This document shows positions 1-56,773 of a stretch of DNA of 56,773 nucleotides, in pieces; within the stretch, counting starts at the first letter, position 1; each line of letters opens with the position of its first letter. The stretch lies in IMG/VR virus record IMGVR_UViG_3300025128_000043, positions 1 through 56,773 of that record; one strand, given 5' to 3'. Source of the DNA: a virus (lineage: Duplodnaviria > Caudoviricetes). A model generated the notes under the pieces. It was not told the DNA's origin, did not search any database, and saw only the letters and a list, made by a program, of their open reading frames with translations. The position numbers and the translations under genes are program-made.

Positions 1-99
1 GTATATTTGCCGATACAAAAGCAAGGGTGGTGTTGATGATCTTAAAAAAGCTCGCCATTACATAGATTTACTTATTGAGGTGGAACAATGAATAAAAAC
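1..99. repeat. Exact 99-bp repeat, copy 1 (copy 2 at 56294-56392); contig circularisation overlap
   Basis: gtatatttgcc...atgaataaaaac is identical at both positions and diverges at the 100th base. Confidence 0.95.
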
Positions 100-243
100 G
101 CCCTAAAAAAACGCCGTATCGTTGCTGTCAAAAAAATTCTAGCTAAGAAACTTCCAGCAGACATGAAGCACTACTGGACTAAAGTATTGAGAGCTTTGCA
201 ACCCTGGGAATTAGAAAAACGAAACTTGAGAATTGAGGAGTAA
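88..243 (+). CDS. Small basic hypothetical protein (MNKNALKKRRIVAVKK..., 51 aa), allele A
   Basis: Hand-translated; ATGA overlap with upstream stop; diverged homolog at 56473-56652. Confidence 0.75.
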   Translation: MNKNALKKRRIVAVKKILAKKLPADMKHYWTKVLRALQPWELEKRNLRIEE

Positions 244-251
244 AGAAAAAG

Positions 252-380
252 ATGGGGAAGGGAAGCAAGCAGAGGCCAATTCTTAATAAACAAAGGTTTA
301 GCAATGAGTTTGATAGAATATTCAAGAAGTCTACAAACCACAAAAAATCAAAGAAAAAAGATACAAAAGCTCCAAGATGA
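252..380 (+). CDS. Small basic hypothetical protein (MGKGSKQRP...FDRIF, 42 aa), allele A
   Basis: Hand-translated; homolog at 56645-56773 keeps KGSKQRP and FDRIF. Confidence 0.75.
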   Translation: MGKGSKQRPILNKQRFSNEFDRIFKKSTNHKKSKKKDTKAPR

Positions 381-868
381 CTCCAATCGTTAAAAAAGCA
401 CTCGGCTGGCTTCAGAAAAAAAGCAACTTTGTACGACTTTACAACATCGATGTAAAAACCGATCCGGTAAGGCCAGAGCTAAGTCTCAGGTGGAGAACTT
501 CATTCGATAGACAAATTTATGGTCTAAAGCAGGGTGATGAAATTCAGGCGGTTGTTTGCTTGGCCTTTACCAATGAAATTCCTCACACGATTCGTGAGTT
601 AGACCTAATGAGCAAAGTTAGCAAGTACGAGAAGAATGCAGAGATTGCCATCGCTTACACCGTTTGGAGTAACAAAAAAGGGGTAGGTGCTGGTAGAGAA
701 ATTATGAAAGAAGTGCTTGAGTACGCAAAAGCACAACATTTGCAAAGAGTTGTCACACTAAGCCCTTTAACACCACTGGCAACTCATTTCCATATCAAAT
801 GTGGAGCAAAGTTGATTTCTCTTAATTCAGAGACACAGAATTTTGAATACAGAATTAGAAAGAATTAA
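377..868 (+). CDS. GNAT-fold protein, resembling the malonyl-CoA decarboxylase C-terminal domain or an acetyltransferase
   Basis: AIAYTVWS..KGVGAGREIM..VVTLSP fits an acyl-CoA-binding GNAT pattern. Confidence 0.55.
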   Translation: MTPIVKKALGWLQKKSNFVRLYNIDVKTDPVRPELSLRWRTSFDRQIYGLKQGDEIQAVVCLAFTNEIPHTIRELDLMSKVSKYEKNAEIAIAYTVWSNKKGVGAGREIMKEVLEYAKAQHLQRVVTLSPLTPLATHFHIKCGAKLISLNSETQNFEYRIRKN

Positions 869-1023
869 AAGTGTCAACCCTTTAGGATTTTCTTTCACTC
901 TGCCCCATCTCAAAATTAAGATGGCTTACCTATGCGGTTTATTTTGCGCAAACCAAAATTGAACCCTCTGTACCCCGCGTCATTGCTGGGGTCATCCAAC
1001 TTTTCTGAATGAAATCAATAGCC

Positions 1024-1080
1024 TAAGTCATTGATTTAAGGGGGCGTGGTATAATAGGTATGTAAGTCAATGACTTACAT
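1024..1080 (+). promoter_or_regulatory. Extended -10 promoter flanked by IHF-consensus sites and a perfect palindrome
   Basis: TGGTATAAT at 1047-1055; TAAGTCATTGATT (1024-1036) is WATCAANNNNTTR on the minus strand; ATGTAAGTCA-A-TGACTTACAT at 1060-1080. Confidence 0.65.
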
Positions 1081-1156
1081 CGTTCTTTAACAATAAGGTT
1101 ATAAAAAAGAAAAGCCCCGCGTGTTGCGAGGCTTAGATTTCAGTGAGGAAATCGTA

Positions 1157-1426
1157 ATGAATAGTATCACAAAGCTTGACATAAAAAACTATCGAGACTA
1201 TGAGCAGACGCGAACCGCCATAATCGTCAGCACCGGAAGAAAATGGATGAAGGTGCTGGTGGTTGAAGCGGGTAGGCTCAAGATAGTGCGCAGACCTTTA
1301 TCCGATATGTCGTACATGACATCAGCGATAACCAACCAACGCAAGGCGAAAGCCACTTTGCGTAGAATGGCGAGGAAGCGCGGAACGGCTAAAGCGGTTC
1401 GCTCTTTCTTGGGGGGGTTGCTATGA
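1157..1426 (+). CDS. Basic hypothetical protein
   Basis: ORF; GAGGA RBS before ATG 1157. Confidence 0.7.
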   Translation: MNSITKLDIKNYRDYEQTRTAIIVSTGRKWMKVLVVEAGRLKIVRRPLSDMSYMTSAITNQRKAKATLRRMARKRGTAKAVRSFLGGLL

Positions 1427-1851
1427 AGCTCAACACTCTTCGGGCAAACGGATGGACTTCGACAAAATGGTGCGGCCCAACAGCACTGGCCTTAATCACC
1501 GGGAGAACCCTAAAGTTCTGCCACAACAAGTTGGCGCGGATAGAAGGCAAAGAGCCGCGCTACCTGAGAGGGGTTTATCAACCCTCCATGAGAAGGGCGT
1601 TGCGGGAAATGGGCTACCAGCCGGAGCGTATACCTCTTGTCCGGCAAAAAATGACGCTGCGCAAGTACATCGAGGAAGTTCAGACCACCGAACATTTCCG
1701 AGGCGTCATGCTGGTCAACGTCACACGGCACTACGTGGTCATTAACAAGGGCATGGTGGTGGACAACCACAGGATTCTGCCATTGCCTGTTCGTGAACAT
1801 CCAGCGTGGCGTAAGCGCATTGACGGTGCGTGGATTGTAAAAAGGAAGTAA
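1423..1851 (+). CDS. Putative papain-like (C39-type) Cys-peptidase-fold protein
   Basis: WCGPTALA ... RHYVVI ... VDN gives a Cys-His-Asp arrangement. Confidence 0.45.
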   Translation: MKLNTLRANGWTSTKWCGPTALALITGRTLKFCHNKLARIEGKEPRYLRGVYQPSMRRALREMGYQPERIPLVRQKMTLRKYIEEVQTTEHFRGVMLVNVTRHYVVINKGMVVDNHRILPLPVREHPAWRKRIDGAWIVKRK

Positions 1852-1856
1852 CCACT

Positions 1857-1888
1857 AAGCCTCGGTCTTTGGATCGGGGCTTTTTTTT
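1857..1888 (+). terminator. Rho-independent terminator between convergent genes
   Basis: aagcctcggtc-tttg-gatcggggctt stem followed by a T tract. Confidence 0.85.
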
Positions 1889-1890
1889 AA

Positions 1891-3675
1891 CTAAGAAGAA
1901 AGCGTGTAAACGCTTAGTTTCTCGCTCTTGCCTTTGACTTCGATGGAATCTAGGTACTCCACCATATCAGGAACCTCTTGAGCAGTAGCCTCTCCGATCA
2001 ATACATCCTGCTCGTATTTTCTAGTGCTGGACTCTAACCTGGCAGCAACATTCACCGAATCACCGATAGCGGAATAGTCAAATCGCTTGTCTCCCCCGAC
2101 ATTGCCAATAACGCAAGGGCCAGTGTTGACTCCGATGCCAATGCCTAGCCTGGGCAATCCTTCTGCTTCTATTTCTTTGTTCAGTTCTTCCAATGCCACC
2201 AACATCATTGCGGCACAAGTCACTGCCCGTTCTTGATGGTCTTCACAGTCAACTGGTGCGCCCCAGAACGCCATCACGCAATCGCCCATGTACTTGTCTA
2301 TCGTTCCATCCAGTGATAGCACTACATCTGTCAATGCTGAAAGCAGTCTGTTGATAAGAGTCACTAACCCTTGGGGATCGTTGTTATTCTTGAAATGCTC
2401 TGAGATGGGGGTGAAGCCAACGATGTCGCAAAAGAGGAAACTTAATGTCTTGGTATCACCACCTAATCTCATCAGGGAAGGGTCATCGACCAACTGCTGA
2501 ACTAATTTTGGGGAAACATATGTCCCAAACATCCCCTTGATCTGGAGCTTTTGCCGATACTCGCTAATCATTCTCTGCCCAACACCCACTGAACCGATGG
2601 TCAGGCTACACAGAATAGGCCATGCCGCATCGACCAATATACCAGCCCTTAAATAGCCTAAGACCGATCCTGTTGCCGTCAGAGCGCCGACAACGACAAT
2701 GCCTAGTGGAACACTCATCACAGGCAAACGGCTTGCAGAGAAGGCTGTGAGCAGTCCTATGGCTAATATCAGCAAGACTTCTCCACCCAAGGCCCAATTT
2801 GGGCGAACAGGCGAGGTTCCTGCCAACAAAGTCTCGAACAGTGTCGCTTGAATCTCATGTGGAAACATAAGACCCCTCGGAGTAGGTACGAGCGGAGTAA
2901 TACCAGCCGCAGTCACACCCACAAAGATGATAGTACCTTCTGTCGGTTGCTGGGCAAACGTGGTTCCCCAATCAATCCATACCCTTCCTGCTGAATCAGT
3001 ATTGATGGTATCGAAGTTAGGCACTCTAACCGCCTCTATGCCTGTCTCAGAGCCTCTGACTTGGTAGGAAGGATCACCAGCCAGTCCACGCAAAACATCA
3101 AGCCCAAGGGCCGGATACAGGCTCTCACCAACCCTGACCACCATCGGCACTCGTCTAACTAGACCATCGACCTCTGGGGCCGTGTTAACTATGCCCGTAC
3201 CGATAGCTGAGTCCTGCAATACCTGCACATTCGGCAGGATGCCAGGGTAGTTAATGGCGTTTTCATTGACCTGACCCAGTGTGGCTACGCCGATATGCCA
3301 GCCTTCCTGTCGATCTGTGCTGGTTGTAGCTACGGCTGAGAGAAATGTTGGTAGTTGCCCCATGCTCTCGGCAAATTCAGCATCACCCCCAAATCGGTCT
3401 GTTTCGGGGAATAAAACCGAATACACAACTGCCGCTGCCCCTGAATCGAGAAGATAACGGTTAAGCTCTGCAAGTTGCTGACGAGGCCAGGGCCATTGAC
3501 CCCCCTCGGCTAATGCGGCTTCGTCTATGTTGTAAAGAGAAATGTTCTGACTTTGAACTGGCTCGGTAATCGTAAGCAGAGCATCAAAATACTTGAGTCT
3601 CAGAGTTTCTACAGGCCAGGGATCGACAACACGAAGAAGTAATAATCCAGCCAGCAAAGCAAGTAAAACCTTCAA
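1891..3675 (-). CDS. CHASE2-domain membrane class III adenylyl cyclase
   Basis: IDEAAL..GQWPWPR and DGLVRRVP (CHASE2); three TM helices; FCDIVGFT, DKYMGDCVMAFWG and DYSAIGDSVNVAARLES catalytic motifs. Confidence 0.93.
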   Translation of the reverse strand: MKVLLALLAGLLLLRVVDPWPVETLRLKYFDALLTITEPVQSQNISLYNIDEAALAEGGQWPWPRQQLAELNRYLLDSGAAAVVYSVLFPETDRFGGDAEFAESMGQLPTFLSAVATTSTDRQEGWHIGVATLGQVNENAINYPGILPNVQVLQDSAIGTGIVNTAPEVDGLVRRVPMVVRVGESLYPALGLDVLRGLAGDPSYQVRGSETGIEAVRVPNFDTINTDSAGRVWIDWGTTFAQQPTEGTIIFVGVTAAGITPLVPTPRGLMFPHEIQATLFETLLAGTSPVRPNWALGGEVLLILAIGLLTAFSASRLPVMSVPLGIVVVGALTATGSVLGYLRAGILVDAAWPILCSLTIGSVGVGQRMISEYRQKLQIKGMFGTYVSPKLVQQLVDDPSLMRLGGDTKTLSFLFCDIVGFTPISEHFKNNNDPQGLVTLINRLLSALTDVVLSLDGTIDKYMGDCVMAFWGAPVDCEDHQERAVTCAAMMLVALEELNKEIEAEGLPRLGIGIGVNTGPCVIGNVGGDKRFDYSAIGDSVNVAARLESSTRKYEQDVLIGEATAQEVPDMVEYLDSIEVKGKSEKLSVYTLSS

Positions 3676-3938
3676 TGTACGTCATACTCCCACCATTGAA
3701 TGATCGCAGACCACGGAATAACCATTGGTGTGTTAATAATATCAGGGTGTTTCTCGTAAATATCAGTGGATAAAATCAGACACTCTTCATTGTCTTTAGA
3801 AATAACATATCCTACGGTTGATCGCAGGACAGGAAGAAGCTCCATTGCGTCTTTCATCGTTACATCTTTTGGGTCGATCCAAGCATCCTCCCATATGACC
3901 TGAGCAATTTTATGTCGAGTGCTAAAACTGTCTACCAT
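3672..3938 (-). CDS. Conserved phage hypothetical protein
   Basis: WEDAW..STVGYV..IPW pattern; overlaps both neighbours. Confidence 0.7.
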   Translation of the reverse strand: MVDSFSTRHKIAQVIWEDAWIDPKDVTMKDAMELLPVLRSTVGYVISKDNEECLILSTDIYEKHPDIINTPMVIPWSAIIQWWEYDVH

Positions 3939-4225
3939 TTAACTTTATTTGCCCAATAAGCCGCACTCATTTTGCCTTTCTTAATGTTTTTTCCATGTCT
4001 TGCTTTGAAAGATTTTCGTCTGGCTTTCTGCTTGGCAGACTCTCCAGCTTTAGGCTTACCCGCCGTCTTGACCCCCTGCTGGCCGAAACGAATGGTCTTA
4101 ATTTTGTCACCTTCTTTGGCAACAACAATGTGAGACTTCTTTGGATGATTCGGGGTGCGCTTTGGCTTATTAAAACCAGCAACACCCGCCCTCGCTAATC
4201 TTGGATCTTTTTTCTTTGGCATCAC
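3932..4225 (-). CDS. Lys/Arg-rich small phage protein
   Basis: Very basic; RFGQQG..RKSFKARH..SAAYWANKVKW. Confidence 0.8.
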   Translation of the reverse strand: MMPKKKDPRLARAGVAGFNKPKRTPNHPKKSHIVVAKEGDKIKTIRFGQQGVKTAGKPKAGESAKQKARRKSFKARHGKNIKKGKMSAAYWANKVKW

Positions 4226-4473
4226 TTCCCAGCCTTTCTGTATTTACGGGTTTTTTTGGCTATCTTCTTAGGTTGTTTACTGACCTTCTTGCCTTTTTTG
4301 GTATCTTCTCGCTTTTTTCGAGTAGTTGCAGCGTATTCTTTAGAAGATAGCGCCTTAATTGCAGCACTCGGTAAGTACCTTTCACCTGTCTTTGCTGAAG
4401 GCTTACCACTTTTAGTACGCCATTTCTGCTTTGTCCAGGCTTTGAGGGACTTTTGAGATTTTTTCAAAGCCAT
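4222..4473 (-). CDS. Lys-rich small protein (DUF5872-like C-terminal half)
   Basis: SQKSLKAWTKQKW..ERYLP. Confidence 0.75.
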   Translation of the reverse strand: MALKKSQKSLKAWTKQKWRTKSGKPSAKTGERYLPSAAIKALSSKEYAATTRKKREDTKKGKKVSKQPKKIAKKTRKYRKAGK

Positions 4474-4655
4474 TACTTACCCCACTGACTCTTGGCTTTT
4501 TTCTTGGCAGTCTTGCCCAAATCGCCGTAATGAAAAATAGGCTTGCTCGTTTTAGTGTGTGTTTTGTTGGTGTGCAATGCACCATCAGGCATCTTGTGAT
4601 ATGAACCCTTCCATTCCTTACCGTCTTTCAGGTAATGCTTAACATTCATTCCCAT
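4473..4655 (-). CDS. Small Lys/His-rich protein
   Basis: HKMPDG..HT motif; stop/start overlaps with neighbours. Confidence 0.7.
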   Translation of the reverse strand: MGMNVKHYLKDGKEWKGSYHKMPDGALHTNKTHTKTSKPIFHYGDLGKTAKKKAKSQWGK

Positions 4656-4846
4656 TACTTATAACCTCCGCCTTTTGCTTTATATTCTTTAGCAAGCATT
4701 TGAGCTTTTCTAGCCGACCATTGACCTGCCTTACCGCCCTTAGTTCCTGCTTTAATCTTGTTAAACAGGTTTTTTCTCATGGTAGGCTTTGTATAATTGC
4801 CAGCCTCATTAACTTTTGACTTAGTTTTAGTTTTTTTCTTTGGCAT
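4655..4846 (-). CDS. Lys-rich small protein (DUF5872-like N-terminal half)
   Basis: YTKPTMRK..GGKAGQWSARKAQMLAKEYKAKGGGYK. Confidence 0.78.
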   Translation of the reverse strand: MPKKKTKTKSKVNEAGNYTKPTMRKNLFNKIKAGTKGGKAGQWSARKAQMLAKEYKAKGGGYK

Positions 4847-4854
4847 CTTGACCC

Positions 4855-5640
4855 CTAATCAAACTGATTAATTGTGACAGTTTTATTGCAATTAGATGTG
4901 CAATCAAGGGTTACTGTGTAACCTTTTGCACTTACCCCTGTTTGCGTAGCATTAACCGTATAGTTTCCTTGGGCTACAGTAATATTAGAAACATGAGCGC
5001 CATCCCCGCTCTGAGTTAAATTCACAGTGGAATTGTCGCTTGGGTTATTCTTAAACTCGATATCCCCATCTTTATTGCCTGAACCGCTCTGAGTAATCGT
5101 GGCATCGTTATTGTTACAATTATTACAAGACTTGATATAGGCATTGTGATCGCCTGATCCTGATTGAGTTACAGTCCATGCGCTGTCATCACCAAACGCA
5201 TAAAACTTGGCGTAATGCTCACCTGATCCTGATTGAGAAATGGTGTAAACATTATCATCGCCTGACATATAAACTTCAGCTTCCAAGTCATCGCCCGTTT
5301 GGGTGATTGTCATTTCGTTATTGTCTTCATCGGCATCTATGTAACCAATATTATCATTGCCATCCTGATTAATAGTGTACTCATTCCCCGTGTGATTGGT
5401 GTATTGACTATACGCTTTGGCAAGATTGCCTGTTCCATCCTGATCTATGTCAATAGTGGCGCTGGAGCAGGTATGGGTAGTATAGGTTCCGTTACTCAGA
5501 CCACACCAAACTCTCGCTGTGTTACCCGACCCGATCTGGTCTATATAAATACTGGTATTGGAACCTTTAGTGTCAATCTCTACAGAGTTATCTGATGCCC
5601 ACAGAGGAAAACTAAGGAGACTGATTAATATAAATCGCAT
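4855..5640 (-). CDS. Secreted curlin-repeat (CsgA/CsgB-like) protein 2
   Basis: Signal peptide (..PLWA/SD); about nine repeats of roughly 23 aa with I/V-x-Q-x-G-x-x-N/H. Confidence 0.8.
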   Translation of the reverse strand: MRFILISLLSFPLWASDNSVEIDTKGSNTSIYIDQIGSGNTARVWCGLSNGTYTTHTCSSATIDIDQDGTGNLAKAYSQYTNHTGNEYTINQDGNDNIGYIDADEDNNEMTITQTGDDLEAEVYMSGDDNVYTISQSGSGEHYAKFYAFGDDSAWTVTQSGSGDHNAYIKSCNNCNNNDATITQSGSGNKDGDIEFKNNPSDNSTVNLTQSGDGAHVSNITVAQGNYTVNATQTGVSAKGYTVTLDCTSNCNKTVTINQFD

Positions 5641-6694
5641 TTTCTCCTCCCCCGTTAATAATAATGTCCAGTTTTTTCCCTGCCGTCATTACAGAAATAT
5701 TGTACGCATTGCCCTTGTCAAGCTCTAAATCAAAGGTATTTTCCACGCTACGATAAACCGTCAGCACTTCCCCTTCAACAAACGTATAGGTCTGATTCTG
5801 TTGATCGAAACCAGGCAGAATACCCTCTATTTGCACTCCGCTTATTTCTGCTACTTCTTTTTTCTCGGTTGCCGATACCTCAATAATGTCCAGTAAGTCA
5901 GTCAGGAAATCGACATTCAACAGGTCAATGTCCAACCTGCCAATCTCGTCCTGTAATTCATCCTCGTCCAGTTCATTCTCATCAAGCTCTGTTTCTTCAA
6001 GCAAATCCACATCTAGGATGTTAGAAGCCGTGCCTGATTGTTCTTCCACCACCTCGGTAATCTCGTCAGGGGGGCTGACAATAAGCAGGTTGTCGATGAA
6101 TCCCAGTGTCATATTCGATAACACAACGGGCCGTGTCGGAGCCGCCTCTGAAACAGTGGTCATGGTTGCCTGAAACGGCTGGTTTAATACCACCACACTG
6201 GTAGCTGTTTCTACAGTAATCTCACCACTGGAACTCCCGTCTTCATTGGGCAGCAGGATAACCAGGCTACGGCCTATCTCGTCCACAGTAGTAGTAAAAT
6301 CCGTGCCTCGTATCGCAATAGTCGCGGTGGGTGTGCGGATTGCAATATTTTCTTTATTAATCCTGCCTAATGCACCTGTAAGGAACCTTGCTGTACCACT
6401 TGCCATGTTCAATGCTAAACGGCTACGAGCAGGATCAGGATCAAACACAAAGTCATCTATAACAATCTTGCTGTGTTCCGTGAGCCTTAAAACGGAGTCA
6501 TCCAGAAAAGATATTGCGAGCCTGCCGTTGCCAGTACGCACATCATCGTAACTGGCAATGTCTAAGTCCAGTTCTGCTGTAAGAGAATCTGTGGTGTCTT
6601 GTCGAACAACCTCACCGATACCGCGAAGCTCGGTTATCTCACCAACCTGAGCATTAACTGCCAGTGGAAAAAGAACTAACAGCCACTTGTGCAT
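5612..6694 (-). CDS. Exported FecR-domain protein with acidic linker
   Basis: Signal peptide (AVNA/Q); DDVRTG..FLDDSVLRLTEHS..IRTPTATIAIRGTDF FecR motifs. Confidence 0.85.
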   Translation of the reverse strand: MHKWLLVLFPLAVNAQVGEITELRGIGEVVRQDTTDSLTAELDLDIASYDDVRTGNGRLAISFLDDSVLRLTEHSKIVIDDFVFDPDPARSRLALNMASGTARFLTGALGRINKENIAIRTPTATIAIRGTDFTTTVDEIGRSLVILLPNEDGSSSGEITVETATSVVVLNQPFQATMTTVSEAAPTRPVVLSNMTLGFIDNLLIVSPPDEITEVVEEQSGTASNILDVDLLEETELDENELDEDELQDEIGRLDIDLLNVDFLTDLLDIIEVSATEKKEVAEISGVQIEGILPGFDQQNQTYTFVEGEVLTVYRSVENTFDLELDKGNAYNISVMTAGKKLDIIINGGGENAIYINQSP

Positions 6695-7389
6695 TGGTCA
6701 ACATCAATCACGCCACTGGTTGTAGTCGCAACGATATCAAGCACGTTGCTCACGCTACCGCCGTTACTGGTCTGGTCTACGTCAATATTGTTACTGTTTC
6801 CTGTGATATTTGCCGTAATAGAATGATCTGAGTTGTTGGCTTGGGTCGTGTCTATATCGTTAGAATCACCGTCAACCGTCCAGTTATTCACACATCCGAC
6901 CACGTTGCATGTCACAGCCAGGTTATTTGACGTTCCGCTAACATCGAAGTCGGCGTTCGCGGCTGTTGCTGTTGCTGCATCACCCTGAGTGTATACCAGC
7001 ACATTGGAGTCTCCAGTAGCAGCAAAATCGAAGTCGGTATTCTGGACATCACCTGTTGCGCCAAGCGCCAGCGTCTGCGTATTAGAATCACCAGTAGAAG
7101 ACAACGTGAAGCTAGTTGAGTTACCCTGTGCCACTGTCGCTGCAATCACATTTGAATCACCAATCTGGTCAATATCAACAGTCATACCTGTTCCTGTAAG
7201 GGAAACTCTTGCATTGCTAGTGCCTATTACGTTTGAGCCACCAATCTGGTCGATATTCATCGTCAATGCTGACGACCCACCGCTTTGAGTAATATAAATA
7301 GAATTGTTTGCCGCTAATGCAGAAACAGCAAACGCTAAGAACAACAAATAAAAGGCCCAGACTACACAAAAGTTAATTAAGATTTTCAT
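6676..7389 (-). CDS. Secreted curlin-like beta-solenoid protein 1
   Basis: Signal peptide (ALA/AN); repeats IDQIGGSN, IDQIGDSN, TGDSN, GTSN, GDSN, GNSN. Confidence 0.75.
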   Translation of the reverse strand: MKILINFCVVWAFYLLFLAFAVSALAANNSIYITQSGGSSALTMNIDQIGGSNVIGTSNARVSLTGTGMTVDIDQIGDSNVIAATVAQGNSTSFTLSSTGDSNTQTLALGATGDVQNTDFDFAATGDSNVLVYTQGDAATATAANADFDVSGTSNNLAVTCNVVGCVNNWTVDGDSNDIDTTQANNSDHSITANITGNSNNIDVDQTSNGGSVSNVLDIVATTTSGVIDVDQCTSGC

Positions 7390-8203
7390 TTTCGGTCTCC
7401 TCTGTTTGTGGCTGATAATCCCACAAGTCCTGTGCTATGCCCTGATGCACTATTTCAAGCACTGCTTGCTCAATGGCACTCCTGACGGCATAGGTTGCTG
7501 TTTCATTTCTAGCAACGCCAGCTTCAACCTCAACTAATTCAGTACCGTTTTCCGTAAATCTAAACGTATCAAATCCCGTTGATGTTGAATATACCTGTTT
7601 ACTGGTGATTACATTTAATAAAATTTGTCCGGTTTGCACCAAAACAACTCTGAGAGCCACTGTAACCTCGTCTACGCGATGTTGTGCGTTAAGCCCTATG
7701 CCCAGATACCTAGCGCCTATACCGCCGCTTCTGAGGTTTGTGTCGTAACCAATGATACCACCTGACATTATCAATCCGCTGAACAACAATGGCTGTAGCT
7801 GGTTTGCACCCTCACCGTCATAAGTGCTTCTGGTGGATATAATCAGTTGTCTTTCCCGCGTGAGGGAGTCTAATTCACCCCGTTCCGCGATTAAAAACCA
7901 TTTTCCATCTCCCGCAGCCATGAGTGCGTCAATCAGGAAAGAATCAGCCCCCTGCGTTACAGCAGTAGAAAATAACGCCATGTTATCCGCCGTGGCCCTT
8001 TGTCCGGTCATATCCAAAAAAGAATAAACGCTAACTACAGCCTTCTGGCGTGGCATGGGTAAATTAACCAGTTCTGTCAGCGTAGGGCGCTTTACCTCTG
8101 GTGGTGGCGAGCAGTAATTACTTAGCGTCCCGCATCGGTACGGATCAACACTAACACAACCAGAAAGTGCTAATACTGCTAAACATAAAGTTAGATACCG
8201 CAC
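7373..8203 (-). CDS. csgG: Curli secretion channel lipoprotein CsgG
   Basis: Lipobox LSGC; VSVYSFLDMTGQ, FSTAVTQGA, ER..LTRERQLI, GGIIGYDTN..GGIGARYLGIG, DEVTVALR. Confidence 0.93.
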   Translation of the reverse strand: MRYLTLCLAVLALSGCVSVDPYRCGTLSNYCSPPPEVKRPTLTELVNLPMPRQKAVVSVYSFLDMTGQRATADNMALFSTAVTQGADSFLIDALMAAGDGKWFLIAERGELDSLTRERQLIISTRSTYDGEGANQLQPLLFSGLIMSGGIIGYDTNLRSGGIGARYLGIGLNAQHRVDEVTVALRVVLVQTGQILLNVITSKQVYSTSTGFDTFRFTENGTELVEVEAGVARNETATYAVRSAIEQAVLEIVHQGIAQDLWDYQPQTEETENENLN

Positions 8204-8655
8204 TCGTCCGTACTACAAATACCGAAAGTTCCCACAGGGATTCTTATTTCGGTAATTGCTCCGTCTGTATCAGTAACTGTCAAAACGATTTCAGTACCTG
8301 TATTAACAAAGGCAATGCTGTTGCCTTCCAGATCAATAACGCCGCCTGAACCACCTGTCTCAGAGTTAAACAAAGATTCTGCTAAATCTCTGGAAAGCTG
8401 GGAAAAAATTCTTGATTCAAGATTTCTTATAAATTTTGCAAGCGTAGTGTTTTCCTCAGCCCTTAGTGCTTCTTCTGCCTTGGCCTCAGCTTCCTCCCGA
8501 AGAGACTGTTTGCGGCTACGCTCCTGCTCGTCAATGGTCAGATAATGGGCTGACTGTCCTATGCCATTAAAAGAAGGGTTTTTGAATTGAAATACAAGAT
8601 CGCTGGCTACTACAGGAGTCGCAAATAAACTAATCGTTATCAACCACTTGTTCAT
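8191..8655 (-). CDS. csgF: Curli assembly factor CsgF
   Basis: Signal peptide then LVFQFKNPSFNG (E. coli CsgF: MTFQFRNPNFGG); C-terminal TEIRIP; adjacent to csgG. Confidence 0.88.
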   Translation of the reverse strand: MNKWLITISLFATPVVASDLVFQFKNPSFNGIGQSAHYLTIDEQERSRKQSLREEAEAKAEEALRAEENTTLAKFIRNLESRIFSQLSRDLAESLFNSETGGSGGVIDLEGNSIAFVNTGTEIVLTVTDTDGAITEIRIPVGTFGICSTDECGI

Positions 8656-8893
8656 CTTTTTGCTCCCTCAACTCAATGACTGTATCCAGTTTCTGTTGTA
8701 GTCTAATGATGTCATTATCGAGCATCCTTATTCTGTCAATCAAAGCGATCAAGGTAACATTAGCATCTGCCAGTTTTGCCTTGATATTGTTGGTGATGAA
8801 GTTCCAGATGAAATGAATCATATAGAGCAAGCCCACCGTAGCGACTATCGGAAAGCCGTATTCGCTGACCGCTGCCGCTATACCTTCCATCAA
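8630..8893 (-). CDS. Small single-TM coiled-coil protein (GFPI motif, YvrJ-like)
   Basis: YGFPIVA TM segment then DRIRMLDNDIIRL. Confidence 0.75.
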   Translation of the reverse strand: MMEGIAAAVSEYGFPIVATVGLLYMIHFIWNFITNNIKAKLADANVTLIALIDRIRMLDNDIIRLQQKLDTVIELREQKDEQVVDND

Positions 8894-9171
8894 TCTCGCC
8901 TGGCATCTTCTTTCCCATCGGCTCTGGCAATTCTATTCAAATCGGGCCTGATACCAAGAACACTACACATCGTTGCGTCAAGTCTGACAATATCATGGTT
9001 CATCGTTTTTACGCGATTATCAAGGGATTGCACAATGCCGTGTATGCCATTCACCTGCCCGATAACGCTCTCAAGAATATATTTGATGGTCAGAAATATG
9101 AAGAACCCTGCAATCAAAGCAATAGCAATGGGAAACCCTACGTCACCGATCAGGGCAAAAGCCTCGTTCAT
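8890..9171 (-). CDS. Small single-TM coiled-coil protein, paralog of 8630-8893
   Basis: VGFPIAI TM segment then DNRVKTMNHDIVRL. Confidence 0.75.
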   Translation of the reverse strand: MNEAFALIGDVGFPIAIALIAGFFIFLTIKYILESVIGQVNGIHGIVQSLDNRVKTMNHDIVRLDATMCSVLGIRPDLNRIARADGKEDARRD

Positions 9172-9512
9172 TCTTCCTCACCCTTAAACTTCTTAGACTG
9201 ACCAGAGGTTCCAGCATAAATGCCAAAGACTGCTGCCATAGCACCGACAACAACCGACACCAATCCTGCCTGCTCTAAATTAGGCTCATCAATAGTCATA
9301 AACCACATGACAACTGCGTACAGCAAATAAATGTAAACACCCACAAAGACCCTTGGAAAGATACGCCACGCATCAACAGTTCTAGCCAGATGTATCCATT
9401 TCTGATACGGGTTTATACCAATATTGTTAGGTGTTACTTCAAGCTCAAGATTAACTTTCTTTTTGATTACGTCATTTTCAAGAATGACCGTTGGCCCATC
9501 TTTTTCAATCAT
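9168..9512 (-). CDS. Two-TM holin-like membrane protein
   Basis: DAWRIFPR followed by two TM helices and a charged tail; next to spanins. Confidence 0.55.
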   Translation of the reverse strand: MIEKDGPTVILENDVIKKKVNLELEVTPNNIGINPYQKWIHLARTVDAWRIFPRVFVGVYIYLLYAVVMWFMTIDEPNLEQAGLVSVVVGAMAAVFGIYAGTSGQSKKFKGEEE

Positions 9513-9514
9513 AA

Positions 9515-9922
9515 TTATTCTTCCGTTGTTTCAGCCTCATCTTTTCGAGTCGGGTCATTATCCCTATAATATTTAATAATATTAAGGACTTGGCGTATAT
9601 ACCTTCTCACATCTGCAAAATTATTGGAAAGGTTTTCATAGCCCTGAGAACTCAATCCGTAGTAGGCCATAGCTGGCGCATCCCCTTCATCATAGTTTTC
9701 TATGTACTCGCGCATCACAGAAGGATTCAGGACTGTCCATTCCACCTCAGAGGGAACCACAGACTCTGGTAGGGGGGGATGATACATAGGTGCAGGCTCG
9801 GTAATTGTAACCACCTCAACGGGCCTGACTTCAGGAACAGCAGTGCTTCCCCCGAACAGACCGCCCATTGTCGAACATCCTTGCAGCCATAACAGGCTAA
9901 TCAGCAGAAACCACTTCATCAA
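9515..9922 (-). CDS. o-spanin-like lipoprotein
   Basis: Lipobox LQGC; Pro-rich segment; overlaps the i-spanin gene. Confidence 0.75.
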   Translation of the reverse strand: MMKWFLLISLLWLQGCSTMGGLFGGSTAVPEVRPVEVVTITEPAPMYHPPLPESVVPSEVEWTVLNPSVMREYIENYDEGDAPAMAYYGLSSQGYENLSNNFADVRRYIRQVLNIIKYYRDNDPTRKDEAETTEE

Positions 9923-10316
9923 ATTGTCTCGGATTTGTTAACGCAGCTAGGGCTTCACCCACCTGCCTTGTGCCTCGGTTAACGGCATTTTCAATTAACC
10001 CAGGTCGTGCAATCGCCAGAGAGTTTAAGTCATGCCTGGCAAATGTATTGCGTAATTGCGTCACTTCCTGACGGGCTTCATCATTAGCCTCAGAAAGCTC
10101 TGCGATACGCGCTTGATTAACTCTTTGATTTTCCAGTTGTTCTTGCAACTGCGTATTCTGATTAGCAATCGTGCTTTCCAGAACCGCCTGATTGTTAACC
10201 GCAGTCTGTAACTCTACCTGTAACCGCTCTATCTGAGCCTTCTGCATATTGATATAGAAGTAAGAGCCTGCGGCAGTGGTTATCAAGGCAAACCCAAGAA
10301 GCAGGCTGAGTTTCAT
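9897..10316 (-). CDS. i-spanin-like protein
   Basis: N-terminal TM plus long coiled coil; ARPGLIE motif. Confidence 0.75.
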   Translation of the reverse strand: MKLSLLLGFALITTAAGSYFYINMQKAQIERLQVELQTAVNNQAVLESTIANQNTQLQEQLENQRVNQARIAELSEANDEARQEVTQLRNTFARHDLNSLAIARPGLIENAVNRGTRQVGEALAALTNPRQFDEVVSAD

Positions 10317-13300
10317 TATATATTTTCCCTGATTCTTTCTGGAATTTGTAAATTTTCAAATAATTCAGGTTGTGATCTACGCACATCTCTCAAAAAAGCC
10401 TGTTCTCGTCTTGTAAAAGGCAACCCCATCTCTAGCTTCAAAATTTGTCTTGCAGTATTTCTGGTACTTTCCATGACTTTTCTAATTAACTCTATCTGCT
10501 GAGAAGGTAGTTTATCCAATCTTTTGTAACCAGGAGATTGAACTAAACGCTGAAGGATTTTATGAGCAGGTCTTCCTGCTCTTTCAACAAACTTATTATA
10601 TAAGTCTTGAGGCACTTCAGTTCCCCCTATAGACCTCGGAGGCATAGAAGGATAATACTCCAATCTTATTAACTCATCGGAAACCGGATCGTTCTTTGAA
10701 AACGAAGAATAAATTGGAGAAATAATGTCTGGCCCCAATCCACCAGTAAGCAAAATAGGCTGACCCCACAAATTACGTCTTGCAGGAAGGTCTTGAGAAT
10801 AACCAGGGATTCTGGATTTTATTCTGTCCATAACGGTCAGGGTTTCTCTAAGCACAGGGTCTTGGCTTCTTGCAATTTGAGCTAGACCTGTAGGAACTAC
10901 AGTTCCAAGCATATTACGAGCATAAGCCTCCATAAATCGGTCAGGATCATTGACCGCTTCAATTATGTCAGTAATTCCTCTGAAAAAAGTTTTGTCAGTA
11001 AGGTTTTGGCTAATTGAACCAGTAATTCTTGCCGCTATAGAAGCTGCATCTTCCTCTCCTAAAGAACCTGCTATGTCGGCAAAATCAGCAGACAATCCTA
11101 ACAAAATACCCAAAGGCTCTATCCGATTAAAAGCAAGGTATCTTTTAGTGCCATCTTCTTGAGGAATACCAAATGAATAAGGTTGCCATCCGGTTTCTCT
11201 TAGCCTTGCTCTTGCCGCAGGATCAGTCGGGCCAGAACCAGTAATCTTTCCTTCAGCAGCCGCAAATGCGGCAGACCCGCCAGCCATTGCCGCTAGAGCC
11301 ATTTTTGCAGTTTGAATATCTTTATCTACCCCTTTTAAGCCTCTGCTTTCCCTCATAAGCATTCCAAATGGAGTTCTTTCAGCAGCAAACCGAACAATAT
11401 TGACTGGAGTTCTAACAAAAGGAGCGATTAATCTTAAAGCTGGTAGTTGAGCTTGAGCCTTAGTCAAATGTTGACTGGCCCCTTCAAGCGGCTTGGTGAA
11501 GGTAAGGTATCTGGCATTGTCAATCGCTTTCATAGAAATTGCATCAGAAGGATTATCAATGACTTCCTTCATGTGTTCTGCAAATTCCCTGCTGTTTGGC
11601 TTTAATCCTTCATCAATAGCACTACGATATGCCTGAGCATTAAGCTCCATCCTATGACCTATTGACTTAAAAAATTCATCAGAAGTCATTAAAGCCCTGC
11701 CAGGCAATCTTACAAACTCACCTAGTTTTCCCTTTATTGCCTTTTCTCTGCGAGCCTCCATCTTGGAAAATACATCTGAAGGGGTCTCGGTCAGAAAAGT
11801 TTTCTTCGCCAAAGAAAGACCCTCTCTCGCTCCTTGAAGCCATCCCCATGCCCTAGCATTAGCCTCACCAAATGTAACCCGACCCTTTGTTCCTCTTAAA
11901 AGACCTACACCAGCAGCCATGTAATGCTCTGGTATAGACCATATTCCAGTAAGAGTGTTTGACAAAGCGTTAACAACCTGAGTTTGTGGCCCTGACAAAA
12001 GACCATTAATCCAAACTTCCAGCCATTTATCGCTTAACGTGGGATCATTCATTGTCTTTGCGAGCTTATTCATCGTAGCGGTATCTTTTGGATCAACAGC
12101 AGACAGCATCTTTGCCATATCAGCCATGTTTTTCTTGCCGCCAGCAGCATTCAGCATTTCATCTACGTTAGTTCCTACTACATACCGCCATTGCCTTAAT
12201 GCCCTGCCTGCTTCTGCCCTGATTCCCATTACCTGACCTTGTAACGCAGTATGCGTATCTACAGCATCTTTTAACTTCAAAAGGTCTGAGTCCAAACCAG
12301 TGCTATTCGCTATTCTTGCCAAATCATGTATGTTCGTTGCGCTTTCTGCCATTAATATTCTTGCTGCATAGGCTTCTGAATCGCTCCATGCCTCACCAAA
12401 TTCCCTTGAAAGAACCTCCTCAGAGGTCATGCCCAAGTCATTTGCCATCCCTGCTACATCCCTCTCAGAGCGAGGCCCACCTCTATATACATCTATCTCA
12501 TCTTTTTTGTCTCTTGCAAAAGTTTTGATGACATTCCTTAAATCTTCAGTAGATTTAACATCTTTACCTACATACTTATCTATCCAGATATTGTCATCAC
12601 GAACAGGAAGGGTTCCTTCAAGCTGTGATTTGGGAGCATTTTCCCCCATAGCATCATAAATGCTGGAGCTAGGTGTAGCAGCTTCATTAATATCCTGAGC
12701 CGCTTTCTGACCTTTGCTAATCTCATCAAGAGCCTTGCTGTTATTGCCTTTTTTAAGAGCAGTTAAGCCCTTAATGCTCTGGGTTATGGTTGTAAACATA
12801 ACGCCTAAACCCGCACTCTCAAGAGCTAACTTAAACCTTGCTTCCGCTTCTGTATCATCCTCATCGGCCTGTAAATACTGCGTTATGGGATTGCGTAAAA
12901 CAGGATATTCCTGAACCAGATCAGACAGCTTCTCGTCAAAAGGATCAAAAACAACTTGCTCCGTAAGAATTGCACCGCTTTCTGCTCTGGCTAAATTACT
13001 TAAAACCCCCCTGCCAACACCAATTACTTTCATTGCCCCCAGATAAGGAACAAAAAACTGAGACATTGTTCTTACGGCATTTCCCGTTGCAGTCTCAGCG
13101 GGAGCAACAGTTGGGAGTTCTAATGGCTTAAACGGTCTTTCTGCGTTTTCAGGAGTATAATCGAGGTCATAGTTCCCTTCTTCATCAAAAAAAGAAACTC
13201 CCGCCCATTGAGCAGGTCTGTTAACAATTAAGTTAAGTGCGCTTTGCGCTGCATCTCTGACCCCACCGAATGCCTGAGTCAGCACTTCATCACTGAGAAA

Positions 13301-13486
13301 TTCTAAAGTAGAGTCATCCTCTTCGGTTTTTTCTTGTTGTAAGACCAAAGGAGAAGATTCAATAACACCTTGTTGGGCAGGGGCTTTTTCAGCAAGAGCC
13401 TGAAGCATAGCTTGCCTTTCAGCTTCAGTCGGAACATCACCTGCTATTTCATAATCACCTAAACCTTTTACTTGAATAGTTCCCAT
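10316..13486 (-). CDS. Large internal virion / DNA-ejection protein
   Basis: 1056 aa, helical, last gene of the ejection cassette; PFVRTPVNI and GWQPYS motifs. Confidence 0.65.
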   Translation of the reverse strand: MGTIQVKGLGDYEIAGDVPTEAERQAMLQALAEKAPAQQGVIESSPLVLQQEKTEEDDSTLEFLSDEVLTQAFGGVRDAAQSALNLIVNRPAQWAGVSFFDEEGNYDLDYTPENAERPFKPLELPTVAPAETATGNAVRTMSQFFVPYLGAMKVIGVGRGVLSNLARAESGAILTEQVVFDPFDEKLSDLVQEYPVLRNPITQYLQADEDDTEAEARFKLALESAGLGVMFTTITQSIKGLTALKKGNNSKALDEISKGQKAAQDINEAATPSSSIYDAMGENAPKSQLEGTLPVRDDNIWIDKYVGKDVKSTEDLRNVIKTFARDKKDEIDVYRGGPRSERDVAGMANDLGMTSEEVLSREFGEAWSDSEAYAARILMAESATNIHDLARIANSTGLDSDLLKLKDAVDTHTALQGQVMGIRAEAGRALRQWRYVVGTNVDEMLNAAGGKKNMADMAKMLSAVDPKDTATMNKLAKTMNDPTLSDKWLEVWINGLLSGPQTQVVNALSNTLTGIWSIPEHYMAAGVGLLRGTKGRVTFGEANARAWGWLQGAREGLSLAKKTFLTETPSDVFSKMEARREKAIKGKLGEFVRLPGRALMTSDEFFKSIGHRMELNAQAYRSAIDEGLKPNSREFAEHMKEVIDNPSDAISMKAIDNARYLTFTKPLEGASQHLTKAQAQLPALRLIAPFVRTPVNIVRFAAERTPFGMLMRESRGLKGVDKDIQTAKMALAAMAGGSAAFAAAEGKITGSGPTDPAARARLRETGWQPYSFGIPQEDGTKRYLAFNRIEPLGILLGLSADFADIAGSLGEEDAASIAARITGSISQNLTDKTFFRGITDIIEAVNDPDRFMEAYARNMLGTVVPTGLAQIARSQDPVLRETLTVMDRIKSRIPGYSQDLPARRNLWGQPILLTGGLGPDIISPIYSSFSKNDPVSDELIRLEYYPSMPPRSIGGTEVPQDLYNKFVERAGRPAHKILQRLVQSPGYKRLDKLPSQQIELIRKVMESTRNTARQILKLEMGLPFTRREQAFLRDVRRSQPELFENLQIPERIRENI

Positions 13487-13494
13487 AATTAAAA

Positions 13495-15669
13495 TTAATT
13501 TGTGCCCACAAAATTATCGGACATAGTTCTCATAACTTGATCCAAGGGGCCTAATCCTCTTGCTTCAGCTAATATTTGTCTATCCTTCTCAGATAAAGCA
13601 TCAAGTCCATAAAACCTTGTGGTTTCTCCAGTGCTAGAATTATATTGTTCAACGCCTTGTTCCATTTTATTTATTATTCCAGCTACAATATCTCCCGTTG
13701 ATGCTTCAGTTATCCTCCTTATTCTCTTCTCTAACTCTTCTCTTTCTTTTGTTCCTTCAGGATAAAGCATTCTTAACCTTTGAAATTTCTCCAAATTAGT
13801 TAATCCGGCGGTTGTGCTTTGAAATCCTGGTATGCCGCCTAAAATTGCGGCTTCTGCTGCTATCTCGTTTTCCAGTTGTTTGATTTCTCTTTCAGAGGCT
13901 CCTTTCGCTTTAGCCATTTCAATCGCGGTAACAGCATCTTTAGCCTTTTCTTTTATAGCCATTGCGTCTGAAAAATCTGCTTCTCCAATACCTTTACCTG
14001 AACTAATCGATTTTCCTATTGCCATAAGAGCAGCAGCAGCAGCATCATCATCCACCCCTTCCATTACTTTTTCTTGAAAAGCTGCATAATCTGGCCCAGA
14101 TATTTCTCTCTTGGCTAAATCTCTGAGAGCTTGTTGACTACCAGAAATCATTTCTAATAATGTTGCATTTGTGCTTGCATTAGGACTGGTAAAATTAATT
14201 CCGCCAGCGCTATCGTTACCGCCAGTGCCGTCGTTACCGCCATCTTTAACGCCAGCGTCATCGTTACTGTCAGCGCTATTTTTTATCGGTAAAGGCCCTC
14301 CGGGGTATGGTGAAATTGGATAAGATAAGAAACCATCTGCATTCCTACCAAGAATGTTTTCAAGAAAATCATCAGAGAAAACAGGGCGAGGTCTAGCACT
14401 TGATGTATTTGTTCTAAGATATTCTTTCGCTTTAGCATCTCCTCCAAAGGCTGCTTCTTTAATAAAGTCTTGTAATTCAGCATCAGTCATGTCTCTTACT
14501 GAGGGAACTTGACTACCATTTTGCATCTTTACAATGCCGCCAGAAAACGAGCCTTGCTGTCTAGCCAGAATACCCTCAACTAGAGCTATTTGTCTGTTTC
14601 TTTCTGCTGATGCTTGATTAGCGGCCTCTGCTTCTGCTTGATTAGCTATTTCGTTTGTTATTTCGCCTGTCTGTGATGTCCGTGGATCGAGTGCTGAATC
14701 AGCAAGTCCCAATGAACTAAGTAATCGGGTTGATTTCTTGAATTTTGTAATCGGTGTTGTCAACAGTTGTGCTGCTGCCCTAGAAGACTCTGCTCCTGTA
14801 AGCGTTGCCTTTTTTGGCAATTTTTTATATTGAGGCAACTTTCTCATTAAATTGGAAGCTGCGGTTTGTGCTTTCTTGCTTCTTAACAACAATCTACCAA
14901 GACCCCCAGCTAATTGAGCGCCTCTTGCAGCCATGCCAACAGGTGTGAACATAAGTCCCGTTAATGCTGCGTCTTTAGCCACCTTGCCCCAATCAACAGT
15001 GCCATCTTCCTCGATATATATATCCTTAACGAAATCTATAGCTCCACCTGCCACATCAAATGCTGCATCTTTTGCTGCATCTTTTGCTGATACATATGGG
15101 GCAAATCCTGCATATCCTCCTTGCTGCATCCTCACAACACCACCAGCAGCCATAGGCAAGACAGAAGCAATACCCATGTTAGTGGGGCTTGCCATTGCCA
15201 TTTGAGAGGCATCCATGTCATACATAGTTTGCGGATTAAACTTAGCTGCATCCTCTACTAAAGAATTAGGTGGGACTATGCCACCACCAGCCATTCTCCG
15301 ATAAGGCATTCTGCCGCCCCCTGCCACCTTGAGCGTCTGAGAGTCTATAGGAGCCTCTGTAGCGTCCATCATCTCTTGAGGAATCGTTTGCTGTGACATA
15401 GACATAGAAGCAGCCTGAGAAGGCATTTCATAGGCTAATCCTGCTATTCCCTGTGGGGCAGAGGCTTCGGTAACAATCTGTTCTGAAACTGTTTGCTCTG
15501 GCTGTTCTTGTTGGGCCACAACGCGATCACGCATTTGTTTCCTGCGCTGTAACTCAGAAACAATAAGAAAATGAGGTAAATTTCCAGAAGGCACTTGAGC
15601 TTCTTGAATCAACACATCATCTGGAGCGCCTTTAATCAAATCTTCCTGTTCAAGAATATTCATAATCAT
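13495..15669 (-). CDS. Putative internal virion / ejection protein
   Basis: Ala/Gly/Gln-rich; position in cassette. Confidence 0.6.
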   Translation of the reverse strand: MIMNILEQEDLIKGAPDDVLIQEAQVPSGNLPHFLIVSELQRRKQMRDRVVAQQEQPEQTVSEQIVTEASAPQGIAGLAYEMPSQAASMSMSQQTIPQEMMDATEAPIDSQTLKVAGGGRMPYRRMAGGGIVPPNSLVEDAAKFNPQTMYDMDASQMAMASPTNMGIASVLPMAAGGVVRMQQGGYAGFAPYVSAKDAAKDAAFDVAGGAIDFVKDIYIEEDGTVDWGKVAKDAALTGLMFTPVGMAARGAQLAGGLGRLLLRSKKAQTAASNLMRKLPQYKKLPKKATLTGAESSRAAAQLLTTPITKFKKSTRLLSSLGLADSALDPRTSQTGEITNEIANQAEAEAANQASAERNRQIALVEGILARQQGSFSGGIVKMQNGSQVPSVRDMTDAELQDFIKEAAFGGDAKAKEYLRTNTSSARPRPVFSDDFLENILGRNADGFLSYPISPYPGGPLPIKNSADSNDDAGVKDGGNDGTGGNDSAGGINFTSPNASTNATLLEMISGSQQALRDLAKREISGPDYAAFQEKVMEGVDDDAAAAALMAIGKSISSGKGIGEADFSDAMAIKEKAKDAVTAIEMAKAKGASEREIKQLENEIAAEAAILGGIPGFQSTTAGLTNLEKFQRLRMLYPEGTKEREELEKRIRRITEASTGDIVAGIINKMEQGVEQYNSSTGETTRFYGLDALSEKDRQILAEARGLGPLDQVMRTMSDNFVGTN

Positions 15670-15675
15670 CGTTAT

Positions 15676-16731
15676 TTACCTTAGCCCTTTGTATAAGCCT
15701 AACAAGGAAATACCACCACCCAATGCCTGTTGACCTGGGGTTGGACCACCGTAGCTTGTTGTCGTTGTTCCAGGCTGAATTGGAAGCCCTCTGAGAAGAT
15801 TGCTTAAATAACCAAGCTGTTCTTTAGGAAAGGCTTGCTGCCTTAAAAAGTCCTGATAACCGATATCGAGACTTTGCTGACCCAATCTTCTCTGCATCTC
15901 GCCAGCCGCTTGCATATTAGCTAATCGCTCATAAGCCATACGTTGTGATTGATCGCCTAGACCGCCGAGCAACTGAGAGGCTTGTAATCTTTGCGCTTCT
16001 GTTGCCTGATCGACCCCGATACCCTGCAAACCAAGCCTTGCTTGAGTTTGTCTTGCCCTGTCTTCAATCTCTTGGGCGCTCATTCCCATTCTGGCAGCTT
16101 GTAATCTTGCGGCTCGATCTGCCTCAAATGCTTGTTGTGCCTGACCAAATGCCCTCTGGGAGCCTCTGGCCTGTATATCGCCTAGCTGTTGTCCTAAGTT
16201 TCTTTCGCGCTCGGCCTGCATAATGGCTTCTCTGTAGCCACCCATACCACCCGTCTGTGCCGCCTGCTGACCAATCTGGCTTCCCATGATGTCTGATTGT
16301 CTCGATGCTTCACGCTTTTCGATGTCCGTTACCATCTGCTGGTACGGGTCCATATAACGCTGGAGCGTTTCTGGATCAGCGACAGTGCCTGGCGAGAATC
16401 CAGTCTCTATATCTGGAGCCATATACTGAGAAGCGACATCGTACCCACTGCCCATTGGCTGATAACCAACTCCTGCGGCAATATCACTGGCCTGACGAAA
16501 CTGAAGAGGCGCACCGGATTGAGCCATCTGAGACATCCCCTGCATCGCCGCCTGTTCTTCGCCTGTAAAATCCATTAAACGCGAACCAGCATAGGTCTCA
16601 TACGGACGAGCGGTCTCGTACAAACCACGCTCTAATGTCTGACGAAAATACGGTTCCGCATAAGCAGGCAAATTTGTTGTGGTCGATGTTACTTGTTGTG
16701 TGGGTGGTCTCCCACTGCCGCCTTTACTCAT
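15676..16731 (-). CDS. Putative DNA-ejection (pilot) protein
   Basis: Gln/Gly/Ala-rich; YMDPYQQ motif; hydrophobic Gly-rich C-terminus. Confidence 0.6.
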   Translation of the reverse strand: MSKGGSGRPPTQQVTSTTTNLPAYAEPYFRQTLERGLYETARPYETYAGSRLMDFTGEEQAAMQGMSQMAQSGAPLQFRQASDIAAGVGYQPMGSGYDVASQYMAPDIETGFSPGTVADPETLQRYMDPYQQMVTDIEKREASRQSDIMGSQIGQQAAQTGGMGGYREAIMQAERERNLGQQLGDIQARGSQRAFGQAQQAFEADRAARLQAARMGMSAQEIEDRARQTQARLGLQGIGVDQATEAQRLQASQLLGGLGDQSQRMAYERLANMQAAGEMQRRLGQQSLDIGYQDFLRQQAFPKEQLGYLSNLLRGLPIQPGTTTTSYGGPTPGQQALGGGISLLGLYKGLR

Positions 16732-17243
16732 TTTTCAACCTCTACATTTTTCTCATAAGTGGTATATGACCGGACAAATCCATCCTGCTCCAGCCATTTC
16801 CAGAATCCATGCCTTGCGGTTCCTTCAATACCATCGCATTGATTGTCTTTAGCCCATGAATTGAAACGATCCAGCATGTCCCATACCCAACCATTAAAAT
16901 TAGTACCGCCAAGATACTGCATTGCCAGCATTTTCTTTCTGGGATAAAACACAAACTCCGTAGTCCCTACCCCCTCGATAACTCCTTCTTCGTTAAACGC
17001 AACCCATAAATGCTGCTCTAAATTTCTAATTGACTCATACAAAGACTGCATATCCCACCTTCCGCGAGACCTTGCAATCGCAGGAGCCAGCAATTCTTCC
17101 ACATCGTCCCACAGAGTCTGCACATAATTGGGCGGTATGAGCGCGATTGTATGGGTTACTTCTCTTGGAGCATTCTGAGGCCAAACCCTCGGCTCACGAG
17201 AAATATCCTTTATCACAGGCTCTTGAACAGCAGTCTCACTCAT
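16728..17243 (-). CDS. GNAT-like protein of the podovirus ejection cassette
   Basis: YLGG..WAKDNQCDGIEGTARHGFWK; position like T7 gp13 / P22 gp14. Confidence 0.55.
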   Translation of the reverse strand: MSETAVQEPVIKDISREPRVWPQNAPREVTHTIALIPPNYVQTLWDDVEELLAPAIARSRGRWDMQSLYESIRNLEQHLWVAFNEEGVIEGVGTTEFVFYPRKKMLAMQYLGGTNFNGWVWDMLDRFNSWAKDNQCDGIEGTARHGFWKWLEQDGFVRSYTTYEKNVEVEK

Positions 17244-19957
17244 GCTGGCATTGCTCCTCTTGGGTCGATTTCAGGTGGTTGCTCTGTCATCCCTGTTCGG
17301 GCTTGCCTGATATCAGCTAACATTCTGTCAAGCTCTCCGGCTCCCGCATCACTGCTACCGTTGCCTATTCCAGAAACCACATCGGCTGGGACAATATACT
17401 CGCCTGGCGAAACAGCTACCTGCTGTTGATCTCCAATCATCCCCATAATTTCATCGCTCATTCCGTCGCCCTGACCCTCAACCATGCCCTCTGTCTGGGC
17501 ATTAGGCACAACTGAGGTTAAAACCTGATCCCTGAATTGCTGGAAAATCTCTGGGCCAAACTGCTCAATAAAGGCTTGAATGATCGCGTCAGCCTCTTCT
17601 GGCGGAATCTGACCTAAAATAGCCATCGCTGTTTGTTCCAGAAGTTGTTGTGTTTCTGGATCAATATTAGCCATTGGGTCTTCCATTACAGGGTCTACAG
17701 AAGCTATACCTTCCTGCATTGGATCAGCCTGCATCATTGCAGGGTCTTCTAATGCGGGGTCTATAGGCATTTCAGGAACCTGCCCCATATCCTGCATTTT
17801 GACTAAACCGCCTTTGTTGAAAGGATTGATGCCCCTGAAATCCCTTAAATCAGCCATGAAATCATAAGGGCTGTCATAATCGCCTCGTCTTGGCCTGTCT
17901 GCCAATATGCGTTGTAATTTTTCATTACTAACTGGTGGCTGTTCTACTGGAGGTTGCATTACCGGAGGTAGTTGCGTTGCCGGAGGTGGCATTGGGGGAG
18001 TTATTACCGAGCTTCCTGTTGAACGCGGCCCGAAATCACCCACAGTCAAGATAGGCCCACGATCCACCCCTGATGTCAGTATTGGTTTTGGTTTATTTGG
18101 ATCAGAAACTTTTCCGACTCCAATATCATCAACTCTGTCAAAACCTATATCTACAGGAGGCGGCGGGGTAGAAACAACAGGAGAGGTTGCTTCAGAAGGC
18201 ATAACAGACTGGTCTATCCTTGCGGATGGCATTCTATTTCTAAACCATTCCTGTTGTGCCTGCTGATATTCTAAATGCCCCCCTTCATCAGAAGGCCCGA
18301 AATCACTACGCTTGGGATAATCTGAATAATCCAAGCCCTGAAGTGCAGCAATGCCTTCATTAGATGAACTAGAGTAGTCAAGCGTATTGTCGCTACTCAA
18401 GACTGGCATATCTGATAAATAATTCTGACCCATAGTCGGGACACCCGCTATTCCTGATCCAAGAGTGCCACCAAGAAATTGGGAATACGTTCCATCTGAC
18501 GAAGCATAGCCTGGCATATCATATAATGCAGCAGAGTCAGCAGTCCCTGCTCCTGCGCCAGAAGCCTCTGCTTCGGCTAATTCTTGAGCTAATTGCGCGT
18601 CTGTCGGAAGGACAGGTGCGTTAGGATTTCGAGGATCAAAGACTTCAGGAAAAGGATCATTACCAAATCTATCTGGAGTTCTGAAATACTCAAGCTCAGG
18701 GTCAAAACCCGCTCTGTACCCTGAAGCGGTTAATGCTTGCATTTGAGGCGCTGATATAGCTTGCGTTCCTCTGATTGCGCTTTGTGTTTCTGATGAGTTC
18801 GGCTGAATAAAATATCCTTGATATTCACCAAGACTAGGGAGCGCCCCCCCAATCTGCATCCTGACAGGTTCTCCCATCAGACGAGCAAGCCCATCTCTTT
18901 TATCCTGATAATCAGAAGGGTTAAGAGAAACCAAACCGCCACCAGCCAAACCTTGAGGAGCAAATCTGGGGTCTCTGGGCAAAATACCTCTTGATGGAAG
19001 GCCATAATCATAAATTCTTTGTTGTATTGCTCTTTGTGCCTCACCTTCGGTTCGCTCTAAATCTGACTTTCCCTCTGCATCAAGTTCTTCAGCCTGTCTT
19101 CTTAAAGCATCCTGTCTATCCATCTCCAACTGAGTAGAATAACCAAGCCCAGACATTAAAGCGCCTGGAAATATATCTTCTTTGAAATCTAACTCGCCTA
19201 TTCTGCTGTAATCGGGTTTGCCATCTCTGAAAAGACCACGACCAAACAAACCTTGCGGTTCATCAGGAACAACATTTGAGGCTATATTTGCACTGCCTAT
19301 ATCTAAATCTAAATTGGAAAATAAATTTGGATCAAATTCAAAACGAGGCGATGCAAGCCCAGGGGCGAGAGGTTCTATTAAATCTGCTGTTGCTGCGCCT
19401 GCATTTGTTGGAAGATTTAGGCCTATAATCTTATCTAATTTGGGATCTAACAATAAATCTGGAGCAAGTTCAATACGAGAGGAAATATCAACTGGGCTGC
19501 CTGCAGAGTCAAATAAATTCATATTTCTTGCTGCGCCTGTATCTGTTAGCATTTCCCCAAAATTCACAGCAGGGGATTCGCCAGTAAGAGCAGAAGGGTC
19601 AACACCCTCACCTACAGATGGAATTTTGTCCATTATCTTGCCTAAACCAAAGCTAGTAAGCCCCGAAAGAATCCCTTTTTTGAAATCCCCACCAGAAGCA
19701 ATGGTTGTTAAAGCTCCGCTTAATAACGCACTACCTGTTGCCCCTAATCCTAAAGCGCCACCAAGCAAAGGGGCAAGGAAAGGCAAAAATGCTTCCTGTT
19801 GTCCGGTAACAGGGTTAGTAGTTAACCTTCCAGTCGGAGACAAAGAAGCAATACCCTGAACCTCAATCGGATTCATGTGTACCAGCATGGAATCGCCATA
19901 ACGACCATGTTGCGCTAAGTTTTCAGCCATTCCCTGTAAAGGAGCTACATTATTCAT
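17240..19957 (-). CDS. Large Pro/acidic low-complexity virion-associated protein
   Basis: N-terminal GRYGDSMLVHMNP..TTNPVTG..EAF; C-terminal GDGMSD..SPGEYIVPADVVS. Confidence 0.7.
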   Translation of the reverse strand: MNNVAPLQGMAENLAQHGRYGDSMLVHMNPIEVQGIASLSPTGRLTTNPVTGQQEAFLPFLAPLLGGALGLGATGSALLSGALTTIASGGDFKKGILSGLTSFGLGKIMDKIPSVGEGVDPSALTGESPAVNFGEMLTDTGAARNMNLFDSAGSPVDISSRIELAPDLLLDPKLDKIIGLNLPTNAGAATADLIEPLAPGLASPRFEFDPNLFSNLDLDIGSANIASNVVPDEPQGLFGRGLFRDGKPDYSRIGELDFKEDIFPGALMSGLGYSTQLEMDRQDALRRQAEELDAEGKSDLERTEGEAQRAIQQRIYDYGLPSRGILPRDPRFAPQGLAGGGLVSLNPSDYQDKRDGLARLMGEPVRMQIGGALPSLGEYQGYFIQPNSSETQSAIRGTQAISAPQMQALTASGYRAGFDPELEYFRTPDRFGNDPFPEVFDPRNPNAPVLPTDAQLAQELAEAEASGAGAGTADSAALYDMPGYASSDGTYSQFLGGTLGSGIAGVPTMGQNYLSDMPVLSSDNTLDYSSSSNEGIAALQGLDYSDYPKRSDFGPSDEGGHLEYQQAQQEWFRNRMPSARIDQSVMPSEATSPVVSTPPPPVDIGFDRVDDIGVGKVSDPNKPKPILTSGVDRGPILTVGDFGPRSTGSSVITPPMPPPATQLPPVMQPPVEQPPVSNEKLQRILADRPRRGDYDSPYDFMADLRDFRGINPFNKGGLVKMQDMGQVPEMPIDPALEDPAMMQADPMQEGIASVDPVMEDPMANIDPETQQLLEQTAMAILGQIPPEEADAIIQAFIEQFGPEIFQQFRDQVLTSVVPNAQTEGMVEGQGDGMSDEIMGMIGDQQQVAVSPGEYIVPADVVSGIGNGSSDAGAGELDRMLADIRQARTGMTEQPPEIDPRGAMPA

Positions 19958-19966
19958 AATCTCATC

Positions 19967-20296
19967 CTACTTGGTTTCTACTCCAAATAAAGTAAATGTC
20001 ATATCTACTGCACTGGCATAGGTTTTAACAACGTCTTTCTGTCCCAAACAAATGCCAATAACCGCAGTAAATGTCGTGTTTGCTGCAACAGAGGTGTCAT
20101 AGTAAAGAAACTGCTTATCATCATCACCCGCTCCGGCAACATTGATGCGTAACCTGAAGGTGATGGCAGAACCTGTTCTATTGCAAGCCGCAAATGAACT
20201 AACAGTGGTCTGCGTAAGGTCTGGGACGGTATAGAGCGTTTCTTGCGTTGTAGCCGCACAATCCAACTGACCAAGTACCTTGATGATGTCACTCAC
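19967..20296 (-). CDS. Small beta-rich structural protein
   Basis: TLYTVP motif; in tail module. Confidence 0.65.
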   Translation of the reverse strand: MSDIIKVLGQLDCAATTQETLYTVPDLTQTTVSSFAACNRTGSAITFRLRINVAGAGDDDKQFLYYDTSVAANTTFTAVIGICLGQKDVVKTYASAVDMTFTLFGVETK

Positions 20297-20496
20297 GATC
20301 CCCCCGCACCCATTAACAGGAACTGAAATCTACGCATTGCCAAAGAACCATCCTTGTCTCCTTGGGTCTTTGCTAACACAACGTCATTCTTCACCTCTTG
20401 AAGCGATTGTTCAATAGTTAATCGCGTTGTTGCTTCATTGTTTTCCTCGTATTCTTGAGGGGCTGTCGGCAATGGAATAACTCTGCTTTGTGCCAT
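20293..20496 (-). CDS. Small tail-module protein
   Basis: LPTAPQEY; coupled to the upstream gene. Confidence 0.65.
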   Translation of the reverse strand: MAQSRVIPLPTAPQEYEENNEATTRLTIEQSLQEVKNDVVLAKTQGDKDGSLAMRRFQFLLMGAGGS

Positions 20497-22349
20497 TACC
20501 TTCTCCCATCCGGTCTCATGTCAAAACGCAAATCACCTAACCGCCAGCCATAACCACTCTCACTGCTCTCAATACGGAAAGCCGAGGAACGTGTTCTTGC
20601 CCTTAAAAATGCTTGTTTTGTTGAGGAAGTTACTGTTGATGTCGATAAAGTGGCGGAATCTTCCAGAGGGAAATCCTTTCCTTTGACAATGACGCTCATA
20701 GAGGCGTTTCCTGTATCTCCCTTAAATGTAAAGTCAGGAATCAACTTACTCAAAAGCATATAGCGTTCCCCATCGCCCATTTCTACATCCCCTGATTCAA
20801 TATAGGCGGTCATTGCTGACCCGTCATCGTCATGTCCACGCTCTTGGATGTAGAGATAGTTGTTGTCGGAACTGGTAATTACAGAAGTGGCAACTGGATA
20901 ATTTTTGCTGTTTGCCTCAATCCATGCGCCTCTCGTCATTGTACCAATAGTCCAAAGCTGTTCCAGATAGTTATAAGTCACATAATTAGTATTATCTGTT
21001 TCGCCAGAGCCTATGGGGTAAAACCATGTAACCTCATTATGGTCGGCATTAGTTGTAGCGAAAACCTTGTATGACTGATCTATGTTGATGTTAGACATTA
21101 CATGGTCAAGGACAGAGCAGGGGATTCTTTGCACTCCACCGTTATAAATATAAAAGCCACCACGATCCATGAAGTAAACGGACCCGCCTGCGTTTACCGC
21201 AGCTTTGGGAGAAATCATAGAAAGCCCTTCGTTAACAACACTAAACTGAAAAATAAACGGAGAACCGATAAATCGCATGGAATGAACGCCTGCATCAGTC
21301 CAGATTAGTATTTCTTGTCTTGTTTTTAGCGCCCCAATAATAGTAGAGCCTGTGCTGAGATTAACACCACCAGCCGTATTAATAGCTGTTGGAGTCCAAT
21401 CAGCCGCTGATTCTGAATCGCTCCACCTAACATGAAGCGGATCAATTGTTGAAGAACCAATCGGGTTAGCCCCAAAACAAATAACGTGCTTGTCCACATC
21501 GGACATCATTACCTGCAAAGCAATAGTAGGGGCATTAGAAGCACCTGAAACCGCAGATAGCGCAGTGGCTCTGGTCGAGGTTCCAGAACTTTCATCCCAA
21601 TAATAAACACCGCCAGCGCGTACATTGAAAACCAGATCATCGCCAAAGACATCCTGACTGTATAATCGTAACTGGCCTGCGGCAGATAAACTGCTGGCAC
21701 TACCAAAGGTGCTCGCGCCCCATGTATCAGAACCCCACCCGACACCCTGAACATAATTGGTCAGACCAATATTGATCTGATAAGCCCCAACTACGCTACT
21801 TCCGCCGTTGCCGCTATCTGAGCTATTAGCAGTAACAGTATCGCCAGAGGTGTCTTTTGCTGTGATTGTGTAAGAGTTAGTATTTACTACACTTGCAATC
21901 TGATATTCCTGATTCAAAACAGCAGCCGTAACATTTCCACCTAAACTGGCTGAATCTGAAAAGGTAACAAAATCATTAACTACCGCACCATGAGATGAGT
22001 CTGTTACTGTAATTGTCGATGAGCCATTGGTTGCTGCAAAGGTGACATCACCAGCACTCGTAGTGGCCCTTATAGGAGTTATGTCATGGAAAGAAGAACC
22101 TTCATTGACATAAAATTTAAGATGAGTTCCAACGCCAATGTAAGCAATGCCGTCTACAACTACCCAATCCTCTAAAGATCGGCATACTCCAAGAAAGGAA
22201 TTAGTGCTGTATTTTTCCCAGCCACCTATCTTTTCAGGTCTGCCCTTTCTGAATCGAACCTTGTCAGCGTCATACCAGCCAGCGTCAGCAGAGTACTCTG
22301 TACCTTCTTTGTTAATGCCTGGCTGAAACTGTAACTTCGTTAAGGGCAT
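20496..22349 (-). CDS. Tail tubular protein B / P22 gp10-like head-closure protein
   Basis: 617 aa beta-rich; PGINKE..VRFRKGRPEKIGGW, VRWSD, RFDMRPDGRR. Confidence 0.7.
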   Translation of the reverse strand: MPLTKLQFQPGINKEGTEYSADAGWYDADKVRFRKGRPEKIGGWEKYSTNSFLGVCRSLEDWVVVDGIAYIGVGTHLKFYVNEGSSFHDITPIRATTSAGDVTFAATNGSSTITVTDSSHGAVVNDFVTFSDSASLGGNVTAAVLNQEYQIASVVNTNSYTITAKDTSGDTVTANSSDSGNGGSSVVGAYQINIGLTNYVQGVGWGSDTWGASTFGSASSLSAAGQLRLYSQDVFGDDLVFNVRAGGVYYWDESSGTSTRATALSAVSGASNAPTIALQVMMSDVDKHVICFGANPIGSSTIDPLHVRWSDSESAADWTPTAINTAGGVNLSTGSTIIGALKTRQEILIWTDAGVHSMRFIGSPFIFQFSVVNEGLSMISPKAAVNAGGSVYFMDRGGFYIYNGGVQRIPCSVLDHVMSNINIDQSYKVFATTNADHNEVTWFYPIGSGETDNTNYVTYNYLEQLWTIGTMTRGAWIEANSKNYPVATSVITSSDNNYLYIQERGHDDDGSAMTAYIESGDVEMGDGERYMLLSKLIPDFTFKGDTGNASMSVIVKGKDFPLEDSATLSTSTVTSSTKQAFLRARTRSSAFRIESSESGYGWRLGDLRFDMRPDGRR

Positions 22350-22421
22350 TTTTACCTCTTAAAAGAGCTGATACTGTATTGAATTTGTCCCTGACCGCCT
22401 AGCCTACCACCTCTGCTCATG

Positions 22422-22844
22422 TCAATATTCTCCTGTTCTTATCATCTCTGTTAATGTTTTAGCTCTGTTTCCAACCTGTCCAGACCATCTGGAGTCCATA
22501 AACTGATCGGCTGCTTCGTTCCAATCCCCAGAAGCCATGCCTGCAAGCGCATTCTTAAAGGCTCTAAGGCGTGTTTGTCCTAAATTAAAGCTAATATCAA
22601 TTATTGCATCCTGCCGAACTCTATCAAGACCAGCAAACCAGTCATATTCAGAGTCCAATTCTGCATAAACACGGTCAATATCGTTCTGTAAAAGATAGTC
22701 TATCTCGTCCTCAGACAAGCCAATACCACCTTCAGGGTCTATATTGCGCCCAACCCCTACAGTGATTTTGGATGCACTGCATTCATAAGCATGGCTTTCC
22801 ACGCCCTCATGCAACTTCAGCATTTCAATCAACTTTTCTCGCAT
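22422..22844 (-). CDS. Lysozyme (GH24, T4-like); probable endolysin
   Basis: HEG..AY.C...ITVGVGRNI, FNLG, MDSRWSGQVGNRA; start placed at TAATG overlap. Confidence 0.88.
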   Translation of the reverse strand: MREKLIEMLKLHEGVESHAYECSASKITVGVGRNIDPEGGIGLSEDEIDYLLQNDIDRVYAELDSEYDWFAGLDRVRQDAIIDISFNLGQTRLRAFKNALAGMASGDWNEAADQFMDSRWSGQVGNRAKTLTEMIRTGEY

Positions 22845-23026
22845 TACTTTTCCTTCTTCACCCAAGCCTCATTTTCTTCTGTAGCAGGGTCATCAGCAAC
22901 ATAATGGCCTTTGCTGTTTCTAGCCCTAACGAGGTCTTCTTTGAGAATACTTTTAATCTCCTCTACAACCTCTTTATTGGCCTCATGGGGAGAAAAAAAA
23001 CTAATGATTTTTTTGAACAAATTCAT
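22844..23026 (-). CDS. Small hypothetical protein
   Basis: RARNSKGHYVADDPATEENEAW. Confidence 0.7.
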   Translation of the reverse strand: MNLFKKIISFFSPHEANKEVVEEIKSILKEDLVRARNSKGHYVADDPATEENEAWVKKEK

Positions 23027-23187
23027 TTTTGCTTTGCCTTGCCAATATTCAATGCCAGTAAATCAATCAGCTTATACAGCTTGCCAATCCAGACATCATC
23101 TTTGGGTGTAGGTGTTGAGGCTGCAATAAGACTTGCAACCGTAACAATCAGTGTAACTACAGTTATTATTTGAAAAATTATTTCCAT
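23023..23187 (-). CDS. 54-aa holin-like membrane protein (not in ORF track)
   Basis: Hand-translated MEIIFQIITVVTLIVTVASLIAASTPTPKDDVWIGKLYKLIDLLALNIGKAKQK; AGGAGG RBS; upstream of lysozyme. Confidence 0.65.
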   Translation of the reverse strand: MEIIFQIITVVTLIVTVASLIAASTPTPKDDVWIGKLYKLIDLLALNIGKAKQK

Positions 23188-23195
23188 ATTTCCTC

Positions 23196-23921
23196 CTAAT
23201 TGACAATCTGTCGTGCGACTGTATTTTCGTTAAAACGATCCATGTCCCATACATTCAAGTTAGCTGCAACTGTTCTTCTTTCGCCTGGCCCTTCAAAGGG
23301 ATAGACCATGTGCTGAAGCCAACTTGGAAACATATAAAGTTTTCCTACCTGCGGTTGCAGAGAAGTAGATTGAGGTGGACATAAACGCTCCACATCCATC
23401 AAAGAATTTTTTCCATATTGAAAACATAAGTACCCATCGCAAGCTCCACTGGCGTTGTAAAGGTTATAACTCGGTGTACCTGCTGTTGGTTGATCCAATA
23501 TTTGCTGCGGAACTTTTGTCCACGTTGTTACCGAAAGTCCCATTATCGTCTTGGTTCCATGATCGTGAATAGGGTTATAGTCCCTTTCAAAAGAATGAAC
23601 CGACCAAAGCTCATCGACCTCAACTTTTCTGGTTCCAGACAGCATATTTCCAGTCTGTTGACCAAAATGTTTAAGATACTCAATGCCAAGACCACAGATC
23701 AGATCAGAAAATTCCTTTAACTCAGGAACTTCGTGATTCATCGTCAACTGTTGCCCATGCTTAATCTGTCCTACCAGAGTGCCTGCATGGGAACGACGCT
23801 CCTCGCTCTCAAGCAATTCATCAAGATACTGATTTAGATTAACCACCATCTCGCCTGGCAAGTCTGTCTCCAGCATAAATGCTGCTGGTAATGTCCAGAT
23901 ATTGACGTTTATATTAGCCAT
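23196..23921 (-). CDS. 2OG-Fe(II) oxygenase family protein
   Basis: YNPIHDH, FPSWLQHMVYPF, ERRTVAAN. Confidence 0.8.
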   Translation of the reverse strand: MANINVNIWTLPAAFMLETDLPGEMVVNLNQYLDELLESEERRSHAGTLVGQIKHGQQLTMNHEVPELKEFSDLICGLGIEYLKHFGQQTGNMLSGTRKVEVDELWSVHSFERDYNPIHDHGTKTIMGLSVTTWTKVPQQILDQPTAGTPSYNLYNASGACDGYLCFQYGKNSLMDVERLCPPQSTSLQPQVGKLYMFPSWLQHMVYPFEGPGERRTVAANLNVWDMDRFNENTVARQIVN

Positions 23922-24253
23922 TAGCTAGGAATTGTGTAGGCTGTATCAGGAACAGGCTTAACTGGTGGATTAGTGATTACACTGTCTACCTGACTAGCGA
24001 ATATCGCATCCCACTTGGCTGTGGGAAAAATTCCTTCAAGCTCGCTCTTAGTCCAAGAGCCTTTAGCTTTCTTAGAAAACACTGTAGCACCAGAAAGAGA
24101 GTCTACGTTTTCTACTATAGTCGAAAAGGTACTCGTGTAATAAGTAGCATCGCCTTCGCTATCGTTCTCATACTTCATTTCCAAGTCCCACTTTTCAACC
24201 TTGCTCGATTTAACGTACGGAACAGCCTTAGTAAGCGTTTTCGTTACTGCCAT
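23921..24253 (-). CDS. Tail-fibre-associated hypothetical protein
   Basis: ORF immediately downstream of the fibre gene. Confidence 0.65.
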   Translation of the reverse strand: MAVTKTLTKAVPYVKSSKVEKWDLEMKYENDSEGDATYYTSTFSTIVENVDSLSGATVFSKKAKGSWTKSELEGIFPTAKWDAIFASQVDSVITNPPVKPVPDTAYTIPS

Positions 24254-24254
24254 C

Positions 24255-27071
24255 TTAATCTCCTTGACATTTACATTTAGGCTGCGCTTTCAATTCCTCT
24301 ATTTCCGCAGACAGTTCTTGAACCGCATTTACCAGATACCAAGTTATGTTCTCTGGATTAACACTCTTGGCTCCCGTACTTTCTTCTTTAACCACATCAG
24401 GCAAAACAGTTTCTATTTCTTGAGCAATAACTCCGACCTGAACACCTTGAGTGTCAATCGCTGCATGTTTAGGCAAATCAGTCACTTCCTCTGGCGTTCT
24501 GTACTCAAAGTTTCTGACTTGTATCTGATTGAGTTTGCTCAAACCTATTGAGTTGTCCGATATGTTTTTCTTGATTCGCTCATCAGAAGTCGTACTCCAA
24601 GCCGACTGATTGTTGCCATTGTAAGGAACCCCCTCAATAAAAGCGGTACTATCTCCTTTTGAGGTTAAATTTGTTCCAATTACGATCTGATTGGAAGCGT
24701 CTGAAGCAGAAACATCATTGTAAGCACCAATAAGCGTGTTATCACCTCCGGTTGTCAGGTTGACATCATGTGTTCCTGCCTGATACCCAATGAGGGTATT
24801 AGCACCTCCTGTCGTGACAGCATCACCTGCTAATGAACCCAAACAAACATTGTATTGTCCTGTGGTGTTGCTCAATAAAGCATAATATCCAACTGCGGTG
24901 TTATTGTCTGCCGTAGCAGCCCCTAAAGCCGCATAACCAATCGCCGTGTTTGCATCTGTTGTTGTATTTGCATCGAGGGCGGCTTGTCCTATGGCAATAT
25001 TCTTGCTGCCAGTAGTATTAGACCCTAGCGCATCCTGACCAAGCGCCACATTTCTCTCACCCTCTGTGTTCACATCCAGCGCGCCAGAACCTACAGCCGT
25101 ATTCCTAATTCCGGTCGTGTTTGCAGCCAGAGCATTGAATCCTACTGCCGTACCAAATGTTCCAGTGGTATTGGCAGTTAACGCATCGTGACCAACCGCA
25201 GTCAATCCGCTTACCGTAGTCGTAGTCTCTAAAGCCTTGATTCCTATGGCAACGTTGTTAGCCCCGGTGGTATTAGCAGCTAAAGCCCCCTTTCCCACCG
25301 CCGTGTTGTCACCGCCAGTGGTCGTTGCTTTTAAGGCATCTGATCCTATCCCCGTATTCTGAGATGATGTTGTAGCAGCACTCCCTGCGCTATCTCCCAC
25401 AAAAGTATTGTCAGAGCCAGTGGTTACAGCATCTCCAGCCTGAAAACCTACCGCAACATTATCAACTCCGGTAGTTGCGGCAGTTAATGCTTGATGTCCG
25501 ACTGCTACATTGCCAGCATCTGCACCAGCATTCAGGGTCGCAAGAGCAGAAACGCCCACCGCAACATTACTTCCGTTTCCATCCTCTGTTGATAAAGCCG
25601 CCGAACCCACCGCGACATTATTTGCCCCTGTTGTTAAAGCTCCGCCAGCACTATCTCCAATTAAAGTATTATCTGAGCCAGTGGTAACTGCGTCACCTGC
25701 TTGAAAGCCCACCGCTACATTATCAACTCCCGTGGTAGCGGCTGTTAGAGCTTGATATCCCACCGCCACGTTACCCGCATCAGCACCAGCGTTTAGGGTG
25801 GCTAATGCAGCCGATCCAACCGCTACATTTTGTCCGTTTCCGTCTTCTGTGGCTAATGCGCCTGAACCCACAACCGTATTGTCACCGCCCGTTGTTATGG
25901 CTCCACCAGCGTTATCTCCAATCAGCGTATTATCTGATCCGGTAGTCACCGCATCGCCTGCTGAATCTCCAACGGCTACGTTATCCGTTCCAGAAGTATT
26001 AGCCCCAAGAGCATCTGATCCAATTGCTATATTATTACTTGCTGTTGTCACAGCATCTAGCGCACCAGAGCCTATAGCAACATTATCGCTACCCGTTGTT
26101 ATAGCACCCCCAGCGTTATCACCAACCAAAGTGTTGTCTGAACCAGTTGTTACAGCGTCACCTGCCGCGTATCCGACTGCCGTATTGTCCGTGCCAGAAC
26201 TATTAGCCGTTAAAGCTAATGTTCCCACCGCAGTGTTGTCGGCTGCTGTAGTTGCTACTAATAAGGCTCCTGATCCAACAGCTACGTTATTACTTCCTGT
26301 TGTCAGAGCGCCACCGGAGTTATCGCCAATCAGGGTGTTGTCTGAACCTGTCGTTACAGCATCCCCGGCTGCGTCACCCACCGCCACGTTATCCGTACCG
26401 GAAGTATTAGCCGTAAGTGCCGAAGTACCAACTGCCACGTTATTGCTCGCAGTTGTCGCAACCAGCAGAGCGCCGGAACCAATGGCTACGTTCGATCCCC
26501 CCGTCGTAACGGCTCCTGCGGCGTTATCACCTACCGCAGTGTTGTCGGAACCCGAAGTCACCGCATCAAGCGCGGCCTCGCCTATGGCGACGTTATCCGT
26601 TCCCGTTGTTAGGGCCGTACCTAAGTTGCCAGAACCCAAGCCGACATTACCTGTACCGCCTGTTAAATCGAGTACATCAGTAACGGCGGCTCCTGCGCCT
26701 GCTCCATCAGTAACAACCATCTTAATTCCACCATTAGGAATTACGACATTAGCGCCTGTGCCTTGTGAAATAGTGACCTGATACCCAGCACTGTTTTGAA
26801 TAATCCAAGTTTTGCTGACCGTATTAGGAGCAAGAGTCACTGTGTTAGTCGCAGTAGTAGAGCCTGTCAGCGTCAAAGCGTAAGCCCTTGCAGCGTCACT
26901 TGATCCATCTGCCATAGTAATGGTATGACTTGTGCCAGTGATTGCTTCAGAACCGCTGCCCCATGCTTCAGCAATTAACTCAAGATTCGTGTTCGTGCTT
27001 GTGCCCCATGTCCCTGATTCGTCGCCAGTAGCGATTTCTTTCAGCCTGAGATCATTTACATAAGTTGCCAT
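24255..27071 (-). CDS. Tail fibre with 14-aa beta-helix repeats and C-terminal S74 intramolecular chaperone
   Basis: Dozens of TTGxDN(V/T)AVGxxA repeats; SDERIKKNI..GVIAQEIE..LVNAVQEL. Confidence 0.9.
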   Translation of the reverse strand: MATYVNDLRLKEIATGDESGTWGTSTNTNLELIAEAWGSGSEAITGTSHTITMADGSSDAARAYALTLTGSTTATNTVTLAPNTVSKTWIIQNSAGYQVTISQGTGANVVIPNGGIKMVVTDGAGAGAAVTDVLDLTGGTGNVGLGSGNLGTALTTGTDNVAIGEAALDAVTSGSDNTAVGDNAAGAVTTGGSNVAIGSGALLVATTASNNVAVGTSALTANTSGTDNVAVGDAAGDAVTTGSDNTLIGDNSGGALTTGSNNVAVGSGALLVATTAADNTAVGTLALTANSSGTDNTAVGYAAGDAVTTGSDNTLVGDNAGGAITTGSDNVAIGSGALDAVTTASNNIAIGSDALGANTSGTDNVAVGDSAGDAVTTGSDNTLIGDNAGGAITTGGDNTVVGSGALATEDGNGQNVAVGSAALATLNAGADAGNVAVGYQALTAATTGVDNVAVGFQAGDAVTTGSDNTLIGDSAGGALTTGANNVAVGSAALSTEDGNGSNVAVGVSALATLNAGADAGNVAVGHQALTAATTGVDNVAVGFQAGDAVTTGSDNTFVGDSAGSAATTSSQNTGIGSDALKATTTGGDNTAVGKGALAANTTGANNVAIGIKALETTTTVSGLTAVGHDALTANTTGTFGTAVGFNALAANTTGIRNTAVGSGALDVNTEGERNVALGQDALGSNTTGSKNIAIGQAALDANTTTDANTAIGYAALGAATADNNTAVGYYALLSNTTGQYNVCLGSLAGDAVTTGGANTLIGYQAGTHDVNLTTGGDNTLIGAYNDVSASDASNQIVIGTNLTSKGDSTAFIEGVPYNGNNQSAWSTTSDERIKKNISDNSIGLSKLNQIQVRNFEYRTPEEVTDLPKHAAIDTQGVQVGVIAQEIETVLPDVVKEESTGAKSVNPENITWYLVNAVQELSAEIEELKAQPKCKCQGD

Positions 27072-27842
27072 TTAAGCTACCTCTTTCCATTCAGGAGTCT
27101 GGTCAGTATCCACCGAACTCCAGTTAGCTGTTTGTGAATTTGATACGGAAGACCAAGAACCGTCCTGAGTTGTTGATACACCAGACCACTCAGGTGTCTG
27201 AGTAGTGCTGATACCGCTCCAGCTTGCTGTCTGATCTGTGTCAACAAGCCCCCATATATTGATACCGGACGTTGTTGCTTCAACGCTGTTTCCGCTTGGC
27301 GTAACCACCGCATCGGAACCAGTGCTGACACTGCCAACGAGTGCCTGAGACTGAGGAGCCGTAACATCAACAACATTAGCGGTTTCAGTGCTAACACTAC
27401 CAACAGATGCAGTAGCACCCGAACCAGTAACGCTGACACCAGCAGCGGCAGAAATACTAACGCTGCCAACATTAGCCGTAGCGGAATTTCCTGATACCGA
27501 AACTCCCGCAGAGGCCGAAGGGGTAACGCTCCCAACGGAGGCTGTAGACGCTGGCGCAGTGACTGATACGTTGGCAATGCCTGTAGCCGTAACAGAGCCA
27601 ACTGAAGCCGTTGCCGAATTGCCGCTTGCGCTGACCGAAGCCGCCGCTGTAACCGTGACAGAGGACGTTGATACAGTGGCTTCATTCCCTGAAGCTGATA
27701 CGCCTGCTTCTGCACTGACTGAAACGGAACCGACTGAGGCTGTTGTGCCTGGCACTGCCTCTTCTGCATCACCCCATGTGCTTTCGCCCCATGCAATGTT
27801 GCTGGAGTTCCATCCCTGCCATGCGACTTTTGCATCTGCCAT
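27072..27842 (-). CDS. Ser/Val/Ala-rich repeat structural protein
   Basis: About 21-aa repeats with TASVGSV; C-terminal QTxxWSxV repeats. Confidence 0.75.
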   Translation of the reverse strand: MADAKVAWQGWNSSNIAWGESTWGDAEEAVPGTTASVGSVSVSAEAGVSASGNEATVSTSSVTVTAAASVSASGNSATASVGSVTATGIANVSVTAPASTASVGSVTPSASAGVSVSGNSATANVGSVSISAAAGVSVTGSGATASVGSVSTETANVVDVTAPQSQALVGSVSTGSDAVVTPSGNSVEATTSGINIWGLVDTDQTASWSGISTTQTPEWSGVSTTQDGSWSSVSNSQTANWSSVDTDQTPEWKEVA

Positions 27843-27854
27843 TCCATTAACCTG

Positions 27855-28328
27855 TTAGGCAATCCTTATAATTGCGTTTGAAGCGTCTGCTGCTGGGAAT
27901 GCAATCGTAAAATCACCAGCCGTACTTGTTTTATCGCCACCAAATGCCAGAACAACCACCGCTCTGTTCGCTGAACCTGCCGTGGTGCTTGAGTTGTAAA
28001 TCAATGCCCCGTTTGCGGTTATCGTGGCTGAACTCCATGTGCTGTCTGCAAAATCTGTCAGTGCTGTCGTTCCAGAGGTTGAAGGATCAACATTCGTTAA
28101 TGTATTTCCTCCCGCAGTGTAGTTCGTGCCGGACACCTCATTTGTGGTCGTATAGGCCGTAGTTGAGGCAGACATCGTGCTACTACTCGTGTACAGAGCA
28201 ATCTTAAAGGTATTACCTGTCCCTGTAGTCGTGGTTGTGCCGCCACCCGATCCGTTATGAAAATTATGAATACCCTGAAGTAATTCACTCTTGAAAGACG
28301 TTGCTACCGCTTGGGTATGGGCCATCAT
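27855..28328 (-). CDS. Conserved virion structural protein
   Basis: SFKSELL..FKIALYTS..YTAGG..ALIYN..FGGDKTST. Confidence 0.75.
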   Translation of the reverse strand: MMAHTQAVATSFKSELLQGIHNFHNGSGGGTTTTTGTGNTFKIALYTSSSTMSASTTAYTTTNEVSGTNYTAGGNTLTNVDPSTSGTTALTDFADSTWSSATITANGALIYNSSTTAGSANRAVVVLAFGGDKTSTAGDFTIAFPAADASNAIIRIA

Positions 28329-28615
28329 AGCCTCCTTAAAATATCCGCCATGTCTTTATGGCCTTGTTGTGTCAAAAGATTGGCAAGCGTTGTTCTGTCG
28401 CTTTGTATTGCGTCATTACAAGCCTTGACAATCACATGGAAAAGTCTTCGCTTAAACGCCTCTGCCTGCTCTCTTACCTCTGGGTTTGCACCCTCGGCAA
28501 TAGAAACCACCTTGGGAATTGCCCTTTCAGCAATTTCTTCTGGGGTAAAACCTCTGTTTTTAGTGGTATGCACCACGCAGGTTCCTGGCTCTACTTGTGC
28601 GCTTATATTTAGCAT
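28325..28615 (-). CDS. Conserved phage protein
   Basis: TTKNRGFTPEEIA..QAEAFK..SDRTT. Confidence 0.72.
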   Translation of the reverse strand: MLNISAQVEPGTCVVHTTKNRGFTPEEIAERAIPKVVSIAEGANPEVREQAEAFKRRLFHVIVKACNDAIQSDRTTLANLLTQQGHKDMADILRRL

Positions 28616-29256
28616 CAGACTCTTTCTTTCCTTACAGCACCGCTACGATAACTGTCCGTTGTACTATAACCTTCGCCCAATGACTTCAACTGCATCAGAG
28701 CATCTTCATATTGCTTCTGGTACGCAGCGAACACATCAGGCTCTCCTTTCATAAAAGTATATCCTTCCACAAGACAGCCATAGAGCAAAGCGGTTTCTGC
28801 GTTATTACCCAGCCAGCTTGTACCGTCTGCTGACGTAGTAATAGACGTAGGTTTATAAAAATAATGCAGTTCTACCGTATAATTGCTGTTAGGTGTCGGC
28901 CCTAAGATAAATGAGGCATCATCAAACATGGCGTAATATTTCGGTGTAGCCGTTGTTGTAGAGACCGGATAAGCCTCTCGGATGAAATTAACGTCCTTGA
29001 AAATAAGAAACTCATAGCCGCTGTTGTCAAGCGCCAGAGAATATGGAGACATAAAGTCCGTAGGCGTTGAAAGATAGGCATTATCGCTAGTCATTGTTCC
29101 CGTGGTGTTCTTTCTAAAATCAGGCAACTGCACCGACTTTAGTATTCTGTTTTCTGCCTGAACGATCATATTGGCAAGATTATTTTCAAAAGTCGTTTCA
29201 GAGTTTTGCAAGTAATCCTTAATCGCGTTTTGAAGCGTTGTATATGTCCAAGCCAT
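28615..29256 (-). CDS. Head-tail adaptor-like protein
   Basis: YTTLQNAI..QAENRI..PKYYA..GPTP..LLYGCLVE. Confidence 0.65.
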   Translation of the reverse strand: MAWTYTTLQNAIKDYLQNSETTFENNLANMIVQAENRILKSVQLPDFRKNTTGTMTSDNAYLSTPTDFMSPYSLALDNSGYEFLIFKDVNFIREAYPVSTTTATPKYYAMFDDASFILGPTPNSNYTVELHYFYKPTSITTSADGTSWLGNNAETALLYGCLVEGYTFMKGEPDVFAAYQKQYEDALMQLKSLGEGYSTTDSYRSGAVRKERV

Positions 29257-29600
29257 TATCCTGTACTCACTGTCACTTTTCCGACCTCAGCCGTAATATC
29301 CAAACCTACCGTTCTGCTGCCCAAGGCGCTGTTACCGCCGCCCACAGGGTCAAAGGCAAAAAGTCTTCTGCTTTCTGCTAGTCCCTGATCGGGCCTTGGG
29401 TCTCTCAATGCCTGTGGATCTGCTGTTTTAAGACGACCCAACTGCAACTGAGGCTGATCTTCATCAACCACATCACGACCCACCAGCAAACCATTGGGCC
29501 TGCCATTTTCTATCTGTGGAACTAAATCCTTCAACGGATACCTGAATCCCGTCCTGTCACAGAACCCGAAAGCCTTTTTACCTGTAGCGTAACTACTCAT
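29256..29600 (-). CDS. Conserved phage protein
   Basis: CDRTGFRY..QPQL..DPQALRDPRPD. Confidence 0.72.
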   Translation of the reverse strand: MSSYATGKKAFGFCDRTGFRYPLKDLVPQIENGRPNGLLVGRDVVDEDQPQLQLGRLKTADPQALRDPRPDQGLAESRRLFAFDPVGGGNSALGSRTVGLDITAEVGKVTVSTG

Positions 29601-30292
29601 ACTCGGCTATACCCCCCAGGAACCATAAAAAACGATGACTTATCTCTGTCGGCATCTGCCGCCAAATCCCACTGCTCATCGTAAATTTGCTTTAATAATG
29701 GCGCTCTGTCAGATGCTTCAGGTCTTTTAACGCTAATGTAATAAGCCAATCCTGCTGCCATGCAAGGCAAAAACCTTGCAGGAATATCAACATTATTGGA
29801 AGCGGGACTCCCTGTATCCTCTACACGCTGAATGTAGTAATAATTAACCTTATAGGTCTGTGCATCATCAGGCACAGGCCATACATTCAAAGCAATAGCA
29901 TCTGGGTCTTTTTCAATCCAATATTGAATCGGACGACCCTGAGTCAGCTTATTGGTCAGATGTGAATACTGACTAATTGAAATGCGGCTCATGGTCAGAT
30001 CACTCTGCTTATCAGCATCGCCATCATCAGTCCTTAACGAAGCCTCAATCACATCTAACTGATCGCCTGCTAAAGCATATCGACCAGTACCTGCTGTAAG
30101 CGTCTGAGAGCCTTCCTGAACCGTCCAGAGGTTTAACCCCTTGTTCTGCCATTCCAGAAACATTAAGTCCAAGCTACGCCTTGCTGTGCGATAGTCGTAA
30201 CCACTACGCAATTCAAGACCAGCCCGCTCATAGGCTTCTTCAAGAATATCGCTCAAGTCCAGATTAAAGGCATAAGTTCCGCTGGTAGCCAT
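29597..30292 (-). CDS. Tail tubular protein A / adaptor-like protein
   Basis: EEAYERAG..ARRSL..GLNLWT..GRP..WPVPD..RFLPC..GLAYY. Confidence 0.65.
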   Translation of the reverse strand: MATSGTYAFNLDLSDILEEAYERAGLELRSGYDYRTARRSLDLMFLEWQNKGLNLWTVQEGSQTLTAGTGRYALAGDQLDVIEASLRTDDGDADKQSDLTMSRISISQYSHLTNKLTQGRPIQYWIEKDPDAIALNVWPVPDDAQTYKVNYYYIQRVEDTGSPASNNVDIPARFLPCMAAGLAYYISVKRPEASDRAPLLKQIYDEQWDLAADADRDKSSFFMVPGGYSRV

Positions 30293-30442
30293 TTACACGC
30301 ATCTCCCTGATTCACGCATTAAGCGCGTTATCATTCTTGGATTTCTTTTTACCCCTTTGGGAAGCGTTAAAATAGTTCTGTTACCTTTAGTAACAGGCCC
30401 ATTTTTTACCTGCTTTCCCATTTGCGCCCGACTAATTGCCAT
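30293..30442 (-). CDS. 49-aa basic micro-protein beginning MAISRAQM (not in ORF track)
   Basis: Hand-translated MAISRAQMGKQVKNGPVTKGNRTILTLPKGVKRNPRMITRLMRESGRCV; TGATG overlap upstream and stop abutting the next ATG. Confidence 0.72.
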   Translation of the reverse strand: MAISRAQMGKQVKNGPVTKGNRTILTLPKGVKRNPRMITRLMRESGRCV

Positions 30443-30756
30443 CAGCGTTTCTTCTTAGCCGTTTTCTTTTTGGCAGTTGCTTTCTTTTTAGGAGCCGCTT
30501 TTTTCTTTGTGGCTACTTTTTTCGGCGCTGCCTTTGGCTCTGGCTCTTTCTTTTCTGGCTCCGGCGCTTTTTTCGGCACGACCTTAACTGGTCGTAACTC
30601 TGCAAGTCTTGCCTTAGCTTCCTTTTGGCTCATTGCATCAAATACAACTACGTCATATTCACCATCAGCATTTTTACTGCCAATCTGGTAAACCGGATCA
30701 CCCATAGTGTCAGGGTGCATGGAAGTACCATTTTGAAAGATTTCTAGCTTTGCCAT
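30442..30756 (-). CDS. Protein with histone-H1-like Lys/Ala/Pro tail
   Basis: PKKVATKKKAAPKKKATAKKKTAKKKR. Confidence 0.78.
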   Translation of the reverse strand: MAKLEIFQNGTSMHPDTMGDPVYQIGSKNADGEYDVVVFDAMSQKEAKARLAELRPVKVVPKKAPEPEKKEPEPKAAPKKVATKKKAAPKKKATAKKKTAKKKR

Positions 30757-30765
30757 GATTCTCTC

Positions 30766-31173
30766 CTACGCATAATTTTTAATCATTTTCAGAGTAACGG
30801 TATAAGCATCACCACTGGAATGTCCTACCGTGGTAAATTGTATATCACCCGTTTTCCCTGAACCTGAATTATTCTTTAAGCTGCCAAAATTGCTGTAGTC
30901 CAAGGTATCTGCGTAATCCGCAGGCAAATGAAGACATAGCACATCCGTTGTCGCATCCCACAAAAGTTTTACACTCATGCCAAATGTCGAGAACGTCACC
31001 GATTCTATGGAAACCCCATCACAAGCAGCCCCTGTCATTGGATCAGCTTCAAGGGCAGAAACATCCACCTTTGTCACCGCAGACTCGCCAGTGCCATCAC
31101 TGACATTGGTAAAGCTCATTACGACATGTCGCGCTCCATCCTGAATGGTTTGACTTGTTACCGTATCAGCCAT
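30766..31173 (-). CDS. Conserved structural protein
   Basis: MADTVTSQTI..FTNVSDGTGESAV.KVDVSAL. Confidence 0.75.
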   Translation of the reverse strand: MADTVTSQTIQDGARHVVMSFTNVSDGTGESAVTKVDVSALEADPMTGAACDGVSIESVTFSTFGMSVKLLWDATTDVLCLHLPADYADTLDYSNFGSLKNNSGSGKTGDIQFTTVGHSSGDAYTVTLKMIKNYA

Positions 31174-31190
31174 TTTCTATCTCCTTAAAT

Positions 31191-31220
31191 AGTCAGATGG
31201 AGCCGAAGCTCCATCCAACT
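31191..31220 (-). terminator. Stable C(UUCG)G hairpin; terminator or stabiliser
   Basis: Minus strand agttggatggagc-TTCG-gctccatctgact; weak U tract. Confidence 0.6.
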
Positions 31221-31229
31221 AACAATTAA

Positions 31230-31787
31230 CTACTCAAACGGTGTAGCCAATGTGCCGTCACCATGCAAGAAAGCCTCGCAATGCCAAACCGCCGCACTGG
31301 TTGCCACTAAGCGAATCACGCCACCCACAAGCCAGCCCTGTGCTGCTGAACCCAAATCAATGGTGTCATCATCACTGGCATCAGGAATGAAGGTGTTGTT
31401 ATCGGTAGCCGTTGCCGGATCAAAGATCGTAGCAAAACCAGAGAACAAGTCACTGGCATTGTCCGTATTGATCTTCCCTGCGCCTGAGAAGGTTGTTCCA
31501 ACGATAAACGTGTAGTTCAGACCAGCCGCTGCCGTAGGTAACGTAACCACGATACCTGCGGCTCGGTTTAGAGTGTAAACCGTACCCGAATCGGTGGACT
31601 CAACGCTGTGAGTAGCAGACGTAATGCTGCTGACGTTGGCATAAGAGGAAACATAGCCCGTTGTGGTGATATTACCGCTGCTGTCAATATCCAGATTGGT
31701 GGTAATAGCGCCTGTTCCAGCCGTCTTGCTGATTTGTTCAAATCCGCCTTCAGACCGAACTGGGCCGTTAAAAGTTGTATTAGCCAT
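31230..31787 (-). CDS. Putative head decoration/fibre protein
   Basis: MANTTFNGPVRS; VTLPTAAAG; follows the capsid gene. Confidence 0.65.
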   Translation of the reverse strand: MANTTFNGPVRSEGGFEQISKTAGTGAITTNLDIDSSGNITTTGYVSSYANVSSITSATHSVESTDSGTVYTLNRAAGIVVTLPTAAAGLNYTFIVGTTFSGAGKINTDNASDLFSGFATIFDPATATDNNTFIPDASDDDTIDLGSAAQGWLVGGVIRLVATSAAVWHCEAFLHGDGTLATPFE

Positions 31788-31794
31788 TTCTTTC

Positions 31795-31837
31795 TCCTGT
31801 CGTGGCTAGTGTCAGACACGCCATGTGTCTGTCAGGA
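31795..31837 (-). ncRNA. Structured RNA element downstream of the gpT-like capsid gene (candidate Mu-gpT-DE motif)
   Basis: tcctg..cagga outer stem enclosing cagacac-atggc-gtgtctg; location fits the described motif. Confidence 0.5.
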
Positions 31838-31906
31838 AAAAGGAAAGCGACCTGCTAATTGATTAACAGGCATTTTGTTATGTTAATAAAACAAGTCGCC
31901 TTCCCT
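31838..31906 (-). terminator. Long hairpin with U tract after the capsid gene
   Basis: agggaaggcgacttgt...gcaggtcgctttcct then tttt on the minus strand. Confidence 0.6.
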
Positions 31907-31912
31907 CATTAC

Positions 31913-32848
31913 TTACGCTCCTGGCGAACCGTAAATTCCAAGTGGGTCGCTTACCCCGAAAGAGTAACGCTCACGCGCTTTGTAGCGCACGTTACCCGTA
32001 TCGAAGTCACCGTCCATTGAAGTTTCCAGTGCGGTACGCTCGAAGTGTCTCAAGCCATTTGGCACATCAGTAATGATGTAGAAGGAATCTGAGTCAGTCA
32101 GATAATGATTGACCGAATATCCTTCTGGAACGATACCCATGCTGCGTACAGCATTGATGTCGTTATCCGCCGTTCCGACTCTTTGATCTGACTCAAGAAG
32201 CCGTGTGGCAATAAACATTCCAGCAGGTGGAACTAACAAACGTCTTGGTCTAGCTGCGATTAGAAGTCCACGCTCATCTGTGAGAGCCGCAATCGTTACA
32301 ATCGCTGCCTCTAGTGAGGTTTCGTTCAAATCAGCCGCTGTCGCAGGACGATTATCGTTCTTACCGCCGTCCACCCGTGGGTGTCCGTCACCGCCAGTTA
32401 CACCATCACCAGATGCAGTAAAGAGGTTAACCCCATCACCTGTCTGGTAAGAATTAGTGAAACCGTTGTTTAGCGGGTTCGCTGCTTTTACCTGCTTGGT
32501 GTAAGCCATTGCACGAGCAAGAGCTTTGGTATAACGAGCCGATAAAGAATCATATAAATTATCTTCCATCGCCTCTTCTGTTATCGCAAAACCCATTGCA
32601 ATCGTTTCATGGTTATACCTTGCAGTGTACGCTTCCTGTGCAGAATCGTAAGAAATTGCATTTCCTTCGTCCTTAACAGGAGCCGCACCAAAGCCGCTCA
32701 GTTTCACCTCTTCCTCGAATGAACGCTCTGACGAGGCCGTATCATAAATAACGGCATGTTCATCCTCGTACTTTTCATACTCCAAGCCAAATAAGGCATT
32801 AAGCCCTGGCAGGAGTTCTTTAAGCATTTGTGCTCTTGAAATAGCCAT
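31913..32848 (-). CDS. Major capsid protein (Mu gpT-like, HK97 fold)
   Basis: MAISRAQMLKELLPGLNALFGLEY..SERSFEEEV..DFDTGNVRYKARERYSFG; position after scaffold. Confidence 0.9.
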   Translation of the reverse strand: MAISRAQMLKELLPGLNALFGLEYEKYEDEHAVIYDTASSERSFEEEVKLSGFGAAPVKDEGNAISYDSAQEAYTARYNHETIAMGFAITEEAMEDNLYDSLSARYTKALARAMAYTKQVKAANPLNNGFTNSYQTGDGVNLFTASGDGVTGGDGHPRVDGGKNDNRPATAADLNETSLEAAIVTIAALTDERGLLIAARPRRLLVPPAGMFIATRLLESDQRVGTADNDINAVRSMGIVPEGYSVNHYLTDSDSFYIITDVPNGLRHFERTALETSMDGDFDTGNVRYKARERYSFGVSDPLGIYGSPGA

Positions 32849-32860
32849 GCTAGTTCTCCT

Positions 32861-33439
32861 TTATATGCCTGTAGTATTGATTAGCTGATGACCCGCGTTG
32901 AAACGGAAGATACCATCAGTGTAGGAATCGCCAACCGAACTGGAAGGGCCATCGTAAAAATCGACAATCCTAATCGGTAGCGTGTTAGTTGTTGCAACTG
33001 TAGACGCATCACAAGCATTTTTGCTTCGACCAATCGTGGTTGAACCCGCTGTTTGAACAACAGCAAAGTTTGCACCAAGACCAGTTTGAGCAATAGCCGC
33101 ATCACCTTGCATCCTGAACAATACGTCAGGATCAATCAAAACATAAGCCGCTATATCGGAAGCCGCTGTATCGGCTGGAAATGTTTGATTAAAGGTCATT
33201 TGACTTGTGCTTGGGTCTGTGTACTTACAGCCCAGAAAAATACCTATAGGGGTCAAAGAAGTTGTGCCAGTGTCTTTTTCAACCGTTCCGGCAGTCACCA
33301 ATTTAACAAAATCCCCATAGAATATAGCGGTGTTATAAGCCGAAGCAATCTTGATATGAACAACTTTTCCTGTAAAGGAACCGCTGCTCGAACAAGTGCC
33401 AATAGGCTCTGCACCATTTGGAGTGGCAGATGTAGCCAT
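32861..33439 (-). CDS. Putative minor capsid/decoration protein
   Basis: IFYGD.VKL..GIFLGCKYTDP..DPDVLF; precedes the capsid gene. Confidence 0.6.
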   Translation of the reverse strand: MATSATPNGAEPIGTCSSSGSFTGKVVHIKIASAYNTAIFYGDFVKLVTAGTVEKDTGTTSLTPIGIFLGCKYTDPSTSQMTFNQTFPADTAASDIAAYVLIDPDVLFRMQGDAAIAQTGLGANFAVVQTAGSTTIGRSKNACDASTVATTNTLPIRIVDFYDGPSSSVGDSYTDGIFRFNAGHQLINTTGI

Positions 33440-33494
33440 CTAAGTTTCTCCTAGATTCTATTAAACACAAAAGACTACATCTTAAAAAAAGATG

Positions 33495-33950
33495 TCAGCC
33501 TTTCCCAAAGGTTGTGCGCGTACTTTTCTCCGGTCTCAACAAGGGCATACGCGGATCATTCTCTCTCATGTAGTTGTTGTCCACGGACTCCATCTGTTTT
33601 TCTGCCAAATCTTGAAAATGTGCATTTCGGGCATCCATTTTTTCTTTTGGAGCCTTGCATAATAACAAGCCGCCGACCTCAAGATTCCCCTTAAACTGGG
33701 AATTGATGTCAGACTGGATATGAAGCTCTGGATGTTCTTCTGCCTTAACAGGTGTCCATCCATCTCTAAACTTCTGGGATACATTCGGGTTATCCGATTG
33801 ACCCATAACACTGGTTCTAACCCAGCGAAAAACCCAGCCATCCTGCGGATCAGGCGTTGGCAAAATCGAAGAAGGAACCCAAGAATCATTACTTTCTCGG
33901 ACATCTTCTGCACGACTATCGTGAGACCTTGGGGTGCGCTCATCAGCCAT
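33495..33950 (-). CDS. Conserved head-module protein
   Basis: FRWVR..GWTPVKAEEHPE..VGGLLLCK. Confidence 0.72.
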   Translation of the reverse strand: MADERTPRSHDSRAEDVRESNDSWVPSSILPTPDPQDGWVFRWVRTSVMGQSDNPNVSQKFRDGWTPVKAEEHPELHIQSDINSQFKGNLEVGGLLLCKAPKEKMDARNAHFQDLAEKQMESVDNNYMRENDPRMPLLRPEKSTRTTFGKG

Positions 33951-35001
33951 TTTTCATCTCCTTAACGAGTTGTTTGGCGTACTGCTCATTGGTTAACCCA
34001 AGTCGTTTAGCGAGAGCGACTTGAGTGGACGTTAACTGCACTTTGCGTGGTTTAGCTCCATTGTTCCTTGCGGAAGGAGCAACCACGGACGAGGGTTGGC
34101 TGTTTGTCGCAGGCGCGGCTTGTCCATTACCGCTAACATCTTCCGATGTATTGTCCTCCCAGCCATAATCATTAAATCGGCCCCTCATGCCTTGATCTAT
34201 GTAAGTAAAATACTGATCTGAATTGGGCGATAGCCCATTATCCTTTATGGCTTCTTCATGGAGAGCATAAGCATACGCTGTCATGCCCTTATGTTCTTCA
34301 TCACCAAACCAAGGATTTTTTTCTCCCCATTCCTTTGCTTTCGGTTCCGGCTCAGGAATTGTCGGGGCAACAGGCTGTTGATAGGTAGATTGTACCTGCC
34401 TTTGATAAGCGGCCTGTTGTTCCGGTGTTGGCTGGGGTGGCAGATTATTTTCATAACGCTGCGCTTCATTCAGTTCAGCCTGAGCGCGAATCATCTCTTC
34501 CTGAGAAGAAACAATCGCATCCGTATTTCCTTCCTCGTAAGCCTTTCTATATTCAGCTTTGGCCTTATCTGCTGCCAACTCCGCCTTTTCTTTAATCTGC
34601 GATACCAGCACGTTCTCGCCACGATTAATCAAAGACTCGTATTCTTTGTTCTTCGCGGAAAGCTGCTGATTCTGCTGATTAAGCGTTTGAGCGGCCTTAA
34701 CCGCTTCATCTGCAAGACGCTCTGCCTCTCTTCGTTTGTAAGTGGCTTTGTCCAAACGCTTTCTGACACTGGCACTGTATTGATCCAGTTCTTCATCGCC
34801 TGTTGGTTCTTCTGCCGCTTTCTTGGAAGGTGGCTTATCGTCTATAATTTCCAAATCCAGATCGGACTGCTCAGTAGCGGTTTTCTCCTGATCGGACTTC
34901 TTGGCAATTTGCGTCTTAACACCGAAGAACTTGTCCTCGGCTGACGTTGGTGCAGCGATAGACTCTGCCTGGTCTATACTGGTTTCTGTTGCTTCACTCA
35001 T
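33943..35001 (-). CDS. Scaffolding protein
   Basis: Acidic coiled coil; KNPWFG; C-terminal LTSTQVALAKRLGLTNEQYAKQ. Confidence 0.72.
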   Translation of the reverse strand: MSEATETSIDQAESIAAPTSAEDKFFGVKTQIAKKSDQEKTATEQSDLDLEIIDDKPPSKKAAEEPTGDEELDQYSASVRKRLDKATYKRREAERLADEAVKAAQTLNQQNQQLSAKNKEYESLINRGENVLVSQIKEKAELAADKAKAEYRKAYEEGNTDAIVSSQEEMIRAQAELNEAQRYENNLPPQPTPEQQAAYQRQVQSTYQQPVAPTIPEPEPKAKEWGEKNPWFGDEEHKGMTAYAYALHEEAIKDNGLSPNSDQYFTYIDQGMRGRFNDYGWEDNTSEDVSGNGQAAPATNSQPSSVVAPSARNNGAKPRKVQLTSTQVALAKRLGLTNEQYAKQLVKEMKNG

Positions 35002-35417
35002 ACCTTTACGATACCCCGTGGGTCTTCGACCACAGCTTCTACGCTGTCGTCATTGATTAAACGGAACTCTTTCCCATGAACCGTGAATCTTGTTCCTGTG
35101 TAGGAGCGCATCACAATCCAATCCCCTTTTTTGCAAAACGGGCCTGTGGGAAAACGATCTTTATTACCATAAGCATCCGGCCCCATGTCCAAGACGAAAC
35201 CGACAATACTGCCGACTTCTTCATTGTGCATCGTTTCTCTAGCTTTAATAATACCGCCATCCGTTTTCTCATCAGGTTCTGGTAGAGCAATCAGTATCTT
35301 ATAGCCCTGTGGCTCTGGCATCTGACTGGCTTTGCGAGTCTCTGATTCATCAAGCTGAATTTCTTCAACCTTTTCCTCAGCCTCGTTTACTTCTGCTGTT
35401 GCTAATGATCTTGCCAT
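34998..35417 (-). CDS. GroES-like co-chaperonin
   Basis: PQGYKILI..EKTDGGII..MGPDAY..GDW..YTGT..RLINDDSVEAVV; start moved to ATG behind AGGAAG. Confidence 0.82.
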   Translation of the reverse strand: MARSLATAEVNEAEEKVEEIQLDESETRKASQMPEPQGYKILIALPEPDEKTDGGIIKARETMHNEEVGSIVGFVLDMGPDAYGNKDRFPTGPFCKKGDWIVMRSYTGTRFTVHGKEFRLINDDSVEAVVEDPRGIVKV

Positions 35418-35481
35418 TAGTTGTCTTCCTTGCACTGGAAATGGGTGTCCAGAGTCACCTGCGTTGCCTTATACAACGATG

Positions 35482-35664
35482 TTATGCTTCCTCAATCCTC
35501 TTTTTAAGATCGAGCAATTCTCTTTCCGCTGTCGCCAGTCCTTCTATTACTCCGCAACAACGAGTATATTCATCAAAACTCTTACAACCCCCCGTACTTA
35601 CATGGTCGCTCATCTCATTCATCATTTCTCTAAACTTATCTCTTAAAAAGTCCAGTTCGTCCAT
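35482..35664 (-). CDS. Small conserved protein after portal
   Basis: Helical; EY..CGVIEGL. Confidence 0.68.
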   Translation of the reverse strand: MDELDFLRDKFREMMNEMSDHVSTGGCKSFDEYTRCCGVIEGLATAERELLDLKKRIEEA

Positions 35665-35680
35665 GTATCTTCACATCACC

Positions 35681-38176
35681 CTAAGAGGGTTTTCCTTCTG
35701 AATTTTTATCACTCATCAGGTCTTTTGCAATTTCCTTGCCTAATTTAGCACCTTCTATCTGCTCTTTACTAGCAATTCTTTTCGATTCAAGTTGCTCCCT
35801 GCTATTGTCTTCTGCAATTCTGGCCCCCAACTTAGCCTCTTCCAATCGCTGCTGCTGAGACAACTTCTCTCTTTCAAGCGCCGATTTGTCCATTGCTTTT
35901 TGCAAATCAAGCTGAATCTTAGCCATGTCTGACTGCGCTTTAGCCTGAGCCTGCTGTTGTTTAAGCTGCAATTCTTGCTGTTGCATTTGAATGATCGGGT
36001 CTTCTGCCTGCTCCATCTGCTCCCGCATCTGCGCTTCTCTCTGGTCTTTGCCAGTAAGTTGCGCGGCTGCTGGCGCAACCAGCCTTGAAAGCCTAAGTTC
36101 GATGTCCTCTGGCAGCTTCTCGTCAGGACCAGGTAACGGAACACCCAACTCTTCTTCGATTTTTCTTCTGTAAGCAAACGCAACGTGTTCTGAGATGTGC
36201 GCTGCCATTGCAGCTTCTGCTGCCTGCGCGGTAGGACTCTGAGACATGATTTCCATAATCTTAGGGTCTTGAATGAGAGCCGTATGGGTTTGGATGTGCG
36301 CTTCGTGATCCTGATAAATGAACGCTTTAACTGGTTCACCGTTAATAATATTCATATTTTCTGTCACCGGATCAGCAATATCCACTTCATCTTCAAGCGG
36401 TACAATCTTTTCTGCGTCCCGAATACCCAGAACTTCCAACATCTGACGGTGCAATAACGGCATGTCGTACATTTGAGGTGCTTGTACCGCTAACTGCAAC
36501 GCTGCCTGATACTGCATAATGCGTTGCGCCATCGTGCCTGCATTGGGATCACTAACTGGAATAATGTCCACGCGATCATCAAAGTCTTCGGGCAATAATT
36601 CACCGCCTGGAACCGCATAAGGATACTCGGTGGGGCCAAAATCTCGCACAATGCCTGAAAGAATCCGTAATTCTTTCTTCATAGACGCATGAAGCCTTGC
36701 CTGAACCGCGCTCATCACCTTCATAGAGCGTTCTAAAATGGCTAAAGTCGTACCAACTGGCGCTTCAGCGTTCATATCCGCTGCTTTTACATCCCCCGCA
36801 GAGGCAAATCGCCTGCCTTCGGTAACAATATCGCCTAATAGCTGATAAAGGACGTTGGATGGCTCTTTATAGGGCAAAAAGGTGATGTTATCGCGGATTG
36901 CGCCACCAGGTACGTCCACATCCCTAAACTCACCAGGCATAATCGGCGTATCATCGCCTTTAATGCGTAATCCACGGGATTTTAAGCCACCAGGCAGGTT
37001 GGAAAGCGTTCCTGCGTCCACTAATTGCCGTAAAACACTGGTTGCAGACTTCGCCAATCCACCAATCATGTGAATTAAGCCAAATCCGTAGAATCCAATG
37101 CCAGGTAAATACTGATAATGAACAAAATGCTCCCGTTTCATTCTCATCGGGTCGTTTTCATACCAGTTTCTGCGTATTGAAAGTATCTGGCGGGAAGATT
37201 TGTCGATGCTTACGACATAAGGCAAAGCTATTCCAGTAGGCTCACCATTTTCTTTGTCTTCAAACCCAACCAAATCCATCTCTGCCTGTACTTCGAGAAT
37301 GGTGTGACGGTTATCGAACTCATAATTGGCCGAACCGCCTGTTAACTGGTTATATTTACGCTCTATTTCGCCCGTATCAGGGCTAGGATCAGGTAAATCA
37401 ATGTCACTATAAAATCCTGAGACCTGTAATTTGCGTACCTCGTTGCTGGTACGCTTCATAATATGAGTAGCACGTTCACAAGTGACCAGATCAGAGGCTC
37501 CGTAGCTCACTACAAAGTCTTCCGCAGGCACAAACATCGAACAAGGCCGACCCATATTCGGGTCGTAGTACACTTTTCTAAAGGCAGAACCCGCTAAAGG
37601 CAAAGAAAACAGCATCTTTTCTGTTTCTGAGCGATATTCGGTCATCTTTTCCGTAATGAGATAGTTCAGGTAGTCCCGAACCCGCTCTGACTGCTGTGCT
37701 TTTTCGTCAGTAATCTGTCCGACCACTGAAGTCTTTACTGGCCCAGCCGCAGGAAATATCTCCTGAATGGATTGAGCCTGAAAGCGGATTACCGCTTCTG
37801 TCAAGACCGGATGAAATACTCCGCAAGCCCCGTCCCAAGGCTGCGTCCGGTCTTCGTTCTTGAGTCCCAGAAGATCAAGTCCGTTAATATAAGTGTCTTC
37901 CCAATCAGATCGGGAATCTCTGTCAGCCTCAAACGCCCCTATAAGCTCGGAAGCAATTTGAGTTAAGTCATCGTCTTCAATCAGATCAGCCAGATTCGCG
38001 TTATGCTCCTCACCTCCGATCATATCCCCATCGGGATCGAAGTCTATGAGTACACCGCCATCGGGCGTATCTATTGAAACAGCCTCTGGATTGACAATGC
38101 CAATCTCTAAGTCAGCTTCATCTTCTTGAGGCCAATTATTAAAAGGATTAAGCCCCATTGGGCGCTCTATCGCCAT
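35681..38176 (-). CDS. Portal protein
   Basis: 831 aa; GSAFRKVYYD, GFYGFGLIH, LRQLVDAGTLSNLPGG; C-terminal coiled coil. Confidence 0.88.
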   Translation of the reverse strand: MAIERPMGLNPFNNWPQEDEADLEIGIVNPEAVSIDTPDGGVLIDFDPDGDMIGGEEHNANLADLIEDDDLTQIASELIGAFEADRDSRSDWEDTYINGLDLLGLKNEDRTQPWDGACGVFHPVLTEAVIRFQAQSIQEIFPAAGPVKTSVVGQITDEKAQQSERVRDYLNYLITEKMTEYRSETEKMLFSLPLAGSAFRKVYYDPNMGRPCSMFVPAEDFVVSYGASDLVTCERATHIMKRTSNEVRKLQVSGFYSDIDLPDPSPDTGEIERKYNQLTGGSANYEFDNRHTILEVQAEMDLVGFEDKENGEPTGIALPYVVSIDKSSRQILSIRRNWYENDPMRMKREHFVHYQYLPGIGFYGFGLIHMIGGLAKSATSVLRQLVDAGTLSNLPGGLKSRGLRIKGDDTPIMPGEFRDVDVPGGAIRDNITFLPYKEPSNVLYQLLGDIVTEGRRFASAGDVKAADMNAEAPVGTTLAILERSMKVMSAVQARLHASMKKELRILSGIVRDFGPTEYPYAVPGGELLPEDFDDRVDIIPVSDPNAGTMAQRIMQYQAALQLAVQAPQMYDMPLLHRQMLEVLGIRDAEKIVPLEDEVDIADPVTENMNIINGEPVKAFIYQDHEAHIQTHTALIQDPKIMEIMSQSPTAQAAEAAMAAHISEHVAFAYRRKIEEELGVPLPGPDEKLPEDIELRLSRLVAPAAAQLTGKDQREAQMREQMEQAEDPIIQMQQQELQLKQQQAQAKAQSDMAKIQLDLQKAMDKSALEREKLSQQQRLEEAKLGARIAEDNSREQLESKRIASKEQIEGAKLGKEIAKDLMSDKNSEGKPS

Positions 38177-38353
38177 TTATCCGTTTTTCCTGAAAATCTG
38201 AGGTCGGGCAGCGCCACTACCACGGGCCACTGTGCCACCACCTTTCATCTTTTTAACCTCGCCGCCCTTATCGTACTCAACCTTGCCGCCTTTCTCGTAC
38301 TGCATATCGGCTCTGCCTGGTTTCTTCTTCTTGCTGTCGTAATAGCTAGGCAT
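38177..38353 (-). CDS. 58-aa basic protein with xxGGxV repeats (not in ORF track)
   Basis: Hand-translated MPSYYDSKKKKPGRADMQYEKGGKVEYDKGGEVKKMKGGGTVARGSGAARPQIFRKNG. Confidence 0.72.
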   Translation of the reverse strand: MPSYYDSKKKKPGRADMQYEKGGKVEYDKGGEVKKMKGGGTVARGSGAARPQIFRKNG

Positions 38354-39074
38354 TACTTTCTCCCTCTTGATAAAACTTTTTTTCCCATTCTTTATGCCTC
38401 TTTACAGGCTCTCTGAAGTAAGGAATAAATCGCGCCGCTTTCAATATAATCCAGTTTATCCAATTCCACGGTACAGGCAAGGGGCGCATGTAGTCAATAA
38501 ATAATACCACTCGATTGTTATTGCTTAAATTTACCGCAAAATGCTCATAGGTGTCATCAAAAACTACCGCTTCCCCGTCTTTCCAGCGATATTCTTTCTT
38601 GTTACAGACCAAAATAGATTCCCCGTCAGTTGGAATCATCATCCCCAAATGAATACGGATAAGGCCACACCACGGGCCTTCATGGGGCATCAGCATCTTA
38701 TTAGGGCCAATGACCGAAAAATACGCTGAGACAATATTTTTATCGCTATCAAGTATTTCCATTGTCTTTGGAGCCTGTTGACAGTTTCTGTCAAAGCGAT
38801 AAGTGCCTGCTTTGAGAAAAAACATTTTCCATTTGTCGTCATTGGAAATGTATATCTGGTCAGGGCTGATGTCCTGAAAAGGTGCAAAATCAGCCACACG
38901 TTCCATCAGGGGTTTAAGCTCAGAAAGAATGACCTCGTAGTTATCCTCCAGAGACTTAGTAACGGGAAAGTCTTTTTTATCAAAAAAATCATTGTCCCCT
39001 ACCAGCGATTTACGCCTGAAGACAGGTCTGAAGATCTTTTCCATAGACCATTCATTAACAATCACATCAGCCAT
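38346..39074 (-). CDS. Aspartyl/asparaginyl beta-hydroxylase family (LpxO-like) 2OG dioxygenase
   Basis: WKMFFL, AYFSVIGP..PHEGP..RIHLG, W.DGE..FDDTYEH, RVVLFIDY.RP. Confidence 0.88.
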   Translation of the reverse strand: MADVIVNEWSMEKIFRPVFRRKSLVGDNDFFDKKDFPVTKSLEDNYEVILSELKPLMERVADFAPFQDISPDQIYISNDDKWKMFFLKAGTYRFDRNCQQAPKTMEILDSDKNIVSAYFSVIGPNKMLMPHEGPWCGLIRIHLGMMIPTDGESILVCNKKEYRWKDGEAVVFDDTYEHFAVNLSNNNRVVLFIDYMRPLPVPWNWINWIILKAARFIPYFREPVKRHKEWEKKFYQEGESNA

Positions 39075-40579
39075 CAGTAATACGCCGCTTTTTTCCGATA
39101 CATGGGTTCGTCTTCCTCATCGGTATCAAGTCGTAAAAACCCACCCTGCCTGAATCGCAGTAACGCCTGTGTACTGCTGTCCACCAGATCGTCATGCTCT
39201 CCCACAGGAAATGAGGCAAATTCCTCAATAACCATCTCTGCAAAACGGGTTTCAGGACACCATACCACGCCGGACGCAAACAAATCTGCCACGGCATTAA
39301 CACGGGCCACTTTGTCATTGCCTCTCGATGGTGTGTACTCAGAAACAGGCATTCCCATAGCCCTTAACTCAAAAACCAGCGGGGTTCCCGCAGCCTTGGC
39401 CTCAACAATACAGGCATCTGGCTCCCAGTTATTATAAAACTCCATCGCTGTTTTCTTCAGTTCAGGGAACTCTAAGCGTTCTTTGTAGGCATCCAGAAGA
39501 ATAATATTAGGCCGTGTCTGCCCATCGTCATCGGGCTGGTAGAATACGCCCCAAGTCGTACAGGCAGAGAAGTCAGCCCTTCGGGTTTTAAGAAAAGCGG
39601 TATCCCATGACTGAATAATAAACTCACAGGGCGGTGGCCTGTCGCGCTCCCAGCGTTTCCACCATTCCCGCTTGACCAGTGCGCCTTCCTCAGAGGTAGG
39701 GCTTTGCTGGTATTGGGCTTCCCACTTAGGGGCAGGCAGTTCGTTTTTAAGCGCCAGTAACTCGTCCTGACTCCAAAAGCCAGGCCAAAGAGAGTTTCCT
39801 GAAGGCATCAGGGCTGGAAACTCAATCAGTTCCCAATCATCCACGCCTTCTCTCTGGGTTGAGGATTTAATGATCTTTCCGGTCAGGTCTCGCTTATGCC
39901 ATCGGGTCATAACGATAATGATGGCTCCGCCTGGCTGTAATCTCTGCCGTGGGCCAGAGGTATACCATTCATAGGTTTTATCAAACACAGCCGCATCAAT
40001 GCTTTGTCCGTCCTGTTCAGAATGAGGATCATCAATAATCAGTAAGTCAGCACCTTTACCCGTCACCGCACCGCCTACACCAATAGCGAAGTATTCCCCG
40101 CCCTGATTGGTGCTCCAGCGTCCGGCTGCTTTAGAGTCTGCCCTGAGTGCCAGTTCAGGAAAGATTTCCTTAAAATCATCAGAATCCACCAGATTCCTGA
40201 CCTTACGCCCGAAACCCACGGACAGTTCTGCTGTGTGCGATGTTTGAATCACTTTCTTTTCAGGGCTTTGTCCTAAAAACCAGGCGGGTAAAAGATAAGA
40301 AGCAAACTCTGATTTGGTGTGTCTCGGTGGCATATTGATAATCAGGCGCTTGAGATCACCTTTAATGACACGCTCAAAAGCCTCGGCAATAACCTTGTGA
40401 TGTCGGCCTTCAATAAAAGCAGGCCAGACATACTTGGTAAATCCTAAAAAGGTTTCTCTGGCAATCTCTTTTTTCTTGGCTTCTTCTAAATCTTCCAGTA
40501 ATTCCAGAACTTCTCGCTGATCTTCAACGGGTAGATTCTTTACTTGGCTCAGGGCTTTCAGGTCAATTCCGTCCAGCAT
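39074..40579 (-). CDS. terL: Terminase large subunit
   Basis: INMPPRHTKSE (Walker A), IIDDPH (Walker B), MTRWH, SWDTA, HDDLVDSSTQAL. Confidence 0.95.
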   Translation of the reverse strand: MLDGIDLKALSQVKNLPVEDQREVLELLEDLEEAKKKEIARETFLGFTKYVWPAFIEGRHHKVIAEAFERVIKGDLKRLIINMPPRHTKSEFASYLLPAWFLGQSPEKKVIQTSHTAELSVGFGRKVRNLVDSDDFKEIFPELALRADSKAAGRWSTNQGGEYFAIGVGGAVTGKGADLLIIDDPHSEQDGQSIDAAVFDKTYEWYTSGPRQRLQPGGAIIIVMTRWHKRDLTGKIIKSSTQREGVDDWELIEFPALMPSGNSLWPGFWSQDELLALKNELPAPKWEAQYQQSPTSEEGALVKREWWKRWERDRPPPCEFIIQSWDTAFLKTRRADFSACTTWGVFYQPDDDGQTRPNIILLDAYKERLEFPELKKTAMEFYNNWEPDACIVEAKAAGTPLVFELRAMGMPVSEYTPSRGNDKVARVNAVADLFASGVVWCPETRFAEMVIEEFASFPVGEHDDLVDSSTQALLRFRQGGFLRLDTDEEDEPMYRKKAAYY

Positions 40580-40582
40580 AAA

Positions 40583-40894
40583 TTAATTCTCCTGAGATTC
40601 CGTTTCTGTAATGTTATACAGATTAGTGCGTATCGCCGGATAGATTGTTTTCTGGCTGGGAACGGTTCCCACTAAACTTATATTTTTAGACATTTTGCCA
40701 TTCAATCGGGAATTGATGGACTTGACGAGCTTTTCCAAATAAACCTCTACTTCCGGCTGTTCTCCGGCGATCATACCCCGAACCGCTGAATGCTTTGATA
40801 TTTCACAGGATATTTCATATTGCCACCATTTCCCATCCACTGCGTCTTTTGGTGGTTTTGCTCTTCTTAAAAAATCAAGCGAGTAAAGCTGCAT
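40583..40894 (-). CDS. Hypothetical protein
   Basis: ORF fills the gap; start reassigned to MQLYS. Confidence 0.5.
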   Translation of the reverse strand: MQLYSLDFLRRAKPPKDAVDGKWWQYEISCEISKHSAVRGMIAGEQPEVEVYLEKLVKSINSRLNGKMSKNISLVGTVPSQKTIYPAIRTNLYNITETESQEN

Positions 40895-41294
40895 CCACCC
40901 TTTCCCTGTTGGCGAGATGCTCTTTGGCAATATCCTCTTTAGATTGTCCATGATACGGAACCGCATGACTTTCCTGGCACATCAGGTCATTGGCACAAAT
41001 CCCGTCTTTATTGATGATTTTGCCTAAAATACGCCCGAATTTACCCCTGCCACTGCCCTTGGCGGTCTCCAAAGTGATTTGGTAGTCTTCGGCTTCGATG
41101 AAATCCACTAAGAATTTCTTCGCCAGAAGGCCGTATTTCTTCTCAACCTTATCTCTGGTACGGGATTCAGGGGTATCAATCCCATAAAGCCGAATGCGTT
41201 GCTTGGCTAAAATCACCTTAAAGCCAAGGTCTATATCACAATCAACGGTATCGCCATCAATGATTCGAGTGATTGTGGCTTTGTACTGGTACAT
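40875..41294 (-). CDS. Thermonuclease (SNase-like)
   Basis: RIIDGDT..RIRLYGIDTPE..GKFGRILG. Confidence 0.92.
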   Translation of the reverse strand: MYQYKATITRIIDGDTVDCDIDLGFKVILAKQRIRLYGIDTPESRTRDKVEKKYGLLAKKFLVDFIEAEDYQITLETAKGSGRGKFGRILGKIINKDGICANDLMCQESHAVPYHGQSKEDIAKEHLANRERVDAALLA

Positions 41295-41461
41295 CAGTCA
41301 GATTCCCCGAACCGCTTCTTCTGTTCCCTGAATTCTTTATCAGACTTCCATATGTCGTATCCTGGATGATCGGGAGCAGGATCGGGCCTGTCGCTTAAAT
41401 CCATCGCCAGAAATTCTTTTGCCGATAGACATACGATTTCGACAGGTTTTTTGTAAGCCAT
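41294..41461 (-). CDS. 55-aa hypothetical protein (not in ORF track)
   Basis: Hand-translated MAYKKPVEIVCLSAKEF...GESD; fills the gap exactly with TGATG overlap. Confidence 0.55.
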   Translation of the reverse strand: MAYKKPVEIVCLSAKEFLAMDLSDRPDPAPDHPGYDIWKSDKEFREQKKRFGESD

Positions 41462-41692
41462 CTAAAACATTCCAGTCAGCACCTGAACAACGACTGCCGC
41501 CACGACCAACCACGCGAGCTTCTCCCACCGTGCTGAATGACTGGAAGTGAGTTCCTTTAGGTGTCTTATCTCTGTGATTGCCTCAGACCAACGCTCACCG
41601 CATTCTTTTTCATGCGCCTCTATGCGTTTTAAGGATTCTAAGGCTATGTCCATTGCTTTCTTATCCACCACTGATTGCTTATGTTTATTCAA
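41462..41692 (-). CDS. Small coiled-coil protein with C-terminal TM
   Basis: IEAHEKECGERW and hydrophobic C-terminus. Confidence 0.7.
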   Translation of the reverse strand: MNKHKQSVVDKKAMDIALESLKRIEAHEKECGERWSEAITEIRHLKELTSSHSARWEKLAWLVVAAVVVQVLTGMF

Positions 41693-42216
41693 TGCACGGG
41701 TTCTTCCGAGCCACTATACACAGAAAGTTGTTCTTCTTCCTTATCTTCCTCAATAATGCCTTCTTCTGCTAAAGCCGCCAGCTTGGATTCTAAAAGACCT
41801 TCTATTTCTGAGGCGGATCGTTCTTTAGTTTCAATGGAAATGTCGGTACGCATCATCCCACTAACACGGGCAAGCAGTTCTGCACTGCGTAACTGGCTGG
41901 AAGAGGCTTCTATATCGCCATCTATCCAGGTTCTTAGTTTATCAAGAACCCGCTGCGTATCACTTAAAACCAGTAATTCCTGTTTTTTCTGTATTTTTTT
42001 CTCCGCTTTGGCAATGCCTGCACGTTCTATCTCAATGAGTTCCATCACCGTATCACTCGCCATCAACCGACAAGCCTCAACATGCTGGGCATTTCTGGGG
42101 AATAACTCTTTGTATCCCGCCAGGGTATAAGCATCAGTGGCTGTTACCGGATTGTTATCCTCATCACAGCCATTAGCAATCAGTTTAGCAAAACGCTTTT
42201 GCTTCTCTGTCGCCAT
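41689..42216 (-). CDS. terS: Terminase small subunit
   Basis: TEKQKRFA..DAY.LAGY HTH; LRSAELLARVSGM; first late gene. Confidence 0.75.
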   Translation of the reverse strand: MATEKQKRFAKLIANGCDEDNNPVTATDAYTLAGYKELFPRNAQHVEACRLMASDTVMELIEIERAGIAKAEKKIQKKQELLVLSDTQRVLDKLRTWIDGDIEASSSQLRSAELLARVSGMMRTDISIETKERSASEIEGLLESKLAALAEEGIIEEDKEEEQLSVYSGSEEPVH

Positions 42217-42587
42217 ATCGAACTCCGGTTTATTTGAAATACCGATTCTAGCTTCTAAAAGGGGGGCATGTAAATAATTCTTGTCACAGAGGGAAAATGA
42301 GGCGATGACCCAGTTTCGTGGTGTTACTCAGTTAGCCAAGAACTCCTGTAGGGGAACTGATGATTAACCAGCCGGAGTATGAGCTATTGAGCCACCGCCT
42401 CAAAAGGTCTAAGTGAGTGAGATAAAACACCAAGACCCTATAAATAAAAATAATCTTCAGCCTAAAAGCTCTTGAGATTCGATATAGGCCCAAATCCCTC
42501 CCAAGAACTTATGAACCATTCACATGGCTCAATTAACGACTCGCCTATTCAGCAGTCATGCCACTAAGACTAAAGATCAAAAATCGC

Positions 42588-42720
42588 AGGACTATTATAG
42601 TCCTATAGGTATATTCCTATAGATATATAACTTATAAAAAACTAGGAATAAACCTAGTATCTAGGACTATTCTAGCTTAGGACTGTCCTATCTAGGTGTA
42701 TTCCTATAGGGATTATACAC
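42588..42720. other. AT-rich CTAG/TATAGG repeat and palindrome region (ori- or pac-like)
   Basis: aggactat-t-atagtcct palindrome; many ctagg, cctatag and taggact units. Confidence 0.5.
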
Positions 42721-43080
42721 ACAGTAAATGCAAAGGAAGAAAAAAGCAAATTTTTATAGAAAATTTTTAAGGGCTTTGGTTTCAATTTTTTGCAAAAAAT
42801 TTAAAGGGGCTGGGACTCCCAGGGCTGTTTCTGGCAAAAAAAGGGGTCAGGATGAATAACGATTGTACAGATGTCGGGACTAAATGAGAAATTAACGATT
42901 TATTTGAGTGGATTAATATGTACAACTCTCTCGCCCCACGCACTTTTCATTAGGGGGGTCGGGGGGGCGTGATGACGCATTAGGTGATATCACTAAAAAA
43001 TAAAAAAGCGCACCCCTTATTAAATGAAAAACCCCAAAGTGGGAAAAAGAAGCTCTTGGGCTATTTCCACGACAACCAAG

Positions 43081-43093
43081 AATCAACGACTTA
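43081..43093 (+). promoter_or_regulatory. IHF consensus site
   Basis: AATCAACGACTTA matches WATCAANNNNTTR; near-match AATCAGCTACTTA at 43154. Confidence 0.5.
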
Positions 43094-43290
43094 CAGGGCA
43101 TATCTCGAAAATAGCAATGTGGGAAATAGGGGTTATATCATATTATCCTTATTAATCAGCTACTTACGTTTCTATTTAACATAATATAGATTATGCGCTC
43201 AACAAATTATTACCCGTTTTTAATGCTGAAGTGGGAAACCCCTATATATATAGGTATCCCGACAACCGAAAAAATATATTCAGAAAGTAG

Positions 43291-43319
43291 TAGACACGAC
43301 ATGCATATTAGTATAGATT
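43291..43319 (+). promoter_or_regulatory. Sigma70-type early promoter
   Basis: TAGACA-17 bp-TAGATT upstream of the first early gene. Confidence 0.6.
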
Positions 43320-43393
43320 TGCTTTCAACAGGTCAGGGTAAGCCATCTAACGGATTACCAAGGCCATAACTTAGGGATAACAAAGGGGAAAAC

Positions 43394-43756
43394 ATGGGAA
43401 ACACGATATTACAAAAAATTAAAAGCGAAAAAACAAAAGTATTAGCGGAGATGAAAAAAGATTGGGATAAAAAAGAATTTCCTTTAATTCGCTCTAATCA
43501 GTGGTGGGTAGCATATGACGCTGGGGACGAAGACATCGAGTATAGCTTTCAGGATGGGCCAGTAACATTGCGCGTCCTGATGGAAATTGTGGAGGGATTG
43601 AAATCCATCGGTATCAAAGAAGCCTCTTTCGAGACTAGGTACGACTACTTTAGAAGCGTAAGAGATTACATTGATATGGAGGATTACGAGTGCGGCGAGT
43701 ACGTCACCGTAGACATTACTCCATTGTTTCAGCGGGATCATAGCCGACTAACCTAA
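43394..43756 (+). CDS. Early hypothetical protein
   Basis: ORF with AGGGG RBS. Confidence 0.72.
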   Translation: MGNTILQKIKSEKTKVLAEMKKDWDKKEFPLIRSNQWWVAYDAGDEDIEYSFQDGPVTLRVLMEIVEGLKSIGIKEASFETRYDYFRSVRDYIDMEDYECGEYVTVDITPLFQRDHSRLT

Positions 43757-43761
43757 CCCAC

Positions 43762-43822
43762 AACTAACCAACCTTACGGGGAGCCTATGCGCTCCCCTTC
43801 TAGGTAGAAAATCACGACAACC
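43762..43822 (+). repeat. Intergenic structured repeat, copy 1
   Basis: acggggagcctatgcgctccccttctaggtagaaaat is shared exactly with copy 2. Confidence 0.9.
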
Positions 43823-43856
43823 TAAAATAAATAATCACTAATAAGAGGAACCAACA

Positions 43857-44708
43857 ATGGCTAAAAGAGACATTAAAAACGAAATAACAACCAAGATAAT
43901 AGAACTTATAGAGACACATGGAGCGGACTGGGTGAAGCCTTTCAGCTCATTGTGCGGCGCACCAGTTAATGCGCTAACTGGCAAGTCATACCGAGGCATG
44001 AATTCATTCTGGCTCGGACTACAAGGCCAGACCTATTGGGCCACCTACAAACAATGGCAGGAGTTAGGCGCTCAAGTAATCAAAGGCTCTAAGGCTTCAG
44101 GCATAGCAGTACCCATGCCGATTAAAGATAAAAAAACGGATGAAGTAAAAGGCTTATATTTTCGTGGTGCGTCCGTGTTTTCAGCCGCTCAGGTTGAAGG
44201 CTGGGAAGCTCCAACAGTAGAAACTCCAGACTTAACCGAAGTATTGGCCAATGTTGATACCTATATAAAGAATGTCGGCGCGGATGTTCGGCACAATTCA
44301 ACTGGGGGCGCGTACTACAACCCCTCTAATGACTTCATACAAATGCCGCACAGAGAGCAATTCACCGCTACCGATACCAGCACCGCGACCGAGTGCTACT
44401 ACAGCACTCTACTGCACGAACATACTCATTGGACGGGACACAAGTCCAGGCTTAACAGGTTAGAGCTAAAGAATAAACGCGGGTATGCTTTTGAGGAGCT
44501 AATCGCGGAGCTCGGAGCCTGTTTTTTATCCGTGGATCTTGGTATTTCCGTGGAAGTGAGGCCCGACCATTCAAAATATATTGCTGGCTGGCTTCAAGCT
44601 CTTACCAGTGAAGATGGTTCCGACTACATATGGAAAGCGGCGAGCGAGGCACAAAAAGCCGTGGATTACCTCAACGCGGCACAGCAAGCGGAATCAATCG
44701 CCGCATAA
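43857..44708 (+). CDS. ardC: ArdC-like antirestriction / ssDNA-binding protein
   Basis: N..TGKSYRGMN, WATYKQWQELGAQV.KG, AYYNP..D.IQMP, LLHEHTHWTGH.SRLNR, YAFEELIAELGA. Confidence 0.92.
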   Translation: MAKRDIKNEITTKIIELIETHGADWVKPFSSLCGAPVNALTGKSYRGMNSFWLGLQGQTYWATYKQWQELGAQVIKGSKASGIAVPMPIKDKKTDEVKGLYFRGASVFSAAQVEGWEAPTVETPDLTEVLANVDTYIKNVGADVRHNSTGGAYYNPSNDFIQMPHREQFTATDTSTATECYYSTLLHEHTHWTGHKSRLNRLELKNKRGYAFEELIAELGACFLSVDLGISVEVRPDHSKYIAGWLQALTSEDGSDYIWKAASEAQKAVDYLNAAQQAESIAA

Positions 44709-44722
44709 CTTAAACCACACCC

Positions 44723-44776
44723 AACTGCTAACGGCTCGCTACATGCGGGCCTGAGGCAGTAGAGGAACACGACAAT
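44723..44776 (+). repeat. Diverged structural variant of the intergenic element
   Basis: actgc-taac-ggctcgc-tacat-gcgggcc-tgag-gcagt then aga..acgacaa; same architecture. Confidence 0.6.
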
Positions 44777-44839
44777 TAGAGGAACTAACACAATGCAATA
44801 TTTATGTAGTAGTAGCTTAATAAAAGGGAGTAATTAAAA

Positions 44840-45193
44840 ATGAAAAAGTACAACGAAAAACCCTACCCGTGTGTTTTCTGTGAACATCCAACAGAATTTG
44901 GTTCGGGGAGATTTGTCAATCGAATAGCTGCCGGAACTTGGCATGAATTTGACGATGGAACCGAAGAATATCGAGACGGCTACGCTTGCGCGGAGTGCAT
45001 GGCCCCAGAGTGCGACCGATGCGGGAAGAGCATTCCACTGGATGAGGATATTCAGCCCGCTTTAGTATATCACGAGAACGACTCTCGACACTTCGACCTT
45101 TTTGAAGATGGCGCTTTTCGAGTGCATGAAACTTGTTTGACTGCCGAAGAGTCAGCGCATTATTTACATGGAGAAATAACTGATGCTGTATAA
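44840..45193 (+). CDS. Cys-rich (Zn-binding) early protein
   Basis: CxxC motifs CVFC, CAEC, CDRC and HETC. Confidence 0.75.
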   Translation: MKKYNEKPYPCVFCEHPTEFGSGRFVNRIAAGTWHEFDDGTEEYRDGYACAECMAPECDRCGKSIPLDEDIQPALVYHENDSRHFDLFEDGAFRVHETCLTAEESAHYLHGEITDAV

Positions 45194-45206
45194 CTAATAC
45201 AGCAAT

Positions 45207-45267
45207 AACTAACCAGCCTAACGGGGAGCCTATGCGCTCCCCTTCTAGGTAGAAAATACCGACAACC
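45207..45267 (+). repeat. Intergenic structured repeat, copy 2
   Basis: Near-identical to 43762-43822. Confidence 0.9.
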
Positions 45268-45283
45268 AAGAGGAACCGACAAC

Positions 45284-45820
45284 ATGATAAGCATAAAATT
45301 GAATCGCAAGAACCTGCAAATTACCGCGCCGGAAGAGCGCGCCCTGCGTATCCTGAAAAGTAATAATTTTTCAGCTAAGAAGGCAGAATTTGCCGAGGGT
45401 ACTGGCAATTACATCAAGTCAATTCTGCCTAAAGATAGAGAGCGACGCAAAGCATTAGGAATTACTGAAACAAGCAACAGCAATCCTTTTGATTTGCCAA
45501 GAAGCAACAAAGAAAAAGCATTTTTCAAAGAAAACCCACGCTGTCAGTCTGGCATTTTTGGAAACCCGCGTAGAATAAATGCCATTCTCAAGAGACTTAT
45601 GGAATTAAAGATAGCTAAAAAACCTATCATAAAATGGCAAGTCGGTTGGGATGATGAAAACATTCCAGCTTTTGGGCTGGAGTTTTTTGACTCAGAAACT
45701 GAGGCACAAAAATACGCTGAATCTCTCGACAGCGACGGGGAAACGGGGATTGTTTTGACCGAGTTTGACGATGACTGCCCCCTTTCTAGTTGGAAACTCA
45801 TCGACGGCGTTTGGGAGTAA
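45284..45820 (+). CDS. Early hypothetical protein
   Basis: ORF with GAGGA RBS. Confidence 0.7.
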   Translation: MISIKLNRKNLQITAPEERALRILKSNNFSAKKAEFAEGTGNYIKSILPKDRERRKALGITETSNSNPFDLPRSNKEKAFFKENPRCQSGIFGNPRRINAILKRLMELKIAKKPIIKWQVGWDDENIPAFGLEFFDSETEAQKYAESLDSDGETGIVLTEFDDDCPLSSWKLIDGVWE

Positions 45821-45824
45821 ATTA

Positions 45825-45992
45825 ATGCTAATAACTAACACAGTCATTTTTCTTGCGCTGATCTTTCCAGCTTTGCTATTGCTATGGCTTGTAATCCATC
45901 TTGCAGTAACAGACCAGAGAGGGATGCTAATGGGAATTTACCTGGGATGCTTAGGTGTCATGGTCGTAATTTTTGGATCAGTCATGGCGTGA
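45825..45992 (+). CDS. Small two-TM membrane protein
   Basis: Two hydrophobic helices. Confidence 0.55.
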   Translation: MLITNTVIFLALIFPALLLLWLVIHLAVTDQRGMLMGIYLGCLGVMVVIFGSVMA

Positions 45993-46088
45993 AGAAAACT
46001 GAAATTTTTTGTAACTTTTTTAGTTTTGAGTCGTCTTAATTGTAGACATATCATTTTTTAAACAAGGAAAACCAGCGAGGAGCTAACT

Positions 46089-46415
46089 ATGTGGAATTTT
46101 TTAATGGAGCGTTTATTTTGCGTGATGTATTCGGCAATGAATCAGCACGAGTCAACGGGGACAGAGTGGGGAAAACAACGAGTTTATAGAAATTATACAG
46201 ATGAAGAGATGATGTCATGGATAGACGGAGAAAAAAAAATTGACCTAAGCAAAATCCTTCTAGACGATCTTGAGGCCGCTCAAAAATTCATTGATTGCAA
46301 CGTCATTACGAGACAGTTACGCGAACAATACTTCCTGCAAAAGACTAAGGAATCCAAATCCGATCTGGATGCTTTTTATAAATGGTCTCGTGCTGATGCT
46401 GACTCTTTGGACTGA
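46089..46415 (+). CDS. Hypothetical protein (N-terminal frame questionable)
   Basis: GAGGAG RBS; see finding on the overlapping -1 frame. Confidence 0.5.
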   Translation: MWNFLMERLFCVMYSAMNQHESTGTEWGKQRVYRNYTDEEMMSWIDGEKKIDLSKILLDDLEAAQKFIDCNVITRQLREQYFLQKTKESKSDLDAFYKWSRADADSLD

Positions 46416-46637
46416 CACGATATAAGTTGCACCGATAAATCAACAAGTGTAGTATAATAAACAGACATTAAATGGAGAGGAGTACCGACATTAAAAAGTG
46501 AATAGACCAAACGGACTTAATGACGAGGTTGCAATGCAAAATCAGAGACACGAGAAAATCTGGGAAGCACCAACCGATGCACAACAAGTGTTAATGCGAG
46601 TCCGTTTCAATGTGTTTACTTTCAGCGAGGAACTGAT

Positions 46638-47246
46638 ATGAAATTTGACTACTGCCTTTTAGCGATTGATGGCGATTGTTCCGATCATGGAATGAGCCAT
46701 GTTGCAGATGCCTTACCTATTAGCGATGAAGATATGCCTTTTGTCGCTGATTTTCTCAAAGCAGATTTAGATTGGCATCTTGCGTCTGCACGGGATTGTA
46801 TTAGTAATAGCAAGTCTAAACCTGATGCAAGATATGAGACCTTTTCTAAAGCCGCCTTTAAGTTGAGAGACCTTGGCATATTCCAGCATAAATGGCACTA
46901 CAGAACCACATGGATTTTGGTTGAGACCGAATCTCTGGAGAACGGCTCCTATGGTGATAAATGGGAATACAAAGGCTACCTCATGCAAAAGAATGTCGGC
47001 GAGGCTTATGAGGCTCTGAAAGCTCTTGGTGTGCATGTTTTACACCCGCGTTTAGAGCACGGTGGACATTTTGCAATAAGCGGAGAACTTTACGGCGATG
47101 GATCACAAGGCGATAAGCCAGAGCTTAAACTTGATTACTATGAAAATTATACGGGTGAAAACACTCCAATCCCTGAGATTTTGAAAAAGCATGGATTGCA
47201 TTTTGAATGGATAAATGCAGGTGTTGCAGGAGTCTATTCACGATGA
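46638..47246 (+). CDS. Hypothetical protein
   Basis: GAGGA RBS; C-terminal LKKHGLHFEWINAGVAGVY. Confidence 0.72.
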   Translation: MKFDYCLLAIDGDCSDHGMSHVADALPISDEDMPFVADFLKADLDWHLASARDCISNSKSKPDARYETFSKAAFKLRDLGIFQHKWHYRTTWILVETESLENGSYGDKWEYKGYLMQKNVGEAYEALKALGVHVLHPRLEHGGHFAISGELYGDGSQGDKPELKLDYYENYTGENTPIPEILKKHGLHFEWINAGVAGVYSR

Positions 47247-47440
47247 AGCATAACTTCCACACAGCGTTTTATAGATATGCTTGTTATCTTCAAGATAACC
47301 TAGGGCAATCAGCCTCAAGTCGTGAATACATATGCCGAGAAACCAGCGGTCTTGATTCGTCAGGGGCGTTTGTTTTGCGTGATGTCTTTGGCAATGAATC
47401 AGCAAGAATCAACGGTACGCAAGTCAAAATTATTTTTTAA
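47243..47440 (+). CDS. Small hypothetical protein (..GAFVLRDVFGNESAR..)
   Basis: ATGA overlap; paralogous segment at 46109-46158. Confidence 0.65.
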   Translation: MKHNFHTAFYRYACYLQDNLGQSASSREYICRETSGLDSSGAFVLRDVFGNESARINGTQVKIIF

Positions 47441-47459
47441 CAAAACGAGGAACCGAAAG

Positions 47460-47852
47460 ATGAAAAATAAACTAAAATTTAACAGCAACAAATCACTGGT
47501 GAAGCTGGCGCGGGATACCATTGCAGCCAGCAAGTTCAAGATAGCCTATCGTGATGAATATACCGCAGACAAATGCTTTTACTTGGTCAAGGACGATGGC
47601 ATTTACCTGATGAACTGCTATGAATCAGACAATGCTGATTCTGAGCTTGGCAGGGATAAGCCAAACAGTGTGGTCTACGCCAGCGGTTTTAACCCCAAAT
47701 ATAACGAACATGTTTGGGATGATGCATATGCGATCAGTGGTGACGATTTTGCTGAGAACATCTATTTGACTGATGAGCAACTCGACAGAGTAGCTAATGG
47801 TGGCTCAGTTAATATCAGTTTAAGTGAGACTGAAATCGAGGTGAGGGCATGA
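47460..47852 (+). CDS. DUF3085-like protein
   Basis: FYLVKDDGIYLM..VYASGFNP..GDDFAE. Confidence 0.75.
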   Translation: MKNKLKFNSNKSLVKLARDTIAASKFKIAYRDEYTADKCFYLVKDDGIYLMNCYESDNADSELGRDKPNSVVYASGFNPKYNEHVWDDAYAISGDDFAENIYLTDEQLDRVANGGSVNISLSETEIEVRA

Positions 47853-48289
47853 GCACTCGCAGCGAAATTGCAGTAGAAAACCCAGACAACTCTATTAGTT
47901 CAATTTATTGCCACGGTGATGGCTATTTGGAACATAATGGGGTCATTCTTAATAAGCACTATGCAAGCTATGGAGAAGCCTTATCCATCATAGAACAAAA
48001 CGATTGTTCATCTTTAGGAGAAACTATAGAGGAAAGTCGTTTCTACAACACATGGCGTGGTGAAGATACAGAATCAAAGAAATTTGATAACGAGTATCAT
48101 TTTATGGAAGAGTTTGGAAACAATATCTTTGCCGAGTACATCTATCTTTTTAAGGATGATAACTGGTATGTGTCAGAATTGAAGTTTATAGATAATCCTT
48201 CCGATAACTATAATCATTGCCTTGCGTACCATACAAAATTCTTTTTGTTGAGCGATGCCCTTAAAAAAATTAACGAGAGGGCAGCATGA
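47849..48289 (+). CDS. Conserved phage early protein
   Basis: MSTRSEI..SIYCHGDGY..G..L..HY..EYIYLF. Confidence 0.75.
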   Translation: MSTRSEIAVENPDNSISSIYCHGDGYLEHNGVILNKHYASYGEALSIIEQNDCSSLGETIEESRFYNTWRGEDTESKKFDNEYHFMEEFGNNIFAEYIYLFKDDNWYVSELKFIDNPSDNYNHCLAYHTKFFLLSDALKKINERAA

Positions 48290-48477
48290 CACTACCTAAC
48301 AAAATTTTAATAGGCACTCTCGCTTTCATGGCTTTCGCCTGGGTCAATAACTCCTCTTTCGAGGATGAACTGGCAGAGCAAAAGCATTATTGCGAGATGG
48401 TGTCGATCTATGAATCCAGCGATGGTCAGAATGGCTGGCCTAATTTCAAAAAACTAGACTGTAAAAAGGGGAACTGA
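48286..48477 (+). CDS. Small exported/membrane protein
   Basis: Hydrophobic N-terminus; YCEMV..GWPNFK..C. Confidence 0.7.
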   Translation: MTLPNKILIGTLAFMAFAWVNNSSFEDELAEQKHYCEMVSIYESSDGQNGWPNFKKLDCKKGN

Positions 48478-48478
48478 G

Positions 48479-48820
48479 ATGAGTAACGAAAAAGTGGTCA
48501 GCATCGACCAAAACAGCGAAAAACTGGCAGACAAAGGCTTATGGAATCCTGATTTAATTGCTGAAATAACCTGCGTCACTGGAGCTAGAATTATAACTAA
48601 CCTATCTGCTCAATCTCAGGGATTTTATCTTCTCAGATGGGTGAACAACTCTGGCAGAACTGAAGTCATAATTGAGATACAAGATCGCGTCAGTAGCATG
48701 ATCGTGAATATCGACCGATTCCGCACCCAAAAGGATGAGCTGGCCTTGGATGGTATAGCCGCTAAATATGGCTTGCAGTACGGAGAATGTAATGATGAGG
48801 AGAGAAAAAATGAAAGGTAA
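48479..48820 (+). CDS. Hypothetical protein
   Basis: ORF in operon. Confidence 0.6.
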   Translation: MSNEKVVSIDQNSEKLADKGLWNPDLIAEITCVTGARIITNLSAQSQGFYLLRWVNNSGRTEVIIEIQDRVSSMIVNIDRFRTQKDELALDGIAAKYGLQYGECNDEERKNER

Positions 48821-49205
48821 ATTACCTGAGTTTGATCTTACGGCTAAAGAACTCGGTTCAAACGCGCAAGCGTTTTGCGACCATATCTGTGCGGGCCTTG
48901 AGGCTGGTGGCTTCAACCCAAAGGACTACCCAATGTCGATTGTGGCTGACGACGTAACCAAAGAGGTCGGCTTTCTTATTGGTCAAGTACCTCTGTCTGA
49001 AATGTGCGAGGAGCACATGCTTAAAACCTCAGAGGCCATCGTCTGTTACGAGGATCGAATCGCGTGGCATTTTGAAGAAAATACTGCGTGTATGTCGGTC
49101 AGCGAGAGGCAGCCGGCCAGTATGTGCGCCGTACTGTTTTTGGGCGCAATTCTGACGGGGAAAACCGTTCCTGCGCAGATACTCCAGGAGTGTGAAGATG
49201 AGTGA
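48810..49205 (+). CDS. Hypothetical protein
   Basis: GAGGAG RBS before ATG 48810. Confidence 0.65.
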   Translation: MKGKLPEFDLTAKELGSNAQAFCDHICAGLEAGGFNPKDYPMSIVADDVTKEVGFLIGQVPLSEMCEEHMLKTSEAIVCYEDRIAWHFEENTACMSVSERQPASMCAVLFLGAILTGKTVPAQILQECEDE

Positions 49206-49434
49206 AGATCAAGTAAAAAAATCAATGAAAATAATTATACCCGCTGAAAATTGGATTGAGCTATATTCAGAGTTATCAGAGTACGTTCTGCAATATGCTT
49301 CACTTGATCCAATTTATGATGATGAAGGAAATAGAACAGAAGAAAAGCAAGATGAATTTATAGATATAGTAAATTCAGTTGAATCAATTATGGAAAGTGT
49401 ATTAACCAAAGGAGATGGGAACTATAACTATTGA
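49192..49434 (+). CDS. Small acidic hypothetical protein
   Basis: ORF; Asp/Glu-rich. Confidence 0.65.
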   Translation: MKMSEDQVKKSMKIIIPAENWIELYSELSEYVLQYASLDPIYDDEGNRTEEKQDEFIDIVNSVESIMESVLTKGDGNYNY

Positions 49435-49477
49435 AAATTAGAAAACCATTCGACTCAAGCGAACTAGGAGAAAATAG

Positions 49478-49780
49478 ATGAGTGAAGACATACCTACAGA
49501 AGCGAGCCACTATACAATAGCGACAGAGGATGACTCTGAATCTTGGGAAGCCCATCGCATGTTGGAAGAAGCGCAACGGCGTGAAGAAGAAGAAAAACCA
49601 CCCCTCAGAATGTCTACAGTTGAAATCTTGGAAAGGCTACGGAAGGCTCATTCGATACTGGATGTGGCTGATGCTCGCATTGACCACTTAACTTGGACAA
49701 TTCATGAGATGATTGAGCGACTTAAACGAAAAGATCAGGAGTTTAGAGATGGACTCGAAGATCAACTCAAGAAAATGTAG
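49478..49780 (+). CDS. Hypothetical coiled-coil protein
   Basis: AGGAG RBS. Confidence 0.7.
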   Translation: MSEDIPTEASHYTIATEDDSESWEAHRMLEEAQRREEEEKPPLRMSTVEILERLRKAHSILDVADARIDHLTWTIHEMIERLKRKDQEFRDGLEDQLKKM

Positions 49781-49804
49781 AGGTTTTTGTTGCACTCTCA
49801 ACAG

Positions 49805-49847
49805 GGAGCATATCCCCTTATTGATGGGGATACTGCTCCTTTTTTTT
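49805..49847 (+). terminator. Rho-independent terminator ending the early operon
   Basis: ggagcatatcccc...ggggatactgctcc then T8. Confidence 0.85.
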
Positions 49848-50286
49848 ATTCTGGGCTAGGTGCTTTTGGTGGGGGGATGATGAACCCCATCTCTGCTGAT
49901 TCTCTTATCAGCGTTTCAATCAGGTCCGAGTAAGAGCTTTTGCTTTGATCGGCTGATCTTTGAATCGGACGATTCATCACACCAAATTTAGTGTCTACCT
50001 GTTCGCTTCCATAAGTCCTCGACAACATAATTTCATGGATTTCATCAGGGGTATTGCCTGTAAATTTGCCAAACTCCCTTGCCCATTTTCGATAATAACT
50101 TTCCTGGCTTCGAGTTCTCTCATCTCTTATCGGCTGAACGCAGAGTTCAACGCCCTTCTCTTTGAGCTTCGGCAACATATGCTGAATCGCTGGTATTTCA
50201 CCAGGAAACCGCCCAGCCAAGGCCATCAACAGTTTATTGAAGATGGCCTTATGGGTTTCTGGATTAAGCTCAAATCTTAGTCCCAA
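49846..50286 (-). CDS. NinB/Orf-like recombination protein
   Basis: RTRSQESYYRKW..DEIHE..RSADQSK..DLIE. Confidence 0.6.
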   Translation of the reverse strand: MGLRFELNPETHKAIFNKLLMALAGRFPGEIPAIQHMLPKLKEKGVELCVQPIRDERTRSQESYYRKWAREFGKFTGNTPDEIHEIMLSRTYGSEQVDTKFGVMNRPIQRSADQSKSSYSDLIETLIRESAEMGFIIPPPKAPSPE

Positions 50287-50609
50287 GGGTCTTTTCCAGA
50301 ATCAACTGGTGGCGGTGGTGGTGGTGGTGGAGCGTCATTAGTATCACTTGCCACCCCCATCACAGCATCTTGATTTTCCTTTGCAACATATGCCTCGCCA
50401 GTGAGATAGATATATCGCTGACCGTTGCTCTGAGCCGTTCTATCCCAACCTGCAATTTGAATTTTGATATCACCAACGCCAGCTTTCGCCTGGTTGACTA
50501 ACATCCTCAGAACATCACGAGTGATCTCAACGTGACCCTTTACGTCAGGCTGTTTCTCACTGGTTTTGTTGTGCGCCCAAAGCCCACCTTTAGTTTTTGG
50601 AAAATCCAT
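50277..50609 (-). CDS. Putative ssDNA-binding protein (DUF736-like)
   Basis: KTSEKQPDVKG..IAGW..YIYL; acidic/Pro tail ending PWD. Confidence 0.6.
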   Translation of the reverse strand: MDFPKTKGGLWAHNKTSEKQPDVKGHVEITRDVLRMLVNQAKAGVGDIKIQIAGWDRTAQSNGQRYIYLTGEAYVAKENQDAVMGVASDTNDAPPPPPPPPVDSGKDPWD

Positions 50610-50610
50610 G

Positions 50611-51360
50611 CTATTTCACCTCTTCTGTTATTGATAATTTATTTTTTAATTCACTAAAACCCACACGCAATTTCTCATACTGCTCGTTCCAATCTCTATC
50701 AAGCACATCAATAGTGGCTTTGTTTTTCCTATAGAAATCCTTGAGTTCATCGGGGTTTTCTGCAAACTCACCTGCCATCTGCAACATGAAACCAACTAAA
50801 CTCTCAGCACCTTCTACGCTGGTTATCTCAGCTACTTCACCCAGGGTATAATCCTCTATATCTTTTGTTTTATCTGCTGGCTCAGGCTGAGGCTCAGGCT
50901 CAGGTTTAGGCTTTGCTTTTGGCTTAGGCTTGGGCTTGGGTTCTGGTGCTTCTGCCTTGTCATTGATGGCATGGTTCACTTCATCAAAAGAAGCGTAGTT
51001 GCCCCCTGACAGACCGCAAGCACTTAACGCCCTGCCAATACTGCTGGTAAGACAGTTCTCAACCGCGCTGGTTTTATTAACTGGCCCACTCGCCCTGTAT
51101 TCCTCAGCAAAATCATTGGCAATAACTCGCCATGATCCATCGACAAATACGCTGATAGAGGTCTCTGCCAGAACTTTAGTATCATCTGCAACATGAATCG
51201 TGGAGATAATCTTTCCATCATCCCCGTAGGTTTCCCGAAAAATCTGGACTCGCGTATGCACTTCCGCGTAACGCTTACCCCTTATGTCAACCTTTTCTGA
51301 GTCGGGTAACTCAGACATCTTAGCAACGGCTTCTAAAAGCCTGTTTTGTTCCTCGCTCAC
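50611..51360 (-). CDS. Sak/Rad52-like single-strand annealing protein
   Basis: IRGKRYAEVHTRV..NKTSAVENCLTSSIGRAL; PK/PE linker. Confidence 0.65.
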   Translation of the reverse strand: MSEEQNRLLEAVAKMSELPDSEKVDIRGKRYAEVHTRVQIFRETYGDDGKIISTIHVADDTKVLAETSISVFVDGSWRVIANDFAEEYRASGPVNKTSAVENCLTSSIGRALSACGLSGGNYASFDEVNHAINDKAEAPEPKPKPKPKAKPKPEPEPQPEPADKTKDIEDYTLGEVAEITSVEGAESLVGFMLQMAGEFAENPDELKDFYRKNKATIDVLDRDWNEQYEKLRVGFSELKNKLSITEEVK

Positions 51361-51372
51361 TGTACTTTCTCC

Positions 51373-51633
51373 TTACTGATTAAATTTTTGTTTAGCCGCC
51401 TTAATAATTATTTCTGCTAATTCTTTTACTGCTAGTTGGTCAAAGACCAAAAAGCTGATGTCAGTCACATGATGCTCATTCATGGTGATCTTTACACTCT
51501 CACCGAGGAGCTTCATGCCTAGATTCACGGTCTTAAATCTGGAATCAGCCCACAGACCAAGCATCTTACGTTCAATGACATCTTCTGCGTGAAATTCAAT
51601 GCTGATCGACTTTTCTAAATCAAATGTTGCCAT
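51373..51633 (-). CDS. Hypothetical protein
   Basis: Start reassigned to MATFD. Confidence 0.55.
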   Translation of the reverse strand: MATFDLEKSISIEFHAEDVIERKMLGLWADSRFKTVNLGMKLLGESVKITMNEHHVTDISFLVFDQLAVKELAEIIIKAAKQKFNQ

Positions 51634-52021
51634 TTCTGATTGCCTCATATTGATCGCACCATCTCGCAACACCGCAATAATCGCCCTCGCATCGCACGTT
51701 CTTTCCTTTGCGTTCTTCAATGCAATGCTTGTTGTCCAGCTTGTTATCATCAAAGTATCGCTGTGCTTCTTCTTCTGATGGAAAAACACGCATAGCTCGC
51801 TTATTAACAATCTTCTTCACAGCCCATGTGGACGGCCTTGCCCATCGCTCAAGGTCAGAACAAAGTGGCAGATCACCGCCAGTTAATCTCTCATACTCAG
51901 CATCCTGGTGGAGCTTTACTCTGCCAGCGATGTATTCATCTTGTTTAGCATCATCCCAAAGCTGAATCGGTATGATAGTTATTGGGGATTTTGGATAAGC
52001 GTTAGTCTCTTTCATCTTCAT
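51620..52021 (-). CDS. C-terminal part of a PD-(D/E)XK/Cas4-like exonuclease
   Basis: YP..PI..I.LW, LPLC..ERW, RC..YC.V..WC; same frame as 52184-52702. Confidence 0.65.
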   Translation of the reverse strand: MKMKETNAYPKSPITIIPIQLWDDAKQDEYIAGRVKLHQDAEYERLTGGDLPLCSDLERWARPSTWAVKKIVNKRAMRVFPSEEEAQRYFDDNKLDNKHCIEERKGKNVRCEGDYCGVARWCDQYEAIRNGNI

Positions 52022-52187
52022 CGACCTGAGCTATAGTGTAGTAATAAAGCCTTCTTACCTCATCATCACTGAACTGTAAGATAACTCTCTCTCTGACATA
52101 ATCGAATAAATTACGGGTACTTAACGTCTGAATATGCTCGATTTCATACTCAGTAAGCACATCACGCATATGGTCAATGTTCATCAT
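52002..52187 (-). CDS. 61-aa ORF inserted between the nuclease halves
   Basis: AGGGGG RBS and ATGA overlap; MMNIDHMRDVL... Confidence 0.6.
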   Translation of the reverse strand: MMNIDHMRDVLTEYEIEHIQTLSTRNLFDYVRERVILQFSDDEVRRLYYYTIAQVDEDERD

Positions 52188-52702
52188 TTCCCCCTTTGCT
52201 TTTCTAGTTCCGACAATTTCCAATCACGCAGAACTGCAACGATCTGGCATTTGCCTACGGGCATCTTCTTTACATGACGCACAAGCCAGGCATAAGCATT
52301 AAGCTGGTTAACCCATTCTTGTTTGCCGTAGATCACGCTCCAAACGGAAGTGCATTTGTAATCTGAAACAGTGACAGAACCATCTGCTTCGGTTTCCTGC
52401 AAATCAATCGCACCAGAAAGCTCCCAACCCTCATGGTCAACGAATAATCGTTCCTCGCTGATATGCTCTTTATCAGATACAGCATCCTCAAACATATTGT
52501 GAACAGCCGTTCCAAGAACACTCCAGACCTTTTCTGAGGCATCTTCAGTCATTTCAGCATCATGCTCGGCTCTGAGTATCCTAATTCTAGGAGAATCAAT
52601 CAGTTGCGTGATACTTCGATTACTCGAACCGCGACTGTAATTATCTTTGGTTAACGCATCAACAACAGGCTTTGGCAGGTTGTGTTTATTCGTGAGTTGC
52701 AA
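52184..52702 (-). CDS. N-terminal part of a PD-(D/E)XK/Cas4-like exonuclease
   Basis: LGTAVH, E.RL, SGAIDL, DYK, QLNAY. Confidence 0.8.
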   Translation of the reverse strand: MQLTNKHNLPKPVVDALTKDNYSRGSSNRSITQLIDSPRIRILRAEHDAEMTEDASEKVWSVLGTAVHNMFEDAVSDKEHISEERLFVDHEGWELSGAIDLQETEADGSVTVSDYKCTSVWSVIYGKQEWVNQLNAYAWLVRHVKKMPVGKCQIVAVLRDWKLSELEKQRGK

Positions 52703-52952
52703 GACAAAAGACCCTAATGGACTGAGGTGATTCTGTGGTCACAGAAAATTTAGACCCTGCATACTTCTTTTGGTATCGTTGAACCTTCATTCTCAAAGCG
52801 TTCAAGGTCTTGTCCAAATTACCATTGTCTACATCCAGCTTAAAAGATTGCCCTGGTTTCATCGCATCGAGAGGTAAATTTGGTAGCGGCACCCTATCAA
52901 CCACCCTATTGGGTAGTGGAACATTGTCTTCAATAATAATCGGACTCATCAT
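52686..52952 (-). CDS. Small putative DNA-binding protein
   Basis: IEDNVPLP..P...MKPGQSF..IRVF. Confidence 0.6.
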   Translation of the reverse strand: MMSPIIIEDNVPLPNRVVDRVPLPNLPLDAMKPGQSFKLDVDNGNLDKTLNALRMKVQRYQKKYAGSKFSVTTESPQSIRVFCLATHE

Positions 52953-53024
52953 TTTTCCTTTACGTTTGATTTGTGATGTTGTTGTATGTTTAGATGTAGC
53001 GAATTGTCGCGTAAAAGAGTAACC

Positions 53025-53462
53025 ATGTCAAATGATGAAATCGTACATAGTTTTACCGTACTGGGGGAGCCAGCCTCGAAAAGTAATAGCAGACGACTCG
53101 TTACCATTAAAAACCGACCTGCTTTCATCAAATCAAAAAAAGCACTTAACTATGCAAAAGATTTTTCTAGGCAATGTCCTGTGCTTGATCCGCTTCTGGA
53201 AGGTTATCTTGAGGTTGAAATGACAGTCTATTACGCAACAAGAAGGCCCGACCTAGATGAATCAGTCATACTCGACTGTATGCAAGACAAAATTTATAAG
53301 AATGATCGCCAGGTAAAGTCCAAGATTGTTCGCTGGGGTTTAAGTAAGTCTAATCCAAGAGCAGAGATCGAAGTTCGCCCATTAAAAAAGCCCCCTCACG
53401 AAGAGGGGGCCAGAAGTCAGCGAGGAACCGACCCTGCCAAAAATTCTAAAGGGAAAATTTAG
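53025..53462 (+). CDS. RusA-like Holliday junction resolvase
   Basis: GEPASKSNS..RRPDLD..ILDCMQ..YKNDRQV..NPRAEI. Confidence 0.85.
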   Translation: MSNDEIVHSFTVLGEPASKSNSRRLVTIKNRPAFIKSKKALNYAKDFSRQCPVLDPLLEGYLEVEMTVYYATRRPDLDESVILDCMQDKIYKNDRQVKSKIVRWGLSKSNPRAEIEVRPLKKPPHEEGARSQRGTDPAKNSKGKI

Positions 53463-53479
53463 CAAATGAATAATATGCT

Positions 53480-53590
53480 AAAAAATCAATATAGAACAGT
53501 CCTAATAGAAATATACCTAGTTTTTTATAAGTATGTACTAAGAATAGGACTATCCTAGATAGGATTATATACAGAATATGAAAATAATAA
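53480..53590. other. AT-rich CTAG/ATAGG region upstream of the primase gene (candidate origin)
   Basis: Non-coding and AT-rich; 17-bp inverted identity with 42630-42646. Confidence 0.5.
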
Positions 53591-53620
53591 TGTAAAGTAA
53601 AGTAAGCGAGGAACGATTAC

Positions 53621-55336
53621 ATGGAAGCAGTTGAATCTGTAGTGAGGAACATGACCCAAGATGGGCGTATTAAATGCCCTGCTTGCGGTGATACCAGAAA
53701 GAAAAAATCCCAAAAAACAATGGGCGTAACAATTAATGGCGAAGGAACGCTATATAATTGTTTTCATTGCGGAATTTCAGGAAAAATTGTGCCTAAAAAG
53801 CCTTATATTGAGCCAGTATCCGCGCCTGTTATCAGACCTAAAAAGCACACAAGAACACCTGAGCAGAATGAACATCTCTATAGCTTTCTCGAAAAGCGAG
53901 GTATCTCTAAGGATATTGCCAAGCAATACGGCGTTATCGGTGGCAGTAAATACTTCAATGGGAGTGGGGAACTGCCCTCAGTTGGTTTTGTTTATGGATG
54001 CAATTCAGATGAACCAGAGGCAATAAAATGGCGTGGAACCGAGAAAAAATGTTTCACACAAGAGGGAGCCGCGCAATCTTTCTATGGATTAGAGCAACTA
54101 CCCGAAGATATTGAAACACTTGTCATTGTTGAGGGTGAACTGGATGTGCTGGCACTCGCTACCGCAGGTATACCCTCAGTTTCCTGCCCGAATGGTGCGC
54201 CTCAAAAGGTCAGCATCTATGAGAAAGATGAGTCTGAGGACACAAAATACCACTATGTATGGGAATCAAAAGACCTCATTGAGAAGGTTTCAAAGATTAT
54301 ATTTGCTGTAGACAAGGATGAGCCAGGTGAAGCTCTGGCAGAAGAACTTGCCAGAAGAATAGGTCGAGCTAAGTGCTGGGAAGTTAAGTGGCCTGATGGC
54401 TGCAAAGATGCTAATGATGTGCTGATTAAGCATGACAAAGAAACGCTTGCGACTTTGATTGAAGATGCTGTGCCTGTGCCTTTGGTTGGTGTTTATTCAG
54501 CAGAAGATTATGACGATCAGGTGGATTTACTTTATGACAAAGGCAATGGCAAAGGGGTCAGCACAGGATTTTCTACCCTTGACGATCTTTATACCATAGC
54601 ACCTGGGCAATTAAGTGTGGTCACAGGTCTGCCAGGTTCCGGTAAATCAGAGTTCTGTGATGCACTGCTTGTGAATCTTGCTCAGAAAGAAGGCTGGACA
54701 TTCTGCATAGCGAGCTTTGAAAACCCCGTTCCCACTCACATTGCTAAACTTAGCGAGAAAATAACGGGCAAGCCTTTCTTCTCTGGCCCTACGGAAAGAA
54801 TGACAAAAGAAGAATCAAAGGAAGCCAGAAAATTTATCAAAAATCATTTTGTCTTTCTGGAACAAAGAGATGGCAGCGCGATCAAGATTGATGATTTGCT
54901 GGAAAGAACACGACTTGCTGTGATGCGGTTAGGTTGCAGAGGTGTTGTCATAGACCCCTACAACTATATTGAAACCAGCAAGGGAGACAAAGAGCATCAA
55001 TCTATCTCAGCCATGCTGACTCGCGTTGCTGCTTTTGCAAAGGCTTACGATATTCATGTCTGGTTTGTAGCTCACCCAGCAAAGATGTATCCAGACCCAA
55101 GCGGTAAAACACCTGCTCCTGTCGGTATGCACATCTCTGGTTCTGCTGCTTGGTTTGCCAAGGCTGATTGTGGAATTACTGTCCACAGGTCAGGTGATTA
55201 CGACAACAACCAGCCAGAAATACATTGCTGGAAATCCAGATTCAAATGGGTGGGCAGGATTGGCATGGCTAAACTTAACTATGATGTCCCCACAGGCAGA
55301 TTTTCCGACATCAATGAAAATTGGGAGTTTGAATAA
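53621..55336 (+). CDS. Primase-helicase (T7 gp4/Twinkle-like)
   Basis: Zn finger CPAC/CFHC; TOPRIM EGELD, DKDEPG, KDAND; Walker A GLPGSGKS; IDPYN; VAHP. Confidence 0.93.
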   Translation: MEAVESVVRNMTQDGRIKCPACGDTRKKKSQKTMGVTINGEGTLYNCFHCGISGKIVPKKPYIEPVSAPVIRPKKHTRTPEQNEHLYSFLEKRGISKDIAKQYGVIGGSKYFNGSGELPSVGFVYGCNSDEPEAIKWRGTEKKCFTQEGAAQSFYGLEQLPEDIETLVIVEGELDVLALATAGIPSVSCPNGAPQKVSIYEKDESEDTKYHYVWESKDLIEKVSKIIFAVDKDEPGEALAEELARRIGRAKCWEVKWPDGCKDANDVLIKHDKETLATLIEDAVPVPLVGVYSAEDYDDQVDLLYDKGNGKGVSTGFSTLDDLYTIAPGQLSVVTGLPGSGKSEFCDALLVNLAQKEGWTFCIASFENPVPTHIAKLSEKITGKPFFSGPTERMTKEESKEARKFIKNHFVFLEQRDGSAIKIDDLLERTRLAVMRLGCRGVVIDPYNYIETSKGDKEHQSISAMLTRVAAFAKAYDIHVWFVAHPAKMYPDPSGKTPAPVGMHISGSAAWFAKADCGITVHRSGDYDNNQPEIHCWKSRFKWVGRIGMAKLNYDVPTGRFSDINENWEFE

Positions 55337-55842
55337 TGGCTGATATAACTTGGTTAACAGACCCAGAAGAACGCAATCATCCTGCTTTCAAAGAGAACTT
55401 GAGGGCCAGCCAGAAGGGGGTATGGGACACAGCGCAATGGCTGAATAATTACGGGATGAAGGTGACTGTTAATCCCACTGAGGAAGCAGACACCTACAAG
55501 AACCGCCATGCCTTTATGGATGATGGCGATATAGAGATCAGCCAGAAGATTGAAGTAAAGGTTCTTGGCTATCAGTTCACAGGACAAGATGATTGGCCTT
55601 TTCACAGGTTTGCAGTCTGTAATGTAAATGCCTGGGACAGAGCCAAAAGAAAGCCTTATGCCTATCTTATCTGGTCAAGTGACCGCCATCATTTAGCCAT
55701 TGTGTATGGGTCAACCAACCCACATTGGTTTTCTGATGAAATGAAAGACAGGCGTTATGAGGGTTACACCCAGCGGAGCTATTTTTGCCCGATGGAATTT
55801 GTACGATGGACTAATAAAAACGAACCAGATTGTCCGTTATAA
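55336..55842 (+). CDS. PD-(D/E)XK-like nuclease-fold protein
   Basis: DGDIEISQKIEVK. Confidence 0.5.
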   Translation: MADITWLTDPEERNHPAFKENLRASQKGVWDTAQWLNNYGMKVTVNPTEEADTYKNRHAFMDDGDIEISQKIEVKVLGYQFTGQDDWPFHRFAVCNVNAWDRAKRKPYAYLIWSSDRHHLAIVYGSTNPHWFSDEMKDRRYEGYTQRSYFCPMEFVRWTNKNEPDCPL

Positions 55843-55860
55843 ATAAGCGAGGAGCTAATT

Positions 55861-56007
55861 ATGTACGACTTACCAGAAAATATCATTGATCCACCAGATC
55901 ACTGGACATGCGAGGAATGTTGGCGGCATTTTTATCCTAGTTATGGAGAAGAACCAGGAGAAGATGAGCGTGTTTTGTGCTACTCCTGTGACAGTTTTGA
56001 CGGATAA
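55861..56007 (+). CDS. 48-aa Zn-finger-like protein (not in ORF track)
   Basis: GAGGAG RBS; CEEC..CYSC. Confidence 0.6.
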   Translation: MYDLPENIIDPPDHWTCEECWRHFYPSYGEEPGEDERVLCYSCDSFDG

Positions 56008-56020
56008 AAAAGGAGAAACA

Positions 56021-56185
56021 ATGAATTGTTGGCATTGTAATGAAGAGCTTATTTGGGGCGGAGATCACGACCTTGAGAAAGGATATGGAACATTGTCTGA
56101 CGAATATTGCGTTGAAACAAATCTTTCCTGCCCAGAATGCGGAAGTTTTGTTTTAGTTTATTATCCAAGGGAAAAAAATGAGTGA
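56021..56185 (+). CDS. Small Zn-ribbon protein
   Basis: AGGAG RBS; MNCWHC..LIWGGDHD..NLSCPEC. Confidence 0.75.
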   Translation: MNCWHCNEELIWGGDHDLEKGYGTLSDEYCVETNLSCPECGSFVLVYYPREKNE

Positions 56186-56384
56186 TCCACTAGATGAACA
56201 AGTGGGTGGAGACCACTACAAAGACCTAGCCATTCAGCCTTTTGAGTTCATAGAACTCAATAATCTCGGCTACGGCGCAGGTAATGTCGTGAAGTATATT
56301 TGCCGATACAAAAGCAAGGGTGGTGTTGATGATCTTAAAAAAGCTCGCCATTACATAGATTTACTTATTGAGGTGGAACAATGA
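56178..56384 (+). CDS. DUF3310 (SaV-like) protein
   Basis: QVGGDHY..IQP.EFI..GNVVKYICR..KGG.DDLKKARHY. Confidence 0.88.
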   Translation: MSDPLDEQVGGDHYKDLAIQPFEFIELNNLGYGAGNVVKYICRYKSKGGVDDLKKARHYIDLLIEVEQ

Positions 56385-56392
56385 ATAAAAAC
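56294..56392. repeat. Exact 99-bp repeat, copy 2
   Basis: Identical to 1-99. Confidence 0.95.
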
Positions 56393-56476
56393 CAAGCATT
56401 TGACAATCCGTTAGGTCTGTCGGAAAAAATAATAAAGACCATTTTAGATCATCAATTAGCAGAAGCAGAAGGATGA
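56381..56476 (+). CDS. 31-aa ORF unique to allele B
   Basis: MNKNQAFDNPLGLSEKIIKTILDHQLAEAEG; ATGA overlaps on both sides. Confidence 0.5.
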   Translation: MNKNQAFDNPLGLSEKIIKTILDHQLAEAEG

Positions 56477-56652
56477 ACAAAAACGCCATTAAAAAACGCC
56501 GCATTAAGGCGGTGAAGGCGGTTTTACAGAAACCTCTGAGTCAAGACATGAAAGCCTATTGGACTGGCGTTCTGAAACACCTCAGTTCTTGGTCGGTGGA
56601 AAAACGCAACATGGGGTTGAATGAAATGAAGAAGGCGGTATCAGATGAGTAA
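56473..56652 (+). CDS. Allele B of 88-243
   Basis: MNKNAIKKRRIKAVK..DMKAYWTGVL. Confidence 0.72.
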   Translation: MNKNAIKKRRIKAVKAVLQKPLSQDMKAYWTGVLKHLSSWSVEKRNMGLNEMKKAVSDE

Positions 56653-56773
56653 GGGAAGCAAACAAAGACCAGTCGATAAAAAGCGTTTTGATGAAGGGTT
56701 TGACCGAATATTCGGCAAGAAGCCAACAAGCCACAAAAAATTAAAGAAAAAAGATACAAAAGCTCCAATATGA
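56645..56773 (+). CDS. Allele B of 252-380
   Basis: MSKGSKQRP..FDRIF..KKKDTKAPI. Confidence 0.72.
   Translation: MSKGSKQRPVDKKRFDEGFDRIFGKKPTSHKKLKKKDTKAPI

What the first reader, a model, noticed from the sequence alone, without database searches (positions are those of the whole stretch)
1891..9171. Phage-encoded curli-type secretion module with its own curlins, coupled to FecR and a CHASE2 adenylyl cyclase
Seen on the minus strand: two small TM proteins, csgF, csgG, curlin-like 1, FecR-domain protein and curlin-like 2, each overlapping the next. After five short ORFs comes a CHASE2 cyclase. Export signals and catalytic motifs look intact; no CsgE, CsgC or CsgD is recognisable. Established: CsgG/CsgF form the curli pore. 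csgF/csgG have been reported in marine myophages (HTVC008M, Melnitz), where a lysis role was proposed. CHASE2 cyclases of Sinorhizobium (CyaD1/D2/K) act in trans-envelope signalling. Inference: this podovirus-like phage carries pore, substrates, periplasmic relay and cAMP output, i.e. a surface-display/sensing system. It could remodel the infected cell surface (superinfection exclusion, aggregation, grazing avoidance) or tune cAMP or lysis timing. I know of no functional description of the whole module.
Basis: partly seen in the sequence, partly recalled or inferred. Interest (0 to 1): 0.95.

Follow-up and report, generated by a model that had tools for sequence, protein, structure and literature searches.

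The report
Phage curli secretion module with cyclase
A marine phage carries a complete small curli-type secretion system joined to an envelope sensor that makes cAMP; the gene set is real and widespread, but it was described from sequence in 2022 and its function is still untested.

Summary
On the minus strand of a 98%-complete podophage genome lie two small membrane proteins, CsgF, CsgG, a curlin-like protein, a FecR-domain protein and a second curlin. Each of these ORFs overlaps the next. Five short basic ORFs follow, then a CHASE2 class III adenylyl cyclase with all six catalytic residues.

The gene order recurs in 17 related viral contigs, and the cyclase is present in 13 of the 13 that reach far enough. 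It also recurs in the myophages HTVC008M and Melnitz. Contigs from an independent metagenome bridge most of the gene junctions, so it is not a chimera.

It is not new. Wittmers et al. 2022 (PMC9599517) described this module, including FecR and the cyclase, in HTVC023P-type podophages and pelagimyophages.

What I add:
- The cyclase sensor is CHASE2, and FecR with CHASE2 is a recurrent bacterial gene pair.
- The published "histidine kinases" show no kinase domain.
- Two Caulobacteraceae MAGs hold the whole module in a cellular context.
- The FecR protein ends in a curlin-like strand.
- In most podophage relatives the module sits beside the spanin (lysis) genes.

No experiment has tested the function.

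The parts
8890..9171 (-). Small membrane protein (93 aa): one N-terminal TM segment, a coiled-coil-like tail and a conserved C-terminal ...DGKxDARRD. It is the first gene of the module.
   Evidence: phrog_18771, E 5e-28. TM segment at residues 11-29. Present upstream of csgF in podophage, myophage and MAG-binned phage loci. No kinase domain found.
8630..8893 (-). Paralogue of the previous gene (87 aa), always paired with it.
   Evidence: phrog_18771, E 1e-26. Alignment A4.
8191..8655 (-). CsgF-like secreted protein (154 aa).
   Evidence: PF10614, E 3e-14, covering profile positions 6-132 of 132. phrog_35372.
7373..8203 (-). CsgG-like outer-membrane lipoprotein (276 aa, GTG start, LSGC lipobox).
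   Evidence: PF03783, E 4e-48. E. coli CsgG structures at 2e-45 over residues 2-269. The constriction loop differs from E. coli's.
6676..7389 (-). Curlin-like beta-solenoid protein 1 (237 aa) with a signal peptide and about 8 QxGxxN repeats.
   Evidence: Curlin_rpt below cut-off. Repeat invariants in alignment A5. AF2 model pLDDT 82. Best structural match is CsgA 8c50, Z 19.1.
5612..6694 (-). Secreted FecR-domain protein (360 aa). It has an N-terminal PupR-like beta domain, an acidic low-confidence linker, and a C-terminal part that ends in a curlin-like strand (NAIYINQS).
   Evidence: PF04773, E 2e-11. Model residues 47-202 match PupR 6ovk, Z 15.0. C-terminal motif conserved.
4855..5640 (-). 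Curlin-repeat protein 2 (261 aa).
   Evidence: Curlin_rpt, E 2e-16, 3 stretches. Weak CsgA/CsgB NCBIfam matches, 1.6e-12 and 5.7e-10.
3672..4846 (-). Five short ORFs (63, 60, 83, 97 and 88 aa; the first four are very basic) lying between curlin 2 and the cyclase. They are not part of the conserved module.
   Evidence: Relatives carry between 0 and 5 of them at this spot. They match phrog_17747, phrog_14910 and phrog_7595. Similar DNA occurs in HMO-2011, CRP roseophages and pelagiphages.
1891..3675 (-). CHASE2 class III adenylyl cyclase (594 aa, TTG start). Layout: TM segment, periplasmic CHASE2 domain, TM cluster, cytoplasmic catalytic domain.
   Evidence: PF05226 at 1e-35 and PF00211 at 6e-21. 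phrog_35576 at 2e-179. PDB cyclases up to 6e-36. Catalytic residues and TM segments.
9168..9512 (-). Protein with two TM segments (114 aa), immediately upstream of the module. Holin-like by shape only.
   Evidence: phrog_10198. TM segments at 56-74 and 82-100. Directly precedes the first small TM gene in 12 of the 12 viral loci that include this side.
9515..10316 (-). Spanin pair: i-spanin at 9897-10316 and o-spanin lipoprotein at 9515-9922. This is context and marks the lysis cassette.
   Evidence: phrog_739 at 3e-11 and phrog_812 at 3e-13, both labelled 'Rz-like spanin'.
1857..1882 (.). GC-rich hairpin with a T-run, lying between the end of the cyclase gene and the convergent plus-strand genes. 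Likely end of the transcription unit.
   Evidence: Terminator-like site with 11 pairs. This is a consensus match only.

Best explanation
This is a virus-borne, self-contained type VIII (curli-type) secretion module of the reduced kind, lacking CsgE, CsgC and CsgD. It is joined to a two-part envelope sensor.

Proposed working, step by step:
1. The operon lies in the same orientation directly downstream of the phage's spanin genes, so I infer it is made late in infection. This timing is not shown.
2. CsgG, a lipoprotein, and CsgF form an outer-membrane channel.
3. The two signal-peptide-bearing curlin-repeat beta-solenoid proteins are its substrates and are exported to the surface of the infected cell.
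4. The FecR-domain protein is exported to the periplasm. It is not an iron regulator. Its N-terminal PupR-like domain is a protein-binding module, and its C-terminus ends in a curlin-like strand.
5. I infer that this protein links the secretion or fibre state to the periplasmic CHASE2 domain of the membrane cyclase.
6. The cyclase then makes cAMP in the cytoplasm.

Shown here: the identity and intactness of every part, their strict co-inheritance in two phage families, and the existence of FecR-CHASE2 pairs in bacteria.

Inferred: fibre export, FecR-CHASE2 coupling, and the pay-off for the phage. The pay-off could be surface remodelling for aggregation or exclusion, or control of lysis timing.
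For: Parts:
- Pfam hits above the curated cut-offs for CsgG, CsgF, Curlin_rpt (curlin 2), FecR, CHASE2 and Guanylate_cyc.
- CsgG matches E. coli CsgG at 2e-45.
- The curlin 1 model (pLDDT 82) best matches a solved CsgA: Z 19.1, 200 residues aligned, 22% identity.
- FecR model residues 47-202 match the PupR cell-surface-signalling domain: Z 15.0, rmsd 2.4.
- The cyclase has both metal aspartates, the Lys/Asp adenine pair, and the Asn and Arg (roles recalled).

Co-inheritance:
- The same order is found in 17 viral loci.
- The cyclase is present in 13 of the 13 loci that extend past curlin 2.
- The same order occurs in HTVC008M and Melnitz.
- It also occurs in phage contigs binned into MAGs, L023-L025, L027 and L028.
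- ORFs overlap from the first small TM gene through curlin 2.

Sensor pair in bacteria:
- Among 71 more distant bacterial FecR loci, 10 have a CHASE2 protein next door. Nine were confirmed by Pfam: eight cyclases and one histidine kinase. The tenth, L060, has an insertion-sequence integrase in between and only the cyclase domain reached Pfam.
- A FecR-CHASE2 kinase pair is conserved in Burkholderiales and PAO1 (PMC5192318, passages).
- Sinorhizobium CHASE2 cyclases respond to a protein signal through an outer-membrane beta-barrel protein (PMC13001267, passages).

Link between FecR and curlins:
- The FecR gene sits between the two curlin genes and overlaps both.
- Its C-terminus ends in N-x-I-x-I-x-Q-type sequence, like the first curlin strand, in 11 of 11 intact homologues.

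Cellular counterpart: the whole six-gene set, without the small TM pair, lies among ordinary metabolic genes in two Caulobacteraceae MAGs.

Published support: Wittmers et al. report transcripts of the viral genes in metatranscriptomes and a near 1:1 ratio of the components across 65 ocean stations (PMC9599517, passages).
Against: - No experiment exists for any step.
- Curlin 1 is below Pfam's cut-off, and Foldseek found no match at E 0.001 or better.
- The CsgG constriction loop differs from E. coli's. Of the Tyr/Asn/Phe trio (recalled), only Phe is kept. The channel may therefore behave differently.
- No CsgE-like gate or adaptor is present.
- The C-terminal 140 residues of the FecR protein were modelled with low confidence (pLDDT under 50). 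The 'curlin-like strand' therefore rests on a short sequence motif.
- The window encodes no cyclic-nucleotide-binding protein, so the receiver of cAMP is unknown and must be a host protein.
- FecR-CHASE2 pairs occur without any CsgG in bacteria (0 of 71 loci by my profiles). The pair could therefore act independently of secretion.
- In the window five unrelated genes separate the cyclase from the rest of the module.
Confidence: 0.6

Rival explanations
1. Lysis device. The CsgG/CsgF channel is repurposed as a gated outer-membrane or pinholin-like pore that times or assists lysis (Buchholz et al. 2022). The two small TM proteins would act as holin/antiholin-like partners. The curlins and the sensor would be accessory or regulatory.
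For: - In this window the module follows the spanins and a holin-shaped protein with two TM segments.
- Spanin homologues flank the module in 10 of 17 viral loci: upstream in 7, directly after the cyclase in 3.
- The small TM pair is present in all phage versions that include that side, but not in the two cellular loci.
- The constriction loop of CsgG is altered.
- The proposal itself is in PMC9004378 (passages).
Against: - This phage already has its own endolysin and spanin pair.
- Both curlin genes keep signal peptides and invariant repeat motifs across phage families. That is hard to explain if only a pore is needed.
- In the myophages the module is not next to recognisable lysis genes.
- The same six genes exist in a non-phage context.
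Confidence: 0.15
2. Two independent cargo units. The secretion genes and the FecR/CHASE2 cyclase pair are functionally separate. The sensor pair raises cAMP in the infected cell in response to some envelope or external cue, for host takeover, and merely travels with the curli genes.
For: - FecR-CHASE2 pairs occur without CsgG in 10 of 71 bacterial loci, and none of the 71 has CsgG or CsgF.
- The cyclase is separated from the rest by 0 to 5 unrelated ORFs.
- In L024 the cyclase lies on the opposite strand.
- Wittmers et al. note that the cyclase and the second curlin are not always present in viral contigs (PMC9599517, passage).
Against: - The FecR gene is wedged between the two curlin genes with overlapping ORFs in every locus examined.
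- Its C-terminus carries a curlin-like strand.
- The module cyclases form one well-supported clade, apart from the bacterial FecR-adjacent cyclases (quick tree, SH-aLRT 100).
Confidence: 0.2
3. Import channel. The ungated CsgG pore lets nutrients or cofactors into the infected cell. This is one of the options given by Wittmers et al. and by Zaragoza-Solas et al.
For: No CsgE gate was found. The idea is stated in PMC9599517 and is quoted from the 2020 pelagimyophage paper in PMC9004378 (passages).
Against: It does not explain two conserved secreted curlin-repeat proteins or CsgF. The FecR domain here lacks the anti-sigma and TM parts of iron-citrate regulators.
Confidence: 0.04
4. Artefact: a chimeric assembly of phage and host DNA, or decaying non-functional cargo.
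For: The window is a metagenome-assembled record.
Against: - The same arrangement occurs in 17 other viral contigs.
- Error-free contigs from a run of another sample and study bridge these junctions: cyclase/small ORFs, small ORF/curlin 2/FecR, FecR/curlin 1, curlin 1/CsgG, and CsgG through to the spanin.
- Module GC is 45.5%, against 44.8% for the rest of the genome.
- All ORFs are intact and the catalytic residues are kept.
Confidence: 0.01

Closest known systems
Viral T8SS (curli) module of HTVC023P-type podophages and pelagimyophages (Wittmers et al. 2022, mSystems, PMC9599517)
   Same: Same gene set and order: one or two small upstream genes, CsgF, CsgG, curlin, FecR, curlin, adenylate cyclase. 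No CsgC, CsgD or CsgE. The phage type also matches: the window's portal is about 45% identical to those of HTVC023P, HTVC027P and 023Pt_psg01.
   Different: - In the window five small basic ORFs lie between the second curlin and the cyclase.
- Window GC is 44.9%, against 35.4% for HTVC023P. A SAR11 host is therefore doubtful for this lineage.
- The paper calls the small upstream genes histidine kinases. I found no kinase domain.
- The paper never uses the word CHASE2 (0 occurrences).
- The paper states that FecR and the cyclase are not within bacterial T8SS operons. Two Caulobacteraceae MAGs do have them there.
- I did not see the paper's figures or supplements.
HTVC008M and Melnitz myophage curli regions (KC465899, MZ577097; Buchholz et al. 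2022, PMC9004378)
   Same: Syntenic: two small ORFs, CsgF, CsgG, curlin, FecR, curlin, cyclase. Identity to the window: CsgG 43-46%, cyclase 36-38%, FecR 37-38%.
   Different: These are T4-like myophages. The cyclase directly follows the second curlin, and the module is not beside spanins. In the passages I read, the Melnitz paper treats the operon as lacking csgA/B, and it does not mention the cyclase or FecR (0 occurrences each).
E. coli / Salmonella curli system (csgBAC-csgDEFG)
   Same: CsgG lipoprotein channel (2e-45 to solved structures), CsgF, and secreted Q/N/G-rich repeat subunits.
   Different: No CsgE, CsgC or CsgD. The constriction loop differs. The subunits are longer (237 and 261 aa) with about 8 repeats. 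A FecR protein and a cyclase are added.
FecR-domain protein plus CHASE2 sensor pairs of bacteria (Burkholderia 'BiofilmReg' operon and PA4035-type pair, PMC5192318; Sinorhizobium CyaD1/D2/K with NsrA, PMC13001267)
   Same: A secreted FecR-domain protein is encoded next to a CHASE2 membrane sensor. In Sinorhizobium the output is cAMP and the signal passes through an outer-membrane beta-barrel protein.
   Different: The bacterial pairs I examined have no CsgG, CsgF or curlins nearby (0 of 71 loci). The Burkholderia version outputs through a histidine kinase and its FecR protein carries a LysM domain. How FecR and CHASE2 communicate is unknown in every case.
FecR/PupR anti-sigma regulators of TonB-dependent cell-surface signalling
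   Same: The fold of the periplasmic domain: Z 15.0 to PupR 6ovk and Z 14.0 to 4m0n.
   Different: The phage protein has a signal peptide in place of the cytoplasmic anti-sigma domain and TM helix. The window encodes no sigma factor or TonB-dependent transducer that I detected. It should not be read as an iron regulator.

Membership tests
Type VIII (curli) secretion system | CsgG-family outer-membrane lipoprotein channel | tested here: met
   PF03783, 164 bits against a cut-off of 20.8. 2e-45 to E. coli CsgG structures over residues 2-269. An LSGC lipobox is visible in the sequence.
Type VIII (curli) secretion system | CsgF accessory protein | tested here: met
   PF10614, 53.6 bits against a cut-off of 25.8, full profile length. 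Direct comparison with solved CsgF is only weak, E 0.46.
Type VIII (curli) secretion system | Secreted curlin-repeat subunits | tested here: met
   Curlin 2: Curlin_rpt, 60.3 bits against a cut-off of 20.7. Curlin 1: below cut-off at 15.4 bits, but it has periodic invariant QxGxxN motifs and its best fold match is CsgA 8c50, Z 19.1.
Type VIII (curli) secretion system | CsgE periplasmic adaptor, CsgC chaperone and CsgD regulator (enterobacterial type) | tested here: not met
   No PF10627, PF10610 or PF00196 match in the whole window at E 0.1 or better. According to PMC9599517 section 8, these are also lacking in alphaproteobacterial operons.
Type VIII (curli) secretion system | Subunits form extracellular amyloid fibres exported through CsgG | not testable with these tools
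   This needs expression, dye binding and microscopy.
Class III adenylyl cyclase | Catalytic domain with two metal-binding Asp, a Lys/Asp adenine-specifying pair, and transition-state Asn and Arg | tested here: met
   PF00211, 75.4 bits against a cut-off of 21.9. PDB cyclases up to 6e-36. D417, D465, K461, D533, N542 and R546 are present. The assignment of roles is recalled, not computed.
CHASE2 sensor proteins | Extracytoplasmic CHASE2 domain between an N-terminal TM segment and a TM cluster, upstream of an output domain | tested here: met
   PF05226, 123.6 bits against a cut-off of 26.3, residues 9-310. Hydrophobic segments at 1-19 and 295-342.
FecR-type anti-sigma factor (iron-citrate regulator) | Periplasmic FecR domain | tested here: met
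   PF04773, 44.8 bits against a cut-off of 24. Fold Z 15.0 to PupR.
FecR-type anti-sigma factor (iron-citrate regulator) | N-terminal cytoplasmic anti-sigma domain and a TM helix, with a partner sigma factor and TonB-dependent transducer | tested here: not met
   The FecR domain begins at residue 50, straight after a short hydrophobic N-terminus, and no further Pfam domain was found. No sigma factor or transducer appeared among the annotated window ORFs.
Histidine kinase (published label for the two small upstream genes) | HisKA-type phospho-acceptor domain and HATPase_c ATP-binding domain | tested here: not met
   The proteins are 87 and 93 aa. Pfam at E 10 or better gives only YvrJ, below cut-off. 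NCBIfam gives nothing. A profile against PDB gives only coiled-coil-type matches at E 0.017 or worse. The Atlas gives only viral hypothetical clusters.
Holin (considered for the two-TM protein at 9168-9512 and for the small TM pair) | Small membrane protein of a lysis cassette that forms lethal membrane lesions | tested here: inconclusive
   The size, the TM segments and the position beside spanins fit. No holin family matched.

The most novel reading that the evidence does not exclude
The FecR-domain protein is a fibre-coupled tether that makes the module a surface-contact or secretion-state sensor.

In this reading:
- Its folded N-terminal domain stays in the periplasm. Part of that domain resembles the 'cell surface anchoring domain' 5ix9 (Z 7.1). 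The same FecR domain sits at the N-terminus of an RTX/cadherin adhesin beside a CHASE2 cyclase in bacterial locus L088.
- Its acidic linker passes through the CsgG/CsgF channel.
- Its terminal curlin-like strand caps or nucleates the curlin fibre outside the cell.
- Pull on the fibre, or its loss, is relayed to CHASE2 and converted into cAMP.
- cAMP, together with the phage-specific pair of small membrane proteins, sets the time of lysis or blocks superinfection.

This would be a new way for a virus to read the outside of its host cell. It would also give FecR-CHASE2 pairs in bacteria a mechanism.
Probability: 0.1. Interest if true: 0.8.

Novelty: already known. Interest (0 to 1): 0.4.

Why it matters
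A phage that installs a whole secretion system plus a second-messenger sensor in its host changes what an infected cell is. Hosts of the cultured relatives, SAR11 and OM43, are reported to lack curli genes, so the capability would be entirely virus-given (PMC9599517, PMC9004378; passages). The genes are reported at all 65 ocean stations surveyed, at about 0.1% of viral proteins (PMC9599517, passage).

The open question is functional: what the fibres and the cAMP do for the phage.

My additions narrow the experiments:
- Treat FecR and the CHASE2 cyclase as a sensor pair with bacterial counterparts.
- Drop the iron-regulator and histidine-kinase readings.
- Test the C-terminal curlin-like strand of the FecR protein.
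- Test the link to the lysis cassette.

As a discovery claim, however, the module is already in print.

Tried and rejected
- Complex prediction of the CHASE2 periplasmic domain (residues 22-296, alignment A3) with the FecR N-terminal domain (residues 17-205, alignment A2). The result was 'no answer', score 0.01 against a mark of 0.32. It says nothing either way.
- Foldseek of the curlin 1 model against PDB found no match at E 0.001 or better. The wider VIA search was needed.
- phmmer of CsgF against PDB gave only E 0.46-0.54 to solved CsgF. The Pfam profile carries that assignment.
- Search for RNA evidence: no RNA holder was listed among 22 runs, so nothing can be said on expression from my own data.
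- Some stretches had no listed bridging contig in run X3 (1314-1871, 2926-3194, 4475-4679, 7597-8013). This is uninformative, because only 32 of 461 laid pieces were listed.
- Chimeric-assembly reading: rejected.
- Iron-regulator reading of FecR: rejected, because the anti-sigma part and its partners are missing.
- Histidine-kinase reading of the small TM genes: rejected.
- Caulobacteraceae loci as the donor of the viral module: not supported. Their cyclases nest inside the phage-associated clade as sister to the phage-like contig L028 (SH-aLRT 99). This is a quick tree only, because the careful search did not finish in time. The module's GC is below that of its flanks (51.8 against 55.5%). 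Only 2 of 201 genomes sampled from that family have the full-length protein. The direction of transfer stays open.
- The careful tree was not resumed.

Full report
WHAT IS THERE

The window is a phage genome, a linear IMG/VR record that CheckV rates 98% complete. It encodes terminase, portal, capsid, tailspike, endolysin, internal virion and ejection proteins, a spanin pair and a primase/helicase. No tRNA was found. Its portal is about 45% identical to those of the podophages HTVC023P, HTVC027P and 023Pt_psg01. Structural genes match HTVC023P by tblastx.

On the minus strand, downstream of the spanins (9515-10316) and a protein with two TM segments (9168-9512), lie the following genes (Pfam):
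- Two paralogous small proteins with one TM segment each (8890-9171 and 8630-8893).
- CsgF (8191-8655), E 3e-14.
- CsgG (7373-8203), E 4e-48.
- Curlin-like protein 1 (6676-7389).
- A FecR-domain protein (5612-6694), E 2e-11.
- Curlin-repeat protein 2 (4855-5640), E 2e-16.
- Five short ORFs (3672-4846).
- A CHASE2 plus class III cyclase protein (1891-3675), E 1e-35 and 6e-21.

Successive ORFs from 9171 down to 4855 overlap by 4 to 29 bases. A terminator-like hairpin at 1857-1882 closes the unit against convergent plus-strand genes. No CsgE, CsgC or GerE-type regulator is encoded anywhere in the window.

STATE OF THE PARTS

CsgG aligns with E. coli CsgG at 2e-45 and has a lipobox. In the constriction loop only the Phe of the E. 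coli Tyr/Asn/Phe trio is kept. The identity of that trio is recalled from memory.

Curlin 1 misses Pfam's cut-off (15.4 against 20.7 bits), but three results support it:
- It is 27% identical to curlin 2.
- It carries QxGxxN motifs every 22-27 residues that are invariant in 20 homologues.
- It folds as strand-turn-strand repeats (pLDDT 82), and the best match is the solved CsgA of Pontibacter: Z 19.1, 200 residues aligned, 22% identity. Foldseek alone found nothing significant.

The cyclase has an N-terminal TM segment, a periplasmic CHASE2 domain, a TM cluster at 295-342, and a catalytic domain with D417, D465, K461, D533, N542 and R546. By recalled knowledge of class III cyclases, this is the full catalytic set with the Lys/Asp pair of adenylyl rather than guanylyl cyclases. 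Its best solved relatives are cyanobacterial and other class III cyclases.

The FecR protein models well only in residues 16-200. Residues 47-202 match the PupR cell-surface-signalling domain (Z 15.0). Residues 14-110 match a 'cell surface anchoring domain', 5ix9 (Z 7.1). The protein has a signal-peptide-like N-terminus instead of an anti-sigma domain and TM helix, so it is not an iron-citrate regulator.

IS IT MORE THAN CHANCE OR AN ARTEFACT?

A scan of viral contigs with CsgG returned 17 loci at 69-98% identity. All keep the same order.
- The two-TM gene directly precedes the small TM pair in 12 of the 12 loci that include that side.
- The cyclase is present in 13 of the 13 loci that extend past curlin 2. 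The other four loci end earlier.

Between curlin 2 and the cyclase the loci carry a variable number of the window's small ORFs:
- None: 5 loci. Their cyclases are only 35-40% identical to the window's.
- One: 4 loci.
- Two: 2 loci.
- All five: 2 loci.

The small ORFs are therefore insertions into the module, not part of it. Similar DNA for them occurs in HMO-2011, CRP roseophages and several pelagiphages.

Spanin homologues flank the module in 10 of the 17 loci: upstream in 7, directly after the cyclase in 3. Three loci with flanks show none, and four lack the upstream flank.

The T4-like myophages HTVC008M and Melnitz have the same order, with the cyclase directly after the second curlin.

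Module GC equals that of the rest of the genome, 45.5 against 44.8%.

In a metagenome run from another sample and study, error-free contigs bridge these junctions: cyclase/small ORFs, small ORF/curlin 2/FecR, FecR/curlin 1, curlin 1/CsgG, and CsgG through to the spanin. A chimeric join is excluded.

WHAT IS ALREADY KNOWN

Wittmers et al. 2022 (PMC9599517; abstract, text passages and section 8 read; figures and supplements not seen) describe the module in nine HTVC023P-type podophage genomes and in pelagimyophages. They call it a T8SS module with this order: one or two 'histidine kinases', CsgF, CsgG, CsgA/B, FecR, a second CsgA/B and an adenylate cyclase.
- They report the absence of CsgC, CsgD and CsgE.
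- They report alphaproteobacterial affinities and transfer between the two virus families.
- They found the genes at all 65 stations examined and found transcripts in metatranscriptomes.
- They propose aggregation ('sibling capture'), defence against superinfection, or import.

Buchholz et al. 2022 (PMC9004378, passages) propose a lysis-timing pore for Melnitz. They do not mention the cyclase or FecR.

I found no experimental study. The 2020 pelagimyophage paper (PMC7029224) I saw only as a search listing and as cited by the two papers above.

The finding as stated is therefore already in print at the sequence level.

1. The cyclase's sensor is a CHASE2 domain, a word absent from the 2022 paper. 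FecR with CHASE2 is a recurring bacterial pair.
   - A scan of bacterial genomes with a FecR alignment kept 80 loci.
   - Of the 71 more distant ones, 10 have a CHASE2 protein beside FecR and none has CsgG or CsgF by my profiles.
   - Pfam confirmed eight CHASE2 cyclases and one CHASE2 histidine kinase.
   - The same pairing is described for Burkholderiales and PAO1 (PMC5192318, passages).
   - Sinorhizobium CHASE2 cyclases sense a protein through an outer-membrane beta-barrel (PMC13001267, passages).

2. The two small TM proteins show no kinase domain by Pfam, NCBIfam, a PDB profile search or the protein Atlas. They are present in every phage version that includes that side. They are absent from the two cellular loci.

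3. Two Caulobacteraceae MAGs carry CsgF, CsgG, two curlins, FecR and a CHASE2 cyclase in one string. The flanks hold methylmalonyl-CoA mutase, acyl-CoA dehydrogenase, amidohydrolase and TauD genes, with a single weak PHROG match (a metallo-phosphoesterase, E 2e-7) among 11 flank ORFs. FecR and the cyclase can therefore sit inside a cellular T8SS operon.
   - These copies are rare: 2 of 201 genomes sampled from that family.
   - Their GC is lower than that of their flanks.
   - They nest within the phage clade in a quick cyclase tree.
   - So they may be acquisitions rather than the source.
   - Other 'bacterial' hits (L023-L025, L028) are phage contigs binned into MAGs. L027 was not checked separately.

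4. The FecR protein ends in a curlin-like strand. The window has NAIYINQS, against NSIYITQS at the start of mature curlin 1. An equivalent x-I-x-I-x-Q end is present in 11 of 11 intact homologues, from podophages, myophages and the cellular loci.

5. In bacterial locus L088 a FecR domain heads a 1318-residue RTX/cadherin adhesin. It lies next to a TolC-like gene and a CHASE2 cyclase. This is a second case of FecR tied to a secreted surface protein and this sensor.

HOW IT MOST LIKELY WORKS

I commit to the following model, with overall confidence 0.6 that the outline is right.
- The operon directly follows the lysis genes in the same orientation, so I infer late expression. This is not shown.
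- CsgG and CsgF build an outer-membrane channel.
- The two curlin-like proteins are exported through it.
- The FecR-domain protein connects the secretion or fibre state to CHASE2.
- The cyclase then makes cAMP for a host receiver. No cyclic-nucleotide-binding protein is encoded by the phage.

The identities of the parts and their co-inheritance are shown. Export, coupling and the benefit to the phage are inferred. My one attempt to test the FecR-CHASE2 contact gave no verdict.

Rivals, with my confidence in each:
- A lysis pore: 0.15.
- Two independent cargo units: 0.2.
- An import channel: 0.04.
- An artefact: 0.01.

HOST

Window GC is 44.9%, and its close relatives range from 41 to 53%. HTVC023P is 35.4% and the HTVC008M locus 34.2%. 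The SAR11 host assumed for the published group may not apply to this lineage. I could not assign a host.

VERDICT

The gene module is real, intact and under evident selection, and it is biologically intriguing. However, it was described in 2022 for this very phage type. The novelty class is 'already known', and this window is one more member. Interest is 0.4. That score reflects the unresolved function and the new leads listed above, not the discovery itself.

Noticed in passing
window 3672-4846 (-): There are five short ORFs, four of them very basic (matches to phrog_17747, phrog_14910 and phrog_7595). Similar DNA occurs in HMO-2011, CRP roseophages, pelagiphages and others. Summed contig depth over them in seawater metagenomes is far above that of their neighbours, up to 695 against about 4-15 in run X6. 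They are therefore shared by many abundant marine phages. phrog_7595-type proteins also resemble part of a 'minor head protein and DNA pilot' family. Function unknown.
   Followed up: partly
L088:9848-13801 with neighbours at 6092-8335 and 8410-9717: In a bacterial locus a FecR domain forms the N-terminus of a 1318-aa RTX/cadherin adhesin. It lies beside a TolC-like outer-membrane efflux protein and a CHASE2 adenylyl cyclase.
   Followed up: no
L047:13597-15072, L042:11255-12547: Possible cAMP-related neighbours of bacterial FecR/CHASE2 cyclase pairs: an MscS-type channel with a cyclic-nucleotide-binding domain, and a GAF-SpoIIE phosphatase.
   Followed up: no
L023, L024, L025, L028 (genome contigs): These contigs are filed under MAGs labelled Planctomycetaceae, Luteolibacter, Pelagibacter and Bacteroidetes. 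They carry the module together with phage genes, and so look like phage contigs mis-binned into MAGs. L024 has T4-type DNA polymerase, clamp, clamp loader and RegA. L025 has a spanin and a tail chaperone. In L024 the cyclase is on the opposite strand and there are three small TM paralogues.
   Followed up: partly
whole window: GC is 44.9%, against 35.4% for the cultured pelagiphage HTVC023P. Relatives with the module span 41-53% GC. This lineage's host may not be SAR11.
   Followed up: partly
window 23196-23921 (-), 34998-35435 (-), 43857-44708 (+): Other accessory genes: a 2OG-Fe(II) oxygenase, a GroES-like co-chaperonin and an anti-restriction-type protein (phrog_7245, E 7e-67).
   Followed up: no
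L005, L007, L009, L011, L015 cyclases: In the five loci where the cyclase directly follows curlin 2, it is only 35-40% identical to the window's, although the neighbouring genes are 67-92% identical. At the second substrate-specifying position four sequences carry M, S, T or A instead of Asp. Which loci these are was not resolved. Either the cyclase gene was exchanged within the module, or the alignment wobbles at this position.
   Followed up: partly

Follow-up and report, generated by a model that had tools for sequence, protein, structure and literature searches.

Organization of the locus

The window analysed here is the whole stretch of 56,773 nucleotides of the virus record IMGVR_UViG_3300025128_000043. 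On its minus strand, the sequence was read in the order of an N half, a 61-aa ORF designated I and a C half of a split nuclease. The N half (52702..52184, minus strand) was found to contain 172 aa with a TTG start and the C-terminal end LRDWKLSELEKQRGK, followed by a TGA stop codon at 52186-52184. The cargo gene I (52187..52002, minus strand) encodes 61 aa between an ATG start and a TAA stop. The C half (52021..51620, minus strand) was found to contain 133 aa, beginning with MKMKETNAYPKSP and carrying conserved Cys residues, and a shorter form of 131 aa begins at the second ATG (52015..51620, minus strand).

The initial annotation had described an exonuclease gene interrupted in frame by an insert with its own ORF, and translation of the minus strand agreed with this geometry. 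The N and C parts share one frame and are separated by 162 nt (52183..52022), in which four more in-frame stops were found after the N stop. The 61-aa ORF lies in another frame and overlaps the N stop at one side and, over 20 nt, the beginning of the C part at the other. The AAA codon before the N stop and the in-frame AAA codon 177 nt later, to which that annotation had drawn attention, were both present.

Each of N, I and C was found to have its own start codon, and the three genes are tightly packed and joined by stop/start overlaps. At the N/I junction (52184..52200, minus strand), a Shine-Dalgarno-like AAAGGGGG was found directly before ATGATG, and the start codon of I overlaps the stop codon of N as ATGA. 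The last codons of N, approximately five (KQRGK), correspond to the ribosome-binding site of the insert read in the N frame. The same junction layout recurs, with CAAGGAGGAAGATGATG, in the relatives L016, L017 and L002. At the I/C junction, an overlap of 20 nt (52002..52021, minus strand) encodes, in two different frames, the end of I (DEDERD-stop) and the beginning of C (MKMKET). The start of C was assigned to the conserved ATG at 52015, and 20 of the 30 stand-alone C-half homolog clusters were called at 131 aa; the upstream ATG of the C half is absent from L017. In the window, the Shine-Dalgarno sequence that precedes the C-half start (cAGGtcg, ahead of the first ATG) was weaker than its counterparts in the relatives. 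In the L002+L011 contig, the C-half ATG forms an ATGA overlap with the stop of another insert ORF and is preceded by AAAGGAAG. The ends of the cassettes carry the 7-nt motif AATGATG.

No promoter-like or terminator-like site was found between N and C in the promoter/terminator scan. A sigma-70-like site (TTGACA-17-GACAAT; 53003..53031, minus strand) was found upstream of the leftward N-I-C operon, within the divergent intergenic region, and it may be taken as a weak lead to the operon promoter. The two promoter-like sites found were not above chance, as 4.4 were expected from shuffles, and the counts of the scan overall were equal to or under the shuffle expectation. In the RNA run X19, an oligo-dT library, two contigs of 151 nt were found at 52567-52717 and 52752-52902, neither of which reaches the junction. 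The neighbouring genes examined belonged to the RusA, primase/helicase and NinB/Orf families.

Homology of the two halves

The N half was found to match the exonuclease profile phrog_2139 (2.4e-22) with its best stretch up to profile position 202, and the C half was found to match the same profile (2.3e-18) at positions 200-323 of 330. By this profile comparison, N and C are halves of one family at a level far beyond chance. The profile ranges of the two halves abut. Alignment to homologs, which had been proposed as a means to fix the junction, placed the cut near residue 166-168 of the unsplit ortholog L006.

The N half was also found to match Pfam PF12705 PDDEXK_1 (8.3e-08, 32.9 bits, cut-off 22). 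It contains every catalytic motif of the PD-(D/E)XK / RecB type (GAID, DYK and QLNAY), and the residues D100, D114, K116, Q133 and Y137 were invariant in 56 aligned sequences; these residues correspond to the D...(D/E)xK and QxxxY motifs of the PD-(D/E)XK family. On these motifs and matches, the nuclease is assigned to the RecB/Cas4-like branch of the PD-(D/E)XK superfamily.

The initial annotation had described homologs as running in one chain, and single-chain homologs of 277-301 aa were indeed found. Among the best 120 N-half homolog clusters, 102 were of this length at 59-68% identity, 16 contained 170-172 aa at 81-98% identity, and two had the odd lengths of 229 and 183 aa. Two representatives of 175 aa, P0185 and P0216, may be independent fissions. 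Stand-alone C-half clusters (30 of 30) were found at 68-95% identity. In the phage records matched by the halves (14 and 18, respectively), the matches sit within single genes; MinM2 contains one annotated CDS (33860-34873), inside which the N and C matches lie 9 nt apart. The unsplit L006 and L007 (61% identity) were found in the same neighbourhood, in the order primase/helicase, RusA, nuclease and NinB. Sequence and synteny thus show a split fixed in one clade, with syntenic sister phages keeping the gene intact. The homologs were neither routinely encoded by two genes nor were the halves members of unrelated families, and the two-subunit form of the initial annotation was supported by the single-chain homologs, by the membership of both halves in one family and by the conservation of the split under purifying selection.

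Compared with the unsplit homologs, approximately 5 extra residues were found at the cut end of N and 2-4 at that of C. A single chain of N, I and C with a 61-aa insertion, arising from a pair of frameshifts that are either errors of sequencing or assembly or programmed, was also considered, as the N/I boundary adjoins a run of five G nucleotides and one more G would fuse N to I in frame. This reading has a next to negligible probability. Unsplit homologs were found by alignment to have no insertion at this place, and the three-ORF geometry repeats in L016 and L017, which come from other samples and independent assembly and are 70-90% identical. The boundary nucleotides differ in these two relatives, contigs of other runs show no missing or added letters, and no conserved slippery heptamer was found.

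The search of PDB sequences gave no match for the N half and only two matches for the C half (E 0.11 and 0.45). No match was found for the DNA of positions 51400-52950 among 50,697 phage records. In the L003 contig, the N half was followed by unrelated genes and the C half was absent within 3 kb; provided that this contig is genuine, an N half can be kept where no C half adjoins it.

Fold and cysteine module

The structural work was carried out on a model of the unsplit ortholog L006 (pLDDT 93.8, pTM 0.86), which stood in for the halves of the window. The model was found to align with the Cas4 protein SSO0001 (4ic1_B; Z 15.8, rmsd 3.4) over 192 residues, from 7 to 288 of the model, followed by EXO5, AdnA and Cas4-Cas1 complexes (Z 11.6-12.8). 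Lambda exonuclease, RecE and MGME1 align with the model out to residues 206-224. Because the Cas4 SSO0001 alignment spans the whole model, the cut would lie inside the fold. With the cut near residue 166-168, the strand 177-182 and the helix 187-209 of the common core would belong to the C half. On this model of an unsplit relative, a cut inside the fold implies that the two halves would have to assemble non-covalently.

By homology, the C half is predicted to carry the last core strand and helix, a small sub-domain and four conserved Cys residues. In the numbering of the 133-aa form these are C54, C111, C116 and C122, corresponding to C217, C272, C277 and C283 of L006. They were invariant or at least 90% conserved, and all four are in the C half with none in an N-terminal position. 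The 4Fe-4S cluster of the Cas4 family is held by four conserved Cys residues, one N-terminal and three C-terminal. By analogy with Cas4, AddB and EXO5, the four Cys residues of the C half are assumed to bind iron-sulfur; those proteins have an N-terminal Cys ligand, which is absent from this family.

Selection on the split genes

The dN/dS values of the N half were found to be 0.014-0.095 in 20 pairs, with one more pair saturated. The values of the C half were 0.059-0.146 in 6 pairs, and those of I were 0.153-0.165 in 3 pairs. The dS among split relatives ranged from 0.18 up to saturation, in keeping with an old split. These ratios show, at the level of codon comparison, purifying selection on N, C and the cargo gene I alike.

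A cut through the core fold could be expected to abolish activity, and the contig with the N half and no nearby C half (L003) might likewise suggest that the split killed the nuclease and left decaying pseudogene pieces. Such decay is very unlikely, as 16 homolog clusters of the N half and 30 of the C half keep the full length, dN/dS of the halves stays below 0.15 although synonymous divergence reaches saturation, and the catalytic residues and the four Cys residues are all kept.

Content of the gap

Six homologs of I were found at 75-97% identity, five of them with 61 aa and one with 55 aa. The protein is acidic (pI 4.5) with four short predicted helices, and its model had a pLDDT of 77.8. 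Pfam gave no match for it above the cut-off, and it fell into no PHROG. The fold search of its model gave nothing at E <= 0.001 in PDB and BFVD, and the best score against the ESM Atlas was 0.77, which is below the trusted level. The protein search against 50,697 phage records gave no match, and none of the 31 pattern matches in IMG/VR was confirmed. A match of 50 residues to cyclodipeptide synthase among PDB sequences (E 7.5e-4 to 1.1e-3) was set aside as a probable helical coincidence.

The gene I was seen so far solely in this slot, between the halves in the window and in L016-L018, and upstream of the C half in L019. A search for the insert at other loci, which had been proposed as a check, found no second copy in the phage genome. 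The gap was found to contain I alone in the window, L016 and L017, an ORF designated B (about 78 aa) alone in L002+L011, B and I in L018, and B and a 103-aa ORF in L004. In L019 it holds the tail of B, an ORF of 90 aa and a tandem pair of I-like ORFs. The B family (78-99 aa) is unrelated to I and was also found away from any nuclease half in L021 and L022. The halves are out of frame in L018, where they lie 442 nt apart, and in L004, where they lie about 536 nt apart. Contigs from two other runs (X4 record 6 and X6 loose ends) were found to contain approximately 279 extra letters exactly at 52182-52188, with flanks at least 99% alike to the window. The gap content thus differs among relatives, nearly identical ones included.

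Around the insert, only imperfect repeats of 8-17 nt were found, and the insert bounds carry no terminal inverted or direct repeats. No endonuclease family (HNH or GIY-YIG) was found in I by Pfam or PHROG, nor in the six cargo ORFs searched from relatives (two of the B family, two I-like ORFs and those of 103 and 90 aa). An intein or split intein was rejected on three grounds, namely five in-frame stops in the gap including that of N, tails of merely approximately 5 and 2-4 residues at the cut ends, and the absence of a Hint/intein Pfam match on N, I and C.

The initial annotation had offered three readings, of which the two-subunit split nuclease was supported and the small intron-like element and the gene 60-style bypass were not. 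Halves in one frame with a stop-containing, ORF-carrying insert between them are the arrangement of many phage introns, and the removal from the mRNA of a small intron that splices itself, whether of group I, of group II or as a new ribozyme, would restore one frame. In Rfam, positions 51400-52900 gave six matches at E up to 10, with 11-18 bits against gathering scores of 38-90 and with no intron family among them; these sub-threshold matches (miRNA, snoRNA, DapZ and astrovirus frameshift element) were taken as chance. The z-score of the insert RNA fold was -1.42, and 18 of 200 shuffles fold equally well, which is not significant. Typical group I introns are longer than the 162-nt insert, and this was counted against splicing. 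The protein encoded in the gap is conserved and has a ribosome-binding site of its own, and the insert boundaries are ordinary Shine-Dalgarno, start and stop overlaps. In relatives the insert is replaced by coding sequences that are unrelated to it, range from 223 to over 530 nt and alter the frame. An intron is accordingly regarded as highly improbable.

Translational bypassing in the style of T4 gene 60, with take-off at the AAA before TGA and landing at the AAA 177 nt on, would give one chain from the in-frame N and C, and the Shine-Dalgarno-like sequence at the gap would fit such a signal. The gap was found to encode a protein conserved at a dN/dS of about 0.16, and the insert RNA fold was no stronger a support for bypassing than for splicing. 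The N half ends in AGA in L016 and L017, where the beginning of C offers no AGA in frame as a matching landing codon, and the longer inserts of L018 and L004 place the halves in different frames. The match of the two AAA codons is at chance level: 600 nt of that frame contain six further AAA codons, at 45, 177, 198, 243, 480 and 576 nt. The gap of 162-168 nt also stands against the 50 nt of the gene 60 bypass gap given by Manning & Atkins (10.1101/2022.08.31.505936). There is very little likelihood that bypassing joins the two halves.

Comparison with known systems

In Aeromonas phage Aeh1, nrdA was split into nrdA-a and nrdA-b by the insertion of mobE, and the two polypeptides assemble and restore function without RNA or protein splicing, according to Crona et al. 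2011 (PMC3045599). The present locus likewise contains a phage enzyme gene cut by an inserted ORF, with subunit assembly that may be comparable, and short new tails at the cut ends (approximately 5 residues on N and 2-4 on C here) that came with the insertion. It differs from Aeh1 nrdA in that the cargo ORFs searched contain no homing endonuclease, the cargo varies among close relatives, and the enzyme is a Cas4-like nuclease cut within its core fold.

With the T4 topoisomerase genes 39/60 (10.1101/2022.08.31.505936), the locus shares a phage DNA-metabolism gene, a recurrent interruption site, inserted DNA, a stop after the last sense codon and a Shine-Dalgarno-like sequence at the gap. The T4 gene 60 gap is 50 nt and non-coding, whereas the gap described here is a conserved protein-coding gene, and the take-off and landing codons and the frame relation vary among relatives.

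The RecB-type catalytic motifs and the C-terminal Cys triplet are shared with Cas4 SSO0001 (4ic1), human EXO5 and the AddB/AdnAB nuclease domains, and the likeness of fold was taken from the L006 model. Unlike the Cas4-family nucleases, the protein is encoded by two genes, its fourth Cys (C54) lies in the C half rather than close to the N terminus, and the first Cys residue is separated from the last three by an extra sub-domain. Cas4 is associated with cas1/cas2 and a CRISPR array, whereas the neighbours examined here place the protein in a phage recombination module. In a full-text literature search, no title among those listed dealt with a split phage Cas4-like nuclease, which hints, weakly, that such a nuclease is absent from print.

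Probable gene fission and its significance

The locus is very probably the product of gene fission ('genes in pieces'), by which a Cas4-family exonuclease was cut into a two-subunit form with a cargo slot. The ancestor would have been a one-chain Cas4-family PD-(D/E)XK exonuclease of approximately 290 aa within a phage recombination/replication module, and foreign coding DNA would have entered the linker of 10 residues that joins the conserved RDW motif to the conserved YP motif. N, I and C may be co-transcribed and translationally coupled, and the two half-proteins would then join non-covalently. The N half would give the catalytic residues, and the C half the last core beta-strand and helix with the four-cysteine, probably iron-sulfur, module. 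In phage recombination, the rebuilt nuclease may act together with the NinB/Orf-like and annealing-type proteins encoded nearby. After the split, small accessory genes would come and go at the junction as in any ordinary intergenic slot.

A further proposal, which we consider unlikely, is that the split is exploited, in that swappable small genes between the halves couple their translation to an essential recombination nuclease and I is a dedicated third partner. As a partner, I could be an assembly factor, a nuclease gatekeeper or inhibitor, or a DNA mimic. If this were true, the Cas4-like nuclease would have three parts and be open to regulation, and split-enzyme control would occur naturally in a phage.

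As a gene fission, the locus represents a clean, clade-fixed case in phage from which a homing endonuclease, an intron, an intein and a recoding signal are all absent. The cut through the core fold of a Cas4-family nuclease puts the catalytic residues on one chain and the cysteine module, which is probably iron-sulfur, on the other, and this would offer a natural system for the role of the module when given in trans and a split site ready for the engineering of Cas4-like nucleases. Two genes annotated as 'hypothetical' or 'partial nuclease' in these marine phages should be read with caution, as together they would form one enzyme. The junction of a split gene can turn into an exchange hot spot for small orphan genes, even among nearly identical strains.

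Organization of the split nuclease locus

The window was found to represent a complete or nearly complete virus of 56,773 bases (CheckV 98%) from marine metagenomes, and parts of it were present in the DNA runs of several studies. The Cas4-like nuclease was found as two pieces, an N half and a C half, within a tightly packed leftward operon on the minus strand. First in the operon came an 88-aa ORF (52952..52686), then the N half of 172 aa with its TTG start (52702..52184), an ORF of 61 aa between the halves, termed I (52187..52002), and the C half (52021..51620, 133 aa; 131 aa from ATG 52015, the start conserved in relatives). These were followed by an 86-aa ORF, a 249-aa protein of phrog_11717 (50611-51360), a 110-aa ORF (50277-50609) and a NinB/Orf-like protein, all on the same strand. 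The RusA-like and primase/helicase genes were located on the opposite strand, past a divergent intergenic region. An extended linker of (K/E)P repeats (..PEPKPKPKPKAKPKPEPEPQPEP..) was found in the phrog_11717 protein, and the C-terminal end of the 110-aa ORF contained eight Pro in a row. No named family was found for either, and their positions are those expected of a single-strand annealing protein and an SSB.

The layout described in the initial annotation was borne out on the window sequence, as the halves were found in one frame at a distance of 162 nt, with four more in-frame stops after the N stop and with I in another frame overlapping both halves. Preceded by AAAGGGGG, the start ATG of I overlapped the N stop (ATGA), and the stop of I was located 11 nt beyond the conserved C start. 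N, I and C are three genes, each with its own start, joined by overlaps, and the promoter/terminator scan found no promoter-like or terminator-like site between N and C. An intein was rejected, as the gap contained in-frame stops and no Hint domain was found in N, I or C.

Two halves of one nuclease gene

The N half matched Pfam PDDEXK_1 above threshold, and both halves matched phrog_2139 ('exonuclease'), the N half to profile position 202 and the C half at 200-323 of 330. The N-like and C-like parts were found to adjoin within one annotated gene in cultured phages, and Synechococcus phage MinM2 contained the two tblastn matches 9 nt apart in a single CDS; the proposal of one divided nuclease gene therefore held. 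In alignment A2 with homologs, the conserved RDW and YP motifs were separated by a linker of 10 residues, and the cut fell within this linker. Its columns were occupied by the end of N (KLSELEKQ..) as well as by the start of C (..KMKET), and the split proteins therefore have a few additional residues there, about 5 in N and 2-4 in C. At the end of N, the codons for KQRGK in the window, and for RQGGR in relatives, were the N-frame reading of the Shine-Dalgarno sequence and start region that belong to the inserted gene.

The initial annotation had also proposed joining of N and C into one chain by ribosome hopping of the T4 gene 60 type, and its AAA before the N stop and in-frame AAA 177 nt further on were both present. 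The known case of bypass has a gap of 50 nt, take-off and landing codons that match, and conserved structures in the RNA together with signals in the nascent peptide (10.1101/2022.08.31.505936). In the window, AAA occurred six times in 600 nt of that frame, and the gap codes for a conserved protein. The N half ended with AGA in two relatives (L016 and L017), whose C head contained no in-frame AGA, and the halves were out of frame in L018 and L004, 442 nt and about 536 nt apart, respectively; bypass was therefore rejected. Splicing of the gap out of the mRNA, the intron-like element of the same annotation, was likewise rejected, as none of six weak Rfam matches was an intron family, the fold z-score was -1.42 and the boundaries were ordinary start/stop overlaps.

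Predicted structure and working of the halves

A confident model of the unsplit ortholog L006 (pLDDT 93.8, pTM 0.86) matched Cas4 SSO0001 (4ic1_B) with Z 15.8 and rmsd 3.4 over 192 residues, model 7..288 and thus its whole length, and matched EXO5, AdnA and Cas4-Cas1 complexes with Z 11.6-12.8. The cluster-less nucleases lambda exonuclease, RecE and MGME1 aligned with the model out to residues 206-224. The cut corresponded to residue about 166-168, and the C half would therefore supply strand 177-182 and helix 187-209 of the common core, a small sub-domain and the four Cys. All catalytic residues were found in the N half and all four conserved Cys in the C half. On this model the N half alone would be an incomplete fold, and the four Cys are assumed, by analogy, to bind an iron-sulfur cluster; the window nuclease family lacks the N-terminal Cys ligand that Cas4 contains. 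N, I and C would be carried on one shared transcript and translationally coupled, and the product would be two half-proteins, which the model suggests assemble together.

The I protein was found to be acidic, with four short helices predicted (pLDDT 77.8 for the best of five models and about 60 for the rest). No match was found in fold and family searches, including any Pfam or PHROG family above threshold. In the PDB sequence search, one cyclodipeptide synthase (7qax and its sister entries) gave a borderline match at E 7.5e-4 to 1.1e-3, in which residues 7-56 of I were aligned with its residues 67-116; this is probably a helical coincidence.

Conservation and selection

Among the best 120 of 457 N-half clusters, 16 were 170-172 aa and were exactly those at 81-98% identity, and 102 were 277-301 aa, all at 59-68% identity, so that homologs are not routinely two genes, the opposing case of the initial annotation. 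The remaining two were of 183 aa, which looks truncated, and of 229 aa, with a tail diverging after the YP motif. The latter, P0058 (63% identity), departed from the family directly after ..YPQAP, as would a copy of an unsplit gene that has been disrupted or has suffered a frameshift. Stand-alone C-half clusters were all at 68-95% identity (30/30), with 131 aa in 20/30. The family comprised 3,363 representative clusters in a search without word index; among the best 150, 122 were 270-360 aa and only 6 were shorter than 200 aa. Two of these six, P0185 and P0216 (175 aa, 45-48% identity), had their ends in the RDW/YP linker or directly behind it; they might be truncated calls, or other lineages might have undergone fission independently.

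The unsplit L006 and L007 (61% identity) were found in the same primase/helicase - RusA - nuclease - NinB neighbourhood and are therefore positional orthologs. Synonymous divergence among split relatives ranged from 0.18 to saturation. The dN/dS was 0.014-0.095 for the N half (20 pairs; one further pair saturated) and 0.059-0.146 for the C half (6 pairs); for I, with the overlaps left out, it was 0.153-0.165 (3 pairs). N, C and I are therefore real, maintained genes, and the values speak against pseudogene decay of the halves. A sequencing or assembly error or a double frameshift was rejected, since the same geometry was found in independent assemblies from other samples with different boundary nucleotides, and no insertions or deletions were seen in the contigs of other runs that were aligned to the window. 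These comparisons indicate that the split is old, fixed in a single clade and under selection.

Variable content of the gap

The relatives compared for gap content were all cut at the same point as the window. The gap contained I alone in the window, L016 and L017; a second acidic ORF unrelated to I, termed B, of about 78 aa in L002 and L011 (one IMG/VR contig); B (99 aa) and then an I-like ORF in L018, whose N half is 98% identical to the window; B (98 aa) and a basic 103-aa ORF in L004; and, in L019, the tail of B, then an ORF of 90 aa and a tandem pair of I-like ORFs ahead of the C half. The cargo ORFs belonged to at least four unrelated families, and 0/6 of the relatives' cargo ORFs searched gave a Pfam or PHROG family. 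On these sequences the gap is a slot for variable cargo.

B was also found in two phage contigs (L021 and L022) with no nuclease half within 2.5 kb, and is therefore a free-moving small gene; this slot was the only place found so far for I in homolog searches. A transposon-like element was rejected, as no repeats were found at the borders of the insert and the phage genome gave no further copy of it.

In other sequencing runs, X4 record 6 was longer than the window by about 279 letters, all of them between 52182 and 52188, and X6 contigs had loose ends at these two positions, which on the gene strand read as the first and last residues of B; flanks were at least 99% like the window in both. 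The layout is that of L018, B plus I, where the B cassette (L018:2260-2560) has AATGATG, a 7-nt stop/start overlap, at both ends. Nearly identical phages in the two runs have about 279-286 nt present or absent exactly at 52182-52188.

The tandem I-like ORFs of L019 (439-970) were 87 and 97 aa with GATGACGATGAAAGAGACT repeated at each module end, and the second began with the head of the C half itself (MTMKET..), joined to a body that is I-like, which suggests duplication via unequal recombination at the junction motif. The basic ORF of L004 (3748-4059, pI 10.6) was by eye patterned like the window 88-aa ORF (52686-52952), with no BLASTP match between them at E <= 1. The IMG/VR contig L003 (786-4301) contained an N half at 91% identity and an ORF of the B family. 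Behind them were genes that match window ~9200-9840 and then ORFs named by eye from their translations as small-terminase-like and VRR-NUC-like, with no C half found within the next 3 kb; either the genome is rearranged or the assembly is chimeric.

Comparison with known systems

Among the titles listed in literature searches, none dealt with a Cas4-like phage nuclease in split form. The closest system is the ribonucleotide reductase gene nrdA of Aeh1, split by the mobE endonuclease, whose two polypeptides assemble and whose insertion-made tails are essential (PMC3045599). In contrast to nrdA, the cut here runs through the fold of a Cas4-like nuclease, the cargo is variable and no endonuclease was found in any variant seen. 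By analogy the two would be alike in working principle, and the split nuclease is filed among the phage 'genes in pieces'.
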